Positions 1-64,000 of a DNA stretch of 64,000 nucleotides are shown here, one piece after another (positions within the stretch are counted from its first letter, which is position 1; every line of letters begins with the position of its first letter). The stretch comes from Nitrosopumilaceae archaeon. Its GTDB lineage: Archaea; Thermoproteota; Nitrososphaeria; Nitrososphaerales; Nitrosopumilaceae. The notes beneath the pieces were generated by a model. That model was not told the origin of the DNA and ran no database searches. It saw nothing but the letters and a program-made list of their open reading frames with translations. The translations under genes and the position numbers were made by a program. The DNA lies in the NCBI GenBank assembly GCA_049414205.1, contig JBMSGE010000002.1, forward strand, positions 7,207 through 71,206, given 5' to 3'.

Positions 1-259
1 TATTACAAACTAGACAGACATACTTTACTTTAGCACTGCCTCCTGAGCCAGATCCAAAGAATCCGCCTCCTCCTCCTGAACCAGAGTCACCATATCCACC
101 CATTCTACTCATAGCACGTCTTCTCAACAATAGAGGGAATACGATGAAAATTCCCAAAGCAGCAGCCAAACCATATGGAAATGGCAAAATCATTTGTAAG
201 CCTATACTGATGGCTAATGACGCAAATAAGAAAATCAAGTAAGTTTTGAAATTGAACAA
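1..259 (-). CDS. partial small membrane protein with Gly/Ser-rich tail; 3' end lies beyond the window
   Basis: Own minus-strand translation, open to position 1: (M)FNFKTYLIFLFASLAISIGLQMILPFPYGLAAALGIFIVFPLLLRRRAMSRMGGYGDSGSGGGGGFFGSGSGGSAKVKYVCLVCN... Start is TTG at 259 or 238. Absent from the ORF track because it is truncated. Confidence 0.35.
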   Translation of the reverse strand, partial: MFNFKTYLIFLFASLAISIGLQMILPFPYGLAAALGIFIVFPLLLRRRAMSRMGGYGDSGSGGGGGFFGSGSGGSAKVKYVCLVCN

Positions 260-340
260 TTTATAGAAAATACCTTTAAAATCCTTATAAAGTTTTGTCA
301 GTATTTCTCAAATTACCATCATAAAAAATCAAATTTTTAA

Positions 341-739
341 TTAAACAATTTCAAGTTTTATGGAATTTCCTTTACTATCCCATGCAAAAATATCCTCATC
401 ACCATATGGGAATTGGACAATTAAGGATACAAGTCCGAAAAAATTATGGAGATCAGTCAGAGAGGGTTCAGCTGAGCCACTTGGATGGGAATGTACAATT
501 CCAACATAGCTCATATCAAATGGCAAAAAGGAATGTGGAAAGCCTGCAAATGTAGGACCTGTATGGCTAAACGGTGGAATTACTAGTCCATCAATCAAAA
601 TATTGCCTTTTTTGGATTTTCCCTTTAAAATTAGAATGCTTTCGTTTGGATGTTTTATCTTGCAATAAGATGAAATGCTATCTACGACATCCTGTTTTAA
701 TGAAACGCTTCGTTCATAGTTTTTCTTTTTAAAGAGCAT
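341..739 (-). CDS. JAB1/MPN/Mov34 (JAMM) metalloprotease
   Basis: Exact JAMM motif HSHPSGSAEPSLTD (HxHx7Sx2D) with an upstream Glu (NESILIL). 132 aa. Confidence 0.8.
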   Translation of the reverse strand: MLFKKKNYERSVSLKQDVVDSISSYCKIKHPNESILILKGKSKKGNILIDGLVIPPFSHTGPTFAGFPHSFLPFDMSYVGIVHSHPSGSAEPSLTDLHNFFGLVSLIVQFPYGDEDIFAWDSKGNSIKLEIV

Positions 740-764
740 AACAATGATTTTTCCATAATACTAT

Positions 765-2051
765 TTAATTTTCAGCCGGTCTCACAATATTATAGCGAGT
801 GCTTGAAAACTTTTTGAGCATATTTTCAATTTCATTTATTTTATTTGGCATTTTTTCCTTGTTTTCCTTAATATCTTTTTGAAAGGAAGCAATTTTAGAT
901 TCAGTATCAGTTTTTTGTTCAATTATTTTTTTCAAATTATTTTCCAATTCTAAAAGCTCGGCATTATCAAAAGCAGATATTTGGTTTTGAATTTCCTTTC
1001 TTTTTTCGTTATAATTTTTGACTTTGTCAATAAATCCTTCAAGGCTTTCTTCAGTTTCAGTAAGATGAGACATGGTTTTTTCAACATCTTTAACAGAAAT
1101 AGAACCAGAAGTAATTCCTTTTCGAACATTTTCCAAAATTACAATAATAGAATCTTTGTTAGATGGTAATAATACCTCTATTGGATCACTGATTAATTGA
1201 GACAGTAGTGTTTTTTGCTCCTTGTCTAGAGAAGAGGCATATTCATACCGTCCTAAAGGTCTAGATATTTTTGTAAATTGTGAATCAACCTCATTTTTTA
1301 TTTTGGTTTTTGTGGTACTGAATGAAGACAATGTTTCATTTAATTTGATAAATTCAGAGTAACTTTCACTTGATTTTATTTTTTCAATGGCATTTTGTGC
1401 AGTTTTTATTTTTTCATCAAATAATCCCAGATTGTTTTTTAATTCTAGTATTCTCTGGTTTTTTGAGATAGTGTCATCTTGGGTCTGTTTAATTTCCTTT
1501 AGTGAATTTAAGATATTTTCAGAAGTAGTGTTACTGTCTTGAAAATTTTTAATTAAATTCTGAATTTCCGTGTTGTGTGAATTCATATCAGATAAAATCT
1601 CCTTTAGGTTTTCGGCATATTTTTTTGCAAAAATATGAATTACTCTAGTTTGTCTTCCAAGAACATCACCCATTTTTTTTAATCTTTGATTTAGAATATT
1701 GCTCATTTCAATTACATCATCTAGTGATGAAATATCAGGTAGTGGTGAAGATTCTTTTTTTATTATTTCAATAACTTGTTTTTTTCCACGTACAACAATT
1801 ATTCTAAGATGTTTGTCAATGTCATCGACCTTCAAATCATCCTTTTCAAGGGTTTTCCCTATACTTCCAAGTTCTTTAATTAAAGGAGAAATTTGTTTAT
1901 CAAGTGCTTTAATTTCTGCAAGTGTCTGAGTAGTGCGAAGTTTTAACAAATCAGAGGTAATTTTTTGTACATCAGATAATTGAATCTCCTTTTGTTGTGG
2001 GACTTCTTCTGGAGGCTTTTCCTCTTTTTTCTTACCCCATCCAAACACCAT
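765..2051 (-). CDS. long coiled-coil protein, function unknown
   Basis: 428 aa, K/E/L/I/N/Q-rich with a heptad-like character throughout. Lies 25 nt upstream of the JAMM gene on the same strand. Confidence 0.6.
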   Translation of the reverse strand: MVFGWGKKKEEKPPEEVPQQKEIQLSDVQKITSDLLKLRTTQTLAEIKALDKQISPLIKELGSIGKTLEKDDLKVDDIDKHLRIIVVRGKKQVIEIIKKESSPLPDISSLDDVIEMSNILNQRLKKMGDVLGRQTRVIHIFAKKYAENLKEILSDMNSHNTEIQNLIKNFQDSNTTSENILNSLKEIKQTQDDTISKNQRILELKNNLGLFDEKIKTAQNAIEKIKSSESYSEFIKLNETLSSFSTTKTKIKNEVDSQFTKISRPLGRYEYASSLDKEQKTLLSQLISDPIEVLLPSNKDSIIVILENVRKGITSGSISVKDVEKTMSHLTETEESLEGFIDKVKNYNEKRKEIQNQISAFDNAELLELENNLKKIIEQKTDTESKIASFQKDIKENKEKMPNKINEIENMLKKFSSTRYNIVRPAEN

Positions 2052-2125
2052 TTGTATTAGTTATTTTTTGGGGATTAAATGTGTTAGATAATTAAATTTA
2101 AAATCAAGGCAAAAAACAAGATTTT

Positions 2126-2581
2126 ATGAAATCTACAAAGTCATTTCACACAGGAACTGTAAAAAAATCGATGCTCATCAAAGCCCCTAAACAGAAAGTT
2201 TGGAGAAAAATTAGCAATATTGTTGGGCTGCCTGAATGGCTAATTGATGTTAAAAAAACCGTATACCTATCCAAAAAAAAGCGTGGAATTGGTGCAATTA
2301 GAGAAATCACATTCAATGATGGAAATACAATCGAGGAGCATGTAGTAGCATGGAAAAATGGTGAATATTTTACATACATTGCAACAGAGGGGCTGCCTCT
2401 TCGGGCGTATGTTGCAACCATATCAATTAAACCAAAAAGTCGAAATTCTGTTCAGATAACATGGGAGTCTTATGTGAATAGCAAAAAGATGACAGAGAAA
2501 GAATTTCTAGAATTTCTGGTATTCATGGGCACGTTCTATGAAACATCTTTATCTAATCTAAAAGAGATTTTAGAGAAATAA
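2126..2581 (+). CDS. SRPBCC (Bet v1/polyketide-cyclase-like) family protein
   Basis: 151 aa. N-terminal 'IKAPKQKVWRKISNIVGLPEWL' and the overall length and pattern are typical of SRPBCC ligand-binding proteins. Confidence 0.65.
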   Translation: MKSTKSFHTGTVKKSMLIKAPKQKVWRKISNIVGLPEWLIDVKKTVYLSKKKRGIGAIREITFNDGNTIEEHVVAWKNGEYFTYIATEGLPLRAYVATISIKPKSRNSVQITWESYVNSKKMTEKEFLEFLVFMGTFYETSLSNLKEILEK

Positions 2582-2625
2582 TTTTTGAAATCAAAGTGTA
2601 AATACAGTGAATTCAAATAAAAATT

Positions 2626-2979
2626 ATGAGCGATATTCGCTTTGTGCTAATAGGAGTTGCCGTGATATTTGTTGGCTTTTTAGTGCTTGGAATTTTTGGA
2701 GAAAATTATCAAGCCTCCAATATTGAAACCAACGAATTTGGAAACTGTTTTGAATATTCAGAAGACAAAGAACCAATTCCCATCGATTGTTCTGTAAAAT
2801 CATTTGATCAAAATCTCTTCTTTGGCACCGTCATTGCATTGATTGTTGCAGGAATAATTGCTTTGATTAAGGGGGCAAGAGGCGATTGGGACAGCAAGGT
2901 AAAACCAGAAGACATGGTTGGTCCAAGCAGAGATAACAGAAGTAACGGGAATGATTCTGATCCAAATACCGAAAAATAA
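2626..2979 (+). CDS. membrane protein (2 TM), function unknown
   Basis: Two hydrophobic helices (IRFVLIGVAVIFVGFLVLGIF and LFFGTVIALIVAGIIALI) followed by a charged tail. Confidence 0.5.
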   Translation: MSDIRFVLIGVAVIFVGFLVLGIFGENYQASNIETNEFGNCFEYSEDKEPIPIDCSVKSFDQNLFFGTVIALIVAGIIALIKGARGDWDSKVKPEDMVGPSRDNRSNGNDSDPNTEK

Positions 2980-3155
2980 ACTCTAAGATTTTTTAGAGAA
3001 TTGCTTTTCTTTTTTGTTATGCTCAGATTCCTCTTCTAACCTTTGAAAATAAACTTCCTCATATGGCATTTCTAGAAGATACTTGCAAAATTTGCATTTA
3101 ACCTTTAGTCATAATTTGTGCCTGAGAGTGGCGAAATAAAAGGTATTTTTGTTTT

Positions 3156-3533
3156 TTATTTTTTTTCAATAATTTTTTTTAGATTTTGAAAGAGTTCATC
3201 AACCTCAACCATTCGTTTATCAAATTGTTCATCTGTTAGAGTCTCAGGTTTTGGTATGGTGATTATAACTTCAGATTCATCCCCGCTTGGAACTACTCGC
3301 ATAGGAACTTCCCAGGCCGACTCATCATCTTCATAAAGATGATCTAAAATTCCAAATGTCTTATTGTGTTTGAATTTCAGGTTTGCATTTCCCCTAGGGG
3401 TTGAAAAGGACCACGATCCATCACCGTTTTGTTTGGCATCAGGCATCATTTGTGGCGGGGCGTTTAGTATTGCATCAAAAACCTCACCGGTTTTTTGGCT
3501 TACCGACATAGTTATTGTTCTAGATCTTACCAC
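3156..3533 (-). CDS. hypothetical protein
   Basis: 125-aa ORF with protein-like composition. The antisense ORF 3364..3558 looks like a shadow. Confidence 0.5.
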   Translation of the reverse strand: MVRSRTITMSVSQKTGEVFDAILNAPPQMMPDAKQNGDGSWSFSTPRGNANLKFKHNKTFGILDHLYEDDESAWEVPMRVVPSGDESEVIITIPKPETLTDEQFDKRMVEVDELFQNLKKIIEKK

Positions 3534-3668
3534 AAGACAGGTTGTAATTGATAGTTAAAAAGCATGTTGTAGAAATTATAAGTTGTTACTTGGATTCAAT
3601 TACAAATCATAGATCAAAAAAACTGAACGATGCAATAACCTCATATAATATGAAAAAATTTAAGCAAT

Positions 3669-4190
3669 ATGTTCAAATTTAGAGTAATCATATTTTTTGT
3701 TTTTATGGGAATTTTTTCACTTTCATTTCAAATCGGTGCAACGACAGAAGTTAGTCCACAAGAGGCCAATGATTTTGTTCAGGATTTTTTATCAGCAACA
3801 CAAGATAGTGACGGTCTGGGGTTTTTTGTTAATAACGTATCTGCATCATTGCCAATGTTTGTTCCAGGAATAGGAACAATTCTTGGAATCTATTCCGGGT
3901 GGTCTACTGGTTTTGGTTTTGCAGCAATAGCTACAATGGCACCAGGATTGGCAGATATTGAACCATTAACAATTTTGTACTATTCACCATATGGAATAAT
4001 GGAGTTAGTGGCTTATTCAATTGCCATGTCCCGTAGTTTTCTTGTGGTGTATTCACTAGTGAAAAAAGTAAATCCAAAATCCCTTATCAAACCAAGCGTA
4101 ATTGAGATTGGAGTTGTAGTGGGAATACTCATAATTGCAGGATATTTAGAAGAATATTTGATTCAGGCATCTCAAACCCCGCCTATGTAG
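3669..4190 (+). CDS. SpoIIM/DUF95-like integral membrane protein
   Basis: 173 aa with about 4 TM segments. 'YGIMELVAYSIAMSRS' resembles the SpoIIM-family core. Confidence 0.5.
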   Translation: MFKFRVIIFFVFMGIFSLSFQIGATTEVSPQEANDFVQDFLSATQDSDGLGFFVNNVSASLPMFVPGIGTILGIYSGWSTGFGFAAIATMAPGLADIEPLTILYYSPYGIMELVAYSIAMSRSFLVVYSLVKKVNPKSLIKPSVIEIGVVVGILIIAGYLEEYLIQASQTPPM

Positions 4191-5020
4191 AGAAAATAAT
4201 TTGAATTTTTTGAGGATATGAAAAAACACTGTTTTGATTTTTATGTTTCTGGTTTATCGCTATTCTTTTCTTGAGGATTCACATAAACTTGGTAAATGAA
4301 ATACCATGGATCCATGTTGATATTCTCTAAATGTTCTTGAATGAGTTTGCTGTTGTCTTCTGTTTCCTTTTCAGGAATTTTACTCATCAATTATTATCCT
4401 CATACATCTAGATAAGTAATTTCCCAGAAAATATTACGTTTTTAGAGAATTTTGCATTAACTCCATGCCTATCAGCAATCAAAATCTTCTATGTCATCTG
4501 TGTCAGGGTTTATGTTCAAATGCTTTAGAATATTTTTTTTGTGAGGCAATTTTATTATATTCATATCTTATGGGCTTAATATATTCTAGATTGTAAAAAA
4601 TTTTACAAACCCTTTGTCAAAAAGTTAGAATTTTGATTGTACATTGAGTCAGAGTTTGCATTAATTGGTGTTTACAATGTAATACAATTGTCAAAAATAT
4701 CTTCATTATAGTTAATGGATGATATAATTTTGATTAGATAATTTACACTAAATTGGTTTTAATCTATATTCAAAAAATAGATTTTGCCGTTACAAGGTTT
4801 GTAGGCAAAACCTAGTTGGTGAAAAAAACCATACGGAAAGAAAAACCTTCAATAATTTATCTAAACTTTAACATCTGGTTTATCATTCAAACTAACAAAA
4901 CCTGTCTTATGATGTAGAAAATTTTTTCAAAATTGCATCTAGTGGCATAGATTTTCTCCAAATTATTCTCATACTAATTAATAATTCACCGTGTCTTCGA
5001 TTTTGGTAAAAAACTCAAGA

Positions 5021-5365
5021 TTAGATAGCATCTTGTCCTTGCTCTACGGTTCTTATGCGAATAACGTCACTTACATCGGAGACAAAGATTTTTCCGTCAC
5101 CGGGCTTCCCAGTAGAAGCATTAGAGGCGATAGAATTCACAATTTTATTTACTTCTTCTTCTATGCAGACTATCTCTATCTTTCTTTTTGGAACCAGATC
5201 ATCGGCTTCATAGTCCTCGGAACTTGCACCAGATCGTATCATTCCGATTTGGTCCCCTCTACCCCTAACCTCATAAGTGGTCATTCCCTTAACACCTAAT
5301 TTTGTCAGAGTAGTTTTTACTTCTTGAAACTTTGTATCTCGAATTATCGCTTCAATTTTTTTCAT
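5021..5365 (-). CDS. PII nitrogen-regulatory family protein with a long acidic T-loop
   Basis: MKKIEAIIR...GRGDQ...KIEIVC...GKPGDGKIFVSDVSDVIRIRT matches the PII fold signature. Confidence 0.9.
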   Translation of the reverse strand: MKKIEAIIRDTKFQEVKTTLTKLGVKGMTTYEVRGRGDQIGMIRSGASSEDYEADDLVPKRKIEIVCIEEEVNKIVNSIASNASTGKPGDGKIFVSDVSDVIRIRTVEQGQDAI

Positions 5366-5436
5366 GTATAAGAACAGCTGCTCTACGATAAAAACATCGT
5401 TTAGAAAATTTTCAAAAAATTTTTGATTTATTCAAA

Positions 5437-6285
5437 TTATTTCAAAAATGCAAGTGCCTTTACAATATCGGTTTTGCTAATAATTCCAATCAAGTTATCA
5501 TTACCAGATAAAACTCCAGCACCGTTGATGTTACTATCCAACATCAGTTTTCCTGTTTTGGCAAGATCTTCATCATATTTTACCGAAACAATGTTTTTGC
5601 TCATAACTTCACTGGCCTTTGTTGTTCCTCCAAAACCCGAATCAGAGATGAAACCTTTTCTTGGAAATATTACAGAAATCATAGGATCAGAGTTATCAAG
5701 TACATCTTCTTGCTCACCTAATTTCAAGGACATATTGAAAAGATCTCTAAACGTGATGATACCTACTGGGCTTTCCTTTTTATCTCTTAGAACAATTCTA
5801 GATATTTTTTCATCTATCATTTTCAATACAATGGTAGAAAGAGAGGAATCAGAATACTGCCAAGCATAGTAAGGAGTCATATATTCGCCAACAAGTTTTT
5901 CATCTGCATGAGATAACGCAAAATATCTAACTAGATCAGATTTAGTGATTATGCCAATAATGTTGTCATCAGATGCAATTGCCAGGGAACCAATACTGTT
6001 CTCAAGCATCATTTGTGCACATTTGTCTAGGGATGTATCCTCAGGGATGGAAATTATTTTATTTGCAACTTCTGTTACGGGGATTTCATCAAGTTTTCTT
6101 TCAGACACATCAGAAAACAAAAACAGTCCCAGATCCTTCTCAGATACTATATGAGTAATTTTTCCATTAGTTAAAACCAAAAGGCGGCTTTTCTTTTCAT
6201 CGATAATTTTCTGCAAAACCTCAGCTAAATTTGAAGTGCTGTTAATCGCAATAGGATCATTCATGTATGATTTTACTGAATCCAT
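5437..6285 (-). CDS. CBS-domain protein (four CBS repeats)
   Basis: Four repeats of the CBS pattern, e.g. GIITKSDLVRYF, GIITFRDLFNM and GIISKTDIVKAL. Confidence 0.85.
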   Translation of the reverse strand: MDSVKSYMNDPIAINSTSNLAEVLQKIIDEKKSRLLVLTNGKITHIVSEKDLGLFLFSDVSERKLDEIPVTEVANKIISIPEDTSLDKCAQMMLENSIGSLAIASDDNIIGIITKSDLVRYFALSHADEKLVGEYMTPYYAWQYSDSSLSTIVLKMIDEKISRIVLRDKKESPVGIITFRDLFNMSLKLGEQEDVLDNSDPMISVIFPRKGFISDSGFGGTTKASEVMSKNIVSVKYDEDLAKTGKLMLDSNINGAGVLSGNDNLIGIISKTDIVKALAFLK

Positions 6286-6352
6286 AATACCTATTGAGAT
6301 TAAACGTTATAAAAAATAAAAGGCAATTACCAACAAGCGAATTGAATCAATT

Positions 6353-6550
6353 CTATTCTGTTGGCTTTGCCTTTTTTCCACGAGCCTTTGTTCTTAAAAC
6401 AGCCTGACAACATACGCATCTTATTTTTTCCGTAGTTAGAAAAAGCCCACAGAACGTACATCTCTTCTGACCAAGTTTGTATCTCACTCTATTTGGAACA
6501 GGCTCTGCCCTATGCATCACACATATTCCTCTACATGTTCTCCCCATCAC
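6353..6550 (-). CDS. Cys-rich zinc-finger microprotein
   Basis: 65 aa with CRGIC...CTFC...CVCC and a basic tail. Its start overlaps the TFB stop (ATGA). Confidence 0.6.
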   Translation of the reverse strand: MMGRTCRGICVMHRAEPVPNRVRYKLGQKRCTFCGLFLTTEKIRCVCCQAVLRTKARGKKAKPTE

Positions 6551-7449
6551 ATATCACCTCCTATTTTTAGTCGGATTTCTTTTGCTCTATCTCGGATAGT
6601 TACAGGACTGATTCCCGATGCTTCAGCAATTTTAATTTGTGAAATTTTCTCTCCGTTTGAAAGTGAAGCGAGATGAACTACTGCAGCTGCCATTGCCATA
6701 GGGTTTTTGCTGACACTTATTCCATTATCTTGTACAGTTTCCATCATTTTCAGGGCAATCATGCGTGTTTTGTTCCCTGCCCCAACTGCGGTTGCAACTC
6801 GTTCAACAAAATCAATGGGGCTAAAAGTTTCAGGATTAATTTCGAGTTCTTGCATCAGGAATCGGCATGCACCCTGAAGATATTTTCTCTTGACATTTCC
6901 TGCATTGGCAATATCTTGGATAGTTCTAGGAGTGTTTGTCAACCTACATGACATGTATACTGTTGCACACAAAATTCCGATTGTTGAGCGACCACTCAGA
7001 ATTTTTTTTGCAGATGCCTTTCTGAAAAGATATGCAGATTTTTCAACTACAGATTCGGGTAAACCAAGCTTTGCCTTGATTGCATCAAGCATGGTGAATG
7101 CTTTAGTAAAGGATTTTTGCTCTTGCTTGTATCTGCTATTTCTATCCCATAACCGAAGTCTATGAAATGTTCTAGCATTTTCTGAAGAAAGACTTTTCCC
7201 AGTAGAATCTTTGTTGTTTTTCTGAATTACCGTTGATAACCCCATATCGGAAAGCTTGAGTGTTAATTTTCTTCCAACTCTTGTGTTAGACTCGTATTCT
7301 TCTTTGGAGACTCCAACTTGTTCAGGTCCAGTAACTACTGCCTTCTCCAAAATTACAGAGCCGCAACTACCACAAGCAATTTCACCTGTAGAGATATCAG
7401 TTATAGGATATAGGTTCTTGCAGTTTTTTTCATGAATAACAGACATCAA
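6547..7449 (-). CDS. tfb: transcription initiation factor B (TFB/TFIIB) paralogue 1
   Basis: 300 aa with an N-terminal ribbon (ACGSCGSV) and two cyclin-fold repeats. C-terminal HTH is 'IAEASGISPVTIRDRAKEI'. The first Zn knuckle is reduced to a single Cys (NCKN). Confidence 0.9.
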   Translation of the reverse strand: MMSVIHEKNCKNLYPITDISTGEIACGSCGSVILEKAVVTGPEQVGVSKEEYESNTRVGRKLTLKLSDMGLSTVIQKNNKDSTGKSLSSENARTFHRLRLWDRNSRYKQEQKSFTKAFTMLDAIKAKLGLPESVVEKSAYLFRKASAKKILSGRSTIGILCATVYMSCRLTNTPRTIQDIANAGNVKRKYLQGACRFLMQELEINPETFSPIDFVERVATAVGAGNKTRMIALKMMETVQDNGISVSKNPMAMAAAVVHLASLSNGEKISQIKIAEASGISPVTIRDRAKEIRLKIGGDM

Positions 7450-7649
7450 AAGTCATACCTCCTTGGAATTTTTTGGCTCTTTAAATGAGAGAAAACAAAT
7501 AGACTGCCACAATTTTCACAGGATATTCCAAATTCATAATTGTCTACATTAGAGTGTCCGCACTCAACACAGATTTTTAATTTGGAATTTATCATAAAAC
7601 ATTTCTTTGTATTTTTCAAATCAATTTGTGGGAAAGTTATTTGGCTCAT
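7446..7649 (-). CDS. zinc-ribbon microprotein
   Basis: 67 aa with CVECG...CENCG. Its stop overlaps the TFB start by 4 nt. Confidence 0.6.
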   Translation of the reverse strand: MSQITFPQIDLKNTKKCFMINSKLKICVECGHSNVDNYEFGISCENCGSLFVFSHLKSQKIPRRYDF

Positions 7650-7669
7650 GGAATAACTAGTTCGTTAAA

Positions 7670-7707
7670 TTATTTAAGATGGTGGTAAATTAGGCTACTA
7701 GTGCTAA
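7670..7707 (-). promoter_or_regulatory. promoter of the ZnR-TFB-ZnF operon
   Basis: Minus-strand read: TTAGCACTAG-TAGCCTAATTTACCACCATC-TTAAATAA, then 20 nt to the ATG at 7649. Confidence 0.6.
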
Positions 7708-7748
7708 TTTTATTATAGAAATAAAATTTGAAAAATAAAAAAGGAGGT

Positions 7749-8630
7749 TTAGCTAAGATTCAATGGAATGCTAGCACTTCCCCAAGGTTCGTTTATTCGA
7801 AATACATAATCTTTTGAAGAATCGTATTTGAATTCTGTGCCGCCATATCCGATGTTTGGACCAAAGAATATGTTGAAGGTTCTTGACTCACCTGGTTTGA
7901 TTACAAGTAAGCCACTGGTGAAGTCTGTTGATGCATACTTGAAGGATTTGCTTCCATCCCAGACATCATAATTACACACAGATGGACCTGAGCACATCAA
8001 CTGGAGGTTTTCATTACCAGTATTTTCTACTAACATGTCAATATTCAAGTGAGCATTACCAGATTGAGTAATCTCGACTTCTGCTCCAGGGTAGTAAAAT
8101 ATTGCAGATCCAACATTGTATGTTTCAGAATTGTTTTTAAATTCTAAAACCTTCATTTCATGTTTTACAGCTCTTTCACATTCTAATCGCTCATATGCTT
8201 TCTTGATGCTATTACACTCTTCAAGTTTTGCTTCAAGATTTCCTAATTCTTTACCATCAGAGGATCTAGGTTCTTCTACAGATTTGTCATTTGCACCAAT
8301 TGAAATTAATCCTGACTTTATCAGGAATTGTATTCCTTGCACAAATGATTCATCATCGATATCACCATTTGCCCACCAGGCTGCGTTGTTTTTAACCCAT
8401 TCAGGAACTCCCTGAGATTTTTGTTCAGATACCTGAGTTGGAGGAACCACGATTATTCCATCTTGAATAAGGAATTCGATTCCTTGAATAAATTCGGATT
8501 CAGAGATGGTTCCATCTGCCCACCACCCTGCATTATTTTTGACCCATGCAGGTACAGGCTCAGCGATTGCAAATTGAGCAATAGAACCTATCAATAAAAT
8601 TGCGGCAATTGAAGTAATTGTTGTTTTCAT
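7749..8630 (-). CDS. secreted protein with two tandem 'P(A/E)WVKNNAxWWAxG...F(I/V)QGI(E/Q)FLI' repeats
   Basis: Signal-peptide-like N-terminus (MKTTITSIAAILLIGSIAQFAIA). An internal repeat of about 50 aa is visible in both protein and DNA. Confidence 0.7.
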   Translation of the reverse strand: MKTTITSIAAILLIGSIAQFAIAEPVPAWVKNNAGWWADGTISESEFIQGIEFLIQDGIIVVPPTQVSEQKSQGVPEWVKNNAAWWANGDIDDESFVQGIQFLIKSGLISIGANDKSVEEPRSSDGKELGNLEAKLEECNSIKKAYERLECERAVKHEMKVLEFKNNSETYNVGSAIFYYPGAEVEITQSGNAHLNIDMLVENTGNENLQLMCSGPSVCNYDVWDGSKSFKYASTDFTSGLLVIKPGESRTFNIFFGPNIGYGGTEFKYDSSKDYVFRINEPWGSASIPLNLS

Positions 8631-8650
8631 TGAAACGAATTTGTGTTTAT

Positions 8651-8688
8651 AGTATTTAAAATAGTGCCAAAACCATACCTAGTGCTAA
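8651..8688 (-). promoter_or_regulatory. promoter of 7749..8630
   Basis: Minus-strand read: TTAGCACTAG-GTATGGTT-TTGGCACTAT-TTTAAATACT, then about 20 nt to the ATG at 8630. A third box, TTGGCACTAC, lies at 8704-8713. Confidence 0.6.
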
Positions 8689-8829
8689 AGTCTTTCGAAA
8701 TAATTGGCACTACTCATAAAATTTAGCCCTATTAATTGATCAGAGGAACTAGATGTATCTAAGACACACCTTCCTAATTTAAAAAAAATTAAAAATCAAA
8801 TAGATGTGAAGTCCCATTTTTTCAAATTC

Positions 8830-8868
8830 CTAGTGGTAACGTGGAATTTTTCACTTTGGCTTTATAAA
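8830..8868 (+). promoter_or_regulatory. promoter of the DUF1722 gene (inverted, degenerate box)
   Basis: CTAGTGGTAA (8830-8839), then 21 nt, then TTTATAAA (8861-8868), then 21 nt to the ATG at 8890. Confidence 0.4.
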
Positions 8869-8889
8869 CAAACAATCTCCGTTTAGAAC

Positions 8890-9447
8890 ATGAAAAGAAC
8901 AACGGAAGGTATGACAAAAAGTACTTTTCAGATGCCCAAATTAACTGAAAAAGACATCGCTGAATATGTGTTGGAAAGATTTTATGAACTAAAAGAAGTA
9001 CCTCGTATGCAAGATTTAGTAACTTTTCATTCCAACAATAAGTATCTCATAATGGCCCACAGCCAAGTTCATCTAAAGGAATTGGGTAATGTTGTAGCAA
9101 ATCATGAAAAGCAACCATTAAAAAAAGTCCTAAATGATTACCAAAAAATTCTCATAACAACCCTTAAAATAAAACCCACGGTAAAAACCCACATTAATGC
9201 ATTAATGCATATTTTTGGGTTTTTTGGAAAATATCTAAGTCAAAAAGAAAAATCTATTTTCATGCAATTCATTAAAGGATATAGAGAAGACAAAATAAAA
9301 TTAGGAAAAATATTGTCAGAGATTGAGCCAATTACTTACAAAATAAACAATCTATATTTGATTAGTCAAACTTACTTTCTGTTGTATTCTGATCCCAATA
9401 TGGGGAATGTGTTTAACAGAGTTAGCATAAAATCGTTTAGAGATTAG
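8890..9447 (+). CDS. DUF1722 (YbgA-like) protein
   Basis: 'LVTFHSNNKYLIMAHSQVHLKELG' and 'HINALMHIFGFF...LSQKEK' recall the YbgA/DUF1722 family. In E. coli that gene is linked to the photolyase gene. Confidence 0.65.
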   Translation: MKRTTEGMTKSTFQMPKLTEKDIAEYVLERFYELKEVPRMQDLVTFHSNNKYLIMAHSQVHLKELGNVVANHEKQPLKKVLNDYQKILITTLKIKPTVKTHINALMHIFGFFGKYLSQKEKSIFMQFIKGYREDKIKLGKILSEIEPITYKINNLYLISQTYFLLYSDPNMGNVFNRVSIKSFRD

Positions 9448-9477
9448 ATAGAAAAGAATTTTATTAAAAATTATTTT

Positions 9478-10869
9478 TTAGATAGGTTTGCCTTTGTATT
9501 GGTAATCTATTACCTTGTGGAACAAATTATGAGAGGCAATAATTGCAACCACAGTAATTGCTATCCCCACAAAGTTCCTGATAATAACGGCCTCAGAAGG
9601 CTGAGTTGCAATAAGAGACATCTGAAATACAACATGGAAGTTATCAAATAGCCAAAACGCCATAGTCACCCAGGTTAAGACCCCTGCCATCAAATATCCT
9701 AATCGGGTTTTGTTATACACAAACAATATTGAAAACCCAATTGCAACATACCAAATTCCTGATGCCAATAACCAAAGGGGCTCATATACGTCAGGCCTAT
9801 TATCAAGCCAATAGTAAGTAGAGCCACAAATAGCATATGCAAAAAGACTCACCATGAGAATTTTTTGGTTTATTTTAAATCCAGTTTTCTCTTCTTTTTT
9901 ATTATGATTAGGCGGATTTTTTTGTATTTCTTTAGTTGCAATATCAATTGCATCTCTTACGGATTTTAGATGTAATGGAATTATTTTTTGAATCTCATCG
10001 TTTTGTACTACAGTGTCATGTACTAAGCTGTCAATCAGAGGTCTTGCAAGCGAAGCTTTAACCGGAGTGATAAGATCCACCCAATAAGACGACAATCTAG
10101 TTGTTAAAAATGGGATTTGTAAAATAAACAAATTTTTGTTTAGATATGCAGAGTAAACCCGCATTAATTCCTCATAGGTCATTTTATCAGGACCGCCAAT
10201 ATCATATATTTTCCCTGATGTTTCTTCATGTTCCATGCACCCCACAAGATATTCTACCACATCATCCACTGCAATTGGTTGTGCGAGAGATTTTACCCAG
10301 GAAGGACAGACCATAAATCGTAATCGTTCTACAAGGTATCGTAACATTGCATAAGATCCACCCTCTGCACCAATTATCAATGAAGCTCTAAGTTCTGTAA
10401 CAGGAATCCTTCCAGAGGACAGAATCTCCCCTACTTCTTTTCTACTTTTCATATGTGGAGAAAGTTCATGATCAGTATTGACTAAGCCTCCAAGATAGAT
10501 TATTCGTTTAACACCTGCTTTGGTAGCTGCATTTAAGAAATTTTCTGCCTGAATTTTTTCTCTTGCGGCAAAATCTTTCCATTTTTCTTTGCTTCCTTCC
10601 ATAGAGTGTAGAAGGTAGTATGCAGTTTCTATCCCTCTTAAGGAATTTGTTAATTCTTCCAAATCAAAAACATCAGTTTTTACAAATTTAATTTGAGGTC
10701 TGTCACCTATTTCTTTTCTAGACATTCCTTTTACAGAATAGCCTCTTTTAACAAGAGAATCAAGTAAGCGAGATCCAATAAAACCGGTAGCGCCTGTGAC
10801 CATTATAGAGTAAGGGCTTTTTTGCATAGACGCTACCTTCTCAATTTCTTGTTTCAATTTAAATTGCAC
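9478..10869 (-). CDS. NAD(P)-binding NmrA/SDR-like oxidoreductase with a C-terminal multi-TM domain
   Basis: Rossmann motif VTGATGFIGSRL near the N-terminus. About 4 hydrophobic helices occupy the last 130 aa or so. Confidence 0.8.
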   Translation of the reverse strand: MQFKLKQEIEKVASMQKSPYSIMVTGATGFIGSRLLDSLVKRGYSVKGMSRKEIGDRPQIKFVKTDVFDLEELTNSLRGIETAYYLLHSMEGSKEKWKDFAAREKIQAENFLNAATKAGVKRIIYLGGLVNTDHELSPHMKSRKEVGEILSSGRIPVTELRASLIIGAEGGSYAMLRYLVERLRFMVCPSWVKSLAQPIAVDDVVEYLVGCMEHEETSGKIYDIGGPDKMTYEELMRVYSAYLNKNLFILQIPFLTTRLSSYWVDLITPVKASLARPLIDSLVHDTVVQNDEIQKIIPLHLKSVRDAIDIATKEIQKNPPNHNKKEEKTGFKINQKILMVSLFAYAICGSTYYWLDNRPDVYEPLWLLASGIWYVAIGFSILFVYNKTRLGYLMAGVLTWVTMAFWLFDNFHVVFQMSLIATQPSEAVIIRNFVGIAITVVAIIASHNLFHKVIDYQYKGKPI

Positions 10870-11092
10870 CCACTCTAGTTGGTTTTTCTCGTTTTCTCTC
10901 TCGTTTTACTTTGAGTCCAAATCCAATTGTTGCTGCGCCTATGGCCGTCCAGAATATGCCTCCCATTCCATATGCAGAATGTAAGGTATAATCCAATTCT
11001 CCAGCAATTGCAAATCCTGCGCCTAATGCGGTAATTACACCACCAGCTGTTACTATCGTTTTATCCAAAAATTTCACCTCCCACAAATTCAA
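10859..11092 (-). CDS. small membrane protein (start uncertain)
   Basis: Gly/Ala-rich TM helices. Overlaps the downstream gene by 11 nt. An alternative TTG at 11068 is preceded by GGAGGTGA. Confidence 0.5.
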   Translation of the reverse strand: MNLWEVKFLDKTIVTAGGVITALGAGFAIAGELDYTLHSAYGMGGIFWTAIGAATIGFGLKVKRERKREKPTRVGAI

Positions 11093-11183
11093 AATTTTGA
11101 GTTTTGGTCAGTGTTTGTTTGTTATCGTCTTGTTTTTCAATTATGTTATCATGTGTTTTCATGATAGTAGTGTTGTTTTTATT

Positions 11184-11221
11184 TTATTTAAACTGGTGGT
11201 AAATTTTCTCTCTAGTGCTAA
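11184..11221 (-). promoter_or_regulatory. promoter of the 11162/11092-9478 operon
   Basis: Minus-strand read: TTAGCACTAG-AGAGAAAATTTACCACCAGT-TTAAATAA, then 21 nt to the ATG at 11162. Nearly the same module as at 7670-7707. Confidence 0.6.
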
Positions 11222-11275
11222 TATGAAGATAGAGGAGTGGTTTAGATAGACGATGCTGATAAGATTGTAAACAAA

Positions 11276-11312
11276 TTAGCACTAGGTTTCTTTATTGGCA
11301 TTTATTAAATAC
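11276..11312 (+). promoter_or_regulatory. promoter of the B12-binding regulator gene
   Basis: TTAGCACTAG-GTTTCTTTA-TTGGCATTTA-TTAAATAC. This lies inside the 5' end of the ORF-track model, so the real start is probably the in-frame TTG at 11337. Confidence 0.55.
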
Positions 11313-12179
11313 AAGATACTAAAAAGGAGAAATGGCTTGGTATACATTAGAGCAAAAAAGATCAAAGGAGATCAGTACCTATACCTCGTAAAAAGTGTCT
11401 GGGATAAACAAAAAAACACATCTAGGCAGGAAATTGTAAAGTATCTAGGAAAGGCCTCTTCAGTAGTTAAAGACGACATTCCTCCTGATTATAGGAATGA
11501 TCCCAAAATCATATCATTTTTGTCAGCTTACAATCCCGAAGATATGAAAAAAAGAGAGGAGGCAAGGAAAAAAACTCAAGATATACTATATAAAAAATTC
11601 ACCCAAGGAGACATCAAAGCTTCTTTAAAAATTTTTGAAGATTACGAGAAACTATTCAGTACAGCCGACTTTTTTGACAAGATCTTAAGATCAGTGATGC
11701 ATAAAATTGGGGATGATTGGGCAAATAACAAAATCAGTATAGCAACAGAACATGTAGCATCAAACGTGGCGCAAGGATTAGTGAAAATAATAATGGACAG
11801 GAATCAAGGTGAGTCAAGTAAGAAGAAGGTTCTAATTTGCATTCCTCAAGGAGAGGAACATCGCTTAGGGTGTGATGTTTTGGAAACTTTTCTTAGTTCA
11901 AAAGGTTTCAAAGTATACAATCTTGCAAATGGAGCTCCAAATGAATCGATAGTTAGCTTTGTCGAAACAACCAAACCTGATGTTATTTTTGTATCAATCA
12001 CATTGGATGATAATATTAAACCTGGTCAGCGTCTTGTAAAGAAAATTTCTGATTCTTTTGACGTTCCAATTTTTGTTGGAGGTTTTGCTTTAGAAAATGA
12101 AAAAACACCAAAGTTCAATGCCACTGTGTTGAAGGATATTTCATTGGAGCAGATTCCGAGAATAATAAAAGCTGCTTGA
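11295..12179 (+). CDS. CarH-like cobalamin (AdoB12)-binding photoreceptor-type protein with a non-MerR N-terminal domain
   Basis: W-x9-EH (DDWANNKISIATEH), then 36 residues to E-x-H-x-x-G (GEEHRLG), then SxL (VSITL) and GG (VGGFAL). This gives B12-binding_2 plus B12-binding domains. The likely true start is TTG 11337: (M)VYIRAKKIKGDQYLYLVKS. Confidence 0.8.
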   Translation: MAFIKYKILKRRNGLVYIRAKKIKGDQYLYLVKSVWDKQKNTSRQEIVKYLGKASSVVKDDIPPDYRNDPKIISFLSAYNPEDMKKREEARKKTQDILYKKFTQGDIKASLKIFEDYEKLFSTADFFDKILRSVMHKIGDDWANNKISIATEHVASNVAQGLVKIIMDRNQGESSKKKVLICIPQGEEHRLGCDVLETFLSSKGFKVYNLANGAPNESIVSFVETTKPDVIFVSITLDDNIKPGQRLVKKISDSFDVPIFVGGFALENEKTPKFNATVLKDISLEQIPRIIKAA

Positions 12180-12180
12180 C

Positions 12181-13539
12181 CTAAACTGTAGAGATTACAA
12201 ATTTTTGTTTTTGCAAGTATTCCATAATCTTTGGATAGCATAAAAGCGAGCTGTGAGCAGCCGAATCTGTCCCTATCCCATAACTCACAGTAGAATCCCC
12301 AATAAAGAAAAGTCCATCAACACCTTTTACTTGATGAGGCATTTTGGATTTCCATACTTTGCCAGGTTTTTTTACAACAGATTCCACTAAACTCCAAGCC
12401 ATAGGTCTTTCCCATAACAGGGACTTTTCAAAATCAGGATAGATGTGATTGATTTCATTTTTCATTTTTTCTACAGTTTCCTTGATTTTTTGTACATTTT
12501 TTACATGATCTGGTGGGACAGGAGTTCCAGCAATTATGAGGTGTTCTCCTCGAGGAGAGACTTTTGGAGTCATATTAGATATAAAGAAAATTCCCTTAGC
12601 AGTGTAATGTTTTCCAACTGGAAATACAACATGTCTTTTATCCAATTTTTTAGATAGTGCAAAATGAACTTCTATTACAGCGGTAGTATCATTAAGGGTA
12701 TTGACCTTTTGAATGAATTTTTGATCAAAAACTTTCTTGTCAAACAATTGATTTATTGCATGATATGCAGGATAAGAAATAACAACACAATCATGCTTGT
12801 GGAAATTTCCATGCTGATCAATTAATCCCGTTACACGTCCATCTTGAACTATTATTCTTTTAATTGAATTTTTTAAGAATACTTTGTTTTTGTTTATTTC
12901 AATATAGTCTTTCAAAATTTTAGAAATCTTGTCATATCCACCTTCAGCAGGATATGCAAACTCACTAGTTCCCCCTTTGAATGGGTTTGCTCGAATTATT
13001 GTTCGTGTGAATTCACCTAAAGAGATATTTTTTGCCGAATCTGCAAAGGCCAGCATACATACAGCCTCGAAAAAAGCATTTGTTTTCTCATCTAGATTTT
13101 TCGTAATATCCAAAAGAGAAGTATCATCCCATGATTCTGTCTTTTCCATAGAAGAAAAGGCCAAGGGTATTAGGATTTTTAATAAAGATAGTCTACTTTT
13201 GAAAGGAACCATAGATAATTTCAATAAATCAAGAATCCCCTTTGGATAAAGATGAAATTTATCTCCTGAAAAAAAGGCTATATCGTCAACTTTTTCTAAT
13301 TTCAAGTGCGATTCAATACCAATTCTTTTCAAAATTTTGTAAATTGCAGATTGTGTGTAAAATGGCATAATATGAAATCCATTATCTAGCAGATGCCCCT
13401 TATAGTAGATGGAGGCAGTTCTACCACCCACCTTGCCATATTTTTCATATATCTCAGTCGATATTTTTTGTTTTGTTAAAAGGGCACCCAAGGTTAATCC
13501 ACCCACACCTGCACCAATTATGGCGACGTTATTTTTCAA
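12181..13539 (-). CDS. FAD-dependent oxidoreductase, phytoene-desaturase (CrtI/CrtD) family
   Basis: N-terminal dinucleotide fold VAIIGAGVGGLTLGALL...E. 452 aa with C-terminal 'FFIGDSTVSYGIG'. Confidence 0.8.
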   Translation of the reverse strand: MKNNVAIIGAGVGGLTLGALLTKQKISTEIYEKYGKVGGRTASIYYKGHLLDNGFHIMPFYTQSAIYKILKRIGIESHLKLEKVDDIAFFSGDKFHLYPKGILDLLKLSMVPFKSRLSLLKILIPLAFSSMEKTESWDDTSLLDITKNLDEKTNAFFEAVCMLAFADSAKNISLGEFTRTIIRANPFKGGTSEFAYPAEGGYDKISKILKDYIEINKNKVFLKNSIKRIIVQDGRVTGLIDQHGNFHKHDCVVISYPAYHAINQLFDKKVFDQKFIQKVNTLNDTTAVIEVHFALSKKLDKRHVVFPVGKHYTAKGIFFISNMTPKVSPRGEHLIIAGTPVPPDHVKNVQKIKETVEKMKNEINHIYPDFEKSLLWERPMAWSLVESVVKKPGKVWKSKMPHQVKGVDGLFFIGDSTVSYGIGTDSAAHSSLLCYPKIMEYLQKQKFVISTV

Positions 13540-13559
13540 TATACAGTATAGGAGGTTTT

Positions 13560-13598
13560 TGTATATATGCAGTTAGCATTATCATCTTATAGTGCCAA
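13560..13598 (-). promoter_or_regulatory. promoter of the CrtI-like gene
   Basis: Minus-strand read: TTGGCACTAT, then 21 nt, then TATATACA, then 20 nt to the TTG at 13539. Confidence 0.5.
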
Positions 13599-13605
13599 CG
13601 GCAAT

Positions 13606-14049
13606 CTAAACAACAGCATTTTGATTTACCTCACAACTATGAATAAATTCATCCATGATTTTGTTTATTTTTTTTTCAATAAAGAATTTTGCAGGATAAA
13701 GAAGTTTAAAGAATCCGTTAAACTTTAACTGTACTTTTATTTCCACTTTTGTTCCATCATCTAATTCTTCATAACATTCAAGAAAAGATGAGCCAGTAAG
13801 AGGTCCAGACAAAATATTAATTTCGTGAATATTTGGCTTTGAAATTTTATGTTTAGTTTGAACCCTTAGAGAAGTTCCCAAAAATGAAAGATCTTCATCA
13901 ACAAAAATTTCTGAATTTATAATTTTGGTTATGCGCAAAGAGCGAAAATAATTAGGCATCAAATTTGAAAAATTTTCAATATCCGTACTAATCTCAAAAA
14001 TTTTTTTTCTATCAACATGAGTGTTTCTAGATATTTTAAGAATTAGCAT
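13606..14049 (-). CDS. SRPBCC/polyketide-cyclase-like protein
   Basis: 147 aa with an SRPBCC-like pattern (IFEISTDIENFSNLMPNYF...). Overlaps the upstream ORF by 7 nt. Confidence 0.6.
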   Translation of the reverse strand: MLILKISRNTHVDRKKIFEISTDIENFSNLMPNYFRSLRITKIINSEIFVDEDLSFLGTSLRVQTKHKISKPNIHEINILSGPLTGSSFLECYEELDDGTKVEIKVQLKFNGFFKLLYPAKFFIEKKINKIMDEFIHSCEVNQNAVV

Positions 14050-14408
14050 GATATTGAGACCTTTGACAAATAATCTTGTAAATTGGTTTTCCCAATAGGT
14101 AAATCAGGATACAGTTTTTTAATGAAATCACATAAAAGTACCATGCTTATTTTCACTGAATCAGTTTTTTTCGGATCGGTTAATGGGTACAACCTTATTG
14201 TTGTTTTGCCCTTACTTGCCAATACTTCAATGAAAAACTCTTGGCTTTCTTGATCAATTACAAGAGTGTGAACTAGTGCATTTTTCTTAGACGAGCTAAC
14301 ATACATTTCTTTGAGCCGTATTATACAAGGATTTTTTTTAAGTATGACTTGAAATTGACCTTGGATTTTCTCAAGATCCACATCCCCATTTAGAACTATG
14401 TGAGGCAT
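14043..14408 (-). CDS. hypothetical protein
   Basis: 121-aa ORF lying in an operon between the Zn-ribbon ORF and the SRPBCC gene. Confidence 0.55.
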   Translation of the reverse strand: MPHIVLNGDVDLEKIQGQFQVILKKNPCIIRLKEMYVSSSKKNALVHTLVIDQESQEFFIEVLASKGKTTIRLYPLTDPKKTDSVKISMVLLCDFIKKLYPDLPIGKTNLQDYLSKVSISC

Positions 14409-14443
14409 TTTATCCTCACCATACTAGAAAACACCATTTACCA

Positions 14444-14623
14444 TCACACTGTGAACAATTTTTCCTTGAATTCATCAACAAACATGTAGACTTTGCATCT
14501 AGTACATGCCAAGAAATCTTTTGATTTTTTCCCCCCAGTGGCAGTTACTAGGACTAATGCCTTGCGTCGACATTTAGGACATTCGGCCTCAAGGTCTCTT
14601 CTGTTCGAGTATTGTAAATTCAT
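14444..14623 (-). CDS. zinc-ribbon microprotein (59 aa, below the track cutoff)
   Basis: Own translation: MNLQYSNRRDLEAECPKCRRKALVLVTATGGKKSKDFLACTRCKVYMFVDEFKEKLFTV. The ATG lies exactly 20 nt after a module-type TATA. Confidence 0.55.
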   Translation of the reverse strand: MNLQYSNRRDLEAECPKCRRKALVLVTATGGKKSKDFLACTRCKVYMFVDEFKEKLFTV

Positions 14624-14643
14624 AGACTTACTTGGCTAAAATG

Positions 14644-14680
14644 ATATTTAACTAATGCCAACTAAAATTTATAGTGCTAA
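14644..14680 (-). promoter_or_regulatory. promoter of the 14623-13606 operon
   Basis: Minus-strand read: TTAGCACTAT-AAATTTTAG-TTGGCATTAG-TTAAATAT, then 20 nt to the ATG at 14623. Confidence 0.6.
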
Positions 14681-14770
14681 TTTTTCAAAAATATGAATTG
14701 GAAATTAACTAAATGTTTTTACTTTTCTAATTAAAGAATCCTATTTAGATAATTTGTACAAATATAACTT

Positions 14771-15034
14771 ATGAAAAAAATTATTCCTTTTCTCATGGTT
14801 GGAATTCCATTATGTTTATCAGTGATATTCATTGTAAATACCATAGAGTCGCAAACATTTCCATTGTTAAGGGACGATACATTAACTGATGAGGAAAATA
14901 TTCATCAAACCTACAAATCAGGTTTGGAATATTGTAAAAAATCATACCAACCTACAATTATTTCTGAAAATAATGAATTCAAAAAATGTATAGATTCAGT
15001 TGAAAAGTGGTATTTGAAAAATAAACAAAAATAG
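14771..15034 (+). CDS. small secreted or membrane-anchored protein
   Basis: 87 aa with the hydrophobic N-terminus MKKIIPFLMVGIPLCLSVIFIV. Confidence 0.45.
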   Translation: MKKIIPFLMVGIPLCLSVIFIVNTIESQTFPLLRDDTLTDEENIHQTYKSGLEYCKKSYQPTIISENNEFKKCIDSVEKWYLKNKQK

Positions 15035-15071
15035 GATTTAACTTAGAATTGGTAATAAACTACAATTATAA

Positions 15072-15617
15072 TTATTGTATATTGAATTTTTTCTTCAAAG
15101 TTTTTCCCATTAATTGAAGAGAAAATCTGCATACAGATGGGTTAAGTGTAAAAAATCCCCTAAATTTTCCGTCCTCAAATTCTTCGGCAATTAGTCCAAA
15201 GGGACCATAAGGACCTCTTGTAATTACACTCCACACATTTACGAGATCAGTGTTTTTGCAGTTAATTATCTCAATTTTAGAAGGTGTTTCTATTGTGGTT
15301 TTACCAAAATTGGCAATAACCCAAATTTTAGGAATTTTTTCGACCATTTGTTGGTATCTTTTTTCTACAAATTTGTACCTCGCTATTTCTTCAAAAGTTG
15401 CAAGCAATGGCTCTCCATTTTCTTTGGCATATTTTTCTATTAGAGTGCTAAGATGGTACAGAGGTTTTCTATCTGCATGAAAATTATGATATCCCTTTTC
15501 AATGAAATCATCAAATTTCCAAAGAGGGAGTTTAGATTCATCTAAGTTATGCCATTCAGCGAGTTGAGGAAATTCTTCCCATACCTTTCCAACAAAACCA
15601 GAATAAGGAGAGGACAT
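15072..15617 (-). CDS. hypothetical protein
   Basis: 181-aa ORF with globular composition. I recognise no motif with confidence. Confidence 0.55.
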   Translation of the reverse strand: MSSPYSGFVGKVWEEFPQLAEWHNLDESKLPLWKFDDFIEKGYHNFHADRKPLYHLSTLIEKYAKENGEPLLATFEEIARYKFVEKRYQQMVEKIPKIWVIANFGKTTIETPSKIEIINCKNTDLVNVWSVITRGPYGPFGLIAEEFEDGKFRGFFTLNPSVCRFSLQLMGKTLKKKFNIQ

Positions 15618-15715
15618 ACTTTGTTATTTTCATGATAACATTTAAGGAAATCTTTTAAAATCTAGATCTTGCTTCGACGAAATTGTTTTTATGCAATAAT
15701 TCTATTAGATAGGTA

Positions 15716-16120
15716 ATGTCTCGATATGAAAAAATGTTAAACATGATAATGGATTTTAATAGTTCCATAAGGTTGGCAGTGATAAGCGATACTGCAGGGG
15801 ACATTCTTTGGAATTCTAAAAGAAAAGATGTTACTTTAAAAATTCCACTTTCTGAAACCAAAAAAGCTCTCAAACGAGAAGCATCCGATTGGGTAGAGAG
15901 ATGCAAACTAGAAGATAGCAGCAACATAGGAAGAGGAATGTATAACATTACATCCTTTGAAAAGATAAAGAGAATATCAATACCAATTGATGCATTTCAT
16001 CTGCTATTCATCAGTGTAGATAACGAGCCTCTAAAAAAGAGTAAAACAAAAAGCTATGGGAAATTAGTAGAAATGGGAAAAATAATGTCCATAGTAGACT
16101 TTGCAAATACTTTTGAATAA
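15716..16120 (+). CDS. paralogue family A member 1 (possibly roadblock/LC7-like fold)
   Basis: About 50% identical to 21545..21943 and more distantly related to 32365..32721. 'IRLAVISDTAGDILW' resembles a roadblock-type beta-strand. Confidence 0.65.
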   Translation: MSRYEKMLNMIMDFNSSIRLAVISDTAGDILWNSKRKDVTLKIPLSETKKALKREASDWVERCKLEDSSNIGRGMYNITSFEKIKRISIPIDAFHLLFISVDNEPLKKSKTKSYGKLVEMGKIMSIVDFANTFE

Positions 16121-16155
16121 AAACAAAAATACAAAATTTTTTAATTTTTAATAAT

Positions 16156-16524
16156 CTAAATTTGTTCACTTAGTTTTTTTAATTTTTTGACATCAGTAAT
16201 TTCAATATGGTTGCTAAGAGTTACAATTTTTGCTAATTTTGGATTAGCATCTTTTCCCAATTTTAGTACAGTGTCACCCCTGAATCTTATTTCCATAGTA
16301 ATGTTTTGTTGGCTAAGATTTTTGGCAAGATTTTTGGCTTGAGAAAGTTGCTTTATCAATCCAGGTTTTTTAGAAAGTGTGATTGGAATTTCGAGTATAT
16401 CAAGAATTCTGGAATTTCCCAGAGTTTGAAAATTAATAGACGGAGTATTATTTGTAGAAATTTGTACAGCACCTTTTTCTAAATAAGTTAAAAAATTGGC
16501 GGAGAGGTTTTTTTCCATTCTCAT
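16156..16524 (-). CDS. hypothetical protein
   Basis: 122-aa ORF lying 5 nt downstream of 16530..16715. Confidence 0.5.
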   Translation of the reverse strand: MRMEKNLSANFLTYLEKGAVQISTNNTPSINFQTLGNSRILDILEIPITLSKKPGLIKQLSQAKNLAKNLSQQNITMEIRFRGDTVLKLGKDANPKLAKIVTLSNHIEITDVKKLKKLSEQI

Positions 16525-16529
16525 CCTAC

Positions 16530-16715
16530 CTACTTTGCAGTAATTGTCAGTTTTCCATTTAAGGAAACTGTTCCTGTGGGAACTATTTTGCCACCTTTTT
16601 CAACCTTGCCTTTCATTTCCAAATCATCAAACGCATAAGTGATGGAGGCATGTTTTTGGGTCAGTTTGTCAAAAACTTCTGCTAGCAAATTAGCCCATTC
16701 TTGTTCTTCAGTCAT
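16530..16715 (-). CDS. hypothetical small protein
   Basis: 61 aa. The ATG lies 20 nt after a module-type TATA. Confidence 0.5.
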   Translation of the reverse strand: MTEEQEWANLLAEVFDKLTQKHASITYAFDDLEMKGKVEKGGKIVPTGTVSLNGKLTITAK

Positions 16716-16735
16716 AAAGTCTGTTTGTTAGCATA

Positions 16736-16772
16736 ATATTTAACCTAGTGATAAATTTTGTACTAGTGCCAA
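16736..16772 (-). promoter_or_regulatory. promoter of the 16715-16156 operon
   Basis: Minus-strand read: TTGGCACTAG-TACAAAAT-TTATCACTAGG-TTAAATAT, then 20 nt to the ATG at 16715. Confidence 0.6.
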
Positions 16773-16915
16773 TTTTTGAAAAACAACATATTAACGATTA
16801 GATTTGAATTATTTTGCAACTGCAAAATTAATGTTAGTGTGAGTTTTAATTATTAAAAAATTTTAATCTATTTTCTTACTGTTGTAAAAAATTGTTTGGA
16901 TTTTAAAAATAGAAT

Positions 16916-16951
16916 TTAACACTAGAAAAGTTATTGGTCTTTGTATAAATT
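16916..16951 (+). promoter_or_regulatory. promoter of TFB paralogue 2
   Basis: TTAACACTAG, then 18 nt including TTGGTCTTTG, then TATAAATT, then 21 nt to the ATG at 16973. Confidence 0.5.
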
Positions 16952-16972
16952 TTGTAAACACCATAATAGAGC

Positions 16973-17875
16973 ATGAGCAAAAAAAGTCAAAAAAAGATTT
17001 GCAAACATGGTTTGGTAATTACAGATTTTGTCACAGGTGAAATTTCATGTGGGCATTGTGGAGTAGTAATATCAGAGAAAAATGTTGTCATAGGTCAAGA
17101 AACTACAGGTCATGCCAATAACGAGTATCAAGGAATGGTAAGAACGGGACAACAAATTTCATTAAAAATGGCAGACATGGGATTGTCCACCATAATCGAA
17201 TCTCAAGACAAGGATTCTTCTGGAAAATCTCTTTCTGTAGACAATAAAAGATCCTTTTATCGATTAAGAATGTGGGACAGGAATAGCAGACATGCCATTA
17301 CAAATCAATCATTTGTTAGTGCATTTACACTACTAGATGGAATAAGATCTAAATTGGCTTTGCCAGATCATGTGGTAGAGAAAACGGCATATATTTTTAG
17401 AAAAGCTCATCAAAAAAAACTCTTACCGGGACGTTCAACTCAGGTTATTTTATGCGCATCCGTTTATTTGGCATGCAGGATGACAGATACGCCGCGAACG
17501 CTTACAGATATTGCTGTTGCCGCAGGAGTGAAAAAGAAGGCAGTGCAACGAGCATATCGTTTCCTTACAAGAGAATTAGGAGCATATACCAAGGCCTACA
17601 ATCCGAGCGAATTTGTCTCAAGAATTTCAAATGAAGTTAGGATTTCAGAAAAATCAAAATCATATGCCCGAGAAATTCTGAAGTTAGGTAACGAAAAGGG
17701 AATTACCGAAGGTAAAAATCCAATGTCTATGGCAGCAGCCGCTGTGTATTTGGCTGTTAAAAAAAATCATGAGAAAATTCCGCAGACACGAATTTCAATA
17801 GCAGCTGGAATTAGCGCAGTAACCATTAGAAACAGAGTAAAAGAATTACTTGTGATTGAGAGAAAGGAGCATTAG
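16973..17875 (+). CDS. tfb: transcription initiation factor B (TFB/TFIIB) paralogue 2
   Basis: 300 aa and about 50% identical to 6547..7449. Ribbon is CKH...CGHCG, followed by two cyclin folds. C-terminal 'IAAGISAVTIRNRVKEL'. Confidence 0.9.
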   Translation: MSKKSQKKICKHGLVITDFVTGEISCGHCGVVISEKNVVIGQETTGHANNEYQGMVRTGQQISLKMADMGLSTIIESQDKDSSGKSLSVDNKRSFYRLRMWDRNSRHAITNQSFVSAFTLLDGIRSKLALPDHVVEKTAYIFRKAHQKKLLPGRSTQVILCASVYLACRMTDTPRTLTDIAVAAGVKKKAVQRAYRFLTRELGAYTKAYNPSEFVSRISNEVRISEKSKSYAREILKLGNEKGITEGKNPMSMAAAAVYLAVKKNHEKIPQTRISIAAGISAVTIRNRVKELLVIERKEH

Positions 17876-17908
17876 CACTAGTTACCATTTTTATCACTAG
17901 TTAAATAT
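17872..17908 (+). promoter_or_regulatory. promoter of 17930..18313
   Basis: TTAGCACTAG-TTACCATTT-TTATCACTAG-TTAAATAT, then 21 nt to the ATG at 17930. The distal box overlaps the TFB2 stop codon. Confidence 0.6.
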
Positions 17909-17929
17909 TATTACAGCGTAAATGCAATC

Positions 17930-18313
17930 ATGACAGCACTAGTACAAAAAATAGAAACACAACCTCCAAAGTTAGAACCATATTTTTATCAATTCTTTCA
18001 GGACGTTGTAAATACAATGCCAGTAGTTGATCCTGAGCTTCTCATACGTGTGATGATGTTTCAGGTTAATCTAAAAAAATACCCTGGCCCAGATATTCCT
18101 CACGTGAATCTCTATGTCAAATACAAAGAAGGCGTCAACCTACATCAAAAACAAGAAGAAGGTAGAGACACCTATCCATTTGAAGTAACTACAAGCAGAT
18201 GGGGAGACGGAGTAATTTTCTCAGGACTGATGAATATTGGAACTGTCGAATCTGTATGTTCAGATCCTGATATTGTCGAAGTTACAGGAGAAGCAAAACC
18301 TACACATAATTAA
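17930..18313 (+). CDS. hypothetical protein
   Basis: 127-aa ORF with a module-type promoter. Confidence 0.55.
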   Translation: MTALVQKIETQPPKLEPYFYQFFQDVVNTMPVVDPELLIRVMMFQVNLKKYPGPDIPHVNLYVKYKEGVNLHQKQEEGRDTYPFEVTTSRWGDGVIFSGLMNIGTVESVCSDPDIVEVTGEAKPTHN

Positions 18314-18331
18314 AAGTAGAAGTTTTTCCAC

Positions 18332-18351
18332 TAGGGGTATTTTTACCCCTA
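18332..18351 (+). terminator. 8-bp hairpin after 17930..18313
   Basis: TAGGGGTA-TTTT-TACCCCTA. A T-rich tract follows further downstream. Confidence 0.3.
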
Positions 18352-18440
18352 TACCACATTTTCTAATTTTCACATCTTTTTCATTTTAGGTGATTTTTTT
18401 AAAAAAGTCATAAGTTTTTAATTATTAATTTTTTTAATTT

Positions 18441-19217
18441 TCAAGCCCAGGAGATAATTTTTTGGTTATGGTTTGAAAAACCCAAAAACATCCCTAATGT
18501 GATTCTGGAGGATGGCCCTTGAATTTTTGTTACTTCATGATACTTTAAAGGATTGATTAGCACCAAATCCCCCTCCTCAATATTTGTGATTTTGCAAGAT
18601 TCTTCTGAAGAAGTCAATTCTGAAGAATATCCAAAGTCTATTTTACGGAATTTTTCATCAGATCTCATCCAATTTCTTCGATAGACTATCAAATCACCAC
18701 CTGCTTCGGATTTTTGTAGGTGTAGAACGCAAGAGAGCTGGCCATCAAGGTTTGCAATAGAGTATTCTTTTCCTTCATAGTTCACATGATCTTTGTGAAG
18801 GGGAATCGATTTCCCCATTTCATGAATACGAATGATGAATGGAGAGAATTCATCACCTGATTCATGGGCTAATGTGATTTCAGATTCAGGGAAAACGACC
18901 TTGAGCATTTTAAAAATCTTATTTGTCGGAATTTGAGATGAACCAAAAATAAAATCAAACTTTGAGTTGGCAATTTTTACCTGTTCAAAATATTCTCTTT
19001 TTTTTGTTGTATACGACATTAGAAATGGGCCGATATGAGTTAACTTTTCATTTTGGAAATTATTTTCAGGCATACTAAGAATTCTATCAGAGATAAATTT
19101 ACAATACTCTTTTTCATAAAATTGCTTTAAAATTATTGCAGGCACCTTGCCGAAGATTAAAGAGTCATAATCAATCTTGTTCCAATCAGGTTTGTTTACA
19201 ATTAGAGGTTCCCACAC
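18441..19217 (-). CDS. 2OG-Fe(II) oxygenase superfamily protein
   Basis: HxD...H facial triad candidates (PLHKDH ... KYHEV) plus RITLGMF (Rx[ST]-like). GTG start overlaps the upstream stop by 1 nt. Confidence 0.65.
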   Translation of the reverse strand: MWEPLIVNKPDWNKIDYDSLIFGKVPAIILKQFYEKEYCKFISDRILSMPENNFQNEKLTHIGPFLMSYTTKKREYFEQVKIANSKFDFIFGSSQIPTNKIFKMLKVVFPESEITLAHESGDEFSPFIIRIHEMGKSIPLHKDHVNYEGKEYSIANLDGQLSCVLHLQKSEAGGDLIVYRRNWMRSDEKFRKIDFGYSSELTSSEESCKITNIEEGDLVLINPLKYHEVTKIQGPSSRITLGMFLGFSNHNQKIISWA

Positions 19218-19504
19218 TAATACCCACCAACACCAGAATGTGAAACTTTGGCCAGAAGAACTCCTCCGTCATCACGTACATCTATCTCACATTTTAGAAA
19301 GGCATCTTTTATGCAATCTGAAAGGGTTTCAGAGGTCCAATCTTTTTGTTCGTGCGGAAATCCAGGTAGGTCAGCAGACGTTATTCTAATTTTTTCAGAG
19401 TCTGAGTAAGTCATCTTGTTTCCATTTTTTCTATGGGTAACATTGAGAATAAATGAATCCTGTGAAAGAGTTTGTGAACCATGTCCCCAAATTATATCTG
19501 TCAT
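19217..19504 (-). CDS. hypothetical protein (shortened from the track model 19217..19561)
   Basis: The ATG at 19504 (MTDIIWGHG...) lies 20 nt after TTATATCT. The longer model would run through the promoter box. Confidence 0.5.
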   Translation of the reverse strand: MTDIIWGHGSQTLSQDSFILNVTHRKNGNKMTYSDSEKIRITSADLPGFPHEQKDWTSETLSDCIKDAFLKCEIDVRDDGGVLLAKVSHSGVGGY

Positions 19505-19524
19505 GAGGTACTTTTGATGTTTTA

Positions 19525-19564
19525 AGATATAACCATAATATAGAATAATTGAATTTAGCACTAG
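19525..19564 (-). promoter_or_regulatory. promoter of the 19504-18441 operon (box in inverted orientation)
   Basis: Minus-strand read: CTAGTGCTAA, then 22 nt, then TTATATCT, then 20 nt to the ATG at 19504. Confidence 0.45.
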
Positions 19565-19706
19565 AAGTATGTTTTTAGCAATTAAAAGTCTCAGTACCTA
19601 AAAATTTTACGATAGGATGATTTCTTACTGATTGCCATCTAGGTTCCTTTTTCCTTTCAACATGTTTATGATCCTATTTCTGAGAAAAGGTAGTTCATCA
19701 TTTATT

Positions 19707-20141
19707 TCAAATATCTTTCATACGGTTGGTATAGTCATAGTGGAAGATTTTTTTAGGCGTAATTTCGATTGCAACTTCTGATTTCGATTTAATTTTTAAG
19801 AATTTTGAAAGTGTGGAATCTTTTTTCCCCAAATATTTGTCAATAAGAAGTTGCAAAATTTCATTTCCTCTTTCTTCAACAATTCGTGCTTTACCCTCCC
19901 CTCGTGCTCCTTTGTAAGGGGGTTTGTCTCCTGCTATTTCAAAACCACATGAGGGGTTGTTTTGTAAATAAGATACTATTTTTGCACTTTTCTGTGTGGC
20001 ACAGAAAAGTTTACCGCCAATTTCAACATACCATAATGACAGAACAGATGGTACACCGCTAGGTTTTAGATACGCGAGTCTTATTGGAATTTTTTTATCA
20101 GAAATTAACTCATCGATTTTTGCATTTTCTAATTTTTGCAA
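19707..20141 (-). CDS. pyridoxamine 5'-phosphate oxidase-like FMN-binding split-barrel protein
   Basis: 144 aa. The pattern 'IRLAYLKPSGVPSVLSLWY...LFCATQKSAKIV' is typical of the PPOX/general-stress-26 family. Confidence 0.7.
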   Translation of the reverse strand: MQKLENAKIDELISDKKIPIRLAYLKPSGVPSVLSLWYVEIGGKLFCATQKSAKIVSYLQNNPSCGFEIAGDKPPYKGARGEGKARIVEERGNEILQLLIDKYLGKKDSTLSKFLKIKSKSEVAIEITPKKIFHYDYTNRMKDI

Positions 20142-20254
20142 ATTTCCTTACCTCCACAAACTCTGGCCACATATTTTGAGTAACAATAATCACATGACCA
20201 ATCATGAAAATGTTTACCGCAATTTTTGCATTTTTGAATAGTGATTAGACTCAT
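20129..20254 (-). CDS. zinc-finger microprotein (41 aa)
   Basis: Own translation: MSLITIQKCKNCGKHFHDWSCDYCYSKYVARVCGGKEICKN. The ATG lies 20 nt after a module-type TATA. Confidence 0.45.
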   Translation of the reverse strand: MSLITIQKCKNCGKHFHDWSCDYCYSKYVARVCGGKEICKN

Positions 20255-20274
20255 ATTGTATTTTTGTGGTTTTC

Positions 20275-20311
20275 ATATTTTAATAGTGTTGAAGTTCCCA
20301 ACTAGTGCTAA
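20275..20311 (-). promoter_or_regulatory. promoter of the 20254-19707 operon
   Basis: Minus-strand read: TTAGCACTAG-TTGGGAACT-TCAACACTAT-TAAAATAT, then 20 nt to the ATG at 20254. Confidence 0.6.
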
Positions 20312-20363
20312 CTAGATAAATTCTTGTTGTTGGTTAAAATAGTAAAAAGTCAAAAATTGTTGT

Positions 20364-21062
20364 ATGGGAAAAGCTGTAATTATGATAATTGTTCTTGTTT
20401 TCCTTGTTAGTAGTCCGGCATATGGGCACAAATTAATCTCTCATGATGATACACATCGTAGTTTTGAAACAGCTCTAGCGATTCCAGATCACAAAATTTC
20501 ATGGGCCATTTATGAAAATCTAGGTATGGGTGAGGCAAAATTTTATTCGTTTGATGCAAAACAAGGAGATTCATTTTATGCAAGCATAGTCATTCCAAAA
20601 ATATCAGGGCTGGAAGAGTATTCGCCAACTCTTATTTTGGTTAATCCTCAGACGATGGAAAATGATAAGGTATCTTTTGAAAATCAAGCTTCTGCAGAAA
20701 AATTTCTTTACGAAGGAACATTTCCAGGAAAAGAATTCTACGAGCCATTTGGGCAGGTAACATATTGGGAGAGACAAGAGGTTAAAACAACAATTCCCTC
20801 TGATGGTCAATACCATATCGTAATAGTAGATGAAAAAAATCAGGCTGGAAAATATAGTCTGGCGATAGGCACTATAGAGGATTTTTCAGGAGGAGATTTT
20901 TTTACAATATTGCCTAAGGCATGGTTTGACACAAAATTATTTGTAAATGATTACTGGTCTATTATTATTTTCTTTTTGGTGTTGATGACAATTATAGGAA
21001 TACCAATATTTGCAATTAAGAAAAGAAGGAAAAAAACTTCTGCAATTTTAGATAAATGTTAA
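20364..21062 (+). CDS. secreted protein with a C-terminal TM anchor
   Basis: Signal-like N-terminus, C-terminal helix IIIFFLVLMTIIGIPIFAI and a KKRRKK stop-transfer sequence. Confidence 0.6.
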   Translation: MGKAVIMIIVLVFLVSSPAYGHKLISHDDTHRSFETALAIPDHKISWAIYENLGMGEAKFYSFDAKQGDSFYASIVIPKISGLEEYSPTLILVNPQTMENDKVSFENQASAEKFLYEGTFPGKEFYEPFGQVTYWERQEVKTTIPSDGQYHIVIVDEKNQAGKYSLAIGTIEDFSGGDFFTILPKAWFDTKLFVNDYWSIIIFFLVLMTIIGIPIFAIKKRRKKTSAILDKC

Positions 21063-21092
21063 AAATTTAACATGCAATGAAGGTTGTAGAGA

Positions 21093-21263
21093 TTACCAGG
21101 GTTCAGGAATTTGAATGGTGTTGCATTGAGGGCATTTTTCATACTCTTTTGGAAAAACTACCCTGCAATTTGAGCAATCTATGGTGTTTTGAGCATCAAT
21201 TAACCCAAGTTCTTTTACTTCCTGAAGAAGGCTTTTAGATTTATCTTGTTCAATGTTATCCAT
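21093..21263 (-). CDS. zinc-ribbon microprotein (56 aa)
   Basis: Own translation: MDNIEQDKSKSLLQEVKELGLIDAQNTIDCSNCRVVFPKEYEKCPQCNTIQIPEPW. Confidence 0.4.
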   Translation of the reverse strand: MDNIEQDKSKSLLQEVKELGLIDAQNTIDCSNCRVVFPKEYEKCPQCNTIQIPEPW

Positions 21264-21544
21264 GAATTGCACCTATTTTACAAATAGATGCAATTTTGAT
21301 TTGTTCTTTATCAAACCCAGATTTTTCATTGTATGAATAATTTGTAGGTATTTCAAAGATTTGTTGAATTCTATCGCACCATATTCCAATAGTTATTCAA
21401 TTATGATATTAGTACATAAAGCAAGTGGATTGTATTATCAATTTTTTACTCCAAAATTTACATGCAGGCTTGGAAATATTACATGTAATTTAGAATCTTG
21501 ACAATTTAGAATTATTTATTATCTACTTTCGGCAATACAATACA

Positions 21545-21943
21545 TTGGAAAAGCATGAACAACTTCTCAACATGTTAATGGATTTCAATAAAGATGTGAG
21601 ATTTGCCGCTATTTGTAACTCCAAAGGAGAAATTTTATGGCACAGTCAAAGAACTGGAGTTAAAAACATTGTTCCATTTGCAGATACAAAAAAAACTCTT
21701 CTAAGGGCAGTTGGTGCTTGGCAAGAAAGAGTCAAAGTAACAAACATTGTAGGTAGAGGATTATACACAATTGCAGCATATGAAAAAATCAAGAGAATAA
21801 CAATACCTCTTGATGGAGGGAACTTACTTTTCATTAGTGTTGGAAACAGTCCGTTAAAATCAAGTAAAGGAAAAAGCTATGGTCATTTAGTTGAAATGGG
21901 GAAAATAATGTCCATAGTAGACTTTGTAAACCAAAACAACTAG
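21545..21943 (+). CDS. paralogue family A member 2
   Basis: About 50% identical to 15716..16120. The TTG start is supported by N-terminal alignment (MEKHEQLLNMLMDF against MSRYEKMLNMIMDF). Confidence 0.65.
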   Translation: MEKHEQLLNMLMDFNKDVRFAAICNSKGEILWHSQRTGVKNIVPFADTKKTLLRAVGAWQERVKVTNIVGRGLYTIAAYEKIKRITIPLDGGNLLFISVGNSPLKSSKGKSYGHLVEMGKIMSIVDFVNQNN

Positions 21944-22016
21944 TCCAGATAAATCAGATTTTTTTAAAACTCCAATCATAGTCTTTTTATATATTTGAAA
22001 AATTAATAGAGCAATC

Positions 22017-22439
22017 ATGGCAAAATTCAAAAAAATACTTGTTCCAATTGATGGATCAAGCAATGCAACAAGAGGCCTAGATAGGGCAATCGAGATTGCA
22101 AGGGAAAGTAATGCCGAAATAACTGGATTTTATGTATTTCATTTGCCGCTTCTTGCCGGTGTAAAATACACCCAAAAAATGAAAAATGAAGCCCAAGAAA
22201 AAGCTGTCAAGGCAATTGGGCCTGCAATGAAGCGAGCTCAAAAAGCAGGAGCTTCATTCAAGTACAAGACTGGAGGCGGTCATACTGGCTCAGAAATTGT
22301 CAAGTTTGCTCAAAAGGGAAAATATGACATGATAGTGATTGGGGCAAGAGGAATGGGCGGTGCAAAAGAGACCTTCCTTGGAAGTACCTCAAACTATGTA
22401 ATGCATAAAACAAAGATTCCTGTTTTAGTGGTAAAATAG
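22017..22439 (+). CDS. universal stress protein (UspA family)
   Basis: KKILVPIDGS...MIVIGARGMGG...LGSTSNYVMHKTKIPVLVV. Confidence 0.9.
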   Translation: MAKFKKILVPIDGSSNATRGLDRAIEIARESNAEITGFYVFHLPLLAGVKYTQKMKNEAQEKAVKAIGPAMKRAQKAGASFKYKTGGGHTGSEIVKFAQKGKYDMIVIGARGMGGAKETFLGSTSNYVMHKTKIPVLVVK

Positions 22440-22444
22440 ACATT

Positions 22445-22458
22445 GTGGGATATCCCAC
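22445..22458. terminator. 14-nt perfect palindrome followed by a T-run after uspA
   Basis: GTGGGATATCCCAC followed by CATTTTTCT. It could instead be a protein-binding site. Confidence 0.3.
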
Positions 22459-22581
22459 CATTTTTCTAGGAATTTATTATCACTAGTTTTCAAATAAAAA
22501 ATTCTTTTTATTCGACATACTTCATATTTTGTATATCAATAACATAGAAGTATAGATTATGATTAGATTAAATAAAAATCT

Positions 22582-23721
22582 GTGATATACATGGTAGAAA
22601 GTAATTACGATATACTTGGGATTGTGGAAGGATCCACCGAAAAAGAAATTCGTGATGGCTTTAGGAGATTAGCCCTTCAATTTCACTCAGACAAAGGAGG
22701 AGATAATGAACAATTTATTAAAATCAAACAGGCTTACGAGGATCTAAAAATCGGGAAAAAATACCCTGATACTGATGTAGAAAAATTACGAAATTCAAGA
22801 GTATTTACTGGCGATTCTGAAGAAGACATAAGAAGAAAAAACCGTATTTTAGGCCAAGAATTATCAAAGGAAATGAAAACAGCTCAAGAATGGGCTGCAG
22901 CATTAAACAGATCTAATTCTACTGCTACTAGATTATTTGGATCTAAAACTCTTGGAGAAATTGAACTAGAAAGAAAAGCCAATGGTGCTCTCTCAATTAA
23001 GGGAAATTTCATGGCTGGAGACTTGACTTATGATGGACCAGTCATAATGCAAGGAAACATCACCAGTCCTTCATGGACTGAAGAATTTAGAACAAACATC
23101 CATCTCACAAAAGGAGATTTCAAATTTGTAGATCCTATTGAAAACAAATACAGAATTGAAAATGGAGCTAGAATTCAAATCGATAATGGAAATGCTGTTG
23201 TAGGAAATGTTTTTGGTAGAAAATACAAGGTTCAAGATCCTAGTGGTAGAGTTGGAGTATATCAAACTCTAGAGCACAGAACACAAATTTATGCTCCTAG
23301 GGGCAAAATCATTGCAGAAAATGCAGTCAATACCGTATACCTCGAAGCAGATACAATCATAGCACTGAACCTTGAAGATGATGTACATCTAAAAGGCAGA
23401 GAGATTTTACTATATGGCAGTAAAGTAACATATGATGTTATAATAGAATTGAAAAAAGATGGAATCCTTAGATTTTTTGAAAGTTTTTCTGTACAAGGAA
23501 TTAGTAATGATACAAAAATCAGATTAGAAGATGGTAAAGAAATTAGATTGTTTGATATCAAAACTAAAAAAATAAAAGATTTGGCAGATGAATTTGTCCC
23601 AAACAAAAGCAATTACAACAAAGACGATACAATGGTAGGAAAAGGATTTACCATTACATACCAGATGCTGGAAAATTTAGACAAAAAACCTTCGAAATCT
23701 AGATGGAAGATAGGTTTCTAG
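22582..23721 (+). CDS. J-domain protein with an HSD variant tripeptide and a repetitive C-terminal region
   Basis: YDILGIVEGSTEKEIRDGFRRLALQFHSDKGGD...IKQAYEDL is a J domain. An ATG at 22591 is an alternative start. Confidence 0.75.
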   Translation: MIYMVESNYDILGIVEGSTEKEIRDGFRRLALQFHSDKGGDNEQFIKIKQAYEDLKIGKKYPDTDVEKLRNSRVFTGDSEEDIRRKNRILGQELSKEMKTAQEWAAALNRSNSTATRLFGSKTLGEIELERKANGALSIKGNFMAGDLTYDGPVIMQGNITSPSWTEEFRTNIHLTKGDFKFVDPIENKYRIENGARIQIDNGNAVVGNVFGRKYKVQDPSGRVGVYQTLEHRTQIYAPRGKIIAENAVNTVYLEADTIIALNLEDDVHLKGREILLYGSKVTYDVIIELKKDGILRFFESFSVQGISNDTKIRLEDGKEIRLFDIKTKKIKDLADEFVPNKSNYNKDDTMVGKGFTITYQMLENLDKKPSKSRWKIGF

Positions 23722-23827
23722 CCTTAAAATTCTCTACCGTGCCTAAATAATTGTATAAATTTGCATTAAGTCAGTTATTCCTCAAATCAAAGACTTGATA
23801 TTCATATAAAATACTACAAGAAGTGAA

Positions 23828-25591
23828 TTGGCAATATCTTTTGCTATTGATAAAAAATTAATTATTTTGGTAATGCTTGTTTCAATCATTGCATTATCAA
23901 TTACTGCCTTTTTGAGTTTTAATTATGCTGAACAGATTTTAAAAGAAAGAACAGGAGAACAATTGTTTGGAGAATCATCCATACGAGGAGATACAATCAG
24001 ACTGTTATTAGAATCACGTATTGAGCAGAACCAAATTATCTCTACCGATCCAATGATCCAAATTCTCGTAAATGAATTAAATCAAACACCAGATGATGAA
24101 GTTAAGAAAAAAATTGAAGAAAAACGAAGAGACTTTTTAACACAAATCCAAGCATTTCAAACTTTAATTGGATTTTCTATAGGTTTTGAGGATGTACAAA
24201 TAATTGGAAAAAATGGAGACGTCTTATTTTCTCTGGGAAGAATTGAAAAAAATAATTTTATCAATGATCCCTTATTTGAAAAAGGGATAAAATCTTCATT
24301 GGTAGAATTTGAACCTTTTCAAAATAATAAAAAAATGATTGTCGTATCTCCTATTTTTGCAAAAGATAGTAAACTTGGAGATGAAGCAATCGGAGTAGTA
24401 ATATCGAGAATGAGAACCGCTGCTATTGATAGTATCTTACTAAATAGGAGTGGACTAGGAGAATCTGGAGAAATCTACATTGTAAATAGAGACTTCTTAA
24501 TGCTCTCTGAATCTAGATTTATTGAAAATACCATCTTCCAACAAAAAGTAGATACTCTTGGCGTTCAAAAGTGCTTTAATGAAGAACTCAACCACGAGGG
24601 ACTTTATCCAGACTATAGGGGAATTCCAATTTACGGATCAACTTACTGTGCAAATGATTTAGGATTTGTATTATTAGCAGAAATCGATGAAGCTGAAACA
24701 ATCCAACCAATTCTTATTCTACAAGAACGAATATTCGAAACCGGTCTCTTAATCACCACTGGTATGGCAATCATTGCTTTTATCATCTCCAGAAACTTCT
24801 CAAAGCCATTAATTAAACTAAAAAATGCAGCAAACACAATCGCAGATGGTAATTTTGAAGTCAGAACAAAAATCACAACTAGAGATGAAATAGGCGAACT
24901 ATCGCATGCATTTGATTCAATGGCTCAAAAACTCCAAGACTCTTTAATTGAAATCAAAGAAAAAGAAGACGTAATTAAACAACAAGAAGACATCCTCCTA
25001 CAATTTTCAGATTACAGCGAAAAATACTGTGTTTGTATGGTAGATATGATAAATTCAACAAAAATTACTTCTCAACTATCTGATGCGCAGGCTAGTGAAT
25101 TTTATAAGATTTTCTTAAACTCCGTTGCCCTTACTGTTCGAAATTTTGGGGGTATAATTGTAAAAAATATTGGAGATGCTTTATTATTTTATTTTCCAGT
25201 TCTTCACGCAGAAAAAGAACTTACAATAAAAAAATGTCTTAATTGTTGTTTAACTTTAGGAGAATCCCACAAGGATATCGTTAAACAATTAAACAAAGAG
25301 GGTTTACCTTCTGTTAATTTTAGAACTAGTGCTACTTTTGGAATAGTAAGAATAGCAAGAACTTCAACATCATCAGTTAATGATATCTTTGGAACTACTG
25401 TTAATAGATGCGCAAAAATAAACAGAACTGCACCTGCAAATGGGTTGATAATAGGAGAAGAATTTTACGAAAATGCGAAAAATCTAGAAAATTATAACTT
25501 TAAGAAAATCTCAAGCGAAATCGTATCCCCCGAACATGGTTTCATAGGTTATGTTGTTACAAGAAATCTAAAAAAGAAAGATAATTCATAG
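23828..25591 (+). CDS. membrane sensor: extracytoplasmic (Cache-like) domain, HAMP, then class III nucleotidyl cyclase domain
   Basis: Two TM helices flank a loop of about 280 aa. HAMP is 'PLIKLKNAANTIADGNFEVRTKITTRDEIGELSHAFDSMAQKL'. Cyclase motifs are 'CMVDMINSTKIT', 'KNIGDALLFYF', 'RTSATFG' and 'GTTVNRCAKI'. TTG start. Confidence 0.75.
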   Translation: MAISFAIDKKLIILVMLVSIIALSITAFLSFNYAEQILKERTGEQLFGESSIRGDTIRLLLESRIEQNQIISTDPMIQILVNELNQTPDDEVKKKIEEKRRDFLTQIQAFQTLIGFSIGFEDVQIIGKNGDVLFSLGRIEKNNFINDPLFEKGIKSSLVEFEPFQNNKKMIVVSPIFAKDSKLGDEAIGVVISRMRTAAIDSILLNRSGLGESGEIYIVNRDFLMLSESRFIENTIFQQKVDTLGVQKCFNEELNHEGLYPDYRGIPIYGSTYCANDLGFVLLAEIDEAETIQPILILQERIFETGLLITTGMAIIAFIISRNFSKPLIKLKNAANTIADGNFEVRTKITTRDEIGELSHAFDSMAQKLQDSLIEIKEKEDVIKQQEDILLQFSDYSEKYCVCMVDMINSTKITSQLSDAQASEFYKIFLNSVALTVRNFGGIIVKNIGDALLFYFPVLHAEKELTIKKCLNCCLTLGESHKDIVKQLNKEGLPSVNFRTSATFGIVRIARTSTSSVNDIFGTTVNRCAKINRTAPANGLIIGEEFYENAKNLENYNFKKISSEIVSPEHGFIGYVVTRNLKKKDNS

Positions 25592-25598
25592 TCAATAA

Positions 25599-25925
25599 CT
25601 AAATTTTTTCAGTTGATTTCTGTTTTGTAGAAATATCAAAGGATTCTTCTACATCTGTGACAAATATCTTACCGTCTCCTTTTTGACCCGTATGGGCAGT
25701 ATTCATTATCACTGAAACTACAGAATCTACCTCAGAATCGTTTACTACTGTAATAATCACATCTGTAGAATTAAATTCAATTTGTTTTCCACCAATTTCT
25801 GGTCTGTCTCCTGCACCCTGCCCTAATGATTCAATGAGAGTCACCCCACCTACACCGGTATCTCTAATTGCTTTTACTACTTTTCTTGAGATCTCACTTT
25901 GAACAACAGTTTCTATTCGTTTCAT
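25599..25925 (-). CDS. PII-like protein
   Basis: MKRIETVV...GQGAGD...DVIITVV...GQKGDGKIFVTDVEESFDI. Confidence 0.8.
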   Translation of the reverse strand: MKRIETVVQSEISRKVVKAIRDTGVGGVTLIESLGQGAGDRPEIGGKQIEFNSTDVIITVVNDSEVDSVVSVIMNTAHTGQKGDGKIFVTDVEESFDISTKQKSTEKI

Positions 25926-26046
25926 GCAATTTCCAAGGAAAATTGCGATTTAAAAATATCTTTGGATAATTTCTAGTTATCATTTCTGAAAATCAACAAA
26001 GAAAATCTGCTTATCCTTATATCAGATTAAAAGAGAAAATTACGGT

Positions 26047-27036
26047 ATGTTGCATCTTTGGACTATAATTTTTTCAATAGGAATAACTTCCTTATTTTCA
26101 ACAGCATATGCAGATGATTACATAGTAGACATCCCTTATGGCGCTTATAACCCTGAATTAAACACGCCTGCTGAAGTTTGGTATTCTCCACCTGTTATCT
26201 CAATAACGGTTGGAGATTCAATCACTTGGTATAATGATGATAGAGAAGGTCATACAGTTACGAGTGGGGAAGGATCTGGACGATTTGGTTGGATGAGTGA
26301 TAATTTCGGAACTCCTGATGAATATTTTGATAGTAACCGATTCATGCCAGGCGAATCATGGTCTTTTACTTTTGATGAATCTGGAACTTTCTCATATTAC
26401 TGCACAATTCATCCCTGGATGGAAGGTATAGTAATTGTTGAAACAGAAATACCTGACTATCCTCATGATGCAACTGGGCAAAAATTAGAGTTCCCACTTT
26501 TACAATACACTCCAGATAGAAAAATAGAAGTTAATCTTTCTTGGGATCCACCAGTCATTAAAACACACGAAAAAATTCAATTTGTTTATCAATTTTATGA
26601 TCCATCAACAAATTCTAACTTAGCAAATATGAAGTATAATTTTATAATTTTTCAAAATGGAAAAGAAATTTTTCGAGATGAAGGATTAAACCAAATTGGT
26701 GGAGATTACCGTAATTTTGTTTTTGATGAGTCTGGTTCAATAATTGTTAGAGTTGAGGGAATTCAAACTTCTTCTATTTTAGCAGAAGAAAGTGTGACCG
26801 TATCAGGAGTAATTGAGAACAAAGCACAAAGGTCAGTTGATTTTACAGGTGTAGTTTATGACAATCCAGAAAAAACTACTCATGAAGCTTATCATGTAAA
26901 ACCTGCACAAAGACTCACATTCTATTATGAAATGGCCATGGCAATCATTTTAATTCCTGCCGCTATGTTTATTGGAATTATAATCTGGTTGAAACGATCA
27001 CCTAAAATCCCTGAAGGGAAATCAAGCGCGGTGTAA
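26047..27036 (+). CDS. membrane-anchored blue-copper (plastocyanin-like cupredoxin) protein
   Basis: Type-1 Cu ligands GHTV ... YYCTIHPWMEG. Has a signal-like N-terminus and a C-terminal TM helix. Confidence 0.85.
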   Translation: MLHLWTIIFSIGITSLFSTAYADDYIVDIPYGAYNPELNTPAEVWYSPPVISITVGDSITWYNDDREGHTVTSGEGSGRFGWMSDNFGTPDEYFDSNRFMPGESWSFTFDESGTFSYYCTIHPWMEGIVIVETEIPDYPHDATGQKLEFPLLQYTPDRKIEVNLSWDPPVIKTHEKIQFVYQFYDPSTNSNLANMKYNFIIFQNGKEIFRDEGLNQIGGDYRNFVFDESGSIIVRVEGIQTSSILAEESVTVSGVIENKAQRSVDFTGVVYDNPEKTTHEAYHVKPAQRLTFYYEMAMAIILIPAAMFIGIIIWLKRSPKIPEGKSSAV

Positions 27037-27077
27037 TTTTAAAAATATAAAAATAAATTGAAAATGATTGAATTCGA

Positions 27078-27377
27078 CTAGTCTACTAGTTCGGTCCAAC
27101 CTTTTACGAAGACTGAATCTTTGTGGAGTGGAACTGGTTGTCCAACAGTAAAGTCCATTGGTCTCATCCAAAAGATTGCTTTTGTTGGGCATACACCGAT
27201 GCATGCACCATCAGAAATACATCTTTCTGGGTAAAAGACAAATGCTTTACCTCTCTTCCAGCCTTCAACTGGTTTTACTCTAAGGACATCTGGACCAAGT
27301 GTTGTACAGATTTCTACACATAGTGCACATCCGATACACATTTGTTCGCTGATGTCGGGAATAATTCCTACTGGCAT
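27078..27377 (-). CDS. 2x[4Fe-4S] ferredoxin
   Basis: CIGCALCVEIC and CISDGACIGVCP cluster motifs. Confidence 0.85.
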   Translation of the reverse strand: MPVGIIPDISEQMCIGCALCVEICTTLGPDVLRVKPVEGWKRGKAFVFYPERCISDGACIGVCPTKAIFWMRPMDFTVGQPVPLHKDSVFVKGWTELVD

Positions 27378-27430
27378 TACAGAAATTTTTCAGCTTTTGA
27401 TCTTTATATAATTTACCAAGAAAAATTGGA

Positions 27431-27468
27431 TTATAACACCGTTTCAAATTTTATAACGCCGTTTGAAA
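27431..27468. promoter_or_regulatory. two 18-nt direct repeats with a 20-bp period upstream of the ferredoxin promoter
   Basis: TTATAACACCGTTTCAAA and TTATAACGCCGTTTGAAA, 16/18 identical. A TATA-like ATTATATAAAG lies at about 27403-27413. Confidence 0.4.
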
Positions 27469-27488
27469 AATTGATCGCAGTATTATGA

Positions 27489-28100
27489 TTATTTCATAAT
27501 TTTAAAAGATCTAGCATTTTTTTCACTCTTATCTAGAACATTGAGAATTAAACCCGATTCAGATGTAATTAGGTCGTAGAAACCAACATTTTTTGATCTA
27601 ACCAAGTGTCTACCTGTTGGAGAAAGAATGTAATCATTACTTTCATTTTTTCTAATCATAGCCGTTATCACAATAAGAGAATTTGAATATTTGGCCACTG
27701 AAGACAGTAACATTATTGCTGAGTTGATAAATCTTACATATTCTAACTCATCAAACATGTTGTAAAGTCCATTTATGGTATCTAAGATTATTAGGCTTTT
27801 TTCATTTTGAATTTTTCTGATTATCTCTTTAATATTATCAATGAAGGTTGTTCCATTAGAAACCAAAATCTCTAATTTTTCATTTTTTCTAATCATACCG
27901 GAATTTACATATCCACTATACAATAAATCAAAATCTAAAAAAATAACTGGAAAATCTACTGATTCTATTAATTTATTCAAAAATTCAGTTTTAAAAAAAG
28001 TATTAGATGATAAAATAATGTTAAAATTCTTTTCTGAAAATTCATTTTTGATTTGTAACAAATCTTTATCAAAAATTTGGTTAGGATTTTTATCCAACAC
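27489..28100 (-). CDS. hypothetical protein, possibly a degenerate RecA/KaiC-superfamily fold lacking Walker A
   Basis: Walker-B-like 'SLIILDTINGLYNMF' and 'SLIVITAM', with no GxxxxGK[ST]. Confidence 0.45.
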   Translation of the reverse strand: MLDKNPNQIFDKDLLQIKNEFSEKNFNIILSSNTFFKTEFLNKLIESVDFPVIFLDFDLLYSGYVNSGMIRKNEKLEILVSNGTTFIDNIKEIIRKIQNEKSLIILDTINGLYNMFDELEYVRFINSAIMLLSSVAKYSNSLIVITAMIRKNESNDYILSPTGRHLVRSKNVGFYDLITSESGLILNVLDKSEKNARSFKIMK

Positions 28101-28126
28101 TAATTTACCAAATTACAGATATAATA

Positions 28127-29275
28127 ATGAATTTCAACTCAAAAGATATCTCTGAGGATTTCTCAATTGATAAAATCTATCTAAACAATGCTTCTGTCTC
28201 AATAATGCCTAAGGAAAGTATTGAAGAGATGAGAGAATTTTTGATTTCATATAATTCTGTAGGGCCTGATTCTATTGAATCTGAGCCTATAGTCACAGAA
28301 AAATTGAGAAGTGCCAGAAAAATTATTGCAAAAATTATACATTCTCAACCTGATGAAATTATCTTAACTCAAAGTACTACTGATGGAATCAATATAGTAT
28401 CAAATGGTCTTTCCTTTGATTCTGATTCTAATATTATTATTCGTGGAATGTCTCATGAACATCATGCAAATCTATATCCTTGGCTTCGTCTCGAAAATAA
28501 AACAGAGATTAGAAATCTACCTATAGATGAAAATGGATTCTTTAACTTTGATGATTTTAACAAACTGGTAAATGACAAAACAAAATTAGTTTCACTTAGT
28601 CATGCATTGTATAACACAGGAGCTATTTTGCCAATTGAAAAAGTTGGAAAAATTCTAGATAACAAAATTCCTTTCTTTGTTGACAGTGCTCAAACGGTTG
28701 GATGTATAGATAATCTTAGCGTAAAAGATCTAAAATGTGACTTTATGGCCTTCAATGGTTCAAAATGGCTTTGCGGCCCCATGGGAACAGGACTATTTTA
28801 CTGCAATAGAAAATCTAGTGAGTTACTAGAACCAATTACTATTGGTGGTGAGTCAGCCATGTTATATGAAGAATCAAAACTAGCTTTCAAGGAATTACCT
28901 GAGAAATTTCAAACTGGATTTAGGAACTATGTAGGAATTGTTGGCTTGGAATCCTCAGCAAGATATCTTTACAATTTCGGAATTGATAACATCTACAAAA
29001 AAAACAAGTATCTATCAGATATGTTAAGAGACGAATTATCACAAAATTCTAAGATAACCATTTACGGTCCAGATGATTCAAAAGAACGCACAAGCATAGT
29101 ATCTTTCACTATTGAGGGACATGAACCACAATTTGTTGTAGAAAAATTAGAAAAGCAAGGGATAATCCTGGCAGTTAGGGAAATCTATGAAAAAAAGATT
29201 GTTCGAGCATCACCACATCTTTTCAATACAGAATCCCAAATACTTCAAGTGGTAGATGCGATAAAGAAATTATAG
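28127..29275 (+). CDS. class V aminotransferase-fold PLP enzyme (cysteine desulfurase-like)
   Basis: 'VDSAQTVG' and 'FNGSKWLCGPMGTG' (PLP lysine), with 'SHALYNTG'. Confidence 0.8.
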   Translation: MNFNSKDISEDFSIDKIYLNNASVSIMPKESIEEMREFLISYNSVGPDSIESEPIVTEKLRSARKIIAKIIHSQPDEIILTQSTTDGINIVSNGLSFDSDSNIIIRGMSHEHHANLYPWLRLENKTEIRNLPIDENGFFNFDDFNKLVNDKTKLVSLSHALYNTGAILPIEKVGKILDNKIPFFVDSAQTVGCIDNLSVKDLKCDFMAFNGSKWLCGPMGTGLFYCNRKSSELLEPITIGGESAMLYEESKLAFKELPEKFQTGFRNYVGIVGLESSARYLYNFGIDNIYKKNKYLSDMLRDELSQNSKITIYGPDDSKERTSIVSFTIEGHEPQFVVEKLEKQGIILAVREIYEKKIVRASPHLFNTESQILQVVDAIKKL

Positions 29276-29542
29276 ATTTTCTTGCTCTTCTATAACCATC
29301 ATAGTAAGAGTTGATTGTACTTTACCTATTTTTCTAATCTTATTTGTAATGATTGCACGTAATTTTTCGGCATTATCAGAAGATAACTTCAAAACAATGT
29401 CATAAACTCCATAAACACCTTGAACCTCGTACTGGACATCTTCTTCTTGAAGAATTTGTTTGACTTCGTTGATTATTGTACTGTCTGAACCTAAATCAGA
29501 ATTCAATAAAACATATGCTGTAGGCATGTTGCAGATTTTCAT
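29270..29542 (-). CDS. stand-alone Lrp/AsnC ligand-binding (RAM) domain protein
   Basis: 90 aa with 'AYVLLN...V.GVYGVYDIVLKL...' in a beta-alpha-beta-beta-alpha-beta pattern. Confidence 0.65.
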   Translation of the reverse strand: MKICNMPTAYVLLNSDLGSDSTIINEVKQILQEEDVQYEVQGVYGVYDIVLKLSSDNAEKLRAIITNKIRKIGKVQSTLTMMVIEEQENL

Positions 29543-29589
29543 AAAGAGTATTTAACTTTTCATAGATCTCAAAAACTGATTAACTACTA

Positions 29590-30249
29590 TTGAGATTCAT
29601 TGATGTGAAACAGCTAGATCTAACATTAACAATTTCTCCGTCTATTCCCAGCTTTCCTGGTTCTCCCTCCCCTCAATTTCTCAAATGGTCTACAATTAAA
29701 GAGGATCAATACAATTTAGAATTGTTATTTCTAAGCTCTCATACTGGAACGCACATAGATGCACCTTATCATTTTACTACAAAAGGAGAAAAAATCCATC
29801 AAATTCCTTTAACTCGTTTAATTGGTAATGCATTATTAATCAAAATTAAAAAAGAAAAAAATCAAGAAATCACAAAAAAAGATTTACTTAATTTTGAAAA
29901 AAAAAATGGAAAAATAAAAAATTTTTCTTCAGTAATTTTTTTTACAGGATGGCAAAAAAATTTAGAAAAAAAAAATTATTTTTTAAACAATCCTGGATTA
30001 TCCAGATCTGCAGCTAATTATTTAGCCACAAAAAAAATCAATTTGATAGGAATAGATTCACCAAGCATAGATCTTGGAACAGATAAAAATTTTTCAGCAC
30101 ATAAAATATTGGCAAAAAACAACGTTCTGATTGTTGAAAATCTTTCAAATTTAAATAAAATTCCTAAACTTAATTTTGATTTTATCATCCTACCCCTTAA
30201 ACTAAAAAATGCTACAGGATCTCCTGTAAGAGCGATTGCTAATTACTGA
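29590..30249 (+). CDS. putative cyclase / kynurenine-formamidase-like metallohydrolase
   Basis: 'SSHTGTHIDAPYHF' (HxGTHxDxPxH). TTG start. Lys-rich, with two A10 runs. Confidence 0.75.
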   Translation: MRFIDVKQLDLTLTISPSIPSFPGSPSPQFLKWSTIKEDQYNLELLFLSSHTGTHIDAPYHFTTKGEKIHQIPLTRLIGNALLIKIKKEKNQEITKKDLLNFEKKNGKIKNFSSVIFFTGWQKNLEKKNYFLNNPGLSRSAANYLATKKINLIGIDSPSIDLGTDKNFSAHKILAKNNVLIVENLSNLNKIPKLNFDFIILPLKLKNATGSPVRAIANY

Positions 30250-31301
30250 ACAAAATGAAATCTATTTTTTTTATAATTTTTTGATAGTTTTCCTATAATT
30301 GGAATTTGATTTCCACAAAATTCACATTGGTTATTATCATCAAGGTGCCATGATTCTATATCAAAACTAAATCTCTTAATTACAATATTATTACATTCAG
30401 GACAATAGGTGTGTTCTAGTGGATGACCAGGAACATTTCCAATGTATGCATACTTTAATCCAATTTTTTTTGCAATCTCATGATGCTTTTCTAATGTTTT
30501 GACTGGAGTAGAATCAAATTCCATCATTTTGTAGTCAGGATGAAAACGTAAAAAATGAATGGGCATCTCTGGTCCAAATTCATCATAAACAAATTTGCAT
30601 AATTTTTCTGCATACTCTAAACTATCACCAACTTCTGGAACGATCAAATCTGTTATCTCTACATGGATTTTTGTTTTATCTCGAATTTCTAATAGAGTGT
30701 CAAAAACTGGTTTCGGATCAGGAACTCCAATGTATTTTCTTGTAAATTCTGGTTCAGCACTACCTTTGAAATCTACTGTAATAGAATCCAAAAACTCTCC
30801 CATCATTTTTACTGATTCTGGGGTATCATATCCATTTGAAACAAAAATATTGTAAAGATCATTTTGATGTGCAATTACACCACAATCTCTGGCATATTCT
30901 ATGAAAATTGATGGCTCATTGTATGTATATGCAATACCGTCTGCTCCATTATCTAATGCAGTTTGTACAACTTGTTCTGGGGTCATGTCAACTCCCTCGA
31001 CTTTTCTTCTTTGACTAATATCATAATTTTGACAGTATTTACAAAGCCAATTACAGCCAGTAGTCGCAATTGAGTATACTTTTGAGCCTGGATGATAGTG
31101 TGTAACAGGTTTTTTTTCGATTGGATCGACATGGCCTGCAATAACTTTGCCATAAACAAACAAGTCTAATTTCCCATGATTATTCCCGCGGATTCCACAC
31201 AAACCAATTTGTCCCTCGGCCATCTCACAGTATCTTGCACATGCAGTACACCTCACCTTGTTATCCGATAATTTTTCATAAAGAATAGCTTCCTTACCCA
31301 T
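30243..31301 (-). CDS. AmmeMemoRadiSam-system radical SAM enzyme
   Basis: CNWLCKYCQN (CxxxCxxC), an N-terminal Cys cluster CTACARYC and 'DPIEKKP'. Confidence 0.8.
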   Translation of the reverse strand: MGKEAILYEKLSDNKVRCTACARYCEMAEGQIGLCGIRGNNHGKLDLFVYGKVIAGHVDPIEKKPVTHYHPGSKVYSIATTGCNWLCKYCQNYDISQRRKVEGVDMTPEQVVQTALDNGADGIAYTYNEPSIFIEYARDCGVIAHQNDLYNIFVSNGYDTPESVKMMGEFLDSITVDFKGSAEPEFTRKYIGVPDPKPVFDTLLEIRDKTKIHVEITDLIVPEVGDSLEYAEKLCKFVYDEFGPEMPIHFLRFHPDYKMMEFDSTPVKTLEKHHEIAKKIGLKYAYIGNVPGHPLEHTYCPECNNIVIKRFSFDIESWHLDDNNQCEFCGNQIPIIGKLSKNYKKNRFHFVQ

Positions 31302-31385
31302 CTGACATCATACTATCTTTATTTCGCATATAAGGTGACTGTATCATTCGCAATCCTAAAAATATAGAATTTACAATCAATATCT

Positions 31386-31880
31386 ATGAGTAAACCAGGA
31401 AATGTATGGAGAAAAGTACATGGAAAAATTACTAAACGTCCTACAAATTTCTCTTGGCTAATTGATGAAAAACTTGCAGGTTCTGGCATACCAACAAGTT
31501 TTGATGAGTTAGATTGGATTCTGAAACAAGGGGTAAAATCAATTGTAACTATGACAGAAAATGCATTACCTCAAGAATGGGTAAATGAAATTGGATACTT
31601 GCATGTCCCAACACCAGATCTAACAGCTCCTGATATGGAAAAAATAGATTTAGCAGTTGATTTTATACATGAAAATATTACTGATAATCAAGCAGTAATG
31701 GTTCACTGTGCAGCAGGAATGGGAAGGGCAGGAACTATTTTGGCGTGTTACCTTGTAAAGTATAAGAAATTTTCAGCAGAAAATGCAATAGAAAAAATTA
31801 GAAAAGAAAGACCAGGTTCTATTCAATCTGAAACTCAAGAGTTAGCAATTACTTTTTATCAAAAACATGTAGAAAATTAG
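31386..31880 (+). CDS. dual-specificity protein phosphatase
   Basis: HCAAGMGRAGT (CX5R P-loop). Confidence 0.85.
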   Translation: MSKPGNVWRKVHGKITKRPTNFSWLIDEKLAGSGIPTSFDELDWILKQGVKSIVTMTENALPQEWVNEIGYLHVPTPDLTAPDMEKIDLAVDFIHENITDNQAVMVHCAAGMGRAGTILACYLVKYKKFSAENAIEKIRKERPGSIQSETQELAITFYQKHVEN

Positions 31881-32023
31881 ATAAATTCTGACACTAGTTT
31901 TCCATCAACGATTTTTATTTTTAATTTTTTATTTTCTTGAAATGTTAGTGTTAAATCACCATCAGAATCTGGATCATCCACTTTTACCAATTCTAACATT
32001 TTGATTTGCTCAAATTTTTCCAT
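31877..32023 (-). CDS. microprotein, tandem paralogue b (48 aa)
   Basis: Own translation: MEKFEQIKMLELVKVDDPDSDGDLTLTFQENKKLKIKIVDGKLVSEFI. Homologous to the ORF immediately upstream. Confidence 0.4.
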   Translation of the reverse strand: MEKFEQIKMLELVKVDDPDSDGDLTLTFQENKKLKIKIVDGKLVSEFI

Positions 32024-32032
32024 TTTTTTCAC

Positions 32033-32185
32033 TTATTCCGGGATAGATACTGTCTCAATTTTTCCATCTACAGCCTTTATGAATAAAAATCTGTTATCTT
32101 TGAGAATAAATGTAATTCCACCTTCTTTATCCGGCTCCTCAACTTCAAGAATTGGTTGTCCTAGTAGACCATCGTATTTTGCCAT
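32033..32185 (-). CDS. microprotein, tandem paralogue a (50 aa)
   Basis: Own translation: MAKYDGLLGQPILEVEEPDKEGGITFILKDNRFLFIKAVDGKIETVSIPE. Confidence 0.4.
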   Translation of the reverse strand: MAKYDGLLGQPILEVEEPDKEGGITFILKDNRFLFIKAVDGKIETVSIPE

Positions 32186-32364
32186 ACAAACTCATCAAAA
32201 AAGTTCCATATATCCCTAATTGCCCTAAATTCTCTATTTTTATTTGAAATTTATATCAAGTTGAGAAAATACAATAAAATTATTATTTTTATTAATATTC
32301 AACAAACCCACAAGAGAAAAAAAATAATACACATAATAGGGATATTTTTTTAGGCAATACAGAA

Positions 32365-32721
32365 ATGGATCATAAAGCATTATGCACAAAAGTCTTAGAA
32401 ATTGAACCTCATGTCAGGTTTAGTGGAATTTTAAACTCTCGTGGTGATCTTGCTGTTCAAAGTAATAGAAATGATTCAGAAGCATTACTTAGTGCTGATG
32501 AAGTAAAAATGTCAGTTCACTATACCTTTCAGAGATGGACAAGTATTCAAAACCTAGCTCATAAAATTGGAAATGAAAAAACAAACATTACAGAATTTGA
32601 TAAAGTTACATTGATTAGTCTTTTACTGAATGACGGAAACCTTCTCTTACTAAGCTCTGAACCAGGAGCAAATTATATGGAAATTATTTCTAAAGTTAAG
32701 CAAATAATTCCAGATGAATAA
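32365..32721 (+). CDS. paralogue family A member 3 (divergent)
   Basis: Same length class and layout as the other two members: 'VRFSGILNSRGDLAV' against 'IRLAVISDTAGDILW', and 'LLLLSSEPG' against 'LLFISVDNEP'. Confidence 0.55.
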   Translation: MDHKALCTKVLEIEPHVRFSGILNSRGDLAVQSNRNDSEALLSADEVKMSVHYTFQRWTSIQNLAHKIGNEKTNITEFDKVTLISLLLNDGNLLLLSSEPGANYMEIISKVKQIIPDE

Positions 32722-32735
32722 TTAGGTTTAACAAA

Positions 32736-32918
32736 TTGTCTCTTGTTTGGACATTTATTTTCTTAGCAGTATTAGTTTACCTTAGTACAAATCTGGTTCT
32801 AAAAATAGATCATCTAGATGGATGGCTTAAAGCGCTTTACTTTATTGTTTTAATCCCTGGATATGGACTAGTTACATACCAAATTAGAATGCATTTTCAA
32901 AGAAAACAACAACCTTGA
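32736..32918 (+). CDS. small 2-TM membrane protein
   Basis: 60 aa with two hydrophobic helices. TTG start. Confidence 0.4.
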   Translation: MSLVWTFIFLAVLVYLSTNLVLKIDHLDGWLKALYFIVLIPGYGLVTYQIRMHFQRKQQP

Positions 32919-32985
32919 CCAACTAATTGACAACAAACTCTATTTTTCTTCTAAAATTATAAGGTAGTAATAAAGTGAAATTGTA

Positions 32986-33243
32986 TTGAAGGGACTTTAC
33001 TGGTTAATTTTGGGATTATGTGTTTGGTTTGTTCCTACAATTATCTTTAATGCTATGGTTACATCAGGAGAATCCGAATTAACGCCAGAAGAAGCTTCTT
33101 CCGACATTCCGGCAGAATTTGTAATTATTTTATTTGCAGCATCACTACCACTAATTCTAAAAGGAGTAATAACGATACGAAAGGAAAGAAAAACTGAAAG
33201 AAAGAATTCGAAAAAAGATAAGAAAAAACCCAAGAAAAAATAA
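32986..33243 (+). CDS. small 2-TM membrane protein with a poly-Lys tail
   Basis: 85 aa with two helices and a KKDKKKPKKK tail. Confidence 0.45.
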   Translation: MKGLYWLILGLCVWFVPTIIFNAMVTSGESELTPEEASSDIPAEFVIILFAASLPLILKGVITIRKERKTERKNSKKDKKKPKKK

Positions 33244-33341
33244 ACTAAAATTCATAATAATATCCATAATTTTCATAATTCTAAGGCATAATTTTCACTT
33301 TCAGGCTTGATAATTAGATAGCATAATAAATAACCAATTTT

Positions 33342-33935
33342 TTGATTTTTAATATGAAGAAAATCGAGGCAATTATCAAACGATCTAGCTATACCATAAT
33401 TGCTGACAAACTAAACAATATAGGTTATACAATAATTGATAAACGAAATTTAGAAGATAGTAAAATTTTTGATAAACAACAGGGCTCAAAAGTTGGAGGT
33501 ACCATTGGAGTAAAAACAATTCCTCTTTCAAAAATTGAATTAGTTGTAGCAGAAAAAGATGCAAGAAAAGTTATTGATTTAATTTCAAAAAAATCCGGTT
33601 TTAATTCAAGCAAAGTTGGAAAGATCTTTGTATCTGAAATGGAAGAAGTTTTAGAAATTGATACTCTAGAAAGTACTCAAGACCTTGAAATAGAAGAGGT
33701 CAAATTTCCCCCAAAACCAAAAATTAAACGAAGTCGCTTAGTTCCATTACAGAAATACACTTTACTTAGACTCCAAACTGTTTATGAAGAAAACCAGGAG
33801 ACGTTAGTCTCAGACCACCGAATCAAATCATTTAGTGATTTTGTAAATCACTGCATAATGGGATACCTTCCATCATTTGAAAAACAACTCAAACATCCAA
33901 CGGTTGTTTATGGAAATAATTTCAGAGAATTTTAG
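33342..33935 (+). CDS. PII-like domain fused to a C-terminal extension of about 90 aa (possibly ribbon-helix-helix)
   Basis: MKKIEAIIKR...KIELVVAEKD...GKIFVSEMEEVLEI is a PII fold. The tail is 'RSRLVPLQKYTLLRLQTVYEEN...SFSDFVNHCIMGYL'. The likely start is the ATG at 33354. Confidence 0.7.
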   Translation: MIFNMKKIEAIIKRSSYTIIADKLNNIGYTIIDKRNLEDSKIFDKQQGSKVGGTIGVKTIPLSKIELVVAEKDARKVIDLISKKSGFNSSKVGKIFVSEMEEVLEIDTLESTQDLEIEEVKFPPKPKIKRSRLVPLQKYTLLRLQTVYEENQETLVSDHRIKSFSDFVNHCIMGYLPSFEKQLKHPTVVYGNNFREF

Positions 33936-34261
33936 ATAGTACTTTCTCCTTCTTCACCTGAGGCGATATCAATTGCTCTCAATACTGGTGAGACAAAGAT
34001 TTTTCCAACAGTTCCTTTCTCTTTTATGATGTTTATCACCTGGTCTTCTTTATTTTCCGGAATTACTAATTCTATGACATATTTTTGACTAAACTGTGGT
34101 TGAAATGTGGCACTTCCTTTTTGAGCATGGATTTCAGGGGGAGGCCTTTTTCCACGGCCTCTTACCTTGTTTACAGTTAGCCCTCCAATCTCAAGCTCTT
34201 TTAGTGCTTCACTAATGTCCATTACGTCATTATTTCCGAGAAATGCTTGGATCTTAATCAT
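33932..34261 (-). CDS. PII nitrogen-regulatory family protein, divergent from amt
   Basis: MIKIQAFL...GRGKRP...YVIELVIPE...GKIFVSPVLRAIDI. Confidence 0.85.
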   Translation of the reverse strand: MIKIQAFLGNNDVMDISEALKELEIGGLTVNKVRGRGKRPPPEIHAQKGSATFQPQFSQKYVIELVIPENKEDQVINIIKEKGTVGKIFVSPVLRAIDIASGEEGESTI

Positions 34262-34305
34262 TTAATAGATTAGCCAGGTTTTTCACAAATAATAGTTTCA
34301 GATTT

Positions 34306-34338
34306 TGATAATCAAGTGATAATCAAACGGTTATCAAA
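34306..34338. promoter_or_regulatory. three 11-bp tandem direct repeats between the divergent PII and amt promoters
   Basis: TGATAATCAAG, TGATAATCAAA and CGGTTATCAAA. Flanked by TATA-like tracts on both sides. Confidence 0.45.
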
Positions 34339-34367
34339 TTTCGTTATTATTATTTAGTTTCACAAAC

Positions 34368-35702
34368 TTGGAATCAATGTTGCCTATAGATACCGGTGAT
34401 ACCGCATGGATGCTCGTAGCAGGAAGCCTAGTACTTTTAATGATCCCTGCACTTGGACTTTTTGAATCTGGTTTACTAAGAAAGAAAAACGCAGTATCAG
34501 TTTTCATGCAGATATTCTTTGGTTTAGCGTTACTTAGTGTGATGTGGTTTGTATTTGGATTTAGTTTAGCATTTGGCCCTGATGAGACAGGTGGTTTGAT
34601 GGGCAACATGGATTGGGTATTCCTTAAGGGTGTTCCATGGGATGAAGCACTTGATTATGCACCAACTATTCCAGGTGTCCTATTTGTGAAATTCCAACTT
34701 ATGTTTGCATGTATTACTCCTCTACTTCTTACAGGAACAATTGCCGAACGTATGAAATTTAGCTCATTTATCATATTCATAGCAACATGGTCAATCTTGA
34801 TCTACTACCCACTAGTTCACTGGGTATGGGGAGGAGGTTGGTTAGCAGAATTAGGCGTTGTAGATTTCGCGGGAGGTATAGTAATTCACACTAGTGTGGG
34901 TATGGGTGCCTTAGCTGCTGCAATGGTCTTAGGACGCAGAAGATTCTTTGGACCTGCAATCGAAATTCCACATAGTATTCCCCTTGCAGTAGTAGGATCT
35001 TCTCTCTTATGGCTAGGTTGGTTTGGATTTAATGCAGGAAGTGCTCTTGCCTCAGGATCCCTTGCAGGAAACACAGTAATTGTAACTCACATGGCCTCAT
35101 CAGTATCAGCATTAATTTGGGTAGGATTATCATGGATGAGATCTGGAAAGCCTTCAGTGGTAGCTGCAGTCAACGGGGCCATTGCAGGGTTAGCAGGTAT
35201 TACTCCAGCGTCAGGATTTGTAAGTGTTGAACATTCATTTGTAATTGGTATTGCTATAGGTATTGCATCATATTCTACACTAGTTCTATTCAAAGAGAAA
35301 CTAAAGATAGACGATGCTTTAGATGTAAGTTCAGTTCACGGAACTGCAGGAATTATTGGTTCACTTGCAATTGGTATTTTTGCAAGTTCCGCAGTAAACC
35401 CAGCAGGTCCAGATGGATTACTCAATTCAGGTTCATTTGATCAATTAGGAGTACAAGCAATAGGTGTTGCAGTAGCAGGTGTCTTAGGATTTGGTGGAAC
35501 TTACTTAATCATGAAAGTTATAGACTTCTTAGTAGGTGTGAGGGTGTCTCCGGAAGTGGAAGATGCTGGACTAGATATCAGCGAACATGCAGAAAGAGCA
35601 TATGCAGATGAGGAAGAATTCAAACTTGAGATGGATGATTATGTAGAAGATCTAGAAAGGAAGGGCGGATTCTTCGGTGGAAGGAAAAAAGGAAAAAATT
35701 AG
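34368..35702 (+). CDS. amt: ammonium transporter (Amt/MEP family)
   Basis: DTAWMLVAGSLVLLM, FAGGIVIHTSVG and SSVHGTAGIIGSL, with about 11 TM segments. The ATG at 34377 fits the TATA spacing better than the TTG at 34368. Confidence 0.95.
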   Translation: MESMLPIDTGDTAWMLVAGSLVLLMIPALGLFESGLLRKKNAVSVFMQIFFGLALLSVMWFVFGFSLAFGPDETGGLMGNMDWVFLKGVPWDEALDYAPTIPGVLFVKFQLMFACITPLLLTGTIAERMKFSSFIIFIATWSILIYYPLVHWVWGGGWLAELGVVDFAGGIVIHTSVGMGALAAAMVLGRRRFFGPAIEIPHSIPLAVVGSSLLWLGWFGFNAGSALASGSLAGNTVIVTHMASSVSALIWVGLSWMRSGKPSVVAAVNGAIAGLAGITPASGFVSVEHSFVIGIAIGIASYSTLVLFKEKLKIDDALDVSSVHGTAGIIGSLAIGIFASSAVNPAGPDGLLNSGSFDQLGVQAIGVAVAGVLGFGGTYLIMKVIDFLVGVRVSPEVEDAGLDISEHAERAYADEEEFKLEMDDYVEDLERKGGFFGGRKKGKN

Positions 35703-35708
35703 ACCTTT

Positions 35709-36254
35709 TTAATTTACAATAATTTCAATTTCCTTTGAAGTATTCTTTATACTATCAGAATTGGTATACTCGTGTTTCTGCCAAGAAGCAAATACTTCTG
35801 CACCAATCTTGTGTTTACCTGGACCTAGATCCGATGCTTTAATGAGGAATTTTTCATTAAAGTCAAATAATTCCTGTCTTACTTCTTCTTCGGTTAGTCG
35901 AATAAATGGCTCAAAATTCTTTGCTACTTGAACCCATATTCTCCGGTCCTTCATTGGATTTACTAATTTTGGATTCCTAGTCCAAAAGATTGCAGCTTTT
36001 CTATAGGTGTCAATTGTTTTTCCAATCTCTTTTTTTCTAAAACCACCAGAAGTCAGCTTTACTCCGTACTTTAATTTGAAGGAGACATCATTATTGTTGT
36101 ATGCATTTGTCCAATTTTGCTCATTAAAGGCATCACGAATACCTCCCTCTATTGCAAACTGCACGTTAATCTCTATTGTATCGCCTGAGGCGTATTGATC
36201 TTTCCCATTGGCTAACAATATCTCTGAAATTTTACTTTCACTCATTCTTAACAA
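35709..36254 (-). CDS. hypothetical protein
   Basis: 181-aa ORF with globular composition. Confidence 0.55.
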   Translation of the reverse strand: MLRMSESKISEILLANGKDQYASGDTIEINVQFAIEGGIRDAFNEQNWTNAYNNNDVSFKLKYGVKLTSGGFRKKEIGKTIDTYRKAAIFWTRNPKLVNPMKDRRIWVQVAKNFEPFIRLTEEEVRQELFDFNEKFLIKASDLGPGKHKIGAEVFASWQKHEYTNSDSIKNTSKEIEIIVN

Positions 36255-36296
36255 TCATAATGATTTATATCCACAATAAGTGCTTTTTCCGAATAC

Positions 36297-36569
36297 ATGC
36301 AAGCCCAAGTAGTTAGTTCTGAGCCAAAAGAACTCAACTTATCCATTAAAGACACGGATATAGGGATTTTATACATAATTCAACATGAACTATTAAAGAA
36401 ATCTAATATCGATTTTGCAGGAGTTATTATCAAACACCCATTAACTAATGAATGTTGGATGAGAATTAATTCAAATGGTAAACCTCTTGGAGAAATTCAA
36501 ACTTCAACTGAAACAGCAATTAAAACCGCAGAAGAACTTAAAAAATTATTCAATTCTACCATTAAGTGA
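36297..36569 (+). CDS. rpoL: DNA-directed RNA polymerase subunit L (Rpo11)
   Basis: 90 aa. 'LNLSIKDTDIGILYIIQHELLK...IDFAGVIIKHPL' matches the RpoL/Rpb11 pattern. Confidence 0.75.
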   Translation: MQAQVVSSEPKELNLSIKDTDIGILYIIQHELLKKSNIDFAGVIIKHPLTNECWMRINSNGKPLGEIQTSTETAIKTAEELKKLFNSTIK

Positions 36570-36575
36570 AATTAA

Positions 36576-36890
36576 ATGAAATTTTGCCCCAAATGTGAGG
36601 TCAAATTAAAAAAAGATGGTTCTGATCTCAAATGCTCAAAATGTGGATACATCGAAGGTGGTACAATAACTCAGCAAAAAAAAGTAACACAAGAAGAATC
36701 AACTGAACCATTCAATGTATTTGCCGAAAATGAAGGCGAAGAAGCGTTACCTACAATCAAAATTGAATGTGAAAGTTGTGGAAACGACGAAGCTGTTTGG
36801 TGGATGTTACAAACACGAAGTGCTGATGAACCTACCACTCAATTTTATAGATGTACAAAGTGCAAATACACTTGGCGTAATTACGCATAA
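36576..36890 (+). CDS. tfs: transcription factor S (TFS, TFIIS C-terminal type)
   Basis: Two Zn ribbons (CPKC..CSKC and CESCG..CTKC) plus the acidic loop QTRSADEP. Confidence 0.9.
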   Translation: MKFCPKCEVKLKKDGSDLKCSKCGYIEGGTITQQKKVTQEESTEPFNVFAENEGEEALPTIKIECESCGNDEAVWWMLQTRSADEPTTQFYRCTKCKYTWRNYA

Positions 36891-36925
36891 CGTTTAACTG
36901 GAACTTAAAGTCACTCAAAATAAGT

Positions 36926-37672
36926 TTGACTTTTGGAGCAAAAACAAGTGGTTCAGATGATCTTAAAGCAATCATTTCAGCTATATCTACACTTGTAGAG
37001 GAAGCTACATTCGTTGCAACATCAGAGGGCATAACATTTAGAGGAATGGATCCATCCCATGTTGCTCTGATTGATATTTCATGGCCTAACTCTGCATTTG
37101 AAAAATACGAATGTGATAGCGATATAAAATTTGGTGTTAGAATTGATGAATTTTCTAAACTTATCAAGAGAGCCGATAAGAAAGACAGTATTGAGATCAA
37201 CATCTCTGAGCAAAATATGTTGCTAGTTACAGTTGGAAAAAATAAAAAATACAAAATGCGTTTAATTGAAAGTTCTGCAACTGATACACCATTACCCAAG
37301 ATTCCATATAACTCAAAAATTACATTATCATCTTCTATGTTTGATAAAATATTAGGTGATGTACAAGTGGTTTCAGATTATCTAACCATCCATACAGCTG
37401 ATTCCAAAGCAGATTTTTCTGGAAAAGGAGATTCAGGAGAAGTAATAATTGATCTTGAACCAGACAGTGACGATATTAAAGAAATAACTTCAACTGAGGA
37501 CAGTACAGGCACATATAGTCTAGAATATCTTAACCCAGTCGTTAAAGCCGTGGGTACTACTGCAGGGCAAATTACCTGTGAATTTTCAAGCGCAAAACCT
37601 CTTAGAATTGAATTCAAGGTAGCAAACATTGGAAGAATTCACTTCTATTTGGCACCACGCGTGGAAAGTTAA
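36926..37672 (+). CDS. pcn: DNA polymerase sliding clamp (PCNA)
   Basis: 248 aa with 'ATFVATSEGITFRGMDPSHVALIDISWP' and 'YSLEYLNPVVKA'. TTG start. Confidence 0.9.
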   Translation: MTFGAKTSGSDDLKAIISAISTLVEEATFVATSEGITFRGMDPSHVALIDISWPNSAFEKYECDSDIKFGVRIDEFSKLIKRADKKDSIEINISEQNMLLVTVGKNKKYKMRLIESSATDTPLPKIPYNSKITLSSSMFDKILGDVQVVSDYLTIHTADSKADFSGKGDSGEVIIDLEPDSDDIKEITSTEDSTGTYSLEYLNPVVKAVGTTAGQITCEFSSAKPLRIEFKVANIGRIHFYLAPRVES

Positions 37673-37707
37673 AGCATTTAAAGATAAAATAATCCAGATA
37701 TTTTGAA

Positions 37708-39111
37708 TTGAAACTTGTACTAAAATATGGTGGAACATCAATTTCCTCAGCAAAGGATATTCAAAATGTTGCAAAACATATTCATTCATTATCAAAACAA
37801 AATCAGCTTGTAATTGTATGCTCAGCAATCAGTGATACTACTGATGATTTAATTGAAATATCTCAATCTATAAAGAAAGAAAATAAGAAAAAAGCAGAAC
37901 AATTAGCAAAGAACATTGGAAAAAGACACCAAAAATTAGCCAAAGAGACAATCAAGAAGACTCCAATAAGAAAAAAATTACTCCAAACCTTTGATGAATA
38001 CTTTACTGAACTTACAGCACTAATTGATGGTATGGTGTTATTGGGAGAAGTGACTCCAAGGTCAATGGATTACTTATTTTCATTTGGAGAACGCCTTTCG
38101 ATACAATTAATCTCAGCAGCAATAAATGATCTAGGAAAAAAATCAATTGCACTTACGGGAAAAGAAGTGGGAATAGTTACAGATTCAAATTTTGGTGAAT
38201 CCAAACCCCTTATGGATACAACAAGACTCAGAGTTTCAAAGACTTTGGATTCTGCATTTTTGAAAAAAACAATTCCTGTAATAGGTGGTTTTGTTGGAGC
38301 GGATCAACACGGTCATGTAACAACTTTTGGAAGAGGTGGCTCTGATTATTCAGCCACTATCATAGGATCATGCATTAAAGCTGATGAGATTTGGTTAATG
38401 AGCGACGTTGATGGACTAATGACTGCAGATCCAAAGATAGTAAAAAGTGCAAAATTACTAAAAGAAGTATCATATGTAGAAGCAATTGAGATGGCTATGT
38501 TTGGAGCAAAGCAAATCCACCCACGAACCTTTGAACCTCTATTAGCAAAAAAAATTCCAATGAAAATAAGAAGTTCATTTAATATTGAAAATGAAGGAAC
38601 TCAAGTAACTTCATCTCCATCTATATCTGTTAGAAACACTGTAAAATGTGTCAGCAACGTTTCTCATAATGGACTAATAGATATTCGTGGAGGAAGCATG
38701 ATTGGAACTCCTGGAACTGCCGCGAAGATTTTTGCAACATTAGCTAATGCGGGAATCAATGTAATGATGATATCTCAAAACCCATCTGAATCAAGTATTA
38801 CAATTGTTGTAAAAAATACAGATCTTGATAAAGCTGTAAACAAGTTAGAGATGGAACTTTTAGGAAAAATAATCAAAAAACTTGAAATCACAACTGATAT
38901 GGCTATAATTGCCCTAATTGGTTCTGGAATGCGCGGAACAGTTGGTGTTGCCTCAAAGGTTTTTGGTTCAATGCAAAAAAACAAAGTGAATGTTTCAATG
39001 ATCACCCAAGGCTCATCCGAACTGAACCTTGCTTTTGTAGTAAAAAATTCTGACGCAAAAACAGCTGTACAGGCATTACATAATGAATTTGAGCTTTCTA
39101 AAATCAACTAA
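37708..39111 (+). CDS. lysC: aspartate kinase
   Basis: KYGGTSI, TTFGRGGSDYSAT and C-terminal ACT repeats (IALIGSGM..., NLAFVV). TTG start. Confidence 0.9.
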   Translation: MKLVLKYGGTSISSAKDIQNVAKHIHSLSKQNQLVIVCSAISDTTDDLIEISQSIKKENKKKAEQLAKNIGKRHQKLAKETIKKTPIRKKLLQTFDEYFTELTALIDGMVLLGEVTPRSMDYLFSFGERLSIQLISAAINDLGKKSIALTGKEVGIVTDSNFGESKPLMDTTRLRVSKTLDSAFLKKTIPVIGGFVGADQHGHVTTFGRGGSDYSATIIGSCIKADEIWLMSDVDGLMTADPKIVKSAKLLKEVSYVEAIEMAMFGAKQIHPRTFEPLLAKKIPMKIRSSFNIENEGTQVTSSPSISVRNTVKCVSNVSHNGLIDIRGGSMIGTPGTAAKIFATLANAGINVMMISQNPSESSITIVVKNTDLDKAVNKLEMELLGKIIKKLEITTDMAIIALIGSGMRGTVGVASKVFGSMQKNKVNVSMITQGSSELNLAFVVKNSDAKTAVQALHNEFELSKIN

Positions 39112-39144
39112 AATAATTTAAAGGAACAAAATCAGAGAGTCTCA

Positions 39145-40605
39145 TTGAACAAACTTCTAGTTGTCTCCATTTTAGTAATTTTTGTAACTGGGATAATGAT
39201 CGTTTCAACCATATCAGATCAATTTGTTGATGCAAATTCCCGAAAAAAAATCCATTTCACTCAAACGATATCATCAATAGAAGATCCAGGTCAAGGTCAT
39301 GAAGGACATCAATTAGCGATAATTTTGTACCCAAGTGAAGGTACAATTTATGACGGATCCCTAACTTTTACGTCAAGTGAGCCTGTCCAGATAGTTGTTC
39401 TTCATGAAATCACTGAGAACGACGTCAAAGGCCAACCTACCTGGACAATCGATGGAGACAAAATCTATGGTTTATCATTAATTGAAAGAGGAACAAAATC
39501 TGACTCTTTTGAATTTACAGGAGCAGCTTTGGCTCTCCATTCTCCTAATTCTAAATTTACTTCAACTGTTAGTGTTGATGGTTGGATAAGAGGACAACCA
39601 ACTGAAATTATAATGCAACAAATTGAATACGAAAAAGAAGAACCATCTTTTTCATTATCAAAAACTAATGTACCTGCAACCATTCCACTACACAAAGGAA
39701 TTTTTAATTCAAGTTCTGTTTTCTATATAATTACAGATGCAAGTGACAAAGAAACTGCAGAAATAATTACAGAGAAACAAGATTGGAAAGTAGAACTAGC
39801 ACCTCCTATTGCCGATGCACCAGAAACTGCACTTCAACAAATTTTTGTTTTTAGAAATGGAGTTTCAGGTGGAGGAATTTACGGATATCAAGATGAAGTA
39901 TTTTCAAGTACTCCAGCTCAGGAAGACCAGTATAGTGCATTAAGTTCAATTGTAGAGGTTACGTGGAAAAAAGGACAAAATAAAATTATTTTTGAGTCTG
40001 CCGAAGAAGTCTTAGAAGCACATGAGGGTGGAAGAATAGAATTCAATGAAACTGGTATTGTAATTAATACTCCGCAAATTATTTGGCCAGAAGGTAAAAT
40101 GACCGTTAGAGAAGATTCAGAAATTACTGATGAAACCTCATACATCGGAGGACAAATTGTAGAAATCAATGAAGAGGAAATGACGGTAACGTTCATCGCA
40201 CATCGAGGATGGGGTCCTGATGGAAGAACTATCTATTACATCGTAACAGATGCTACGCCTAGCGCTCCTGCAGAAATGATGGGCGTGACATATTCTCCTA
40301 CATCTGCAGAATTAATAGCAAATTCAGCAGCAGTAGATTTGTTCCAATTCAAAAATGGGGTAAAAGGATCAGGACCAATGGGATTCCAGCCAGGAATAGC
40401 ATCTGCTGCCCCTGGCGATGAGAATTATAGTCCAATTTGGAGAATCTATAATGTAGAGTGGAACGATCCAAAAAATGCAAAAATTCTTGAAACAAGATTT
40501 GACATAGATTCTTTTAGTGAAGAGGATCTGTTAACAGTAAGTATTGCACGTCCAATGAATAGTGATCATTTAGTAAACTGCCCTTTCATCGATCCTTTTC
40601 AATAA
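39145..40605 (+). CDS. secreted protein with an internal domain duplication, function unknown
   Basis: Has an N-terminal TM/signal sequence. 'VFYIITDASDKETAEII...IFVFRNGVSGGGIYGYQ' is repeated as 'IYYIVTDATPSAPAEMM...LFQFKNGVKGSGPMGFQ'. Confidence 0.6.
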   Translation: MNKLLVVSILVIFVTGIMIVSTISDQFVDANSRKKIHFTQTISSIEDPGQGHEGHQLAIILYPSEGTIYDGSLTFTSSEPVQIVVLHEITENDVKGQPTWTIDGDKIYGLSLIERGTKSDSFEFTGAALALHSPNSKFTSTVSVDGWIRGQPTEIIMQQIEYEKEEPSFSLSKTNVPATIPLHKGIFNSSSVFYIITDASDKETAEIITEKQDWKVELAPPIADAPETALQQIFVFRNGVSGGGIYGYQDEVFSSTPAQEDQYSALSSIVEVTWKKGQNKIIFESAEEVLEAHEGGRIEFNETGIVINTPQIIWPEGKMTVREDSEITDETSYIGGQIVEINEEEMTVTFIAHRGWGPDGRTIYYIVTDATPSAPAEMMGVTYSPTSAELIANSAAVDLFQFKNGVKGSGPMGFQPGIASAAPGDENYSPIWRIYNVEWNDPKNAKILETRFDIDSFSEEDLLTVSIARPMNSDHLVNCPFIDPFQ

Positions 40606-40657
40606 AAATTCATTTCAGTAAAGGGATAAATTACTTGAAAAAAGTTTTACTGTAAAA

Positions 40658-41452
40658 TTGACTGGTAAACTCTACATTGTAGGTGTTGGTCCTGGACACC
40701 ACGATCATATGACTTTTAGAGCAAAAGAGGCTATCACAGAAAGCAATACCATAGTTGGTTATGAAACGTATGTCAATTTGGTTTCAGACCTAATTGAAGG
40801 AAAGGAAGTACATCGATATGCAATGACTCAAGAAGTAGAACGTGCACACCAATGTATTGATCTGGCAAAGTCAGGCAAAATAGTATCTCTGGTATCAAGT
40901 GGAGATCCGGGAATTTATGGAATGGCTGGATTGATTTATGAAACATTAGCCGAATCTGGTTGGAATCCCAAAGATGACTTGCAAGTTGAAATAGTACCAG
41001 GAGTATCTGCATTGAATTCGTGTGCTTCTATAATTGGTTCACCACTGATGACAGATTTTGCAGTTGTAAGTATGAGTGATTTATTGGTTCCATGGGAAGT
41101 AATCCAAAAACGAGTTGAGGCAGCAGCACAAGGTGATTTTGTGATTGTAATTTACAATCCTGCAAGTAAAAAAAGAATACACCAACTACAAGATACACGA
41201 AAGATGTTACTCAAATATAGAAAACCTACAACTCCAGTAGCAATTATCAAAGGCGCATTTAGAAATTCACAATCAGTAGTTATGACTACCTTAGAAGATT
41301 TACCTAATTATTCAGACGAATTAGGTATGATTAGTACTGTAATAGTAGGAAATTCTTCAACATACAATTATCAAGACTTGATGATAAACCCAAGAGGGTA
41401 TAAATCAAAATATAATTTGGAAGAACAAACTAATCCTAATCTTAAAGTCTAA
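40658..41452 (+). CDS. cbiH: precorrin-3B C17-methyltransferase / cobalt-factor III methyltransferase
   Basis: LYIVGVGPG...MT.RA..AI..S..IVGY.TY and SSGDPGIYGMAG, the tetrapyrrole methylase family. Confidence 0.85.
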   Translation: MTGKLYIVGVGPGHHDHMTFRAKEAITESNTIVGYETYVNLVSDLIEGKEVHRYAMTQEVERAHQCIDLAKSGKIVSLVSSGDPGIYGMAGLIYETLAESGWNPKDDLQVEIVPGVSALNSCASIIGSPLMTDFAVVSMSDLLVPWEVIQKRVEAAAQGDFVIVIYNPASKKRIHQLQDTRKMLLKYRKPTTPVAIIKGAFRNSQSVVMTTLEDLPNYSDELGMISTVIVGNSSTYNYQDLMINPRGYKSKYNLEEQTNPNLKV

Positions 41453-42495
41453 TAGCTCTTCTTTATTGCCTCAAACAATTCATCACTAAGATTCAAGTTG
41501 TCCCTAATCGGTGCAACAACTTTTACCAAATAATTTCCAACTGTTTGTTTTAGATCGGTAGGATGTAACTTCTTTTCAGCAAAATCTGATTCTAGTTTAC
41601 TGTAATCCGTATATTCCACATTACCGCCAAATTTTTCTGGTCTTTCTACTTTCATTTCCTTAAATTCGTGTAAAATAATATTTTTTGAAATTTCTAGTAA
41701 TGGATTATTCCCAATGTTACCTTCTTCACACCATGCCTTCTTTATTTTAGATCTAATCTCATCATCTGTATTATGAATAAAGATTCCTGAATTGGGATCA
41801 GATTTACTCATTTTACCTAACACTTGTGAATCATTTGCATCAGTAGGTTTTGATAATCCTGGTAATAATTTATGATGAACAGCAATTGGAACTTTCCAAT
41901 TCATTTTTGGAAAAATTTCCCTTACTAACATGTGTATTTTTCTTTGATCCATACCAGCATGAACAATATCCAAATCAAGAGAATGAATGTCTACAGCTTG
42001 CATTGGTGGATAAAGTAATTTAGCAAGATCAATTTTAGATTCATCTTCTGATCTACCCATTATTGTAAGCGTCCTCATTGTTCTTTTGAGAGACATATGT
42101 TTTGTAAATTTCATAAACTCTTTCCAGTATTCTTTTCTTGAATCATAAAGATCAGAACCAAGTACAATTTTTGCATCAGGACAAACTAGTTTGAAAGCAT
42201 CTGCGTAATACTTTGAAACACTTGTAATGGTATCCCAGTCCCCACCCAACTTATCATTAATCATTGTATGCCAATCTGCAAGAAATATCGTACAATTAAC
42301 ACCGGCTTTTACGAAATCATTAATTTTAAAACCTGTACTGATTAGGCTGCCTAAATGCAAAAAACCAGATATCTCAAGACCAATGTAGTGCTTTGGTGAA
42401 GAATTTGTCTTGAATAATTCAATTAATTCCTCATGAGTAACTACTTCCTCAGTAGGAGGTCTCTCTATCAGATTAACCTTTTCAGATATATCCAA
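41449..42495 (-). CDS. tyrS: tyrosine--tRNA ligase (archaeal type)
   Basis: HIGH-like 'GFLHLGS', 'KMSKS', and 'ERPEKFGG...LHPTDLK' as in archaeal TyrRS. Confidence 0.85.
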   Translation of the reverse strand: MDISEKVNLIERPPTEEVVTHEELIELFKTNSSPKHYIGLEISGFLHLGSLISTGFKINDFVKAGVNCTIFLADWHTMINDKLGGDWDTITSVSKYYADAFKLVCPDAKIVLGSDLYDSRKEYWKEFMKFTKHMSLKRTMRTLTIMGRSEDESKIDLAKLLYPPMQAVDIHSLDLDIVHAGMDQRKIHMLVREIFPKMNWKVPIAVHHKLLPGLSKPTDANDSQVLGKMSKSDPNSGIFIHNTDDEIRSKIKKAWCEEGNIGNNPLLEISKNIILHEFKEMKVERPEKFGGNVEYTDYSKLESDFAEKKLHPTDLKQTVGNYLVKVVAPIRDNLNLSDELFEAIKKSY

Positions 42496-42590
42496 ATCAA
42501 AACAACCTCCAAAAGGTAAACCTATAAAGATTCTGACAATTCATCTGATCCAAATAATAAACTCGAATTTTTTAAAATCTACACTCTCAA

Positions 42591-42788
42591 TCATTTACAA
42601 TTTTTTTTATGTTTTCTTAGATCATCAGAGTAATCAAACTCTGCACCACATACACGACATTTCTCTTTTTTCTTATTGTGGGCCTTTTCTTGATGTTTTT
42701 TTAATTTCTCAGGATCAGGCAAAATGGTCCCACATTTCTTACACTTTGTTTCATTTTTACTAGAACCAAATAATCCCATATTGACCAT
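42591..42788 (-). CDS. C2H2 zinc-finger microprotein
   Basis: CKKCG...HQEKAH and CRVCG...HKKNC. Confidence 0.6.
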   Translation of the reverse strand: MVNMGLFGSSKNETKCKKCGTILPDPEKLKKHQEKAHNKKKEKCRVCGAEFDYSDDLRKHKKNCK

Positions 42789-42826
42789 TATTTAATAAAC
42801 GAAAAGATAGTTTAATCTTTTGAAAA

Positions 42827-43411
42827 TTAAGCTTCTGAATCTAAACTCTTTCTGGGTCTGGTACTAAGGTAAAATGCATGAGCACTAATGATAAAGGCTG
42901 AAAGAAATACCTTTGTTGCAAATACTAGATTCCATGGCCTATCAGGATCTGGATATGCCACTGAAAGTCTATCTATATCTGGAACTATGCCCTCAATAAC
43001 CCCTGCAGTAATTTTTGCATTTAATACCGTAAAATTATACAAAACCTCATACAAAGTTATAATCGCAAATCCTAAAAGCATTAACTGAAGTAATGCCATT
43101 CTTACTCCTACAATTTTATTTCCGGCAGTTCTTTTCCATCCAATCCTTGAAACGCAATACCACCCAATAATTGTAGAAAAGAATATCCAAGTAGATACTC
43201 TTGCAAAATTCTCAAAAGGAATTACTGTGTTATGTATGGCTTCTCCCATGACATAGGTTCCATTTTCCAGCCATTCTATCATAGTTACATAAACACCATA
43301 AACAAGAGAAGATACCATTATGAAACCACAAACATAAAAAATATACAAAAAAACTTTGTATGATGCATCTGATTCTTGAAGATGGCGTGGTTTCATTATG
43401 CGATTTGCCAA
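42827..43411 (-). CDS. integral membrane protein (about 5 TM), function unknown
   Basis: Multiple hydrophobic helices. Confidence 0.6.
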   Translation of the reverse strand: MANRIMKPRHLQESDASYKVFLYIFYVCGFIMVSSLVYGVYVTMIEWLENGTYVMGEAIHNTVIPFENFARVSTWIFFSTIIGWYCVSRIGWKRTAGNKIVGVRMALLQLMLLGFAIITLYEVLYNFTVLNAKITAGVIEGIVPDIDRLSVAYPDPDRPWNLVFATKVFLSAFIISAHAFYLSTRPRKSLDSEA

Positions 43412-43540
43412 ATTTTGAAATATAAAAATTCATAGCTTGATAAAATAGGTATAAAGAGCAAATAGGAAAGAAATGTTATTGAAAATATCCTTTAAGATGA
43501 AGATCAACGGAATAATAAGAAATTTTGTGGAGTTTTTTTC

Positions 43541-44008
43541 ATGAATGATCTAGGAAATTGGATAGGTGAAATATGTGCTGTATTGCTTCCCATAAACGAG
43601 AAATCCTATAATGGAAATTCAAATTCATCTATCGCAGTTTGTACACTTTCAAGCATAGATCTACTTAGGAAGATATCCAATTCCGATCTTATGAGCGAAA
43701 TTTCCATAGTAGGACGACTCCTTTCTGAAAATAAAGGAATTGATGAAATAATACGATACATCAATCAAAATCAAAATATAAAAAAAATTATAATTTGTGG
43801 TAAAGAGGTATGGGGACACAAGGCAGGACATTCTTTGTTTCAATTACATCAAAATGGAATAGATAACAATAATAGAATTATCGGATCGAAAAGTCCTGAT
43901 CCTATTTTATCTGTAAAACATTCTGAGATTAGTTATTTTCAAAAAGAAATAAAATTAATAAATCTAATTGGGGAAACTAATCCTGAAAAAATTTTTCAAT
44001 ACATCTAA
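43541..44008 (+). CDS. MtrA-like protein (tetrahydromethanopterin S-methyltransferase subunit A homologue)
   Basis: 'SSIAVCTLSS...IVGRLLSENKGIDEIIRYINQNQNIKKIIICGKEVWGHKAGHSL..LHQNGID' recalls the MtrA corrinoid-binding domain pattern. Confidence 0.5.
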   Translation: MNDLGNWIGEICAVLLPINEKSYNGNSNSSIAVCTLSSIDLLRKISNSDLMSEISIVGRLLSENKGIDEIIRYINQNQNIKKIIICGKEVWGHKAGHSLFQLHQNGIDNNNRIIGSKSPDPILSVKHSEISYFQKEIKLINLIGETNPEKIFQYI

Positions 44009-44361
44009 TACCCAGTTCTTTGTCGTTCCCGGTTGATTTCATTTTTTCTTTTGTATTCATCTACAATATCATCTGGAGTTAAATTAAGTTCCAATGATGC
44101 TTGAACAACAAAATGCCAGATATCAATTAATTCTTCTCGGGCTTCGGCCTCATTAAATTCTGTTGGGGTTTTCCACCATTTCCAATTTGTAGTTCGTTGT
44201 AACTCAACAGCTTCATGCATAATTGCAGTACATAACGCAGAAACTCGTCCCTCCGAATCCTTTGGATATCTATCTAAATTCATCATTTCTGATAATCCTT
44301 TTTGTAATTGGAATATTTTTTCTAGTCTATCATCCGTTTTTTCAGATGCTTCTTGAGACAT
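44005..44361 (-). CDS. all-alpha NTP pyrophosphohydrolase (dimeric dUTPase/MazG-like)
   Basis: 'MHEAVELQRTTNWKWWK...EELIDIWHFVVQ'. Confidence 0.6.
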   Translation of the reverse strand: MSQEASEKTDDRLEKIFQLQKGLSEMMNLDRYPKDSEGRVSALCTAIMHEAVELQRTTNWKWWKTPTEFNEAEAREELIDIWHFVVQASLELNLTPDDIVDEYKRKNEINRERQRTGY

Positions 44362-44403
44362 TGAATATTTTCTTTGACTAAATTATTTAAGTTAAATCTT
44401 TTT

Positions 44404-45297
44404 TTAGAATCTAATCATTTTTTCATATAATTTAACTCGTTTTGTAATGTCTGATTTTTTTAATTGCAGTAAACCATCCAACCCATATTTTTCAACTGCA
44501 AAGGAACCTAACACATTTCCATATACTACGGCTTTTTTTATTTCTGAGAGGCTAGTTGATTTTTTACTAGCTAAATATCCAATCATAGCTCCTGCAAAAG
44601 AGTCTCCAGCACCTGTAGGATCTACAACATCTTCTAATGAGAAGCCTGCTGATGGAAATATTACATCATCAAAAAACATCAAAGAACCATGCTCACCCTT
44701 TTTTATAATCACATATTTTGCTCCCCAATTCATCATTTTTTTAGCACATTTTATCAAATTGAATTCCTTGGTAAGGAGTTTTGCTTCTTCGTCATTTATG
44801 ACAACAGCATCTACTGCTTTAATCATTTTAATGACTGAATCTCTCTTGGTTGATATCCAAAAATCAATAGTATCACACATTGAAAATTTAACGTTATCAA
44901 ATTCTTTTATTAAATTGGTATTTTGATCAGGGTCATTATTTGCAAGATATACAAATTGTGATTTTTTATATTCATCAGGTACACTTGGTTTAAAATTTTC
45001 AAGAACATTTAGTTCTGTCTTTAAAGTTTCTCTAGTACTCAAAGTATTATCAAATTTACCATCATACCGAAATGTTTTTCCTTCTTTAATTGTAAATCCT
45101 TTCAAGTCTAAATGTTTAGATAGAACTTTTTGGTGTTCTTTTGGAAAGTCTTTTCCAACAACTGCAATCAATCCTGTATTTACAAAATTACTAGCAGAAA
45201 TTGCAGCAAAGGTGGCAGCTCCGCCCAACACATTTTTTAAAATTTTCTTTGGAGTTCTTATGGTATCTATAGCGGTAGAACCAAAAACTGTAAGCAT
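44404..45297 (-). CDS. PfkB-family carbohydrate/nucleoside kinase
   Basis: 'DPTGAGDSFAGA' plus an N-terminal GG motif (NVLGGAAT). Confidence 0.85.
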   Translation of the reverse strand: MLTVFGSTAIDTIRTPKKILKNVLGGAATFAAISASNFVNTGLIAVVGKDFPKEHQKVLSKHLDLKGFTIKEGKTFRYDGKFDNTLSTRETLKTELNVLENFKPSVPDEYKKSQFVYLANNDPDQNTNLIKEFDNVKFSMCDTIDFWISTKRDSVIKMIKAVDAVVINDEEAKLLTKEFNLIKCAKKMMNWGAKYVIIKKGEHGSLMFFDDVIFPSAGFSLEDVVDPTGAGDSFAGAMIGYLASKKSTSLSEIKKAVVYGNVLGSFAVEKYGLDGLLQLKKSDITKRVKLYEKMIRF

Positions 45298-45307
45298 TTA
45301 TTAAAAA

Positions 45308-45760
45308 TTAATTCTGATGTATAAATTCTCTTGCTTGTTCTTCTGTTGGATAATACACAAATGGAACATCAATAGTTGAAAACAATACATCATACTTTGT
45401 TATTCCACTAATTTTTACTATGGGAACATCATCTGATTCCAAATTAGATTCTGTTTGGAATGTTCCTCGAACTGATTTATTACTTAATGCTGGCAAAGTA
45501 AAAGGCTCTAACTGTCCTTCACCAATAGTCTTACCATCTGCTATTACAAAAAAGTCCGTTTCACCTGCAGTTAAAATCAACAAGGAAGGATTATCAAATT
45601 CAAGCTGTACATTATATGCTGCTTTTTGATCATTTTCTTCTATTAGATCACTTTCTGTAATTACTACGCCTATCTGTGAGGCTAAAGCATATTGAGAATA
45701 GCCAAACACGCTCATGCCTATGACAAATACAATGATGACAGCTTTTCTGGAATTTTCCAT
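45308..45760 (-). CDS. membrane-anchored or secreted protein (possibly LEA_2-like beta-sandwich)
   Basis: Has an N-terminal TM helix. Similar layout to 51162..51656. Confidence 0.45.
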   Translation of the reverse strand: MENSRKAVIIVFVIGMSVFGYSQYALASQIGVVITESDLIEENDQKAAYNVQLEFDNPSLLILTAGETDFFVIADGKTIGEGQLEPFTLPALSNKSVRGTFQTESNLESDDVPIVKISGITKYDVLFSTIDVPFVYYPTEEQAREFIHQN

Positions 45761-45889
45761 GTGTGACTATCTGAAAATTCCTTTTTAATCCAAAAGAGAA
45801 AAAATTCCAATAACATGTGTAAAAATTTTGATCTAGTCTTTAAGCTCATTAGAGCTAACAGGATAAATTAAAACTCCTTAAACTAGGAA

Positions 45890-46372
45890 TTGATGGCTAA
45901 AATAAAACTCAAATTCGGAGAAAATGAAATTGAGGTTGATTCTAGAGATTTCTATGTTGATAATCAAACTTTAGGTGAAGTTATTGAAAATCTTGCAAAA
46001 CTAATGGAAGAAAACCAAACTAAACCAATTTATGAAAAACCTACTACCAGTGAAATTCCTAAAGAACAAACCTTTGACAGCCTAAGTTCTTTAGAGGATG
46101 TTGAAATTTTTGAACCAGAATTTAATGAACCCAAAGCCATTTCTGCAGAAGAAATTAAAGACAAACTCAAAATTTTGGAAAAAAACTCTTTCTTTGATTC
46201 CCCACGAACCGTTACTGAAACTGTACAACAATTACGAGAATACGGCTGGGTTGCTAGTCCACTAGATGTTTCTAAAACTTTAGTTAACATGGCCTCAAAT
46301 AGAGAAATTTCAAAAAATTCTACAGAGAATAGAACTCATTACTTTGCACAAGAAGCAATACTAATCAATTAA
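45890..46372 (+). CDS. hypothetical protein
   Basis: 160-aa ORF with an acidic middle region. Confidence 0.5.
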   Translation: MMAKIKLKFGENEIEVDSRDFYVDNQTLGEVIENLAKLMEENQTKPIYEKPTTSEIPKEQTFDSLSSLEDVEIFEPEFNEPKAISAEEIKDKLKILEKNSFFDSPRTVTETVQQLREYGWVASPLDVSKTLVNMASNREISKNSTENRTHYFAQEAILIN

Positions 46373-46556
46373 TTTTATACTCGCATTTTCCACAAGAATC
46401 AAAAATCTCACCTTCTAGATGATCAAAGTGAGTTTTGCATTTCAGACATGTGTGATGCATATCAAAATACCCATCATCCTCAGTTTCTCCTATCTGCTTT
46501 GATTCTAATTCCGTACTTCCACATTTGATGCAATGACAACCACATTCAATTTTCAT
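46365..46556 (-). CDS. Cys/His-rich zinc-finger microprotein
   Basis: CGCHCIKCG ... CLKC ... CGKC. Confidence 0.55.
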   Translation of the reverse strand: MKIECGCHCIKCGSTELESKQIGETEDDGYFDMHHTCLKCKTHFDHLEGEIFDSCGKCEYKIN

Positions 46557-46607
46557 GATGATTCATTTCCGATAATCTATGTATAGTTGTTACACATATA
46601 GAAATTA

Positions 46608-46763
46608 TTGGGTAAAAAAAGAGAAATCCCACTTGAAATTGATGATCATTTTAAACTGTATGGAAAAGAACCATGGGAAGTAGAATACGGAGAAAAATGC
46701 CCAGTTTGCAATATTAGAATTGATGAATATGGTTTCTGTTCATGTGGTTCAAGTGGAGATTAG
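46608..46763 (+). CDS. possible zinc-binding microprotein (51 aa, TTG start)
   Basis: Own translation: (M)GKKREIPLEIDDHFKLYGKEPWEVEYGEKCPVCNIRIDEYGFCSCGSSGD. Confidence 0.3.
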   Translation: MGKKREIPLEIDDHFKLYGKEPWEVEYGEKCPVCNIRIDEYGFCSCGSSGD

Positions 46764-47680
46764 ACTTGGTTTTGTTTTCTTTTAATTAGAAACACGGCAA
46801 TACTTATTCCAGCTATTATAATCACTCCAACATACACAAAAGGTGAGTAATCTTGTGAGTTTACTGTACTTACATCAGGTATGATTGTGCCAGTTATGGT
46901 GATATCACCTGAACTTTCAGGCCTAAGGTTTATCCAGACATGAGTTCCATTATTGATGTAATCGTGAAAGAATATTTTCTCTTCATCTACAAGCACCTCA
47001 TATGGCTCAGCCAAAAAATTCACTGGAATGATTATAGTTACAAACTCATTTTCCCCAACCACCTCTAAATTCAATCCATCTAATTTTTCATTTAGACCAA
47101 ATTGATGTATTTCAGAAAAAGTTCGAATCTCAAAAGAATATTCTTTATCTTGGATTTTTATTTTCTCAGATTTCTTTGGTTCATTTAAAGAATATTCTAA
47201 TGTCATTTGGCATCCATGACACATAATTCCCTTTTTATCACCAAGCATAACTGGTTTATTATTAACAAAAATCAAGTCGGCATCATCTGGAAGTATAAAA
47301 GATGTACTTTGAAGATAAAGAAATTCCATAGTCCAAAAATTACCCTCCATAATCAATTCATCAATTAAATCATATTTTATAATCACATCATCTCTTGATG
47401 GAAATATCATCAAACTATCCTCATCTTCAATACTGCCATATTGTATTGCATTTCCCTCTTCATCTTTTACAATTAGATTTTCTTTTTTACCGTCAAGTAG
47501 ATCTATTTGATGAGGTTCGCCTTGACCTCTAACCACATGTGTTACCTCAATCTCTCCTAAGGAATTGATTTTTACTTCAATTGATTTTTGTTTGGAATCT
47601 TCAAAAATCTGAGCATAGGCTGAAGGTAGAAGTATTAATGCTGATAAAATTATTGAGAAAATAATTACTCCGTGATTCAT
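46760..47680 (-). CDS. secreted protein with a C-terminal TM anchor
   Basis: Has a signal-like N-terminus. C-terminal 'VYVGVIIIAGISIAVFLIKRK'. Confidence 0.6.
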   Translation of the reverse strand: MNHGVIIFSIILSALILLPSAYAQIFEDSKQKSIEVKINSLGEIEVTHVVRGQGEPHQIDLLDGKKENLIVKDEEGNAIQYGSIEDEDSLMIFPSRDDVIIKYDLIDELIMEGNFWTMEFLYLQSTSFILPDDADLIFVNNKPVMLGDKKGIMCHGCQMTLEYSLNEPKKSEKIKIQDKEYSFEIRTFSEIHQFGLNEKLDGLNLEVVGENEFVTIIIPVNFLAEPYEVLVDEEKIFFHDYINNGTHVWINLRPESSGDITITGTIIPDVSTVNSQDYSPFVYVGVIIIAGISIAVFLIKRKQNQV

Positions 47681-48157
47681 CTATTCCACAGTTACATGAA
47701 GCATTTTGGCTTCTTCCAAAGGACAATCATTACTGTCTCTTTGTAAATTCACTATTTTATCTGCAACATCCATTCCTTCGGTTACTTCACCAAATACAGT
47801 GTATTGCCTATCCAAAAATGTGGAATCTGTAGTTACAATAAAAAACTGTGAGCCTGCACTATCTGGATCTTGTGCTCTTGCCATTGAAACAATTCCACGT
47901 AAATGAGATCTAGAACTAAATTCAGCCTTGACACTATAGCCAGGTCCTCCCATTCCCCAAGAACTTTTGTTTTCGGTTTTCGTATTTGGGTCTCCACCTT
48001 GAATCATAAATCCAGGAATTACTCTATGAAAAAGAGTTCCATCGTAGAATCCTTCCTTTGCTAATTTTTCAAAATTTCTAACAGTTTCTGGAGCCAGTTC
48101 GGGAAGTAATTTAAAAGAGATTTTTCCTAAATTTGTCTCAATTGTAATATTACTCAA
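47681..48157 (-). CDS. cyclophilin-type peptidyl-prolyl cis-trans isomerase
   Basis: 'FHRVIPGFMIQGGDP' and 'GSQFFI'. TTG start. Confidence 0.9.
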   Translation of the reverse strand: MSNITIETNLGKISFKLLPELAPETVRNFEKLAKEGFYDGTLFHRVIPGFMIQGGDPNTKTENKSSWGMGGPGYSVKAEFSSRSHLRGIVSMARAQDPDSAGSQFFIVTTDSTFLDRQYTVFGEVTEGMDVADKIVNLQRDSNDCPLEEAKMLHVTVE

Positions 48158-48409
48158 TAAATCGATTCAACAGTATTACCATAAGAGTCTTTTGTGCAAA
48201 AATTTTTTAAAAATTATTAAAGATAATTATTTTATTATGAAAAATTTTCAAATGTTAATCCGTAATTCGTTAATAAAATTATAGTTTTTAACTCACAAAA
48301 ATCTGTTTAACAAAATTTTGCAAATTGAAATTTATTAAAATCATAAAATCAAAAATAAATTGATTCTAAAAGTTATAGTGTTATATAGAACAAATAAAAT
48401 TAGAATTCG

Positions 48410-48634
48410 TTGAATCGTACAAATCAGAGCACGATCATTAAAGAAGCAATTAATTCTTATCTGGACAAGGGCGTTACCGACAAACAAGACATCTATACTA
48501 AAGTAGTAGATGAACTTGGAGTTCCACGACCCACTGTCAGAAGAGTAGCAAGAGACCTTCGAAATGAATTATTAAATAAAATTCAGATTTTGCAATCTGA
48601 CATGACTAAAACAACTCCTGAAGAAGACCAATAA
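48410..48634 (+). CDS. small possible HTH protein
   Basis: 74 aa with an HTH-like 'VVDELGVPRPTVRRVARDL'. TTG start. Confidence 0.4.
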   Translation: MNRTNQSTIIKEAINSYLDKGVTDKQDIYTKVVDELGVPRPTVRRVARDLRNELLNKIQILQSDMTKTTPEEDQ

Positions 48635-48719
48635 ACTTGGCTCCTTTTTCTTTTTGATTAATATCAACCACTGATATCAAGCATTACTGTTATAAGCAAT
48701 GAAATTTTTGGACTAAATA

Positions 48720-49196
48720 ATGGGACACTTGGGAAACCATTTGGCTACAGTAGTAACAGGAGTTTTTGCAGCAGTATTGACAGGATTATGGCCTGTTTTA
48801 GTTGATTTTGCTCCAATCCTAGAGTTTGTATTTATCATGGCAGTCCCAATTACTTGGTTCCTTACTGGAATTTGTTGGATTGCCCAAAGAAGTGCTGATT
48901 ATGCACACAACCATCCTACACCATCCACACATGAAAAAAAAAGCTTGAGTAATCCACAAAAAGTTGCTCAAATTTATACAGCAGATGGAAAACAAGCAAG
49001 TCAAACTGAAATTAAAGAAGCCAAAACAGAACTTACCGGAGAATTAAATTCTCTTAAAGAAACTGTAAAACTAAAAGATGATGAAATTGACAGATTAAAT
49101 CAAGAAATTTCTAATTTACAAACTTTGGTTCAAATTGAATCCCTGAAGACCGAACTTGCAAATCTTAAGATGCTAGCATCAAAGTCAAAAAAATAA
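48720..49196 (+). CDS. membrane protein with a C-terminal coiled coil
   Basis: Two TM helices followed by a heptad-rich 'LKETVKLKDDEIDRLNQEISNLQTLVQIESLKTELANLK'. Confidence 0.5.
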   Translation: MGHLGNHLATVVTGVFAAVLTGLWPVLVDFAPILEFVFIMAVPITWFLTGICWIAQRSADYAHNHPTPSTHEKKSLSNPQKVAQIYTADGKQASQTEIKEAKTELTGELNSLKETVKLKDDEIDRLNQEISNLQTLVQIESLKTELANLKMLASKSKK

Positions 49197-49198
49197 GA

Positions 49199-49318
49199 TC
49201 AATCTTTGCAATGACAACAAACGATTCCATGATTGTCTTTGCAGCCAGGACAGCTAACAGCGCCCCCATAATGACATTTACAAGAACATAACTCGGTTGG
49301 ATCTTTGTTTGTACTCAT
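49199..49318 (-). CDS. Cys-rich microprotein (39 aa, 9 Cys)
   Basis: Own translation: MSTNKDPTELCSCKCHYGGAVSCPGCKDNHGIVCCHCKD. Confidence 0.35.
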   Translation of the reverse strand: MSTNKDPTELCSCKCHYGGAVSCPGCKDNHGIVCCHCKD

Positions 49319-49599
49319 TTACTATATGTCTAAACTTTGTTATTATATGACTTTTGTATTTTTTTTGAAAATTTTTAATTAGAATTATTTTTTTGCTAAA
49401 AATTATTCCCTTTTAACTACATAACACCCTAAGAAAACCTATCTTATTGTATTACTTATCTCAAAGGAACACGAGTATCAAGCCACTTCTTCTTTTTGAA
49501 TTTTACAAACTGTTCTAATATATTGAAAATCATTATCAGGGAATTATTCATGTTGATTTTTTTGATAATTTGGATATATTCAATATTAAGATAGAAAAT

Positions 49600-50127
49600 T
49601 TAATTTTTCAAATTAAATGCCATTTTTAATGTCCCATCTACCATTTCACGCAATCTTTCCTTTGCAGATTCATCAGTTAAAGAATTATCAGAAATAGAAT
49701 CTACAGTCAAGAACACTGCTTTGGGATTGGTTATCACGCGAAAATATGATAATAGTTGAGTTATCAAGGTCTGCACATCAATAAACCCAATGTTTCCTGC
49801 AGCCATAATGACCATTCCTGCAACTTTTCCCTCTGTTTTCTTGTAATTTACATACTCAAACAAATTTTTCAAAGATGAACTGAAAAAGGAATTGTAGATA
49901 GGAGATCCAATTAACCATACATCAGCATCCATCACATCATTAGCAGCATTTTTTGTTGTATCATTATATTCTTCTTCAGGGCCTCTATAACATTGAATTT
50001 GCTCTTCAGATAAGTTAACTAGCTTGACTTCTACATTCTTGGATTTGATATAATCAAAAACATAATTCATTGCCAAGTGAGTGTTTCCATTTTTTCTGGG
50101 ACTTGCTGAAATAATTACAACCTTCAC
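49600..50127 (-). CDS. NADPH-dependent FMN reductase (flavodoxin-like fold)
   Basis: 'MKVVIISASPRKNGNT' and 'WLIGSPIYN'. Confidence 0.8.
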   Translation of the reverse strand: MKVVIISASPRKNGNTHLAMNYVFDYIKSKNVEVKLVNLSEEQIQCYRGPEEEYNDTTKNAANDVMDADVWLIGSPIYNSFFSSSLKNLFEYVNYKKTEGKVAGMVIMAAGNIGFIDVQTLITQLLSYFRVITNPKAVFLTVDSISDNSLTDESAKERLREMVDGTLKMAFNLKN

Positions 50128-50184
50128 GATTCTATCCGTTCATCTTTGTATTTAAACCGCGACAAATTTTCTTGAAATTAAAAA

Positions 50185-50278
50185 CGGGCTTGGAGGGCTT
50201 CGATCCCTCGACCTGTAACTTAGGAGGCTACCGCGCTATCCATGCTTCGCGTCATTTTTGACTCTGCGCCACAAGCCC
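50185..50278 (-). tRNA. tRNA-Arg (anticodon CCU) with an insertion/intron of about 19 nt in the D-loop
   Basis: Hand-folded. Acceptor GGGCTTG/CAAGCCC and D-stem GCGC/GCGC, with 29 nt between the D-stem halves. Anticodon stem GTAGC/GTTAC and loop CTCCTAA. T-arm GAGGG-ATCGAAG-CCCTC, discriminator G. Confidence 0.75.
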
Positions 50279-50302
50279 AGCAAAAAAAATACTTGTAATT
50301 AT

Positions 50303-51037
50303 TTAAGCGTAATCTAGATTAGTTCTGATTATGTCTTGAATGTTTTTCCAGCTAAGATTTCCTTTATCATCCCATTTTTCAAAATAAATTACATCCTTTA
50401 ATCCAAGTCGTGGAAGCCAACCTGCACTTTCCAAATCAGGTTTTGTTGCAAATTCATCGACATATCCTAAACAAAGATAGGCTACAGGAACAACATGATT
50501 TGGTAATTCTAATACGTCTTTCAAAACATCATTTGAAAGTATACTTACCCAACCAAGTCCCACTCCCTCAGTTCTTGCAGCAAGCCAAAGGTTTTGAATA
50601 GCACAACAAACACTGTACAAACCTGCTTCGGGAATACTTGATCTCCCTATAACAAATGGACCAAATTTGGATGGATCATATGTAACACAGAGATTTACGG
50701 GAGATTCAAGAATTCCTTCCAGCTTAAATGACAAATATTTTGATTTTTTAGGCTCTTCAATTAATTGTGAGGATTTTTCCTTTTCTTCTTCAAAAGATTG
50801 CTTTATTCTTGCTTTAGTTTTAGTATCTTTAATCAGAATAAAATTCCATGGCTGAGAAAAACCTACTGAAGGTGCATGATGAGCTGCATTCAAAATTCTC
50901 GATAACACTTCATCTTCAATAGGCCTAGATGTAAAGTGAGATCTAACATCTCGTCTGGAATGAATTGCCTTGTATAGGCCATTTTTCTCCTCTTCAGTGA
51001 ATTCTTCAGTCATCTTCCTTTCTGTTTTACCTTTCAT
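50303..51037 (-). CDS. bluB: 5,6-dimethylbenzimidazole synthase (BluB, nitroreductase fold)
   Basis: 'LYKAIHSRRDVRSHF...ILNAAHHAPSVGFSQPWNFILI'. The start may be the internal Met of 'MTEEF'. Confidence 0.8.
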   Translation of the reverse strand: MKGKTERKMTEEFTEEEKNGLYKAIHSRRDVRSHFTSRPIEDEVLSRILNAAHHAPSVGFSQPWNFILIKDTKTKARIKQSFEEEKEKSSQLIEEPKKSKYLSFKLEGILESPVNLCVTYDPSKFGPFVIGRSSIPEAGLYSVCCAIQNLWLAARTEGVGLGWVSILSNDVLKDVLELPNHVVPVAYLCLGYVDEFATKPDLESAGWLPRLGLKDVIYFEKWDDKGNLSWKNIQDIIRTNLDYA

Positions 51038-51081
51038 TTGTTAAACGTTAATAATGTCTACAACTAGTCTTGTTTTTCAAT

Positions 51082-51155
51082 GGGCCGGTAGTCTAGCTGG
51101 TTAGGATACCGCCTCGACACGGCGGTGATCGTGAGTTCGAATCTCTCTCGGCCCA
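51082..51155 (+). tRNA. tRNA-Val (anticodon GAC)
   Basis: Hand-folded. Acceptor GGGCCGG/TCGGCCC and D-arm GTCT-AGCTGGTTA-GGAT. Anticodon arm CCGCC-TCGACAC-GGCGG. T-arm GTGAG-TTCGAAT-CTCTC has one mismatch. No CCA is encoded. Confidence 0.85.
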
Positions 51156-51161
51156 CTTTTT

Positions 51162-51656
51162 TTATATTGAACTCTCAAATTCTTTTTCGATTAAACTCCA
51201 AGCACTTTCTGTTGTAATGACTCCATCTGCTCGAAAACTGGATATGTTGCCATCTAAAACTGCTTGATAAATTTCATTACTCACTTCTGATTTATTTAAT
51301 TCAAATGTATTTTTCAATGGGATTTCTGCACCAGAATTGAAAATTGCTCGTCCTGGCATTGCAATGTCTCCAGTAGAATATTGACCAGATCCTAATAATT
51401 CCCCGTCTCCGTATAATTGGTAACTAATCAAGGAAACTGTGAATGTTGTTTCACTTGGATTTTTTACAAGATAAGTAACTGTCAATTTGACTGTATTTTC
51501 TACTTTGTTAACGCTAAGTACTTCCACATTCGTCAATTGAATCTCAACTTGCTCTAATTCTGGATTATCAAGACTTGCATACCAAATGATTGCACCCATC
51601 AAAGCTAGCATAGCTGCAATTGCTGCATATACTACAAGTTTACTTTGAAGTGCCAA
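51162..51656 (-). CDS. membrane-anchored protein (possibly LEA_2-like), similar layout to 45308..45760
   Basis: An N-terminal TM helix followed by beta-rich sequence. TTG start. Confidence 0.45.
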   Translation of the reverse strand: MALQSKLVVYAAIAAMLALMGAIIWYASLDNPELEQVEIQLTNVEVLSVNKVENTVKLTVTYLVKNPSETTFTVSLISYQLYGDGELLGSGQYSTGDIAMPGRAIFNSGAEIPLKNTFELNKSEVSNEIYQAVLDGNISSFRADGVITTESAWSLIEKEFESSI

Positions 51657-51738
51657 ATCAATCTAAGCACATTCTAATCAACTAAAAAAGGTTGTTAAGA
51701 TCCAAATACATAATATTTGATTCAGTATAGAATTTTTT

Positions 51739-52233
51739 GTGGCTATAGAACAAGCAATTCTTACATGGATTCATCTTGTGGCTGCCGCAATTTGGGTAGG
51801 TGGCTCTTTATTTATCGGAATAGTATTTTCTCCTATTCTAAAAACAATGGCAACTTCAGTTGAAGATAGAATTCAAATAATGATAAGGGTTGGGAAAAGA
51901 TTCAACAAAGTTGCTGTTCCTTCATTAATTATTCTAATGGCCACTGGATTATACAATTCTCATATGCTTTTGAGCAAGCCTGACTTGTTATTAGCAACAA
52001 GCTACGGAACTTTTCTTACAATTAAAATTATTTTAGTAATTTCTTTAATCATAACTTATGCAGTACATGTTCGTGTAATTCGTAAAGATGTAGAAGAACA
52101 AGTTATGTCTAAACAAATGCCTCTCCAACAAATTCAAAAATTAAGGAAAAAAATCATAATTTTAGGCGAGATTACAGTTGTGTTGTCTGTGGCAATTCTT
52201 TTCTTTGCAGCCCTACTCGATGCTGGAGTTTGA
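51739..52233 (+). CDS. 4-TM membrane protein (CopD-like)
   Basis: 'WIHLVAAAIWVGGSLF' recalls CopD-type helices. GTG start. Confidence 0.45.
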   Translation: MAIEQAILTWIHLVAAAIWVGGSLFIGIVFSPILKTMATSVEDRIQIMIRVGKRFNKVAVPSLIILMATGLYNSHMLLSKPDLLLATSYGTFLTIKIILVISLIITYAVHVRVIRKDVEEQVMSKQMPLQQIQKLRKKIIILGEITVVLSVAILFFAALLDAGV

Positions 52234-53241
52234 AATTCCCTCTATTCTAACTTCAAAACCATCTTTTATCCTTCCAATCCCATATTTACAACCAGTAATT
52301 TTTGAGGCAACAAACAGATTTGTTTCTAAATGTTTTGAAATTTTATCCACTTTGAAAATTGTCATTTCATTTGCAAGACTTGCAGGTAACACAAGCATGT
52401 CAGCAAGATTTTCATCTATACTTTGATTAGCATGAATGAATTTATCTAAATCTAAATCAAATTTGTTTTGTTTTAGATTAAACAAAGAATCAATCCCAAT
52501 AATTGAATCCTTGTCGATACTACTAATCAAAAGAGATGCCCCTGAATCTAATGCTTGCTCTTCTGTAATTTTTGTATCGACAATAAAATTACTTTCAAGT
52601 AATTTTTTCTCAATTAACTTAACTTTACTTGAAATGAGCTTAGAGGGTAATCTTGAATAAGAGCATGTTAATTTTACATTCTTTGTACTGCGTTTATCAA
52701 GAATAATTGAATTTATTTTCTTGGAAGGAAAAACTTCCAACTCTACTATTCCTCCTCCTTTTGGATAATATCCTCTCTTAATTACATTTAGAGAAAATTC
52801 AATTCCCATTCTAGAATACAATTCTCTCAAAATAATCTGGGAATAGTCTATTGTAGGACTCCAAAGAACATTAGTTCCACCTTTAATTGTAAGTTTTAAT
52901 TTTTTTTTACTAATTGCAACTGCAGGAATTAAAACTTGAATGATTAATGCAATACTGCCAGCAGTTCCAACATCCTCTTCCAGTTCTATACTTTTTACTT
53001 CGCCTGGAACAAATTTCAAACTTGTTGCTCCTTTTTTTATATGATCTAATTTTACTCCACAAATCTTTTCAAGAATTTTTAAAGCCATAAGATGTTGAGG
53101 TTTAAGACCTGGGGTTTTCCTTCCCTTTCTAATATTTTCTATAATCACAGGTTTGTGTAAAATAGATGATAATGTAATTGCAGTACGGACTATTTGTCCT
53201 CCTCCCTCCCCAAAAGAACCATCTATTTCTAAAAATTTCAC
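52213..53241 (-). CDS. rtcA: RNA 3'-terminal phosphate cyclase
   Basis: 'IDGSFGEGGGQIVRTAITLS' and 'GLKPQHL'. Confidence 0.9.
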   Translation of the reverse strand: MKFLEIDGSFGEGGGQIVRTAITLSSILHKPVIIENIRKGRKTPGLKPQHLMALKILEKICGVKLDHIKKGATSLKFVPGEVKSIELEEDVGTAGSIALIIQVLIPAVAISKKKLKLTIKGGTNVLWSPTIDYSQIILRELYSRMGIEFSLNVIKRGYYPKGGGIVELEVFPSKKINSIILDKRSTKNVKLTCSYSRLPSKLISSKVKLIEKKLLESNFIVDTKITEEQALDSGASLLISSIDKDSIIGIDSLFNLKQNKFDLDLDKFIHANQSIDENLADMLVLPASLANEMTIFKVDKISKHLETNLFVASKITGCKYGIGRIKDGFEVRIEGISNSSIE

Positions 53242-53303
53242 AATATTTCATGAAACCCTTGCTTTATGATAGTTTTTTAAAATGAAATTTTCTACCTTTT
53301 ACT

Positions 53304-53798
53304 ATGAATGGACTCCTAATAGGAAGATTCCAACCATTTCATTTAGGTCATCTTGATGCATTGAATTTTGCACTATCAAGAGTAGACAAACTTTGGGTTG
53401 GATTGGGGAGTTCAAATAAACCCCTTGAGAAAAATAATCCTTTCTCAGCTGACGAAAGGAAACAAATGATTCTAGATTCTATCAATGATTCTATTAAAAA
53501 TAAAATTGAAATTTGTTTTATACCTGATTTTGAAAATCATCAAAAATGGGCAGATCATATAGATACCATTGTTCCCAAATTTGATATCATTTTTACAAAT
53601 GATGAAATGACTGAATACCTTTATTCTAAACGAGGAAAAAAAGTATCGACTATACCATTTACAAAAAGAGACATTCTATCCGGAACCAATATTCGAGATT
53701 TAATAATTAGCGATCAAACATGGGAAAATTTTGTTCCAGACGGAACTAAAAAACTTCTAAATCAAATTAATGCTAAACAGAGGCTAAAAAATCTCTAA
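53304..53798 (+). CDS. nadM: nicotinamide-nucleotide adenylyltransferase (archaeal NMNAT)
   Basis: 'GLLIGRFQPFHLGHL' and 'SGTNIRDL'. Confidence 0.85.
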   Translation: MNGLLIGRFQPFHLGHLDALNFALSRVDKLWVGLGSSNKPLEKNNPFSADERKQMILDSINDSIKNKIEICFIPDFENHQKWADHIDTIVPKFDIIFTNDEMTEYLYSKRGKKVSTIPFTKRDILSGTNIRDLIISDQTWENFVPDGTKKLLNQINAKQRLKNL

Positions 53799-53837
53799 TT
53801 ATAAATAAAACCCAAAAGATGCTTCATTGTAGAAAAA

Positions 53838-54983
53838 ATGGAATATCTATCAATGCTTCCGGGTCCAACAAACGTACCTAATAGAGTAATGAGAGCAATG
53901 CTCGCACCAATCATTAATCATAGAAGTGATGATTTTGTAGAGCTATACACTGACGTGGTAGATAAAACACAGCAAGTATTTGAAACTAAAAATGATATTG
54001 TAGCATTATCGGCATCTGGAACCGGTGCTGTTGAGGCAGGAGTTGTTAATTTGGTAAAGAAGGGTGATAAAGTCATTATTCCCGTTAACGGTGAATTTAG
54101 TAACAGGTTATCACAATTAATTGAAGGCCAAGGTGCAAATGTTGTAAAACTTGAAACTCCACCAGGACAAAATGCAACTTTTGATCAAGTGAAAGAAGCA
54201 TTTGACAATAACAAAGACGTCAAAGCATTCTATGTCGTTCACAATGAAACTTCAACAGGAACCATGGTAAATTATCTCGATAAAGTATCTGACTTGACAT
54301 CAAGAAATGACGCATTTTATGTAGTAGACTCAGTATCGTTGCTAGGTGGAGCACCACTTCCAGTAGACAAATGGAACATAGATGTATGTATGACTGGTGC
54401 ACAAAAAGCAATAGCTGCACCTCCAGGAATCTCACCAATTTCAGTCAGTGCTAAAGCCAAAAAGTACATGATTGAAAATCCACCATCTACAATGTATTTC
54501 AATTTAGCAAGATATTTCAAATATTATGATGAGGAAAAACACACTCCATTTACACCTGCATTGCCTTTACTTTATGCATATAGAGAAGCTCTTTCAATTT
54601 TACTAGAAGAAGGTCTACAAAATGTCTTTAATCGTCATAAAATTTGTTCAGATGCATTATATTCTGGACTTAGTGCAATGGGACTTTCTCCATTTGCTAA
54701 AGAAGAAGATCGTTCAATCTCAATTGTTGCATTGAATTATCTTGATGGACTTGAAGACAAGACTTTCAGAAATACACTTGCTAACAAATTCAAAGTTCTA
54801 GTTGCTGGAGGATTTGGAAATCTTAAAGGTAAAGTTTTCAGAGTTGGCTGTATGGGTGAAGTTAGTCCATATCATGTAATGCGAACTATTTCTGCAATTT
54901 CATCAACATTAGCAATGATGGGATATCAAGTAGATGCCCAAGCAGGTCTCAAAACAGCAGAAGAAAAACTAAAAGCTCTCTAA
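53838..54983 (+). CDS. class V aminotransferase (serine/alanine-glyoxylate or phosphoserine aminotransferase type)
   Basis: 'MLPGPTNVP..V..AM', 'HNETSTG' and 'TGAQKAIAAPPG' (PLP Lys). Confidence 0.85.
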   Translation: MEYLSMLPGPTNVPNRVMRAMLAPIINHRSDDFVELYTDVVDKTQQVFETKNDIVALSASGTGAVEAGVVNLVKKGDKVIIPVNGEFSNRLSQLIEGQGANVVKLETPPGQNATFDQVKEAFDNNKDVKAFYVVHNETSTGTMVNYLDKVSDLTSRNDAFYVVDSVSLLGGAPLPVDKWNIDVCMTGAQKAIAAPPGISPISVSAKAKKYMIENPPSTMYFNLARYFKYYDEEKHTPFTPALPLLYAYREALSILLEEGLQNVFNRHKICSDALYSGLSAMGLSPFAKEEDRSISIVALNYLDGLEDKTFRNTLANKFKVLVAGGFGNLKGKVFRVGCMGEVSPYHVMRTISAISSTLAMMGYQVDAQAGLKTAEEKLKAL

Positions 54984-55024
54984 ACCATGTTAACTTAATA
55001 TAAGGAAATTCGAGAGCGAACACA

Positions 55025-55774
55025 TTGACTTTCGATAAAGGTTCATTGATACTAATTGATTATGTTGCAAAAGTAAAAGACAGCGACGAAGTATTTGATA
55101 CCACTATCGAAGAAGAAGCAAAAAAACATTCAATTCACGAGTCCGGCGTAAAATATTCGCCAAAACTAGTTTCTGTTGGAGAAGTTTCTTATCCAGTTCT
55201 CAAAGGACTTGATGAAGCATTAACAAAAACTGCAGTTGGGGATAAACTTACAGTTGAAGTTACTCCTGACAAAGGTTTCGGAGAGCGTGATTCAACCAAG
55301 GTCAGAATGATTCCAATTAGAAAACTAGGTGAAGATGCTGACAAAGTTACCGTAGGTGATACCATTGAAATTGATAACAAAAGAGGAATTATTCGCTTTA
55401 TTGGCTCAGGCCGAGTACAAATTGATTATAATCACAAATACGCAGGTAAAACAATTCTTTATGATGTCAATGTAATCAAATCACTTGAATCTGAAAGCGA
55501 CAAAGTTGACGGAATCTTAAAAAATCGATTACCAATTGAAGATGATAAAATTAATTTTTCAGTTAAAGACAAAGAAGCAAACATTTCAATTCCTGAAGAA
55601 ATATTCAGGGCTGATGGCCTTCAAATTATGAAACACTTTATCCAAATGGATATTTTCAAATTTGTTCCAACTTTAGAAAAAATTAACTTCATTGAAACCC
55701 ACCAAAACAAACAAGCTCAATCTAAAAAAACTGAAACTAAAGAAGCAAAGGCACCTGAACCAAAAACTGCTTAA
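55025..55774 (+). CDS. FKBP-type peptidyl-prolyl isomerase (long archaeal type)
   Basis: 'LIDYVAKVKDSDEVFDTT' and 'FGERD', with an IF-insert-like region. TTG start. Confidence 0.8.
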   Translation: MTFDKGSLILIDYVAKVKDSDEVFDTTIEEEAKKHSIHESGVKYSPKLVSVGEVSYPVLKGLDEALTKTAVGDKLTVEVTPDKGFGERDSTKVRMIPIRKLGEDADKVTVGDTIEIDNKRGIIRFIGSGRVQIDYNHKYAGKTILYDVNVIKSLESESDKVDGILKNRLPIEDDKINFSVKDKEANISIPEEIFRADGLQIMKHFIQMDIFKFVPTLEKINFIETHQNKQAQSKKTETKEAKAPEPKTA

Positions 55775-55775
55775 C

Positions 55776-56840
55776 TCAAATAACTTTTGTACTCTTTGCT
55801 AAATTCGTAGCTTTCTGTTCTGTCATTTCAATTTCTTTTAAAATTGTATATCTTTCAGGTCTTAATTCTTGAGCTATCATTAATGCATCAACAATTTGGT
55901 CTTCTGTCAAACCAACTTGTTTTGCCGAAGTAGGGGCACCAACTTCTTTTAATGTCTTGATGATTTTCTTCCAATCTTGACCTTGTAATTTTGCCATCAT
56001 GATTGATCCTATGCCACATTTTTCTCCATGCAAACCCTTACCAGGTGCTATTTTGTCTAATGCGTGAGAAAAAAGATGTTCTGCACCAGAACATGGTCTA
56101 CTACTTCCAGCAATACAGGAAGCAACACCAGCACTGATTAATGCCTCAACAATAACTCTGGCATCTAATCCTTTTTGGGAATATTTTCTAGAATTCTCCA
56201 TCACAATTTTAGCACTCATTAAAGCCAAATCTGCAGAATACATTCCATAATATTCACCAGTTTTTTTATGACCCAATTGCCAATCTTTGACTGCTATTAT
56301 GTTAGCAATTAGATCTCCACATCCACTTGCTAGAAGCTTAGCTGGTGCTTTTTTGATTATATCTATATCCACAAAGACTCCTAAGGGAGCAGTTGCTACT
56401 ATCGAATGAGGCTTATCACTTTTTACAGAAACAAACGGACTTGCCATTCCATCATGAGAAGCAGCTGTTGGAAGACTAACAAATGGAATATCTAGATTAA
56501 ATGAAACCATTTTAGCAGTATCTACCGAACGACCGCCTCCAATACCTGCAACTAGATCGCTATGATCTTTTTTAACATCCTTTTGAATTTGATTTAATGT
56601 ACTAATTTGATTGTCTTTTGATGTATGCCAAACAAATTTGATCTGTTTTTCTTTTAATGATTTTTCAATTTTTTGCTTAAGAATTTTTTTAACATTAACG
56701 CCTGAAATTAATGAAACTTTTTTAGGTTTATTCAAAGAAAATAGGAATTCCCCAAATTCATTGATATTTTTCTCACCAACCACAATCAGTCTTGGTAACT
56801 CCATGGTATGAGATTGCATGCGTTTTTCCTTTTTTGTCAC
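55776..56840 (-). CDS. egsA: sn-glycerol-1-phosphate dehydrogenase
   Basis: 'GIGGGRSVDTAKM', 'ASHDG', 'GDLIAN' and 'SGAEHLFSHALD'. Confidence 0.9.
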   Translation of the reverse strand: MTKKEKRMQSHTMELPRLIVVGEKNINEFGEFLFSLNKPKKVSLISGVNVKKILKQKIEKSLKEKQIKFVWHTSKDNQISTLNQIQKDVKKDHSDLVAGIGGGRSVDTAKMVSFNLDIPFVSLPTAASHDGMASPFVSVKSDKPHSIVATAPLGVFVDIDIIKKAPAKLLASGCGDLIANIIAVKDWQLGHKKTGEYYGMYSADLALMSAKIVMENSRKYSQKGLDARVIVEALISAGVASCIAGSSRPCSGAEHLFSHALDKIAPGKGLHGEKCGIGSIMMAKLQGQDWKKIIKTLKEVGAPTSAKQVGLTEDQIVDALMIAQELRPERYTILKEIEMTEQKATNLAKSTKVI

Positions 56841-56883
56841 TATTTATCATTTCAAGAGATCAAAAAGTTATTTAAAAGGGTGA

Positions 56884-57549
56884 ATGCCATGTACAATATC
56901 TCTAAAGGTGTATCTTTTGTCAAATAATGTTCAAGAAAAAATTCTCCACGGAACTACCACTGTAGGTATCAAAGCCAAAGATGGTATTGTTTTATGTGCA
57001 GATATGCGTGCTAGTGCAGGCTACTTTATTGCAAACAACAATACCATGAAAATACAAAAAATCGATCATCATGCAGGATTAACTTTGGCAGGCGGCGTGG
57101 CTGACGCTCAAAATATTGTAGATGTCTTACGTTATCATTCAAATCTTCATAGAGTTGAAAAGCATGGACCGATCTCAATTCATTCTCTTAGTCGATTATG
57201 TTCCCTGATATTTCATCAAAATCGAGGTTATCCATTCATGGCAGATATTCTCCTTGGAGGATATGATGCAAATGGTCCAGCATTGTTTAATGTTGATATG
57301 TTTGGATCTGTTGAAGAAAAAAACTATGTAACTACTGGAAGTGGTTCTCCTGTAGCCTATGGACTATTAGAAGAGGAATATCGTCCTGACCTCACAGTAG
57401 AAGAAGCAAAGAAAGTTGCTTTAAGAGCAGTAAAAGCTGCAATTGTAAGAAACATTGGAACTGGTGATGGAATCAATGTTGCAATTATGGACAAAGATGG
57501 ATTCCGCCTTTTAACTGATGAACAAAAGAAAGCAATCATTGAACTTTAG
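56884..57549 (+). CDS. psmB: proteasome subunit beta
   Basis: Propeptide followed by 'HGTTTVGIKAKDGIVLCAD'. The start codon is uncertain. Confidence 0.9.
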   Translation: MPCTISLKVYLLSNNVQEKILHGTTTVGIKAKDGIVLCADMRASAGYFIANNNTMKIQKIDHHAGLTLAGGVADAQNIVDVLRYHSNLHRVEKHGPISIHSLSRLCSLIFHQNRGYPFMADILLGGYDANGPALFNVDMFGSVEEKNYVTTGSGSPVAYGLLEEEYRPDLTVEEAKKVALRAVKAAIVRNIGTGDGINVAIMDKDGFRLLTDEQKKAIIEL

Positions 57550-57591
57550 AAAATTAACGAATTACATCTTTCATCATACTTTAGTGATTTA

Positions 57592-59529
57592 ATGCAAAGG
57601 AAATTACAAGAAAAAGAATTACCAACTAGCCAAAATATAATGGCCACTATACTGCAAAGTATTCCCAAAGAAGCCAATCTTACCAAAATTGAATATGAAG
57701 GACCAAGAATTGCACTTTATACAAACTCACCACGATATCTTCTAGAACATAACGACACAATTTCAAATCTTGTAAACATTATCAAAAAAAGAATTGTTGT
57801 AAGAACAGATGAATCAATAAGAAAACCTGAAGATGAAGCAAGAAAAATAATTGCCGAGTGCGTACCTGAAGACGCTAAACTTCAAGGTACAGTCTTTGAT
57901 ATAGCTACTGGCGAAGTATCAATTGAGGCAAAAAGACCTTGGCTTCTACAAAGAAATGCAAAAGAATTCAATCATGCCGAAGTAACTGAAAAAACAGGTT
58001 GGAAAATACGAGTTAGAAAAGCAACAACTGTTCCTTCTCGTACTATTCAGACCATTAAGGCCACTCTAAAACAGTCTGCAACAGATAGAAGTCGACAATT
58101 AAGAGAAATTGGAGACGAAATTTTTAGACCCAGAATTTCTCAAAGAACTGAAGTTTCTCTATTTACACTAGGAGGATTTGGCCAAGTAGGAAGATCTTCC
58201 ATGTTGTTATCTACTCCTGAAAGCAAAATTTTGATTGATTGTGGAGTAAATCCAGGCGCAAGGTCTCCAATGGATGCATACCCGAGATTAGATTCACTCA
58301 ACCTTACATTAGATGACCTTGATGCAGTTGTAATTGGTCATGCTCATTTGGATCACACTGGTTTTCTACCTACTTTATGCAAATATGGATACAAAGGACC
58401 GATTTATTGTACGGAACCAACACTTCCTATGATGAATCTAATTCAATTAGATGCAATCAAAGTTGCAGCTGCACAAGGAAGAAATCCAATCTATTCAGAA
58501 CGGGATGTTAAACAAATTATGAGACAAACTATTACTCTTCCGTATGGAACTGTTACCGATATTTCTCCTGACATTAAATTAGTTCTTGCAAATGCAGGTC
58601 ATATTCTAGGTTCTGCTTTATGTCACTTCCATATTGGAAATGGTGATCATAATTTTGTTTATTCTGGCGATATTAAATTCGGAAAAAGCATTCTGTTTGA
58701 AGCAGCAAGTTGGAATTTCCCAAGAGTTGAAACATTACTAATAGAGAGTACTTATGGTCTAAAAGAAGACATACAACCAACAAGACAAGAGGTAGAATCT
58801 TCTTTCATTAATGCAGTAAATAATACACTAGCAGATGGAGGTAAAGTCCTTATTCCTATACCTGCCGTAGGAAGAGCCCAAGAAATAATGATGGTAATTG
58901 ATCACTACATGAAATCTGGTGAGATGGTTGAAGCACCAGTATTTACTGAAGGAATGATATCTGAGGCTTCGGCCATACATGAATCCTATCCTGAATATCT
59001 TGCACGAGAATTAAAACAAAAAATCTTAGAAACTGACGATAATCCATTTGATTCAGAATATTTCACAAATATTGAACATGCCGACGCAAGAGAAGAGCCT
59101 CTAAGAGAAGATTCCCCATGTATAATTTTGGCAACATCTGGAATGTTAGAAGGAGGCCCTGTTTTAGAATATTTCAAAAATATTGCACCAGATAAGAAAA
59201 GTAAGGTATTGTTTGTCTCATATCAAGTAAATGGAACTCTTGGTAGAAGAGTTTTAGATGGATCAAAACAAGTTTCCATGCTTGGAAAGGAAGGCAAAGT
59301 TGAAGTTGTTACAATAAACTGCGGAGTGGAAAAATTAGATGGATTCAGCGGACACAGCGATTATAATCAATTAATGTCATTTGTTCAACGATTAAGACCT
59401 AAACTAAGAAGAGTACTTGTAAATCACGGAGAAAGGAAAAAATCTGAAAATCTTGCAATGAATATCAGAAGAATGTATAGAATCCCATCTCACTATCCCC
59501 AAATTCAAGAAGCAATAAAATTATTTTAG
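57592..59529 (+). CDS. beta-CASP ribonuclease aCPSF1 (KH + metallo-beta-lactamase + beta-CASP)
   Basis: N-terminal KH repeats, 'HAHLDHTG' and beta-CASP motifs. 645 aa. Confidence 0.9.
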   Translation: MQRKLQEKELPTSQNIMATILQSIPKEANLTKIEYEGPRIALYTNSPRYLLEHNDTISNLVNIIKKRIVVRTDESIRKPEDEARKIIAECVPEDAKLQGTVFDIATGEVSIEAKRPWLLQRNAKEFNHAEVTEKTGWKIRVRKATTVPSRTIQTIKATLKQSATDRSRQLREIGDEIFRPRISQRTEVSLFTLGGFGQVGRSSMLLSTPESKILIDCGVNPGARSPMDAYPRLDSLNLTLDDLDAVVIGHAHLDHTGFLPTLCKYGYKGPIYCTEPTLPMMNLIQLDAIKVAAAQGRNPIYSERDVKQIMRQTITLPYGTVTDISPDIKLVLANAGHILGSALCHFHIGNGDHNFVYSGDIKFGKSILFEAASWNFPRVETLLIESTYGLKEDIQPTRQEVESSFINAVNNTLADGGKVLIPIPAVGRAQEIMMVIDHYMKSGEMVEAPVFTEGMISEASAIHESYPEYLARELKQKILETDDNPFDSEYFTNIEHADAREEPLREDSPCIILATSGMLEGGPVLEYFKNIAPDKKSKVLFVSYQVNGTLGRRVLDGSKQVSMLGKEGKVEVVTINCGVEKLDGFSGHSDYNQLMSFVQRLRPKLRRVLVNHGERKKSENLAMNIRRMYRIPSHYPQIQEAIKLF

Positions 59530-59799
59530 ATCATATTCAGGTTTCCAGATTTTAATGCTGGAGGGTGCAACAATAATTCTTTCTTCTCCTAATCTTGCAA
59601 TATCTGCACCAGCAGACTTGGCAATAGAATACAAATCCTCTACTACCTTACGAAGTTGTTCAACATCTTTTTGAGCTAATGGTGTCACTCTCAAAATCAA
59701 TATCATTCCCTTTTTGATATCTTCTTTTATTGAATGGACATCGCTAGCGTCACGAATAGTGATTGCTTTCAAGTAGGTTGGATTTTCCTGTTTTTGCAT
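59521..59799 (-). CDS. SepF-like (DUF552) protein
   Basis: 'IKEDIKKGMILILRVTPLAQKD...AGADIARLGEERIIVAP' matches the archaeal SepF core pattern. Confidence 0.6.
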   Translation of the reverse strand: MQKQENPTYLKAITIRDASDVHSIKEDIKKGMILILRVTPLAQKDVEQLRKVVEDLYSIAKSAGADIARLGEERIIVAPSSIKIWKPEYDLK

Positions 59800-59872
59800 C
59801 CTTGATGAAAATGCGATCTACTCCCTCAAAAACTCTTCCTTAGTTTTGACTAATTTAAGTAAAATTTCACGC

Positions 59873-60991
59873 CTAGATTCTAAATTTAATGTAAGACTCT
59901 TCTTTTGCAGAATTTGCAATTACTTCATCTTGTGTTTTATCTTTGGTTACTCTAACATAATTTTGGTTATCTTTTGGAGCATCAGAATATCTGAGAGTAA
60001 CTGAAGATGCAAGTGAAATATGTTTATCAGCATTTTTTCCACGTAAAATAGATACAGGACCCATATGATCACGAGCTTCTAACAATATGTCATTAGGTAA
60101 TGCTATTGCTTTGATCATCTCATTTTCATCCTTGTTTCTTCCAACTACTAACTTTGTTTCTTCATCCAATCTAAGATGTCTTCCAATTTTTAATAGATCA
60201 ATGTCATTTATGGTTGGATTTTCTATATGATCAAACAAATCTTTAGCGCGTAATCCAAAAGCAGGATCTGTCAAAAGACATCCACCACCAGCATTAGGCG
60301 GATTTTCAATTCCATATTTTTTTGCCATTTCCAATTGTCCTTTTCTTGTTCTCCCTCTTATCATTCCAAGATCTTCTCTTTTGATGAGGCCTTCCTTTTC
60401 TGGATCTGTTTCAGGAAGTAACCCTGCAGATAATGGTCTAACAATTTTTCCTAATAGACCTGTATCTTTTTCAATGGTTCTTAATGCTGGAGCATGTTGG
60501 CTCATTGGTCGCTGACCAAGAACTTCTCCTGATATAATAAATTCAGCACCGATCTCATCCATGTGTTTTTTTGCAGCTTCAAACATCATGGACCTACAAT
60601 CTACACATGGATTGAATCCTGCACCCATTCCATGTTTTGGATGCTTTAGCATTTCGATGTATTCATCTCCAAGATAAACTGTCTTTAAATTTACATTAAG
60701 ATCATCTGCCCTTTCTCTAATTTCAAATCCACATCCTCGCCCACAATCAAAATCACAAAAGGGTGTTTTTATTGCAACAGCTGATACATCAAATCCTTGT
60801 TCTTGCATCATTCTTACAGCGAGTTGACTATCTAATCCGCCAGATAGTAAGGCAACAACTTTCTTTTTCTCTTCAGTCACATTTGTCCAAATCCAAATTC
60901 GTATATACAAACTTTGCATCATACATAAATTAAGAAAAGTTGATGATTTTTTGTGAAGGATAGAAGAAAAAAACTCCTCAAGTTTGCTCAA
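59873..60991 (-). CDS. PP-loop ATP pyrophosphatase, MnmA/ThiI-like tRNA sulfurtransferase family
   Basis: 'VVALLSGGLDS', with Cys motifs CDFDCGRGC and CVDC. The real start is probably downstream of 60991, which overlaps the divergent gene. Confidence 0.7.
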   Translation of the reverse strand: MSKLEEFFSSILHKKSSTFLNLCMMQSLYIRIWIWTNVTEEKKKVVALLSGGLDSQLAVRMMQEQGFDVSAVAIKTPFCDFDCGRGCGFEIRERADDLNVNLKTVYLGDEYIEMLKHPKHGMGAGFNPCVDCRSMMFEAAKKHMDEIGAEFIISGEVLGQRPMSQHAPALRTIEKDTGLLGKIVRPLSAGLLPETDPEKEGLIKREDLGMIRGRTRKGQLEMAKKYGIENPPNAGGGCLLTDPAFGLRAKDLFDHIENPTINDIDLLKIGRHLRLDEETKLVVGRNKDENEMIKAIALPNDILLEARDHMGPVSILRGKNADKHISLASSVTLRYSDAPKDNQNYVRVTKDKTQDEVIANSAKEESYIKFRI

Positions 60992-62017
60992 AAAGTAAAT
61001 TGTGATACTTTAGTAACATTTGAGCCTGAAAATCTGTTCTATTTAACAGGATTTTGGGGAGAAGCTATAGGATTACTAGAAAAAAATGGAAATACTTCAA
61101 TTATTGCTCCTGAATTAGAAGTTGGACGTGCTATTGAAGAATCCCAGGATTGTAATGTTATAACAGGAGAAAGAGGGATCGGCTTACTTTCTACACTAAT
61201 CTCAAAAATCAAGAAAAACAAAGTATGTACTGATTGTAACGACTATTCAATAATGACATCATTGAAAAAATCAATTCCTAAAATAACATCCTCCACTGAG
61301 CCATTTTATAATTCTCGAATCATCAAAGATGAAAATGAAATAAAAATTCTCAAAAAAGGTTCAAAAATAATTGATGAAATGTTTGAAATTTGTGCTAAAA
61401 AGATGAAAGTTGGTCAAAAAGAATCAGAACTACAAGCAATCCTAATGGGGTATGCTATTGAACAAGGAATGTTTGATACTGGATACAAATCGACCCTTAA
61501 TCCATTAATTATTGCAGGGGGTCCAAATGGGGCTTTACCTCACGCTCAGGTTACTCAAAGAAAATTCAAGAAAGGTGATCTTGTTGTAGTTGATTTAACT
61601 CTGAGATACAAAGGATATGTCTCTGATTCTACAAGGACATTTGCAATTGGAAAAATCTCTAAACAAGCAAATGAAGCATATGAAATAGTCAAACAATCAC
61701 AAAAACTTGGATTACAAGCTACTAAACCCAATGTAAATTGTAAAGATGTAGATTTTGCATGTCGTAAATTCATAGAAGAAAAAAATTATGGTAAATACTT
61801 TATTCACTCAACCGGACACGGTATTGGATTAGAAGTACATGAAGTTCCTACAGTTTCTTATCGAAGTGAAACTAAACTAAAAGAAAATATGGCAATCACA
61901 GTAGAACCTGGGATCTACATTCCAAACAAATTTGGAATTAGAATAGAAGATTCTTTGATTGTAAAACAAAAACCAGTTATCATGCATAAATTTACAAAGG
62001 ATTTAGTAACCATTTGA
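60953..62017 (+). CDS. M24-family Xaa-Pro aminopeptidase
   Basis: 'HSTGHGIGLEVHE' and 'VEPGIY...GIRIED'. GTG start. Confidence 0.85.
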   Translation: MKDRRKKLLKFAQKVNCDTLVTFEPENLFYLTGFWGEAIGLLEKNGNTSIIAPELEVGRAIEESQDCNVITGERGIGLLSTLISKIKKNKVCTDCNDYSIMTSLKKSIPKITSSTEPFYNSRIIKDENEIKILKKGSKIIDEMFEICAKKMKVGQKESELQAILMGYAIEQGMFDTGYKSTLNPLIIAGGPNGALPHAQVTQRKFKKGDLVVVDLTLRYKGYVSDSTRTFAIGKISKQANEAYEIVKQSQKLGLQATKPNVNCKDVDFACRKFIEEKNYGKYFIHSTGHGIGLEVHEVPTVSYRSETKLKENMAITVEPGIYIPNKFGIRIEDSLIVKQKPVIMHKFTKDLVTI

Positions 62018-62034
62018 GCCTATTTTTTGCAATT

Positions 62035-62520
62035 TTAATCATAAAAATCCACTATATCAATAATGTATTTTGAATCTTTATCATTTCCATCAATCTCCCC
62101 ATTTTGCATATTTAGATTCCAATCATAGTGAAGATCTTCTTTGTATGATTGAAAATCAAAAATTACTTGATACTGCTCCCCTTCTAATTTAGTAACAGAA
62201 ACATCTACTTTGGTTTTTTTATTATCGTAGATTTTTTCGTTAGGATAATTGTCACTTATTTGATTAGATATTGCATCCATAATACTTAGTCCTTCATCAT
62301 TAGGACCCTTGTAAGACATTAAAGTATCAACTACTAATCGTTCATCATCAGAAAGGTCTTGTGGAAGACTACTCTGCAAATCCCCCTTAGTCAATTCTGG
62401 AACAATAAAGATAATCACAATAGCTATTACCGCCAAGTACACTGGTGCACGTTTTTTAAGGAATTTTTTAAATGGTGATTCTTTTGGTTTTTCTTCTTTC
62501 TTTTTTGAATCTCTTACCAT
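62035..62520 (-). CDS. membrane-anchored hypothetical protein
   Basis: Basic N-terminus plus TM helix 'VYLAVIAIVIIFIV'. Confidence 0.5.
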   Translation of the reverse strand: MVRDSKKKEEKPKESPFKKFLKKRAPVYLAVIAIVIIFIVPELTKGDLQSSLPQDLSDDERLVVDTLMSYKGPNDEGLSIMDAISNQISDNYPNEKIYDNKKTKVDVSVTKLEGEQYQVIFDFQSYKEDLHYDWNLNMQNGEIDGNDKDSKYIIDIVDFYD

Positions 62521-62526
62521 ATTTTC

Positions 62527-63375
62527 TCAATCTTTGTTTTTTGCAGTTAAAATTAAAACTTCCCAAGGAAATTTTATTGTTTTATCCTTTTGCATGAATG
62601 GTTTTACGTTTTCTCTTACCATATCCTTCAACTCTCTTCTTTGTTTTCTATCAAGGGTATCTAATTTTTCTTTTAATGGCTTTGCAACATATCTTAGGTA
62701 ATTTTGCCAATAGTTTTCAAATTTTCCAGGATTAAAATTGAAATTGAAATCTTGAACACTAATTTTTGAAAATCCTCCTTTTTTAATTTCGTTTTTCAAG
62801 GCCTTTTTTGTTCCAAATCTATCTAAATCAGGAGAACCAGGTGGAACATAATCTGGAATAAATTCCGTTACTGCATCAAAAATACTGCTAAAAAATGGGA
62901 CCTTTTGGGCTGCACCATGAACAGTTATGCCTAATTTTCCATCTTTTTGCAGATGTTTTTTCATATTTTTCAGGGCTTTTTGGGAATTTGGAAAAAAGAA
63001 CAATGCATATTGACATGTTATTACATTGAATTTTTTTGAAAAATGAAAATTTTCTGCATCCACATTTACAAAATCTAAATTTGATTTAGAGTTATTCCAT
63101 TTTTTTGCAATCTTTATTGCTCTAACTGATGTATCTCCACCTATAACAAAACCTGAATTACCAACCTTTTGTCTGATTTTTTTAGTAACTACTCCTGTAC
63201 CACATGCAAGATCAAAAACTCTATCACCTTTTTTTATATCTAATAATTGCACCAATTTTGATGTACTCGCAAATGGGCCCTGACTAATACTTGCCCATCT
63301 TTTATGATAACGAGGAGCTACTTCATTCCATATTGTAATATTCCTTTTTTTGTAATCTGTGGGATTAAATTTCAT
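62527..63375 (-). CDS. class I SAM-dependent methyltransferase
   Basis: Motif I 'VFDLACGTGVV'. Confidence 0.85.
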   Translation of the reverse strand: MKFNPTDYKKRNITIWNEVAPRYHKRWASISQGPFASTSKLVQLLDIKKGDRVFDLACGTGVVTKKIRQKVGNSGFVIGGDTSVRAIKIAKKWNNSKSNLDFVNVDAENFHFSKKFNVITCQYALFFFPNSQKALKNMKKHLQKDGKLGITVHGAAQKVPFFSSIFDAVTEFIPDYVPPGSPDLDRFGTKKALKNEIKKGGFSKISVQDFNFNFNPGKFENYWQNYLRYVAKPLKEKLDTLDRKQRRELKDMVRENVKPFMQKDKTIKFPWEVLILTAKNKD

Positions 63376-63401
63376 TTTATCCTTTTTTCCAAATTGACAT
63401 T

Positions 63402-63572
63402 TTATACCGTATTCTCCTTCAAATCTAATTCAAGATTTCTTCCTGTTTCATGATAATATCTATGTTCAATTTCTTCTGATTCTTTTTTTAATTTTTTATT
63501 TTTAGATTTTTTCATTTTAATTTGAATTTCTTGATATCGTGCAACTAATCTTCGAAGTTCTGATTTTTTCAT
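63402..63572 (-). CDS. possible basic microprotein (56 aa), start overlapping the coaBC stop (ATGA)
   Basis: Own translation: MKKSELRRLVARYQEIQIKMKKSKNKKLKKESEEIEHRYYHETGRNLELDLKENTV. Confidence 0.3.
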   Translation of the reverse strand: MKKSELRRLVARYQEIQIKMKKSKNKKLKKESEEIEHRYYHETGRNLELDLKENTV

Positions 63573-64000
63573 TGTATTTTGTCTTCAATTTCTTTTACGA
63601 TAAATTTGGCAATCTTTTCTTTGTTTTTCCATCCAGATGATCGTACTTTACCTGAATCAATAATCAACACTTCATTCTTGTTTATATTTTTCTGATATCT
63701 AGAACCAATGTCATTAGCTATAATCATATCTGCATCAGATTCCTTTAATTTCACTTGAGCTGCTTTCACCAAATCGGTTTTTGAAATATTTGCCTCAGCC
63801 TTGAAGCCTACCAACAGGACATTTTTTTGTGTTTTTTTAACTTGATCAATAATTTTTGGTGCCTTTTTGAGGCTAATATTGATCTTTTTTTGCGTACTTT
63901 TGATCTTTTTTCTGCTGGGATTTACAGGAGTATAATCTGCAGCTGCTGCAGCCATTATTACAATATCGAATTTTTTCTTCAATTCCACTTTTACAGCATC
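63569..64000 (-). CDS. coaBC: phosphopantothenoylcysteine synthetase/decarboxylase, C-terminal (CoaB) part; 5' end beyond the window
   Basis: 'IMAAAAADYTP....KIKS' and 'LVGFKAE...MIIANDI'. The frame stays open to position 64000. Confidence 0.8.
   Translation of the reverse strand, partial: DAVKVELKKKFDIVIMAAAAADYTPVNPSRKKIKSTQKKINISLKKAPKIIDQVKKTQKNVLLVGFKAEANISKTDLVKAAQVKLKESDADMIIANDIGSRYQKNINKNEVLIIDSGKVRSSGWKNKEKIAKFIVKEIEDKIQ

What the first reader, a model, noticed from the sequence alone, without database searches (positions are those of the whole stretch)
33342..33935. PII-like domain fused to a possible ribbon-helix-helix DNA-binding tail
Residues 5-105 or so form a PII fold. After an acidic linker comes KRSRLVPLQKYTLLRLQTVYEEN...IKSFSDFVNHCIMGYL. 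This fits a beta-strand/helix/loop/helix RHH pattern with a longer than usual loop. The gene is the next one over from amt and ends against the glnB-like gene. A PII sensor fused directly to a DNA-binding domain would be a one-component nitrogen or energy-status transcription factor. I do not know this architecture as characterised.
Basis: inference. Interest (0 to 1): 0.6.

Follow-up and report, generated by a model that had tools for sequence, protein, structure and literature searches.

The report
PII sensor fused to probable DNA-binding tail
Ammonia-oxidising archaea carry a nitrogen-signalling (PII-type) protein with an extra, very conserved tail; this tail probably binds a repeated DNA motif in the promoter of the neighbouring ammonium-transporter gene and in the protein's own promoter, which would make it the first PII protein to act directly as a gene switch, though DNA binding has not been shown.

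Summary
Window 33354-33935 (+) encodes a 193-aa protein. The ATG at 33354 is the likely start, not the TTG at 33342. It has a Pfam-significant PII domain (residues 1-98), a disordered acidic linker and a C-terminal domain of about 60 aa. It lies convergent with a second PII gene, next to amt.

The tail is present in every orthologue and evolves more slowly than the PII domain. Exhaustive sequence search finds it only in this family and in a few stand-alone 57-70 aa proteins.

No sequence or profile method links the tail to a named ribbon-helix-helix (RHH) family, and fold matches are weak. Even so, the best match in each PDB fold search is an RHH protein. The tail is predicted to form a symmetric dimer (score 0.49, best control 0.01), with the basic N-terminal segment KRSRLVPLQK in the interface.

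The strongest support is comparative. Palindromic TGATAATCA boxes at 11-bp phasing sit between the PII2 and amt TATA boxes, and one sits just upstream of the fusion gene's own TATA. In relatives the boxes occur only where the genome encodes the fusion, even when the fusion is unlinked from amt.

The PII domain lacks the canonical ATP/2-oxoglutarate residues, so its signal is unknown.

This scan reached the same reading earlier on at least six other genomes.

The parts
33354..33935 (+). Fusion gene, 193 aa. PII-like domain: residues 1-98 (nt 33354-33647). Disordered acidic linker: residues 99-122 (33648-33719). Conserved tail core: residues 123-180 (33720-33893). Less conserved C-end: residues 181-193.
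33720..33893 (+). Tail core. Basic segment IKRSRLVPLQK (residues 124-134), helix A 131-146, short helix 148-154, helix B 160-180 with conserved N-cap S159. Predicted symmetric homodimer. Candidate RHH-like DNA-binding domain.
33308..33316 (.). Single box TGATAATTA in the fusion gene's own promoter, 46 nt upstream of the ATG and 6 nt upstream of a TATA-like element (33323-33334). A box within one mismatch of TGAT(A/T)ATCA lies about 45-52 nt upstream of the ATG in about half of the related loci; the oceanic Nitrosopelagicus loci instead have a three-box array further upstream.
33932..34261 (-). Second PII-like gene (109 aa), convergent with the fusion gene with overlapping stops and divergent from amt.
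34306..34336 (.). Three boxes at 11-bp phasing: TGATAATCA (34306-34314), TGATAATCA (34317-34325), CGGTTATCA (34328-34336). They lie between the TATA-like elements of PII2 (about 34287-34294) and amt (about 34344-34356). Candidate operator.
34377..35702 (+). Ammonium transporter gene (Amt family). It is the Amt type found beside PII genes in group 1.1a AOA, which the literature calls low-affinity Amt1.

Best explanation
The 193-aa protein is a local, autoregulated one-component transcription factor for the amt1/PII2 gene pair and for itself.

Proposed mechanism:
- The N-terminal PII-like domain is expected to form trimers, as PII proteins do. This was not tested here.
- A 25-60 residue disordered linker tethers the C-terminal domain.
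- The C-terminal domain pairs into symmetric dimers. These present the invariant basic segment K-R-S-R-L-V-P-L-Q-K, most likely as a two-stranded ribbon of the ribbon-helix-helix kind.
- Each dimer reads one palindromic TGAT(A/T)ATCA box.
- Two trimers would supply three tail dimers, which matches the three boxes spaced one helical turn apart.
- The boxes abut the BRE/TATA elements, so occupancy would control recruitment of TBP/TFB. This is probably repression, but activation is not excluded.

The signal sensed by the PII domain is unknown. The canonical ATP/2-oxoglutarate residues are replaced. The signal could instead be a different ligand, or contact with Amt1 or with the neighbouring PII protein.

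Shown here: the domain architecture, conservation, the predicted dimer, and operator conservation and co-occurrence. Inferred: DNA binding, the RHH fold, the hexamer, and the direction of regulation.
For: (1) Architecture and conservation:
- PII Pfam hit above the cut-off.
- AF2 model with a PII fold, a disordered linker and a confident helical tail, pLDDT about 90.
- The tail core is more conserved than the PII domain (0.815 against 0.743). In the most distant orthologues the tail is 64-66% identical and the PII domain 33-34%.

(2) The tail is an autonomous domain. Stand-alone 57-70 aa homologues align without gaps, for example L123:2175-2348 with an RHH-typical N-terminus ..KGFKTVTL...

(3) Tail homodimer. 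The score is 0.49 against a best control of 0.01. The runs agree in at least 79% of contacts and partner pLDDT is at least 68. That mark was reached by 20 of 30 proteins solved as homo-pairs and by 1 of 23 solved as single chains. The interface includes residues 126 and 128-134, helix A against helix B', and B-B' contacts on the symmetry axis (167-167', 168-168', 171-171'). This is the packing expected of an RHH dimer.

(4) The best hit of each PDB fold search (Foldseek and VIA-align) is an RHH protein, ParB of pCXC100 (3no7). Further RHH antitoxins appear among the weak hits.

(5) Operator:
- The three 11-bp-phased boxes keep their positions across 71 non-redundant spacers while the flanks diverge.
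- In the window's own genome, the only tandem pair of perfect boxes is this site.
- A box in fixed geometry upstream of the TATA also occurs at the fusion gene's own promoter.
- In a second family with a different gene order, boxes lie upstream of amt in both loci examined, and an 11-bp-phased three-box array (one perfect box) lies directly upstream of the fusion gene in L125.

(6) Co-occurrence:
- All 17 genomes with the tail that were examined have 11-bp-phased boxes at the amt1 promoter (16 have two or more boxes within one mismatch; one has one perfect and one degenerate box). This includes three genomes of one genus in which the fusion gene lies elsewhere in the genome: on the same chromosome in two (about 240 and 730 kb from amt1) and on another contig in the third.
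- Six genomes in four genera have an amt1 orthologue but no tail, and none has the boxes.
- Four of five complete genomes without the tail lack amt1 altogether.

(7) Published work reports that the low-affinity amt is transcriptionally depressed at low ammonia in N. maritimus, with no regulator named (PMC7490402). PII genes are known to sit beside the low-affinity amt in group 1.1a AOA (PMC4836417).
Against: - No sequence, profile or profile-profile method links the tail to RHH or to any DNA-binding family.
- Fold matches are weak: Z 4.2 at rmsd 7.0 A over 53 residues, Foldseek E 4.8. Unrelated helical hairpins score nearly as well.
- The proposed strand is a coil in both monomer models. The dimer model's secondary structure could not be inspected.
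- The co-occurrence counts involve related genomes and few independent losses (four genera).
- A trimeric PII domain with a dimeric DNA-binding domain poses a symmetry problem. The hexamer solution is only inferred.
- The PII domain lacks canonical ligand residues, so it may not act as a sensor.
Confidence: 0.55

Rival explanations
1. The tail is a protein-protein module rather than a DNA binder. It would dimerise PII trimers into higher oligomers, or dock the protein onto Amt1, PII2 or another partner, as a GlnK-like regulator of transport. The TGATAATCA boxes would then be read by an unlinked transcription factor.
For: - The tail has no detectable similarity to any DNA-binding family.
- Helical dimerisation domains such as the PKA D/D domain and the phenylalanine zipper score about as well as RHH proteins in the fold search.
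- The gene is tightly tied to amt1 and to a second PII gene, as GlnK is to AmtB.
- The homodimer prediction fits a plain dimerisation role equally well.
Against: - The boxes track the presence of the fusion gene even when it is unlinked from amt1. They are missing where amt1 and PII genes persist without the fusion.
- A box also sits in the fusion gene's own promoter, which is the usual mark of an autoregulated DNA-binding factor.
- The most conserved stretch is a basic K-R-S-R segment.
- No other candidate regulator gene is conserved in the cluster.
Confidence: 0.3
2. The tail binds DNA at the boxes, but through a new fold or a non-RHH mode, for example a helical dimer with a basic N-terminal arm.
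For: - The same comparative evidence as for the main explanation.
- There is no RHH profile signal.
- An extra helix (148-154) lies between helices A and B.
- The N-terminal segment is not predicted as a strand in the monomer models.
Against: - The element order, size, N-cap serine before helix B, symmetric intertwined interface and best fold hits all fit an RHH.
- The stand-alone homologue has a typical RHH strand pattern, FKTVTL.
Confidence: 0.12
3. The extension is an annotation or assembly artefact, or a decaying remnant without function.
For: None was found. A single genome in the sample has an in-frame TGA.
Against: - An intact 186-232 aa frame is conserved in 132 species genomes across two families.
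- The tail is more conserved than the PII domain.
- Near-identical sequence is present in contigs from RNA libraries of three studies. This does not prove transcription.
Confidence: 0.01

Closest known systems
GlnK/GlnB PII signal proteins (Pfam PF00543), e.g. archaeal GlnK of Methanocaldococcus/Methanothermococcus (PDB 2j9c, 7p4y)
   Same: The N-terminal 98 residues match the PII profile and are modelled with the PII ferredoxin-like fold. The gene lies beside an amt gene, as glnK does.
   Different: It carries an added domain of about 70 aa on a flexible linker. Q39, R47, Y51, K58, G84, G87, D88, R101 and R103 are replaced by F, V, I, L, N, K, V, E and D. Canonical ATP/ADP/2-oxoglutarate sensing and T-loop modification are therefore unlikely. 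Known PII proteins act only through protein-protein contacts.
NikR (RHH DNA-binding domain plus ACT-like ferredoxin-fold metal-sensing domain)
   Same: It would work in the same way: a small oligomeric ferredoxin-fold regulatory domain covalently joined to RHH dimers that read a palindromic operator at a transporter promoter. A NikR-like 137-aa RHH protein is present in this genome.
   Different: The domain order is reversed, with the sensor N-terminal. The sensor is a PII domain, expected to be a trimer, rather than an ACT tetramer. There is no sequence relation.
MetJ, Arc/Mnt, CopG and omega repressors (RHH proteins on tandem or palindromic repeats)
   Same: The operator consists of short palindromic boxes repeated in tandem on one face of the helix, as the met-boxes are for MetJ. 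MetJ also has a long loop between helix A and helix B (stated from memory, not tested).
   Different: The box is 9 bp with an 11-bp period rather than 8 bp. No profile similarity was found.
ParB of plasmid pCXC100 (PDB 3no7), an RHH centromere-binding protein
   Same: It is the best structural match in both the Foldseek and VIA-align searches. An Atlas feature hit points to the same family, PF18064.
   Different: The match is weak (Z 4.2, rmsd 7.0 A over 53 residues, 15% identity; Foldseek E 4.8) and does not establish homology.
PII-controlled transcription factors acting through partners (B. subtilis GlnK-TnrA, cyanobacterial PII-PipX-NtcA) and the archaeal nitrogen repressor NrpR
   Same: They share the physiological logic of nitrogen-status control over transcription of ammonium-uptake genes.
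   Different: In those systems the PII protein and the DNA binder are separate proteins. Here they would be a single polypeptide. NrpR is unrelated in sequence and senses 2-oxoglutarate itself (from memory).

Membership tests
PII (GlnB/GlnK, PF00543) | Profile match above the curated cut-off | tested here: met
   PF00543, E 6e-10, 39.8 bits against a cut-off of 25, covering model positions 1-99 of 102. PDB GlnK hits reach E 9e-10.
PII (GlnB/GlnK, PF00543) | Beta-alpha-beta-beta-alpha-beta core with T-loop | tested here: met
   The AF2 model has E2-9, H10-23, E27-32, E58-65, H67-80 and E91-95 with core pLDDT about 90, and a low-confidence loop at 36-53.
PII (GlnB/GlnK, PF00543) | Canonical effector-site residues (Q39, K58, B-loop G84/G87/D88, R101, R103) and the T-loop modification or target residues R47 and Y51 | tested here: not met
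   In the gap-free HMMER alignment to GlnK2 (7p4y) these positions are F, L, N/K/V, E, D, V and I. Only G89, K90 and F92 are kept. The same pattern is seen across the family.
PII (GlnB/GlnK, PF00543) | Homotrimer | not tested
Ribbon-helix-helix superfamily (RHH_1/CopG, Arc, MetJ, ParD etc.) | Sequence or profile similarity to a known RHH family | tested here: not met
   No RHH family appears in Pfam, NCBIfam or PHROGs at E up to 10 for the tail, its orthologues or the stand-alone homologues. No PDB sequence hit was found. hhalign against a local RHH_1 alignment gives a probability of about 1%.
Ribbon-helix-helix superfamily (RHH_1/CopG, Arc, MetJ, ParD etc.) | N-terminal strand followed by two helices, with an N-cap S/T/N at helix B | tested here: inconclusive
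   Helices 131-146 and 160-180 are confident, and S159 is at least 90% conserved. However, residues 123-130 are a coil in the monomer models, and an extra helix (148-154) lies in the loop.
Ribbon-helix-helix superfamily (RHH_1/CopG, Arc, MetJ, ParD etc.) | Obligate intertwined symmetric homodimer | tested here: met
   Prediction only. ipSAE is 0.49 against a best control of 0.01. The interface is symmetric and includes residues 126 and 128-134, helix A to helix B' contacts and helix B to B' contacts. Strand pairing itself could not be inspected.
Ribbon-helix-helix superfamily (RHH_1/CopG, Arc, MetJ, ParD etc.) | Structural similarity to solved RHH proteins | tested here: inconclusive
   The top hit is 3no7_B (an RHH protein): Z 4.2, rmsd 7.0 A, 53 residues; Foldseek E 4.8. 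Other RHH antitoxins score Z 2.8-3.1, among unrelated helical proteins of similar Z.
Ribbon-helix-helix superfamily (RHH_1/CopG, Arc, MetJ, ParD etc.) | Sequence-specific DNA binding through the ribbon | not testable with these tools
   Only indirect evidence exists: the conserved palindromic boxes and their co-occurrence with the gene.
Autoregulated local transcription factor (functional class) | The same conserved motif at the regulator's own promoter and at the adjacent target promoter, co-varying with presence of the regulator gene | tested here: met
   Boxes lie at the PII2/amt spacer in all loci with the gene and at the gene's own promoter. They are absent from six genomes in four genera that have amt1 but lack the gene.

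The most novel reading that the evidence does not exclude
A PII-family protein that is itself a DNA-binding transcription factor. Two PII-like trimers would be joined through three RHH-like tail dimers, which occupy three helically phased palindromes at the ammonium-transporter promoter. This would give ammonia-oxidising archaea a one-polypeptide switch coupling an as yet unknown nitrogen or energy signal (or Amt1 contact) directly to transcription of amt1. The DNA-binding domain would have no recognisable sequence relatives.
Probability: 0.45. Interest if true: 0.8.

Novelty: new variant of a known kind. Interest (0 to 1): 0.68.

Why it matters
PII proteins are among the most widespread signal transducers, and they are known to act only by binding other proteins. 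A PII domain wired directly to DNA would be a new way for the family to work.

Ammonia-oxidising archaea control a major step of the global nitrogen cycle. Papers found in the library searched report that the low-affinity ammonium transporter responds transcriptionally to ammonia supply, but they name no regulator. I found no paper describing this protein's tail or the TGATAATCA operator.

The protein and operator pair gives a concrete and cheap experiment (EMSA or footprinting) on how these organisms regulate ammonium uptake. The distribution of the pair follows that of the low-affinity transporter, which is itself tied to habitat.

Tried and rejected
- Family scans. Pfam, NCBIfam and PHROGs scans of the tail, its orthologues and the stand-alone homologues gave no RHH or other DNA-binding family. 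The only hits were sub-threshold noise such as DUF1599 at 18.5 bits against a cut-off of 25.
- PDB sequence searches with the tail and with tail profiles found nothing relevant. One profile (A3) was taken over by PII columns and was uninformative.
- hhalign of the tail alignment against a small local RHH_1 alignment, mostly NikR-like proteins of relatives, gave a probability of about 1%. That RHH profile was shallow, so this is a weak negative.
- Foldseek against BFVD gave nothing below E 3.5. pdb_via added nothing.
- The ESM Atlas gave only unnamed clusters, plus one rank-20 cluster with the ParB RHH family in 12% of members. This is a lead only.
The contexts of the distant proteins P0125-P0132 were therefore obtained through the genome search and the fetch from genomes.
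- A scan of the window's own genome for further regulon members (a box followed by a TATA and an ORF) returned only the fusion gene's own promoter and two probable chance hits.
- RNA-library contigs from three studies cover the fusion gene at 90-99% identity. One contig bridges the divergent PII2/amt promoter, so DNA carry-over cannot be excluded. No transcript starts can be read from contigs.
- Literature searches for a PII-DNA-binding fusion or for the locus in N. maritimus found no description.

Full report
**What is there**

The window comes from a low-GC ammonia-oxidising archaeon of the Nitrosopumilaceae. The closest public relatives are MAGs named Candidatus Nitrosomaritimum.

The ORF at 33342..33935 (+) is real. 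Every homologue begins at MKKIEAII, which is the ATG at 33354, giving 193 aa. A TATA-like element at 33323-33334 would place the transcript start close to that ATG, so I take 33354 as the start (inference).

Pfam P-II (PF00543) matches the N-terminal 100 residues above the curated cut-off (E 6e-10, 39.8 bits against 25). The best solved relatives are archaeal GlnK proteins.

The gene ends against a convergent 109-aa PII-like gene (33932..34261, -). That gene diverges from an Amt-family transporter gene (34377..35702, +).

**The PII domain is atypical**

The alignment to GlnK2 of Methanothermococcus (7p4y) has no gaps, so canonical numbering can be read off directly.

- Replaced: Q39 to F, R47 to V, Y51 to I, K58 to L, G84/G87/D88 to N/K/V, R101 to E, R103 to D.
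- Kept: G89, K90 and F92.

From the PII literature (from memory), these replaced residues bind ATP, Mg and 2-oxoglutarate, and carry the T-loop modification and target residues. The family alignment shows the same replacements throughout.

The fold is still predicted with confidence.

**The tail**

Residues 99-122 are acidic and modelled as disordered. Residues 123-180 are modelled with pLDDT of about 90 as follows:

- an extended segment, IKRSRLVP
- helix A, 131-146
- a short helix, 148-154
- helix B, 160-180

An exhaustive phmmer search of 1.84 billion cluster representatives with the tail alone found only 12 clusters. Eleven of them are PII-tail proteins or fragments of them; the twelfth (P0123) is the probable chimera noted in passing.

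The tail is present in all 80 fetched loci and in 132 species genomes. It is found in 53 of 301 genomes sampled across the order. These fall in two main families: 39 of 73 in one and 11 of 11 in the other.

It evolves more slowly than the PII domain. Mean column conservation is 0.815 against 0.743. In the most distant orthologues the tail is 64-66% identical and the PII domain 33-34%.

- Invariant or nearly invariant residues: K125, R126, R128, V130, L132, Q133, K134, T136, Y144, I157, S159, F160, F163, N165, C167.

Two other thaumarchaeal lineages encode stand-alone homologues of 57 and 70 aa that align without gaps. One begins ..KGFKTVTLREKV.., a textbook RHH strand pattern, and one lies beside a winged-helix gene and a Mu-like portal gene. 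The tail is therefore an autonomous small domain of RHH size.

**Is the tail an RHH?**

By sequence, no evidence was found.

- Pfam, NCBIfam, PHROGs and PDB profile searches found nothing.
- hhalign against a local RHH_1 alignment gave a probability of about 1%.

By fold, the evidence is weak but points one way.

- The top hit of each PDB fold search (Foldseek and VIA-align) is the RHH centromere-binding protein ParB of pCXC100. The 3no7_B match has Z 4.2, rmsd 7.0 A over 53 residues, and Foldseek E 4.8.
- Several RHH antitoxins appear at Z 2.8-3.1, but among unrelated helical hairpins of similar score.

A two-copy model of residues 116-193 passed the control test.

- The score was 0.49 against a best control of 0.01. 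Contact agreement was at least 79% and pLDDT at least 68.
- The mark was reached by 20 of 30 proteins solved as homo-pairs and by 1 of 23 solved as single chains.
- The interface is symmetric and includes residues 126 and 128-134.
- Helix A runs parallel to helix B' (136/140/143/147 against 165/168/172/176/179).
- Helices B and B' touch on the axis (167-167', 168-168', 171-171').

This is the packing expected of an RHH dimer, but I could not see whether the strands pair. I rate RHH membership as open and leaning positive.

**The operator**

The 115-bp spacer between PII2 and amt holds three boxes at an 11-bp period:

- TGATAATCA (34306-34314)
- TGATAATCA (34317-34325)
- CGGTTATCA (34328-34336)

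They lie between two TATA-like elements.

Across 71 non-redundant spacers from four named genera, the boxes keep their position. The central box is at least 90% conserved at 8 of 9 positions, while the outer parts of the spacer diverge. One MAG has 11 perfect tandem copies.

In the window's own genome (1.4 Mb, 94% complete), the only tandem pair of perfect boxes is at this site. Boxes with up to one mismatch occur at 5.5e-4 per position.

A single box (TGATAATTA, 33308-33316) lies 6 nt upstream of the fusion gene's own TATA. A box within one mismatch lies about 45-52 nt upstream of the start codon in about half of the loci. Many of the others carry a recognisable two-mismatch variant at the same place, and the Nitrosopelagicus loci instead carry a three-box array (one perfect box) 81-88 nt upstream.

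A search of the window's genome for this box-TATA-ORF geometry returns the fusion gene and only two probable chance hits.

In the second family the gene order differs: amt is divergent, followed by a small membrane ORF, the fusion gene and a PII gene. Boxes again lie upstream of amt, and in one of the two loci examined (L125) an 11-bp-phased three-box array with one perfect box lies directly upstream of the fusion gene.

**Co-occurrence**

| Genome class | Result |
|---|---|
| Genomes with the tail, amt1 locus examined | 17 of 17 have 11-bp-phased boxes (16 with two or more within one mismatch) |
| Genomes of one genus with the fusion gene away from amt1 (beside PitA/PhoU-like genes) | 3 of 3 still have the boxes at amt1 |
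| Genomes in four genera with an amt1 orthologue and PII genes but no tail | 0 of 6 have the boxes |
| Complete genomes without the tail | 4 of 5 lack amt1 altogether |

The three genomes with an unlinked fusion gene are included in the 17. The genomes are related and independent losses are few, so this is suggestive rather than statistical proof. It is, however, what a trans-acting regulator and its operator would show. No other candidate regulator is conserved in the cluster.

**Mechanism proposed**

The PII-like domains form trimers (assumed from the family). The tails pair into dimers, so two trimers give three tail dimers. This matches three boxes spaced one helical turn apart, and the flexible linker of 25-60 residues could span them.

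Each dimer would read one palindrome through the basic segment. R126 and R128 would face the DNA, and S127 and L129 would face the core (inference).

The boxes abut the BRE/TATA of amt and of the fusion gene, so occupancy would most simply block TFB/TBP, giving repression and autorepression. Activation cannot be excluded.

What changes occupancy is unknown. It could be a non-canonical ligand, or capture of the PII domain by Amt1 or PII2.

**Context in the literature**

- PII genes beside the low-affinity amt of group 1.1a AOA have been noted before (PMC4836417).
- The low-affinity amt is depressed at low ammonia in N. maritimus and is missing from deep-ocean AOA (PMC7490402).
- Neither paper mentions the tail, the boxes or a regulator, and my searches found no such description.
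- Some public annotations call the protein 'transcriptional regulator' and others 'P-II family nitrogen regulator'. I take these as automatic names, not evidence.

**Earlier notes of this scan**

After my own analyses I looked up earlier notes. The same architecture and the three-box operator had been reported on at least six other genomes, with the same partly supported verdict.

- the controlled dimer prediction
- the stand-alone homologues
- the box in the gene's own promoter
- the genus in which the fusion gene is unlinked from amt1
- the domain-wise conservation figures

**Verdict**

A one-component, autoregulated regulator of amt1 is the best explanation (0.55). I class it as a new variant of a known kind, namely a one-component regulator with a ferredoxin-fold sensor and a small dimeric DNA-binding domain, as in NikR. 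It would be unprecedented for the PII family.

Noticed in passing
L051 (Nitrosopumilus MAG), PII2-amt spacer, about locus 5152-5351: The operator is expanded to 11 perfect tandem TGATAATCA boxes at an 11-bp period in a 200-bp spacer, where other loci have three boxes. This is a natural repeat expansion of the candidate binding site.
   Followed up: partly
L122:1610-1822 (-) and L123:2175-2348 (-): These are stand-alone 70-aa and 57-aa homologues of the tail in other thaumarchaeal lineages. The first lies beside a winged-helix gene and a Mu-like portal gene, so possibly in a provirus. The second lies near a PIN (VapC-like) gene and an AbrB-like gene. Three more 57-aa relatives are P0200-P0202.
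   Followed up: partly
L151, L152, L153 (one genus of the same family): Here the fusion gene forms a convergent pair with a canonical-looking PII gene (B-loop TGSSGDGKIF) beside PitA-like and PhoU-like phosphate genes rather than amt. The amt1 gene elsewhere in these genomes keeps its boxes.
   Followed up: partly
G169:C1:522982-523203 (row): The fusion reading frame in this complete genome carries one in-frame TGA.
   Followed up: no
P0123 (140 aa, on a 509-bp contig): A NusB-like N-terminal segment is joined to the tail. It is a single short contig and is probably an assembly chimera rather than a second architecture.
   Followed up: no
window 32365-32721 (+): This 118-aa gene of a three-member paralogue family stays with the cluster. 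It lies upstream of the fusion gene in the window's clade and downstream of amt in Nitrosopumilus and Nitrosopelagicus loci. Its function is unknown, and Pfam gives only an insignificant DUF6659 hit.
   Followed up: partly
L124:3187-3459 (-) and L125:1772-2020 (+): In the second family a conserved 82-90 aa membrane ORF (motif ..YALGAPQPLSKPP..) lies between amt and the fusion gene.
   Followed up: no
G000:C13:6178-6285 (locus L089): This is a 137-aa protein with an RHH_1 domain (29 bits), conserved in most relatives. Judging by its length and N-terminal RHH, it is probably NikR-like. It is the only Pfam-recognisable RHH protein in this genome.
   Followed up: no
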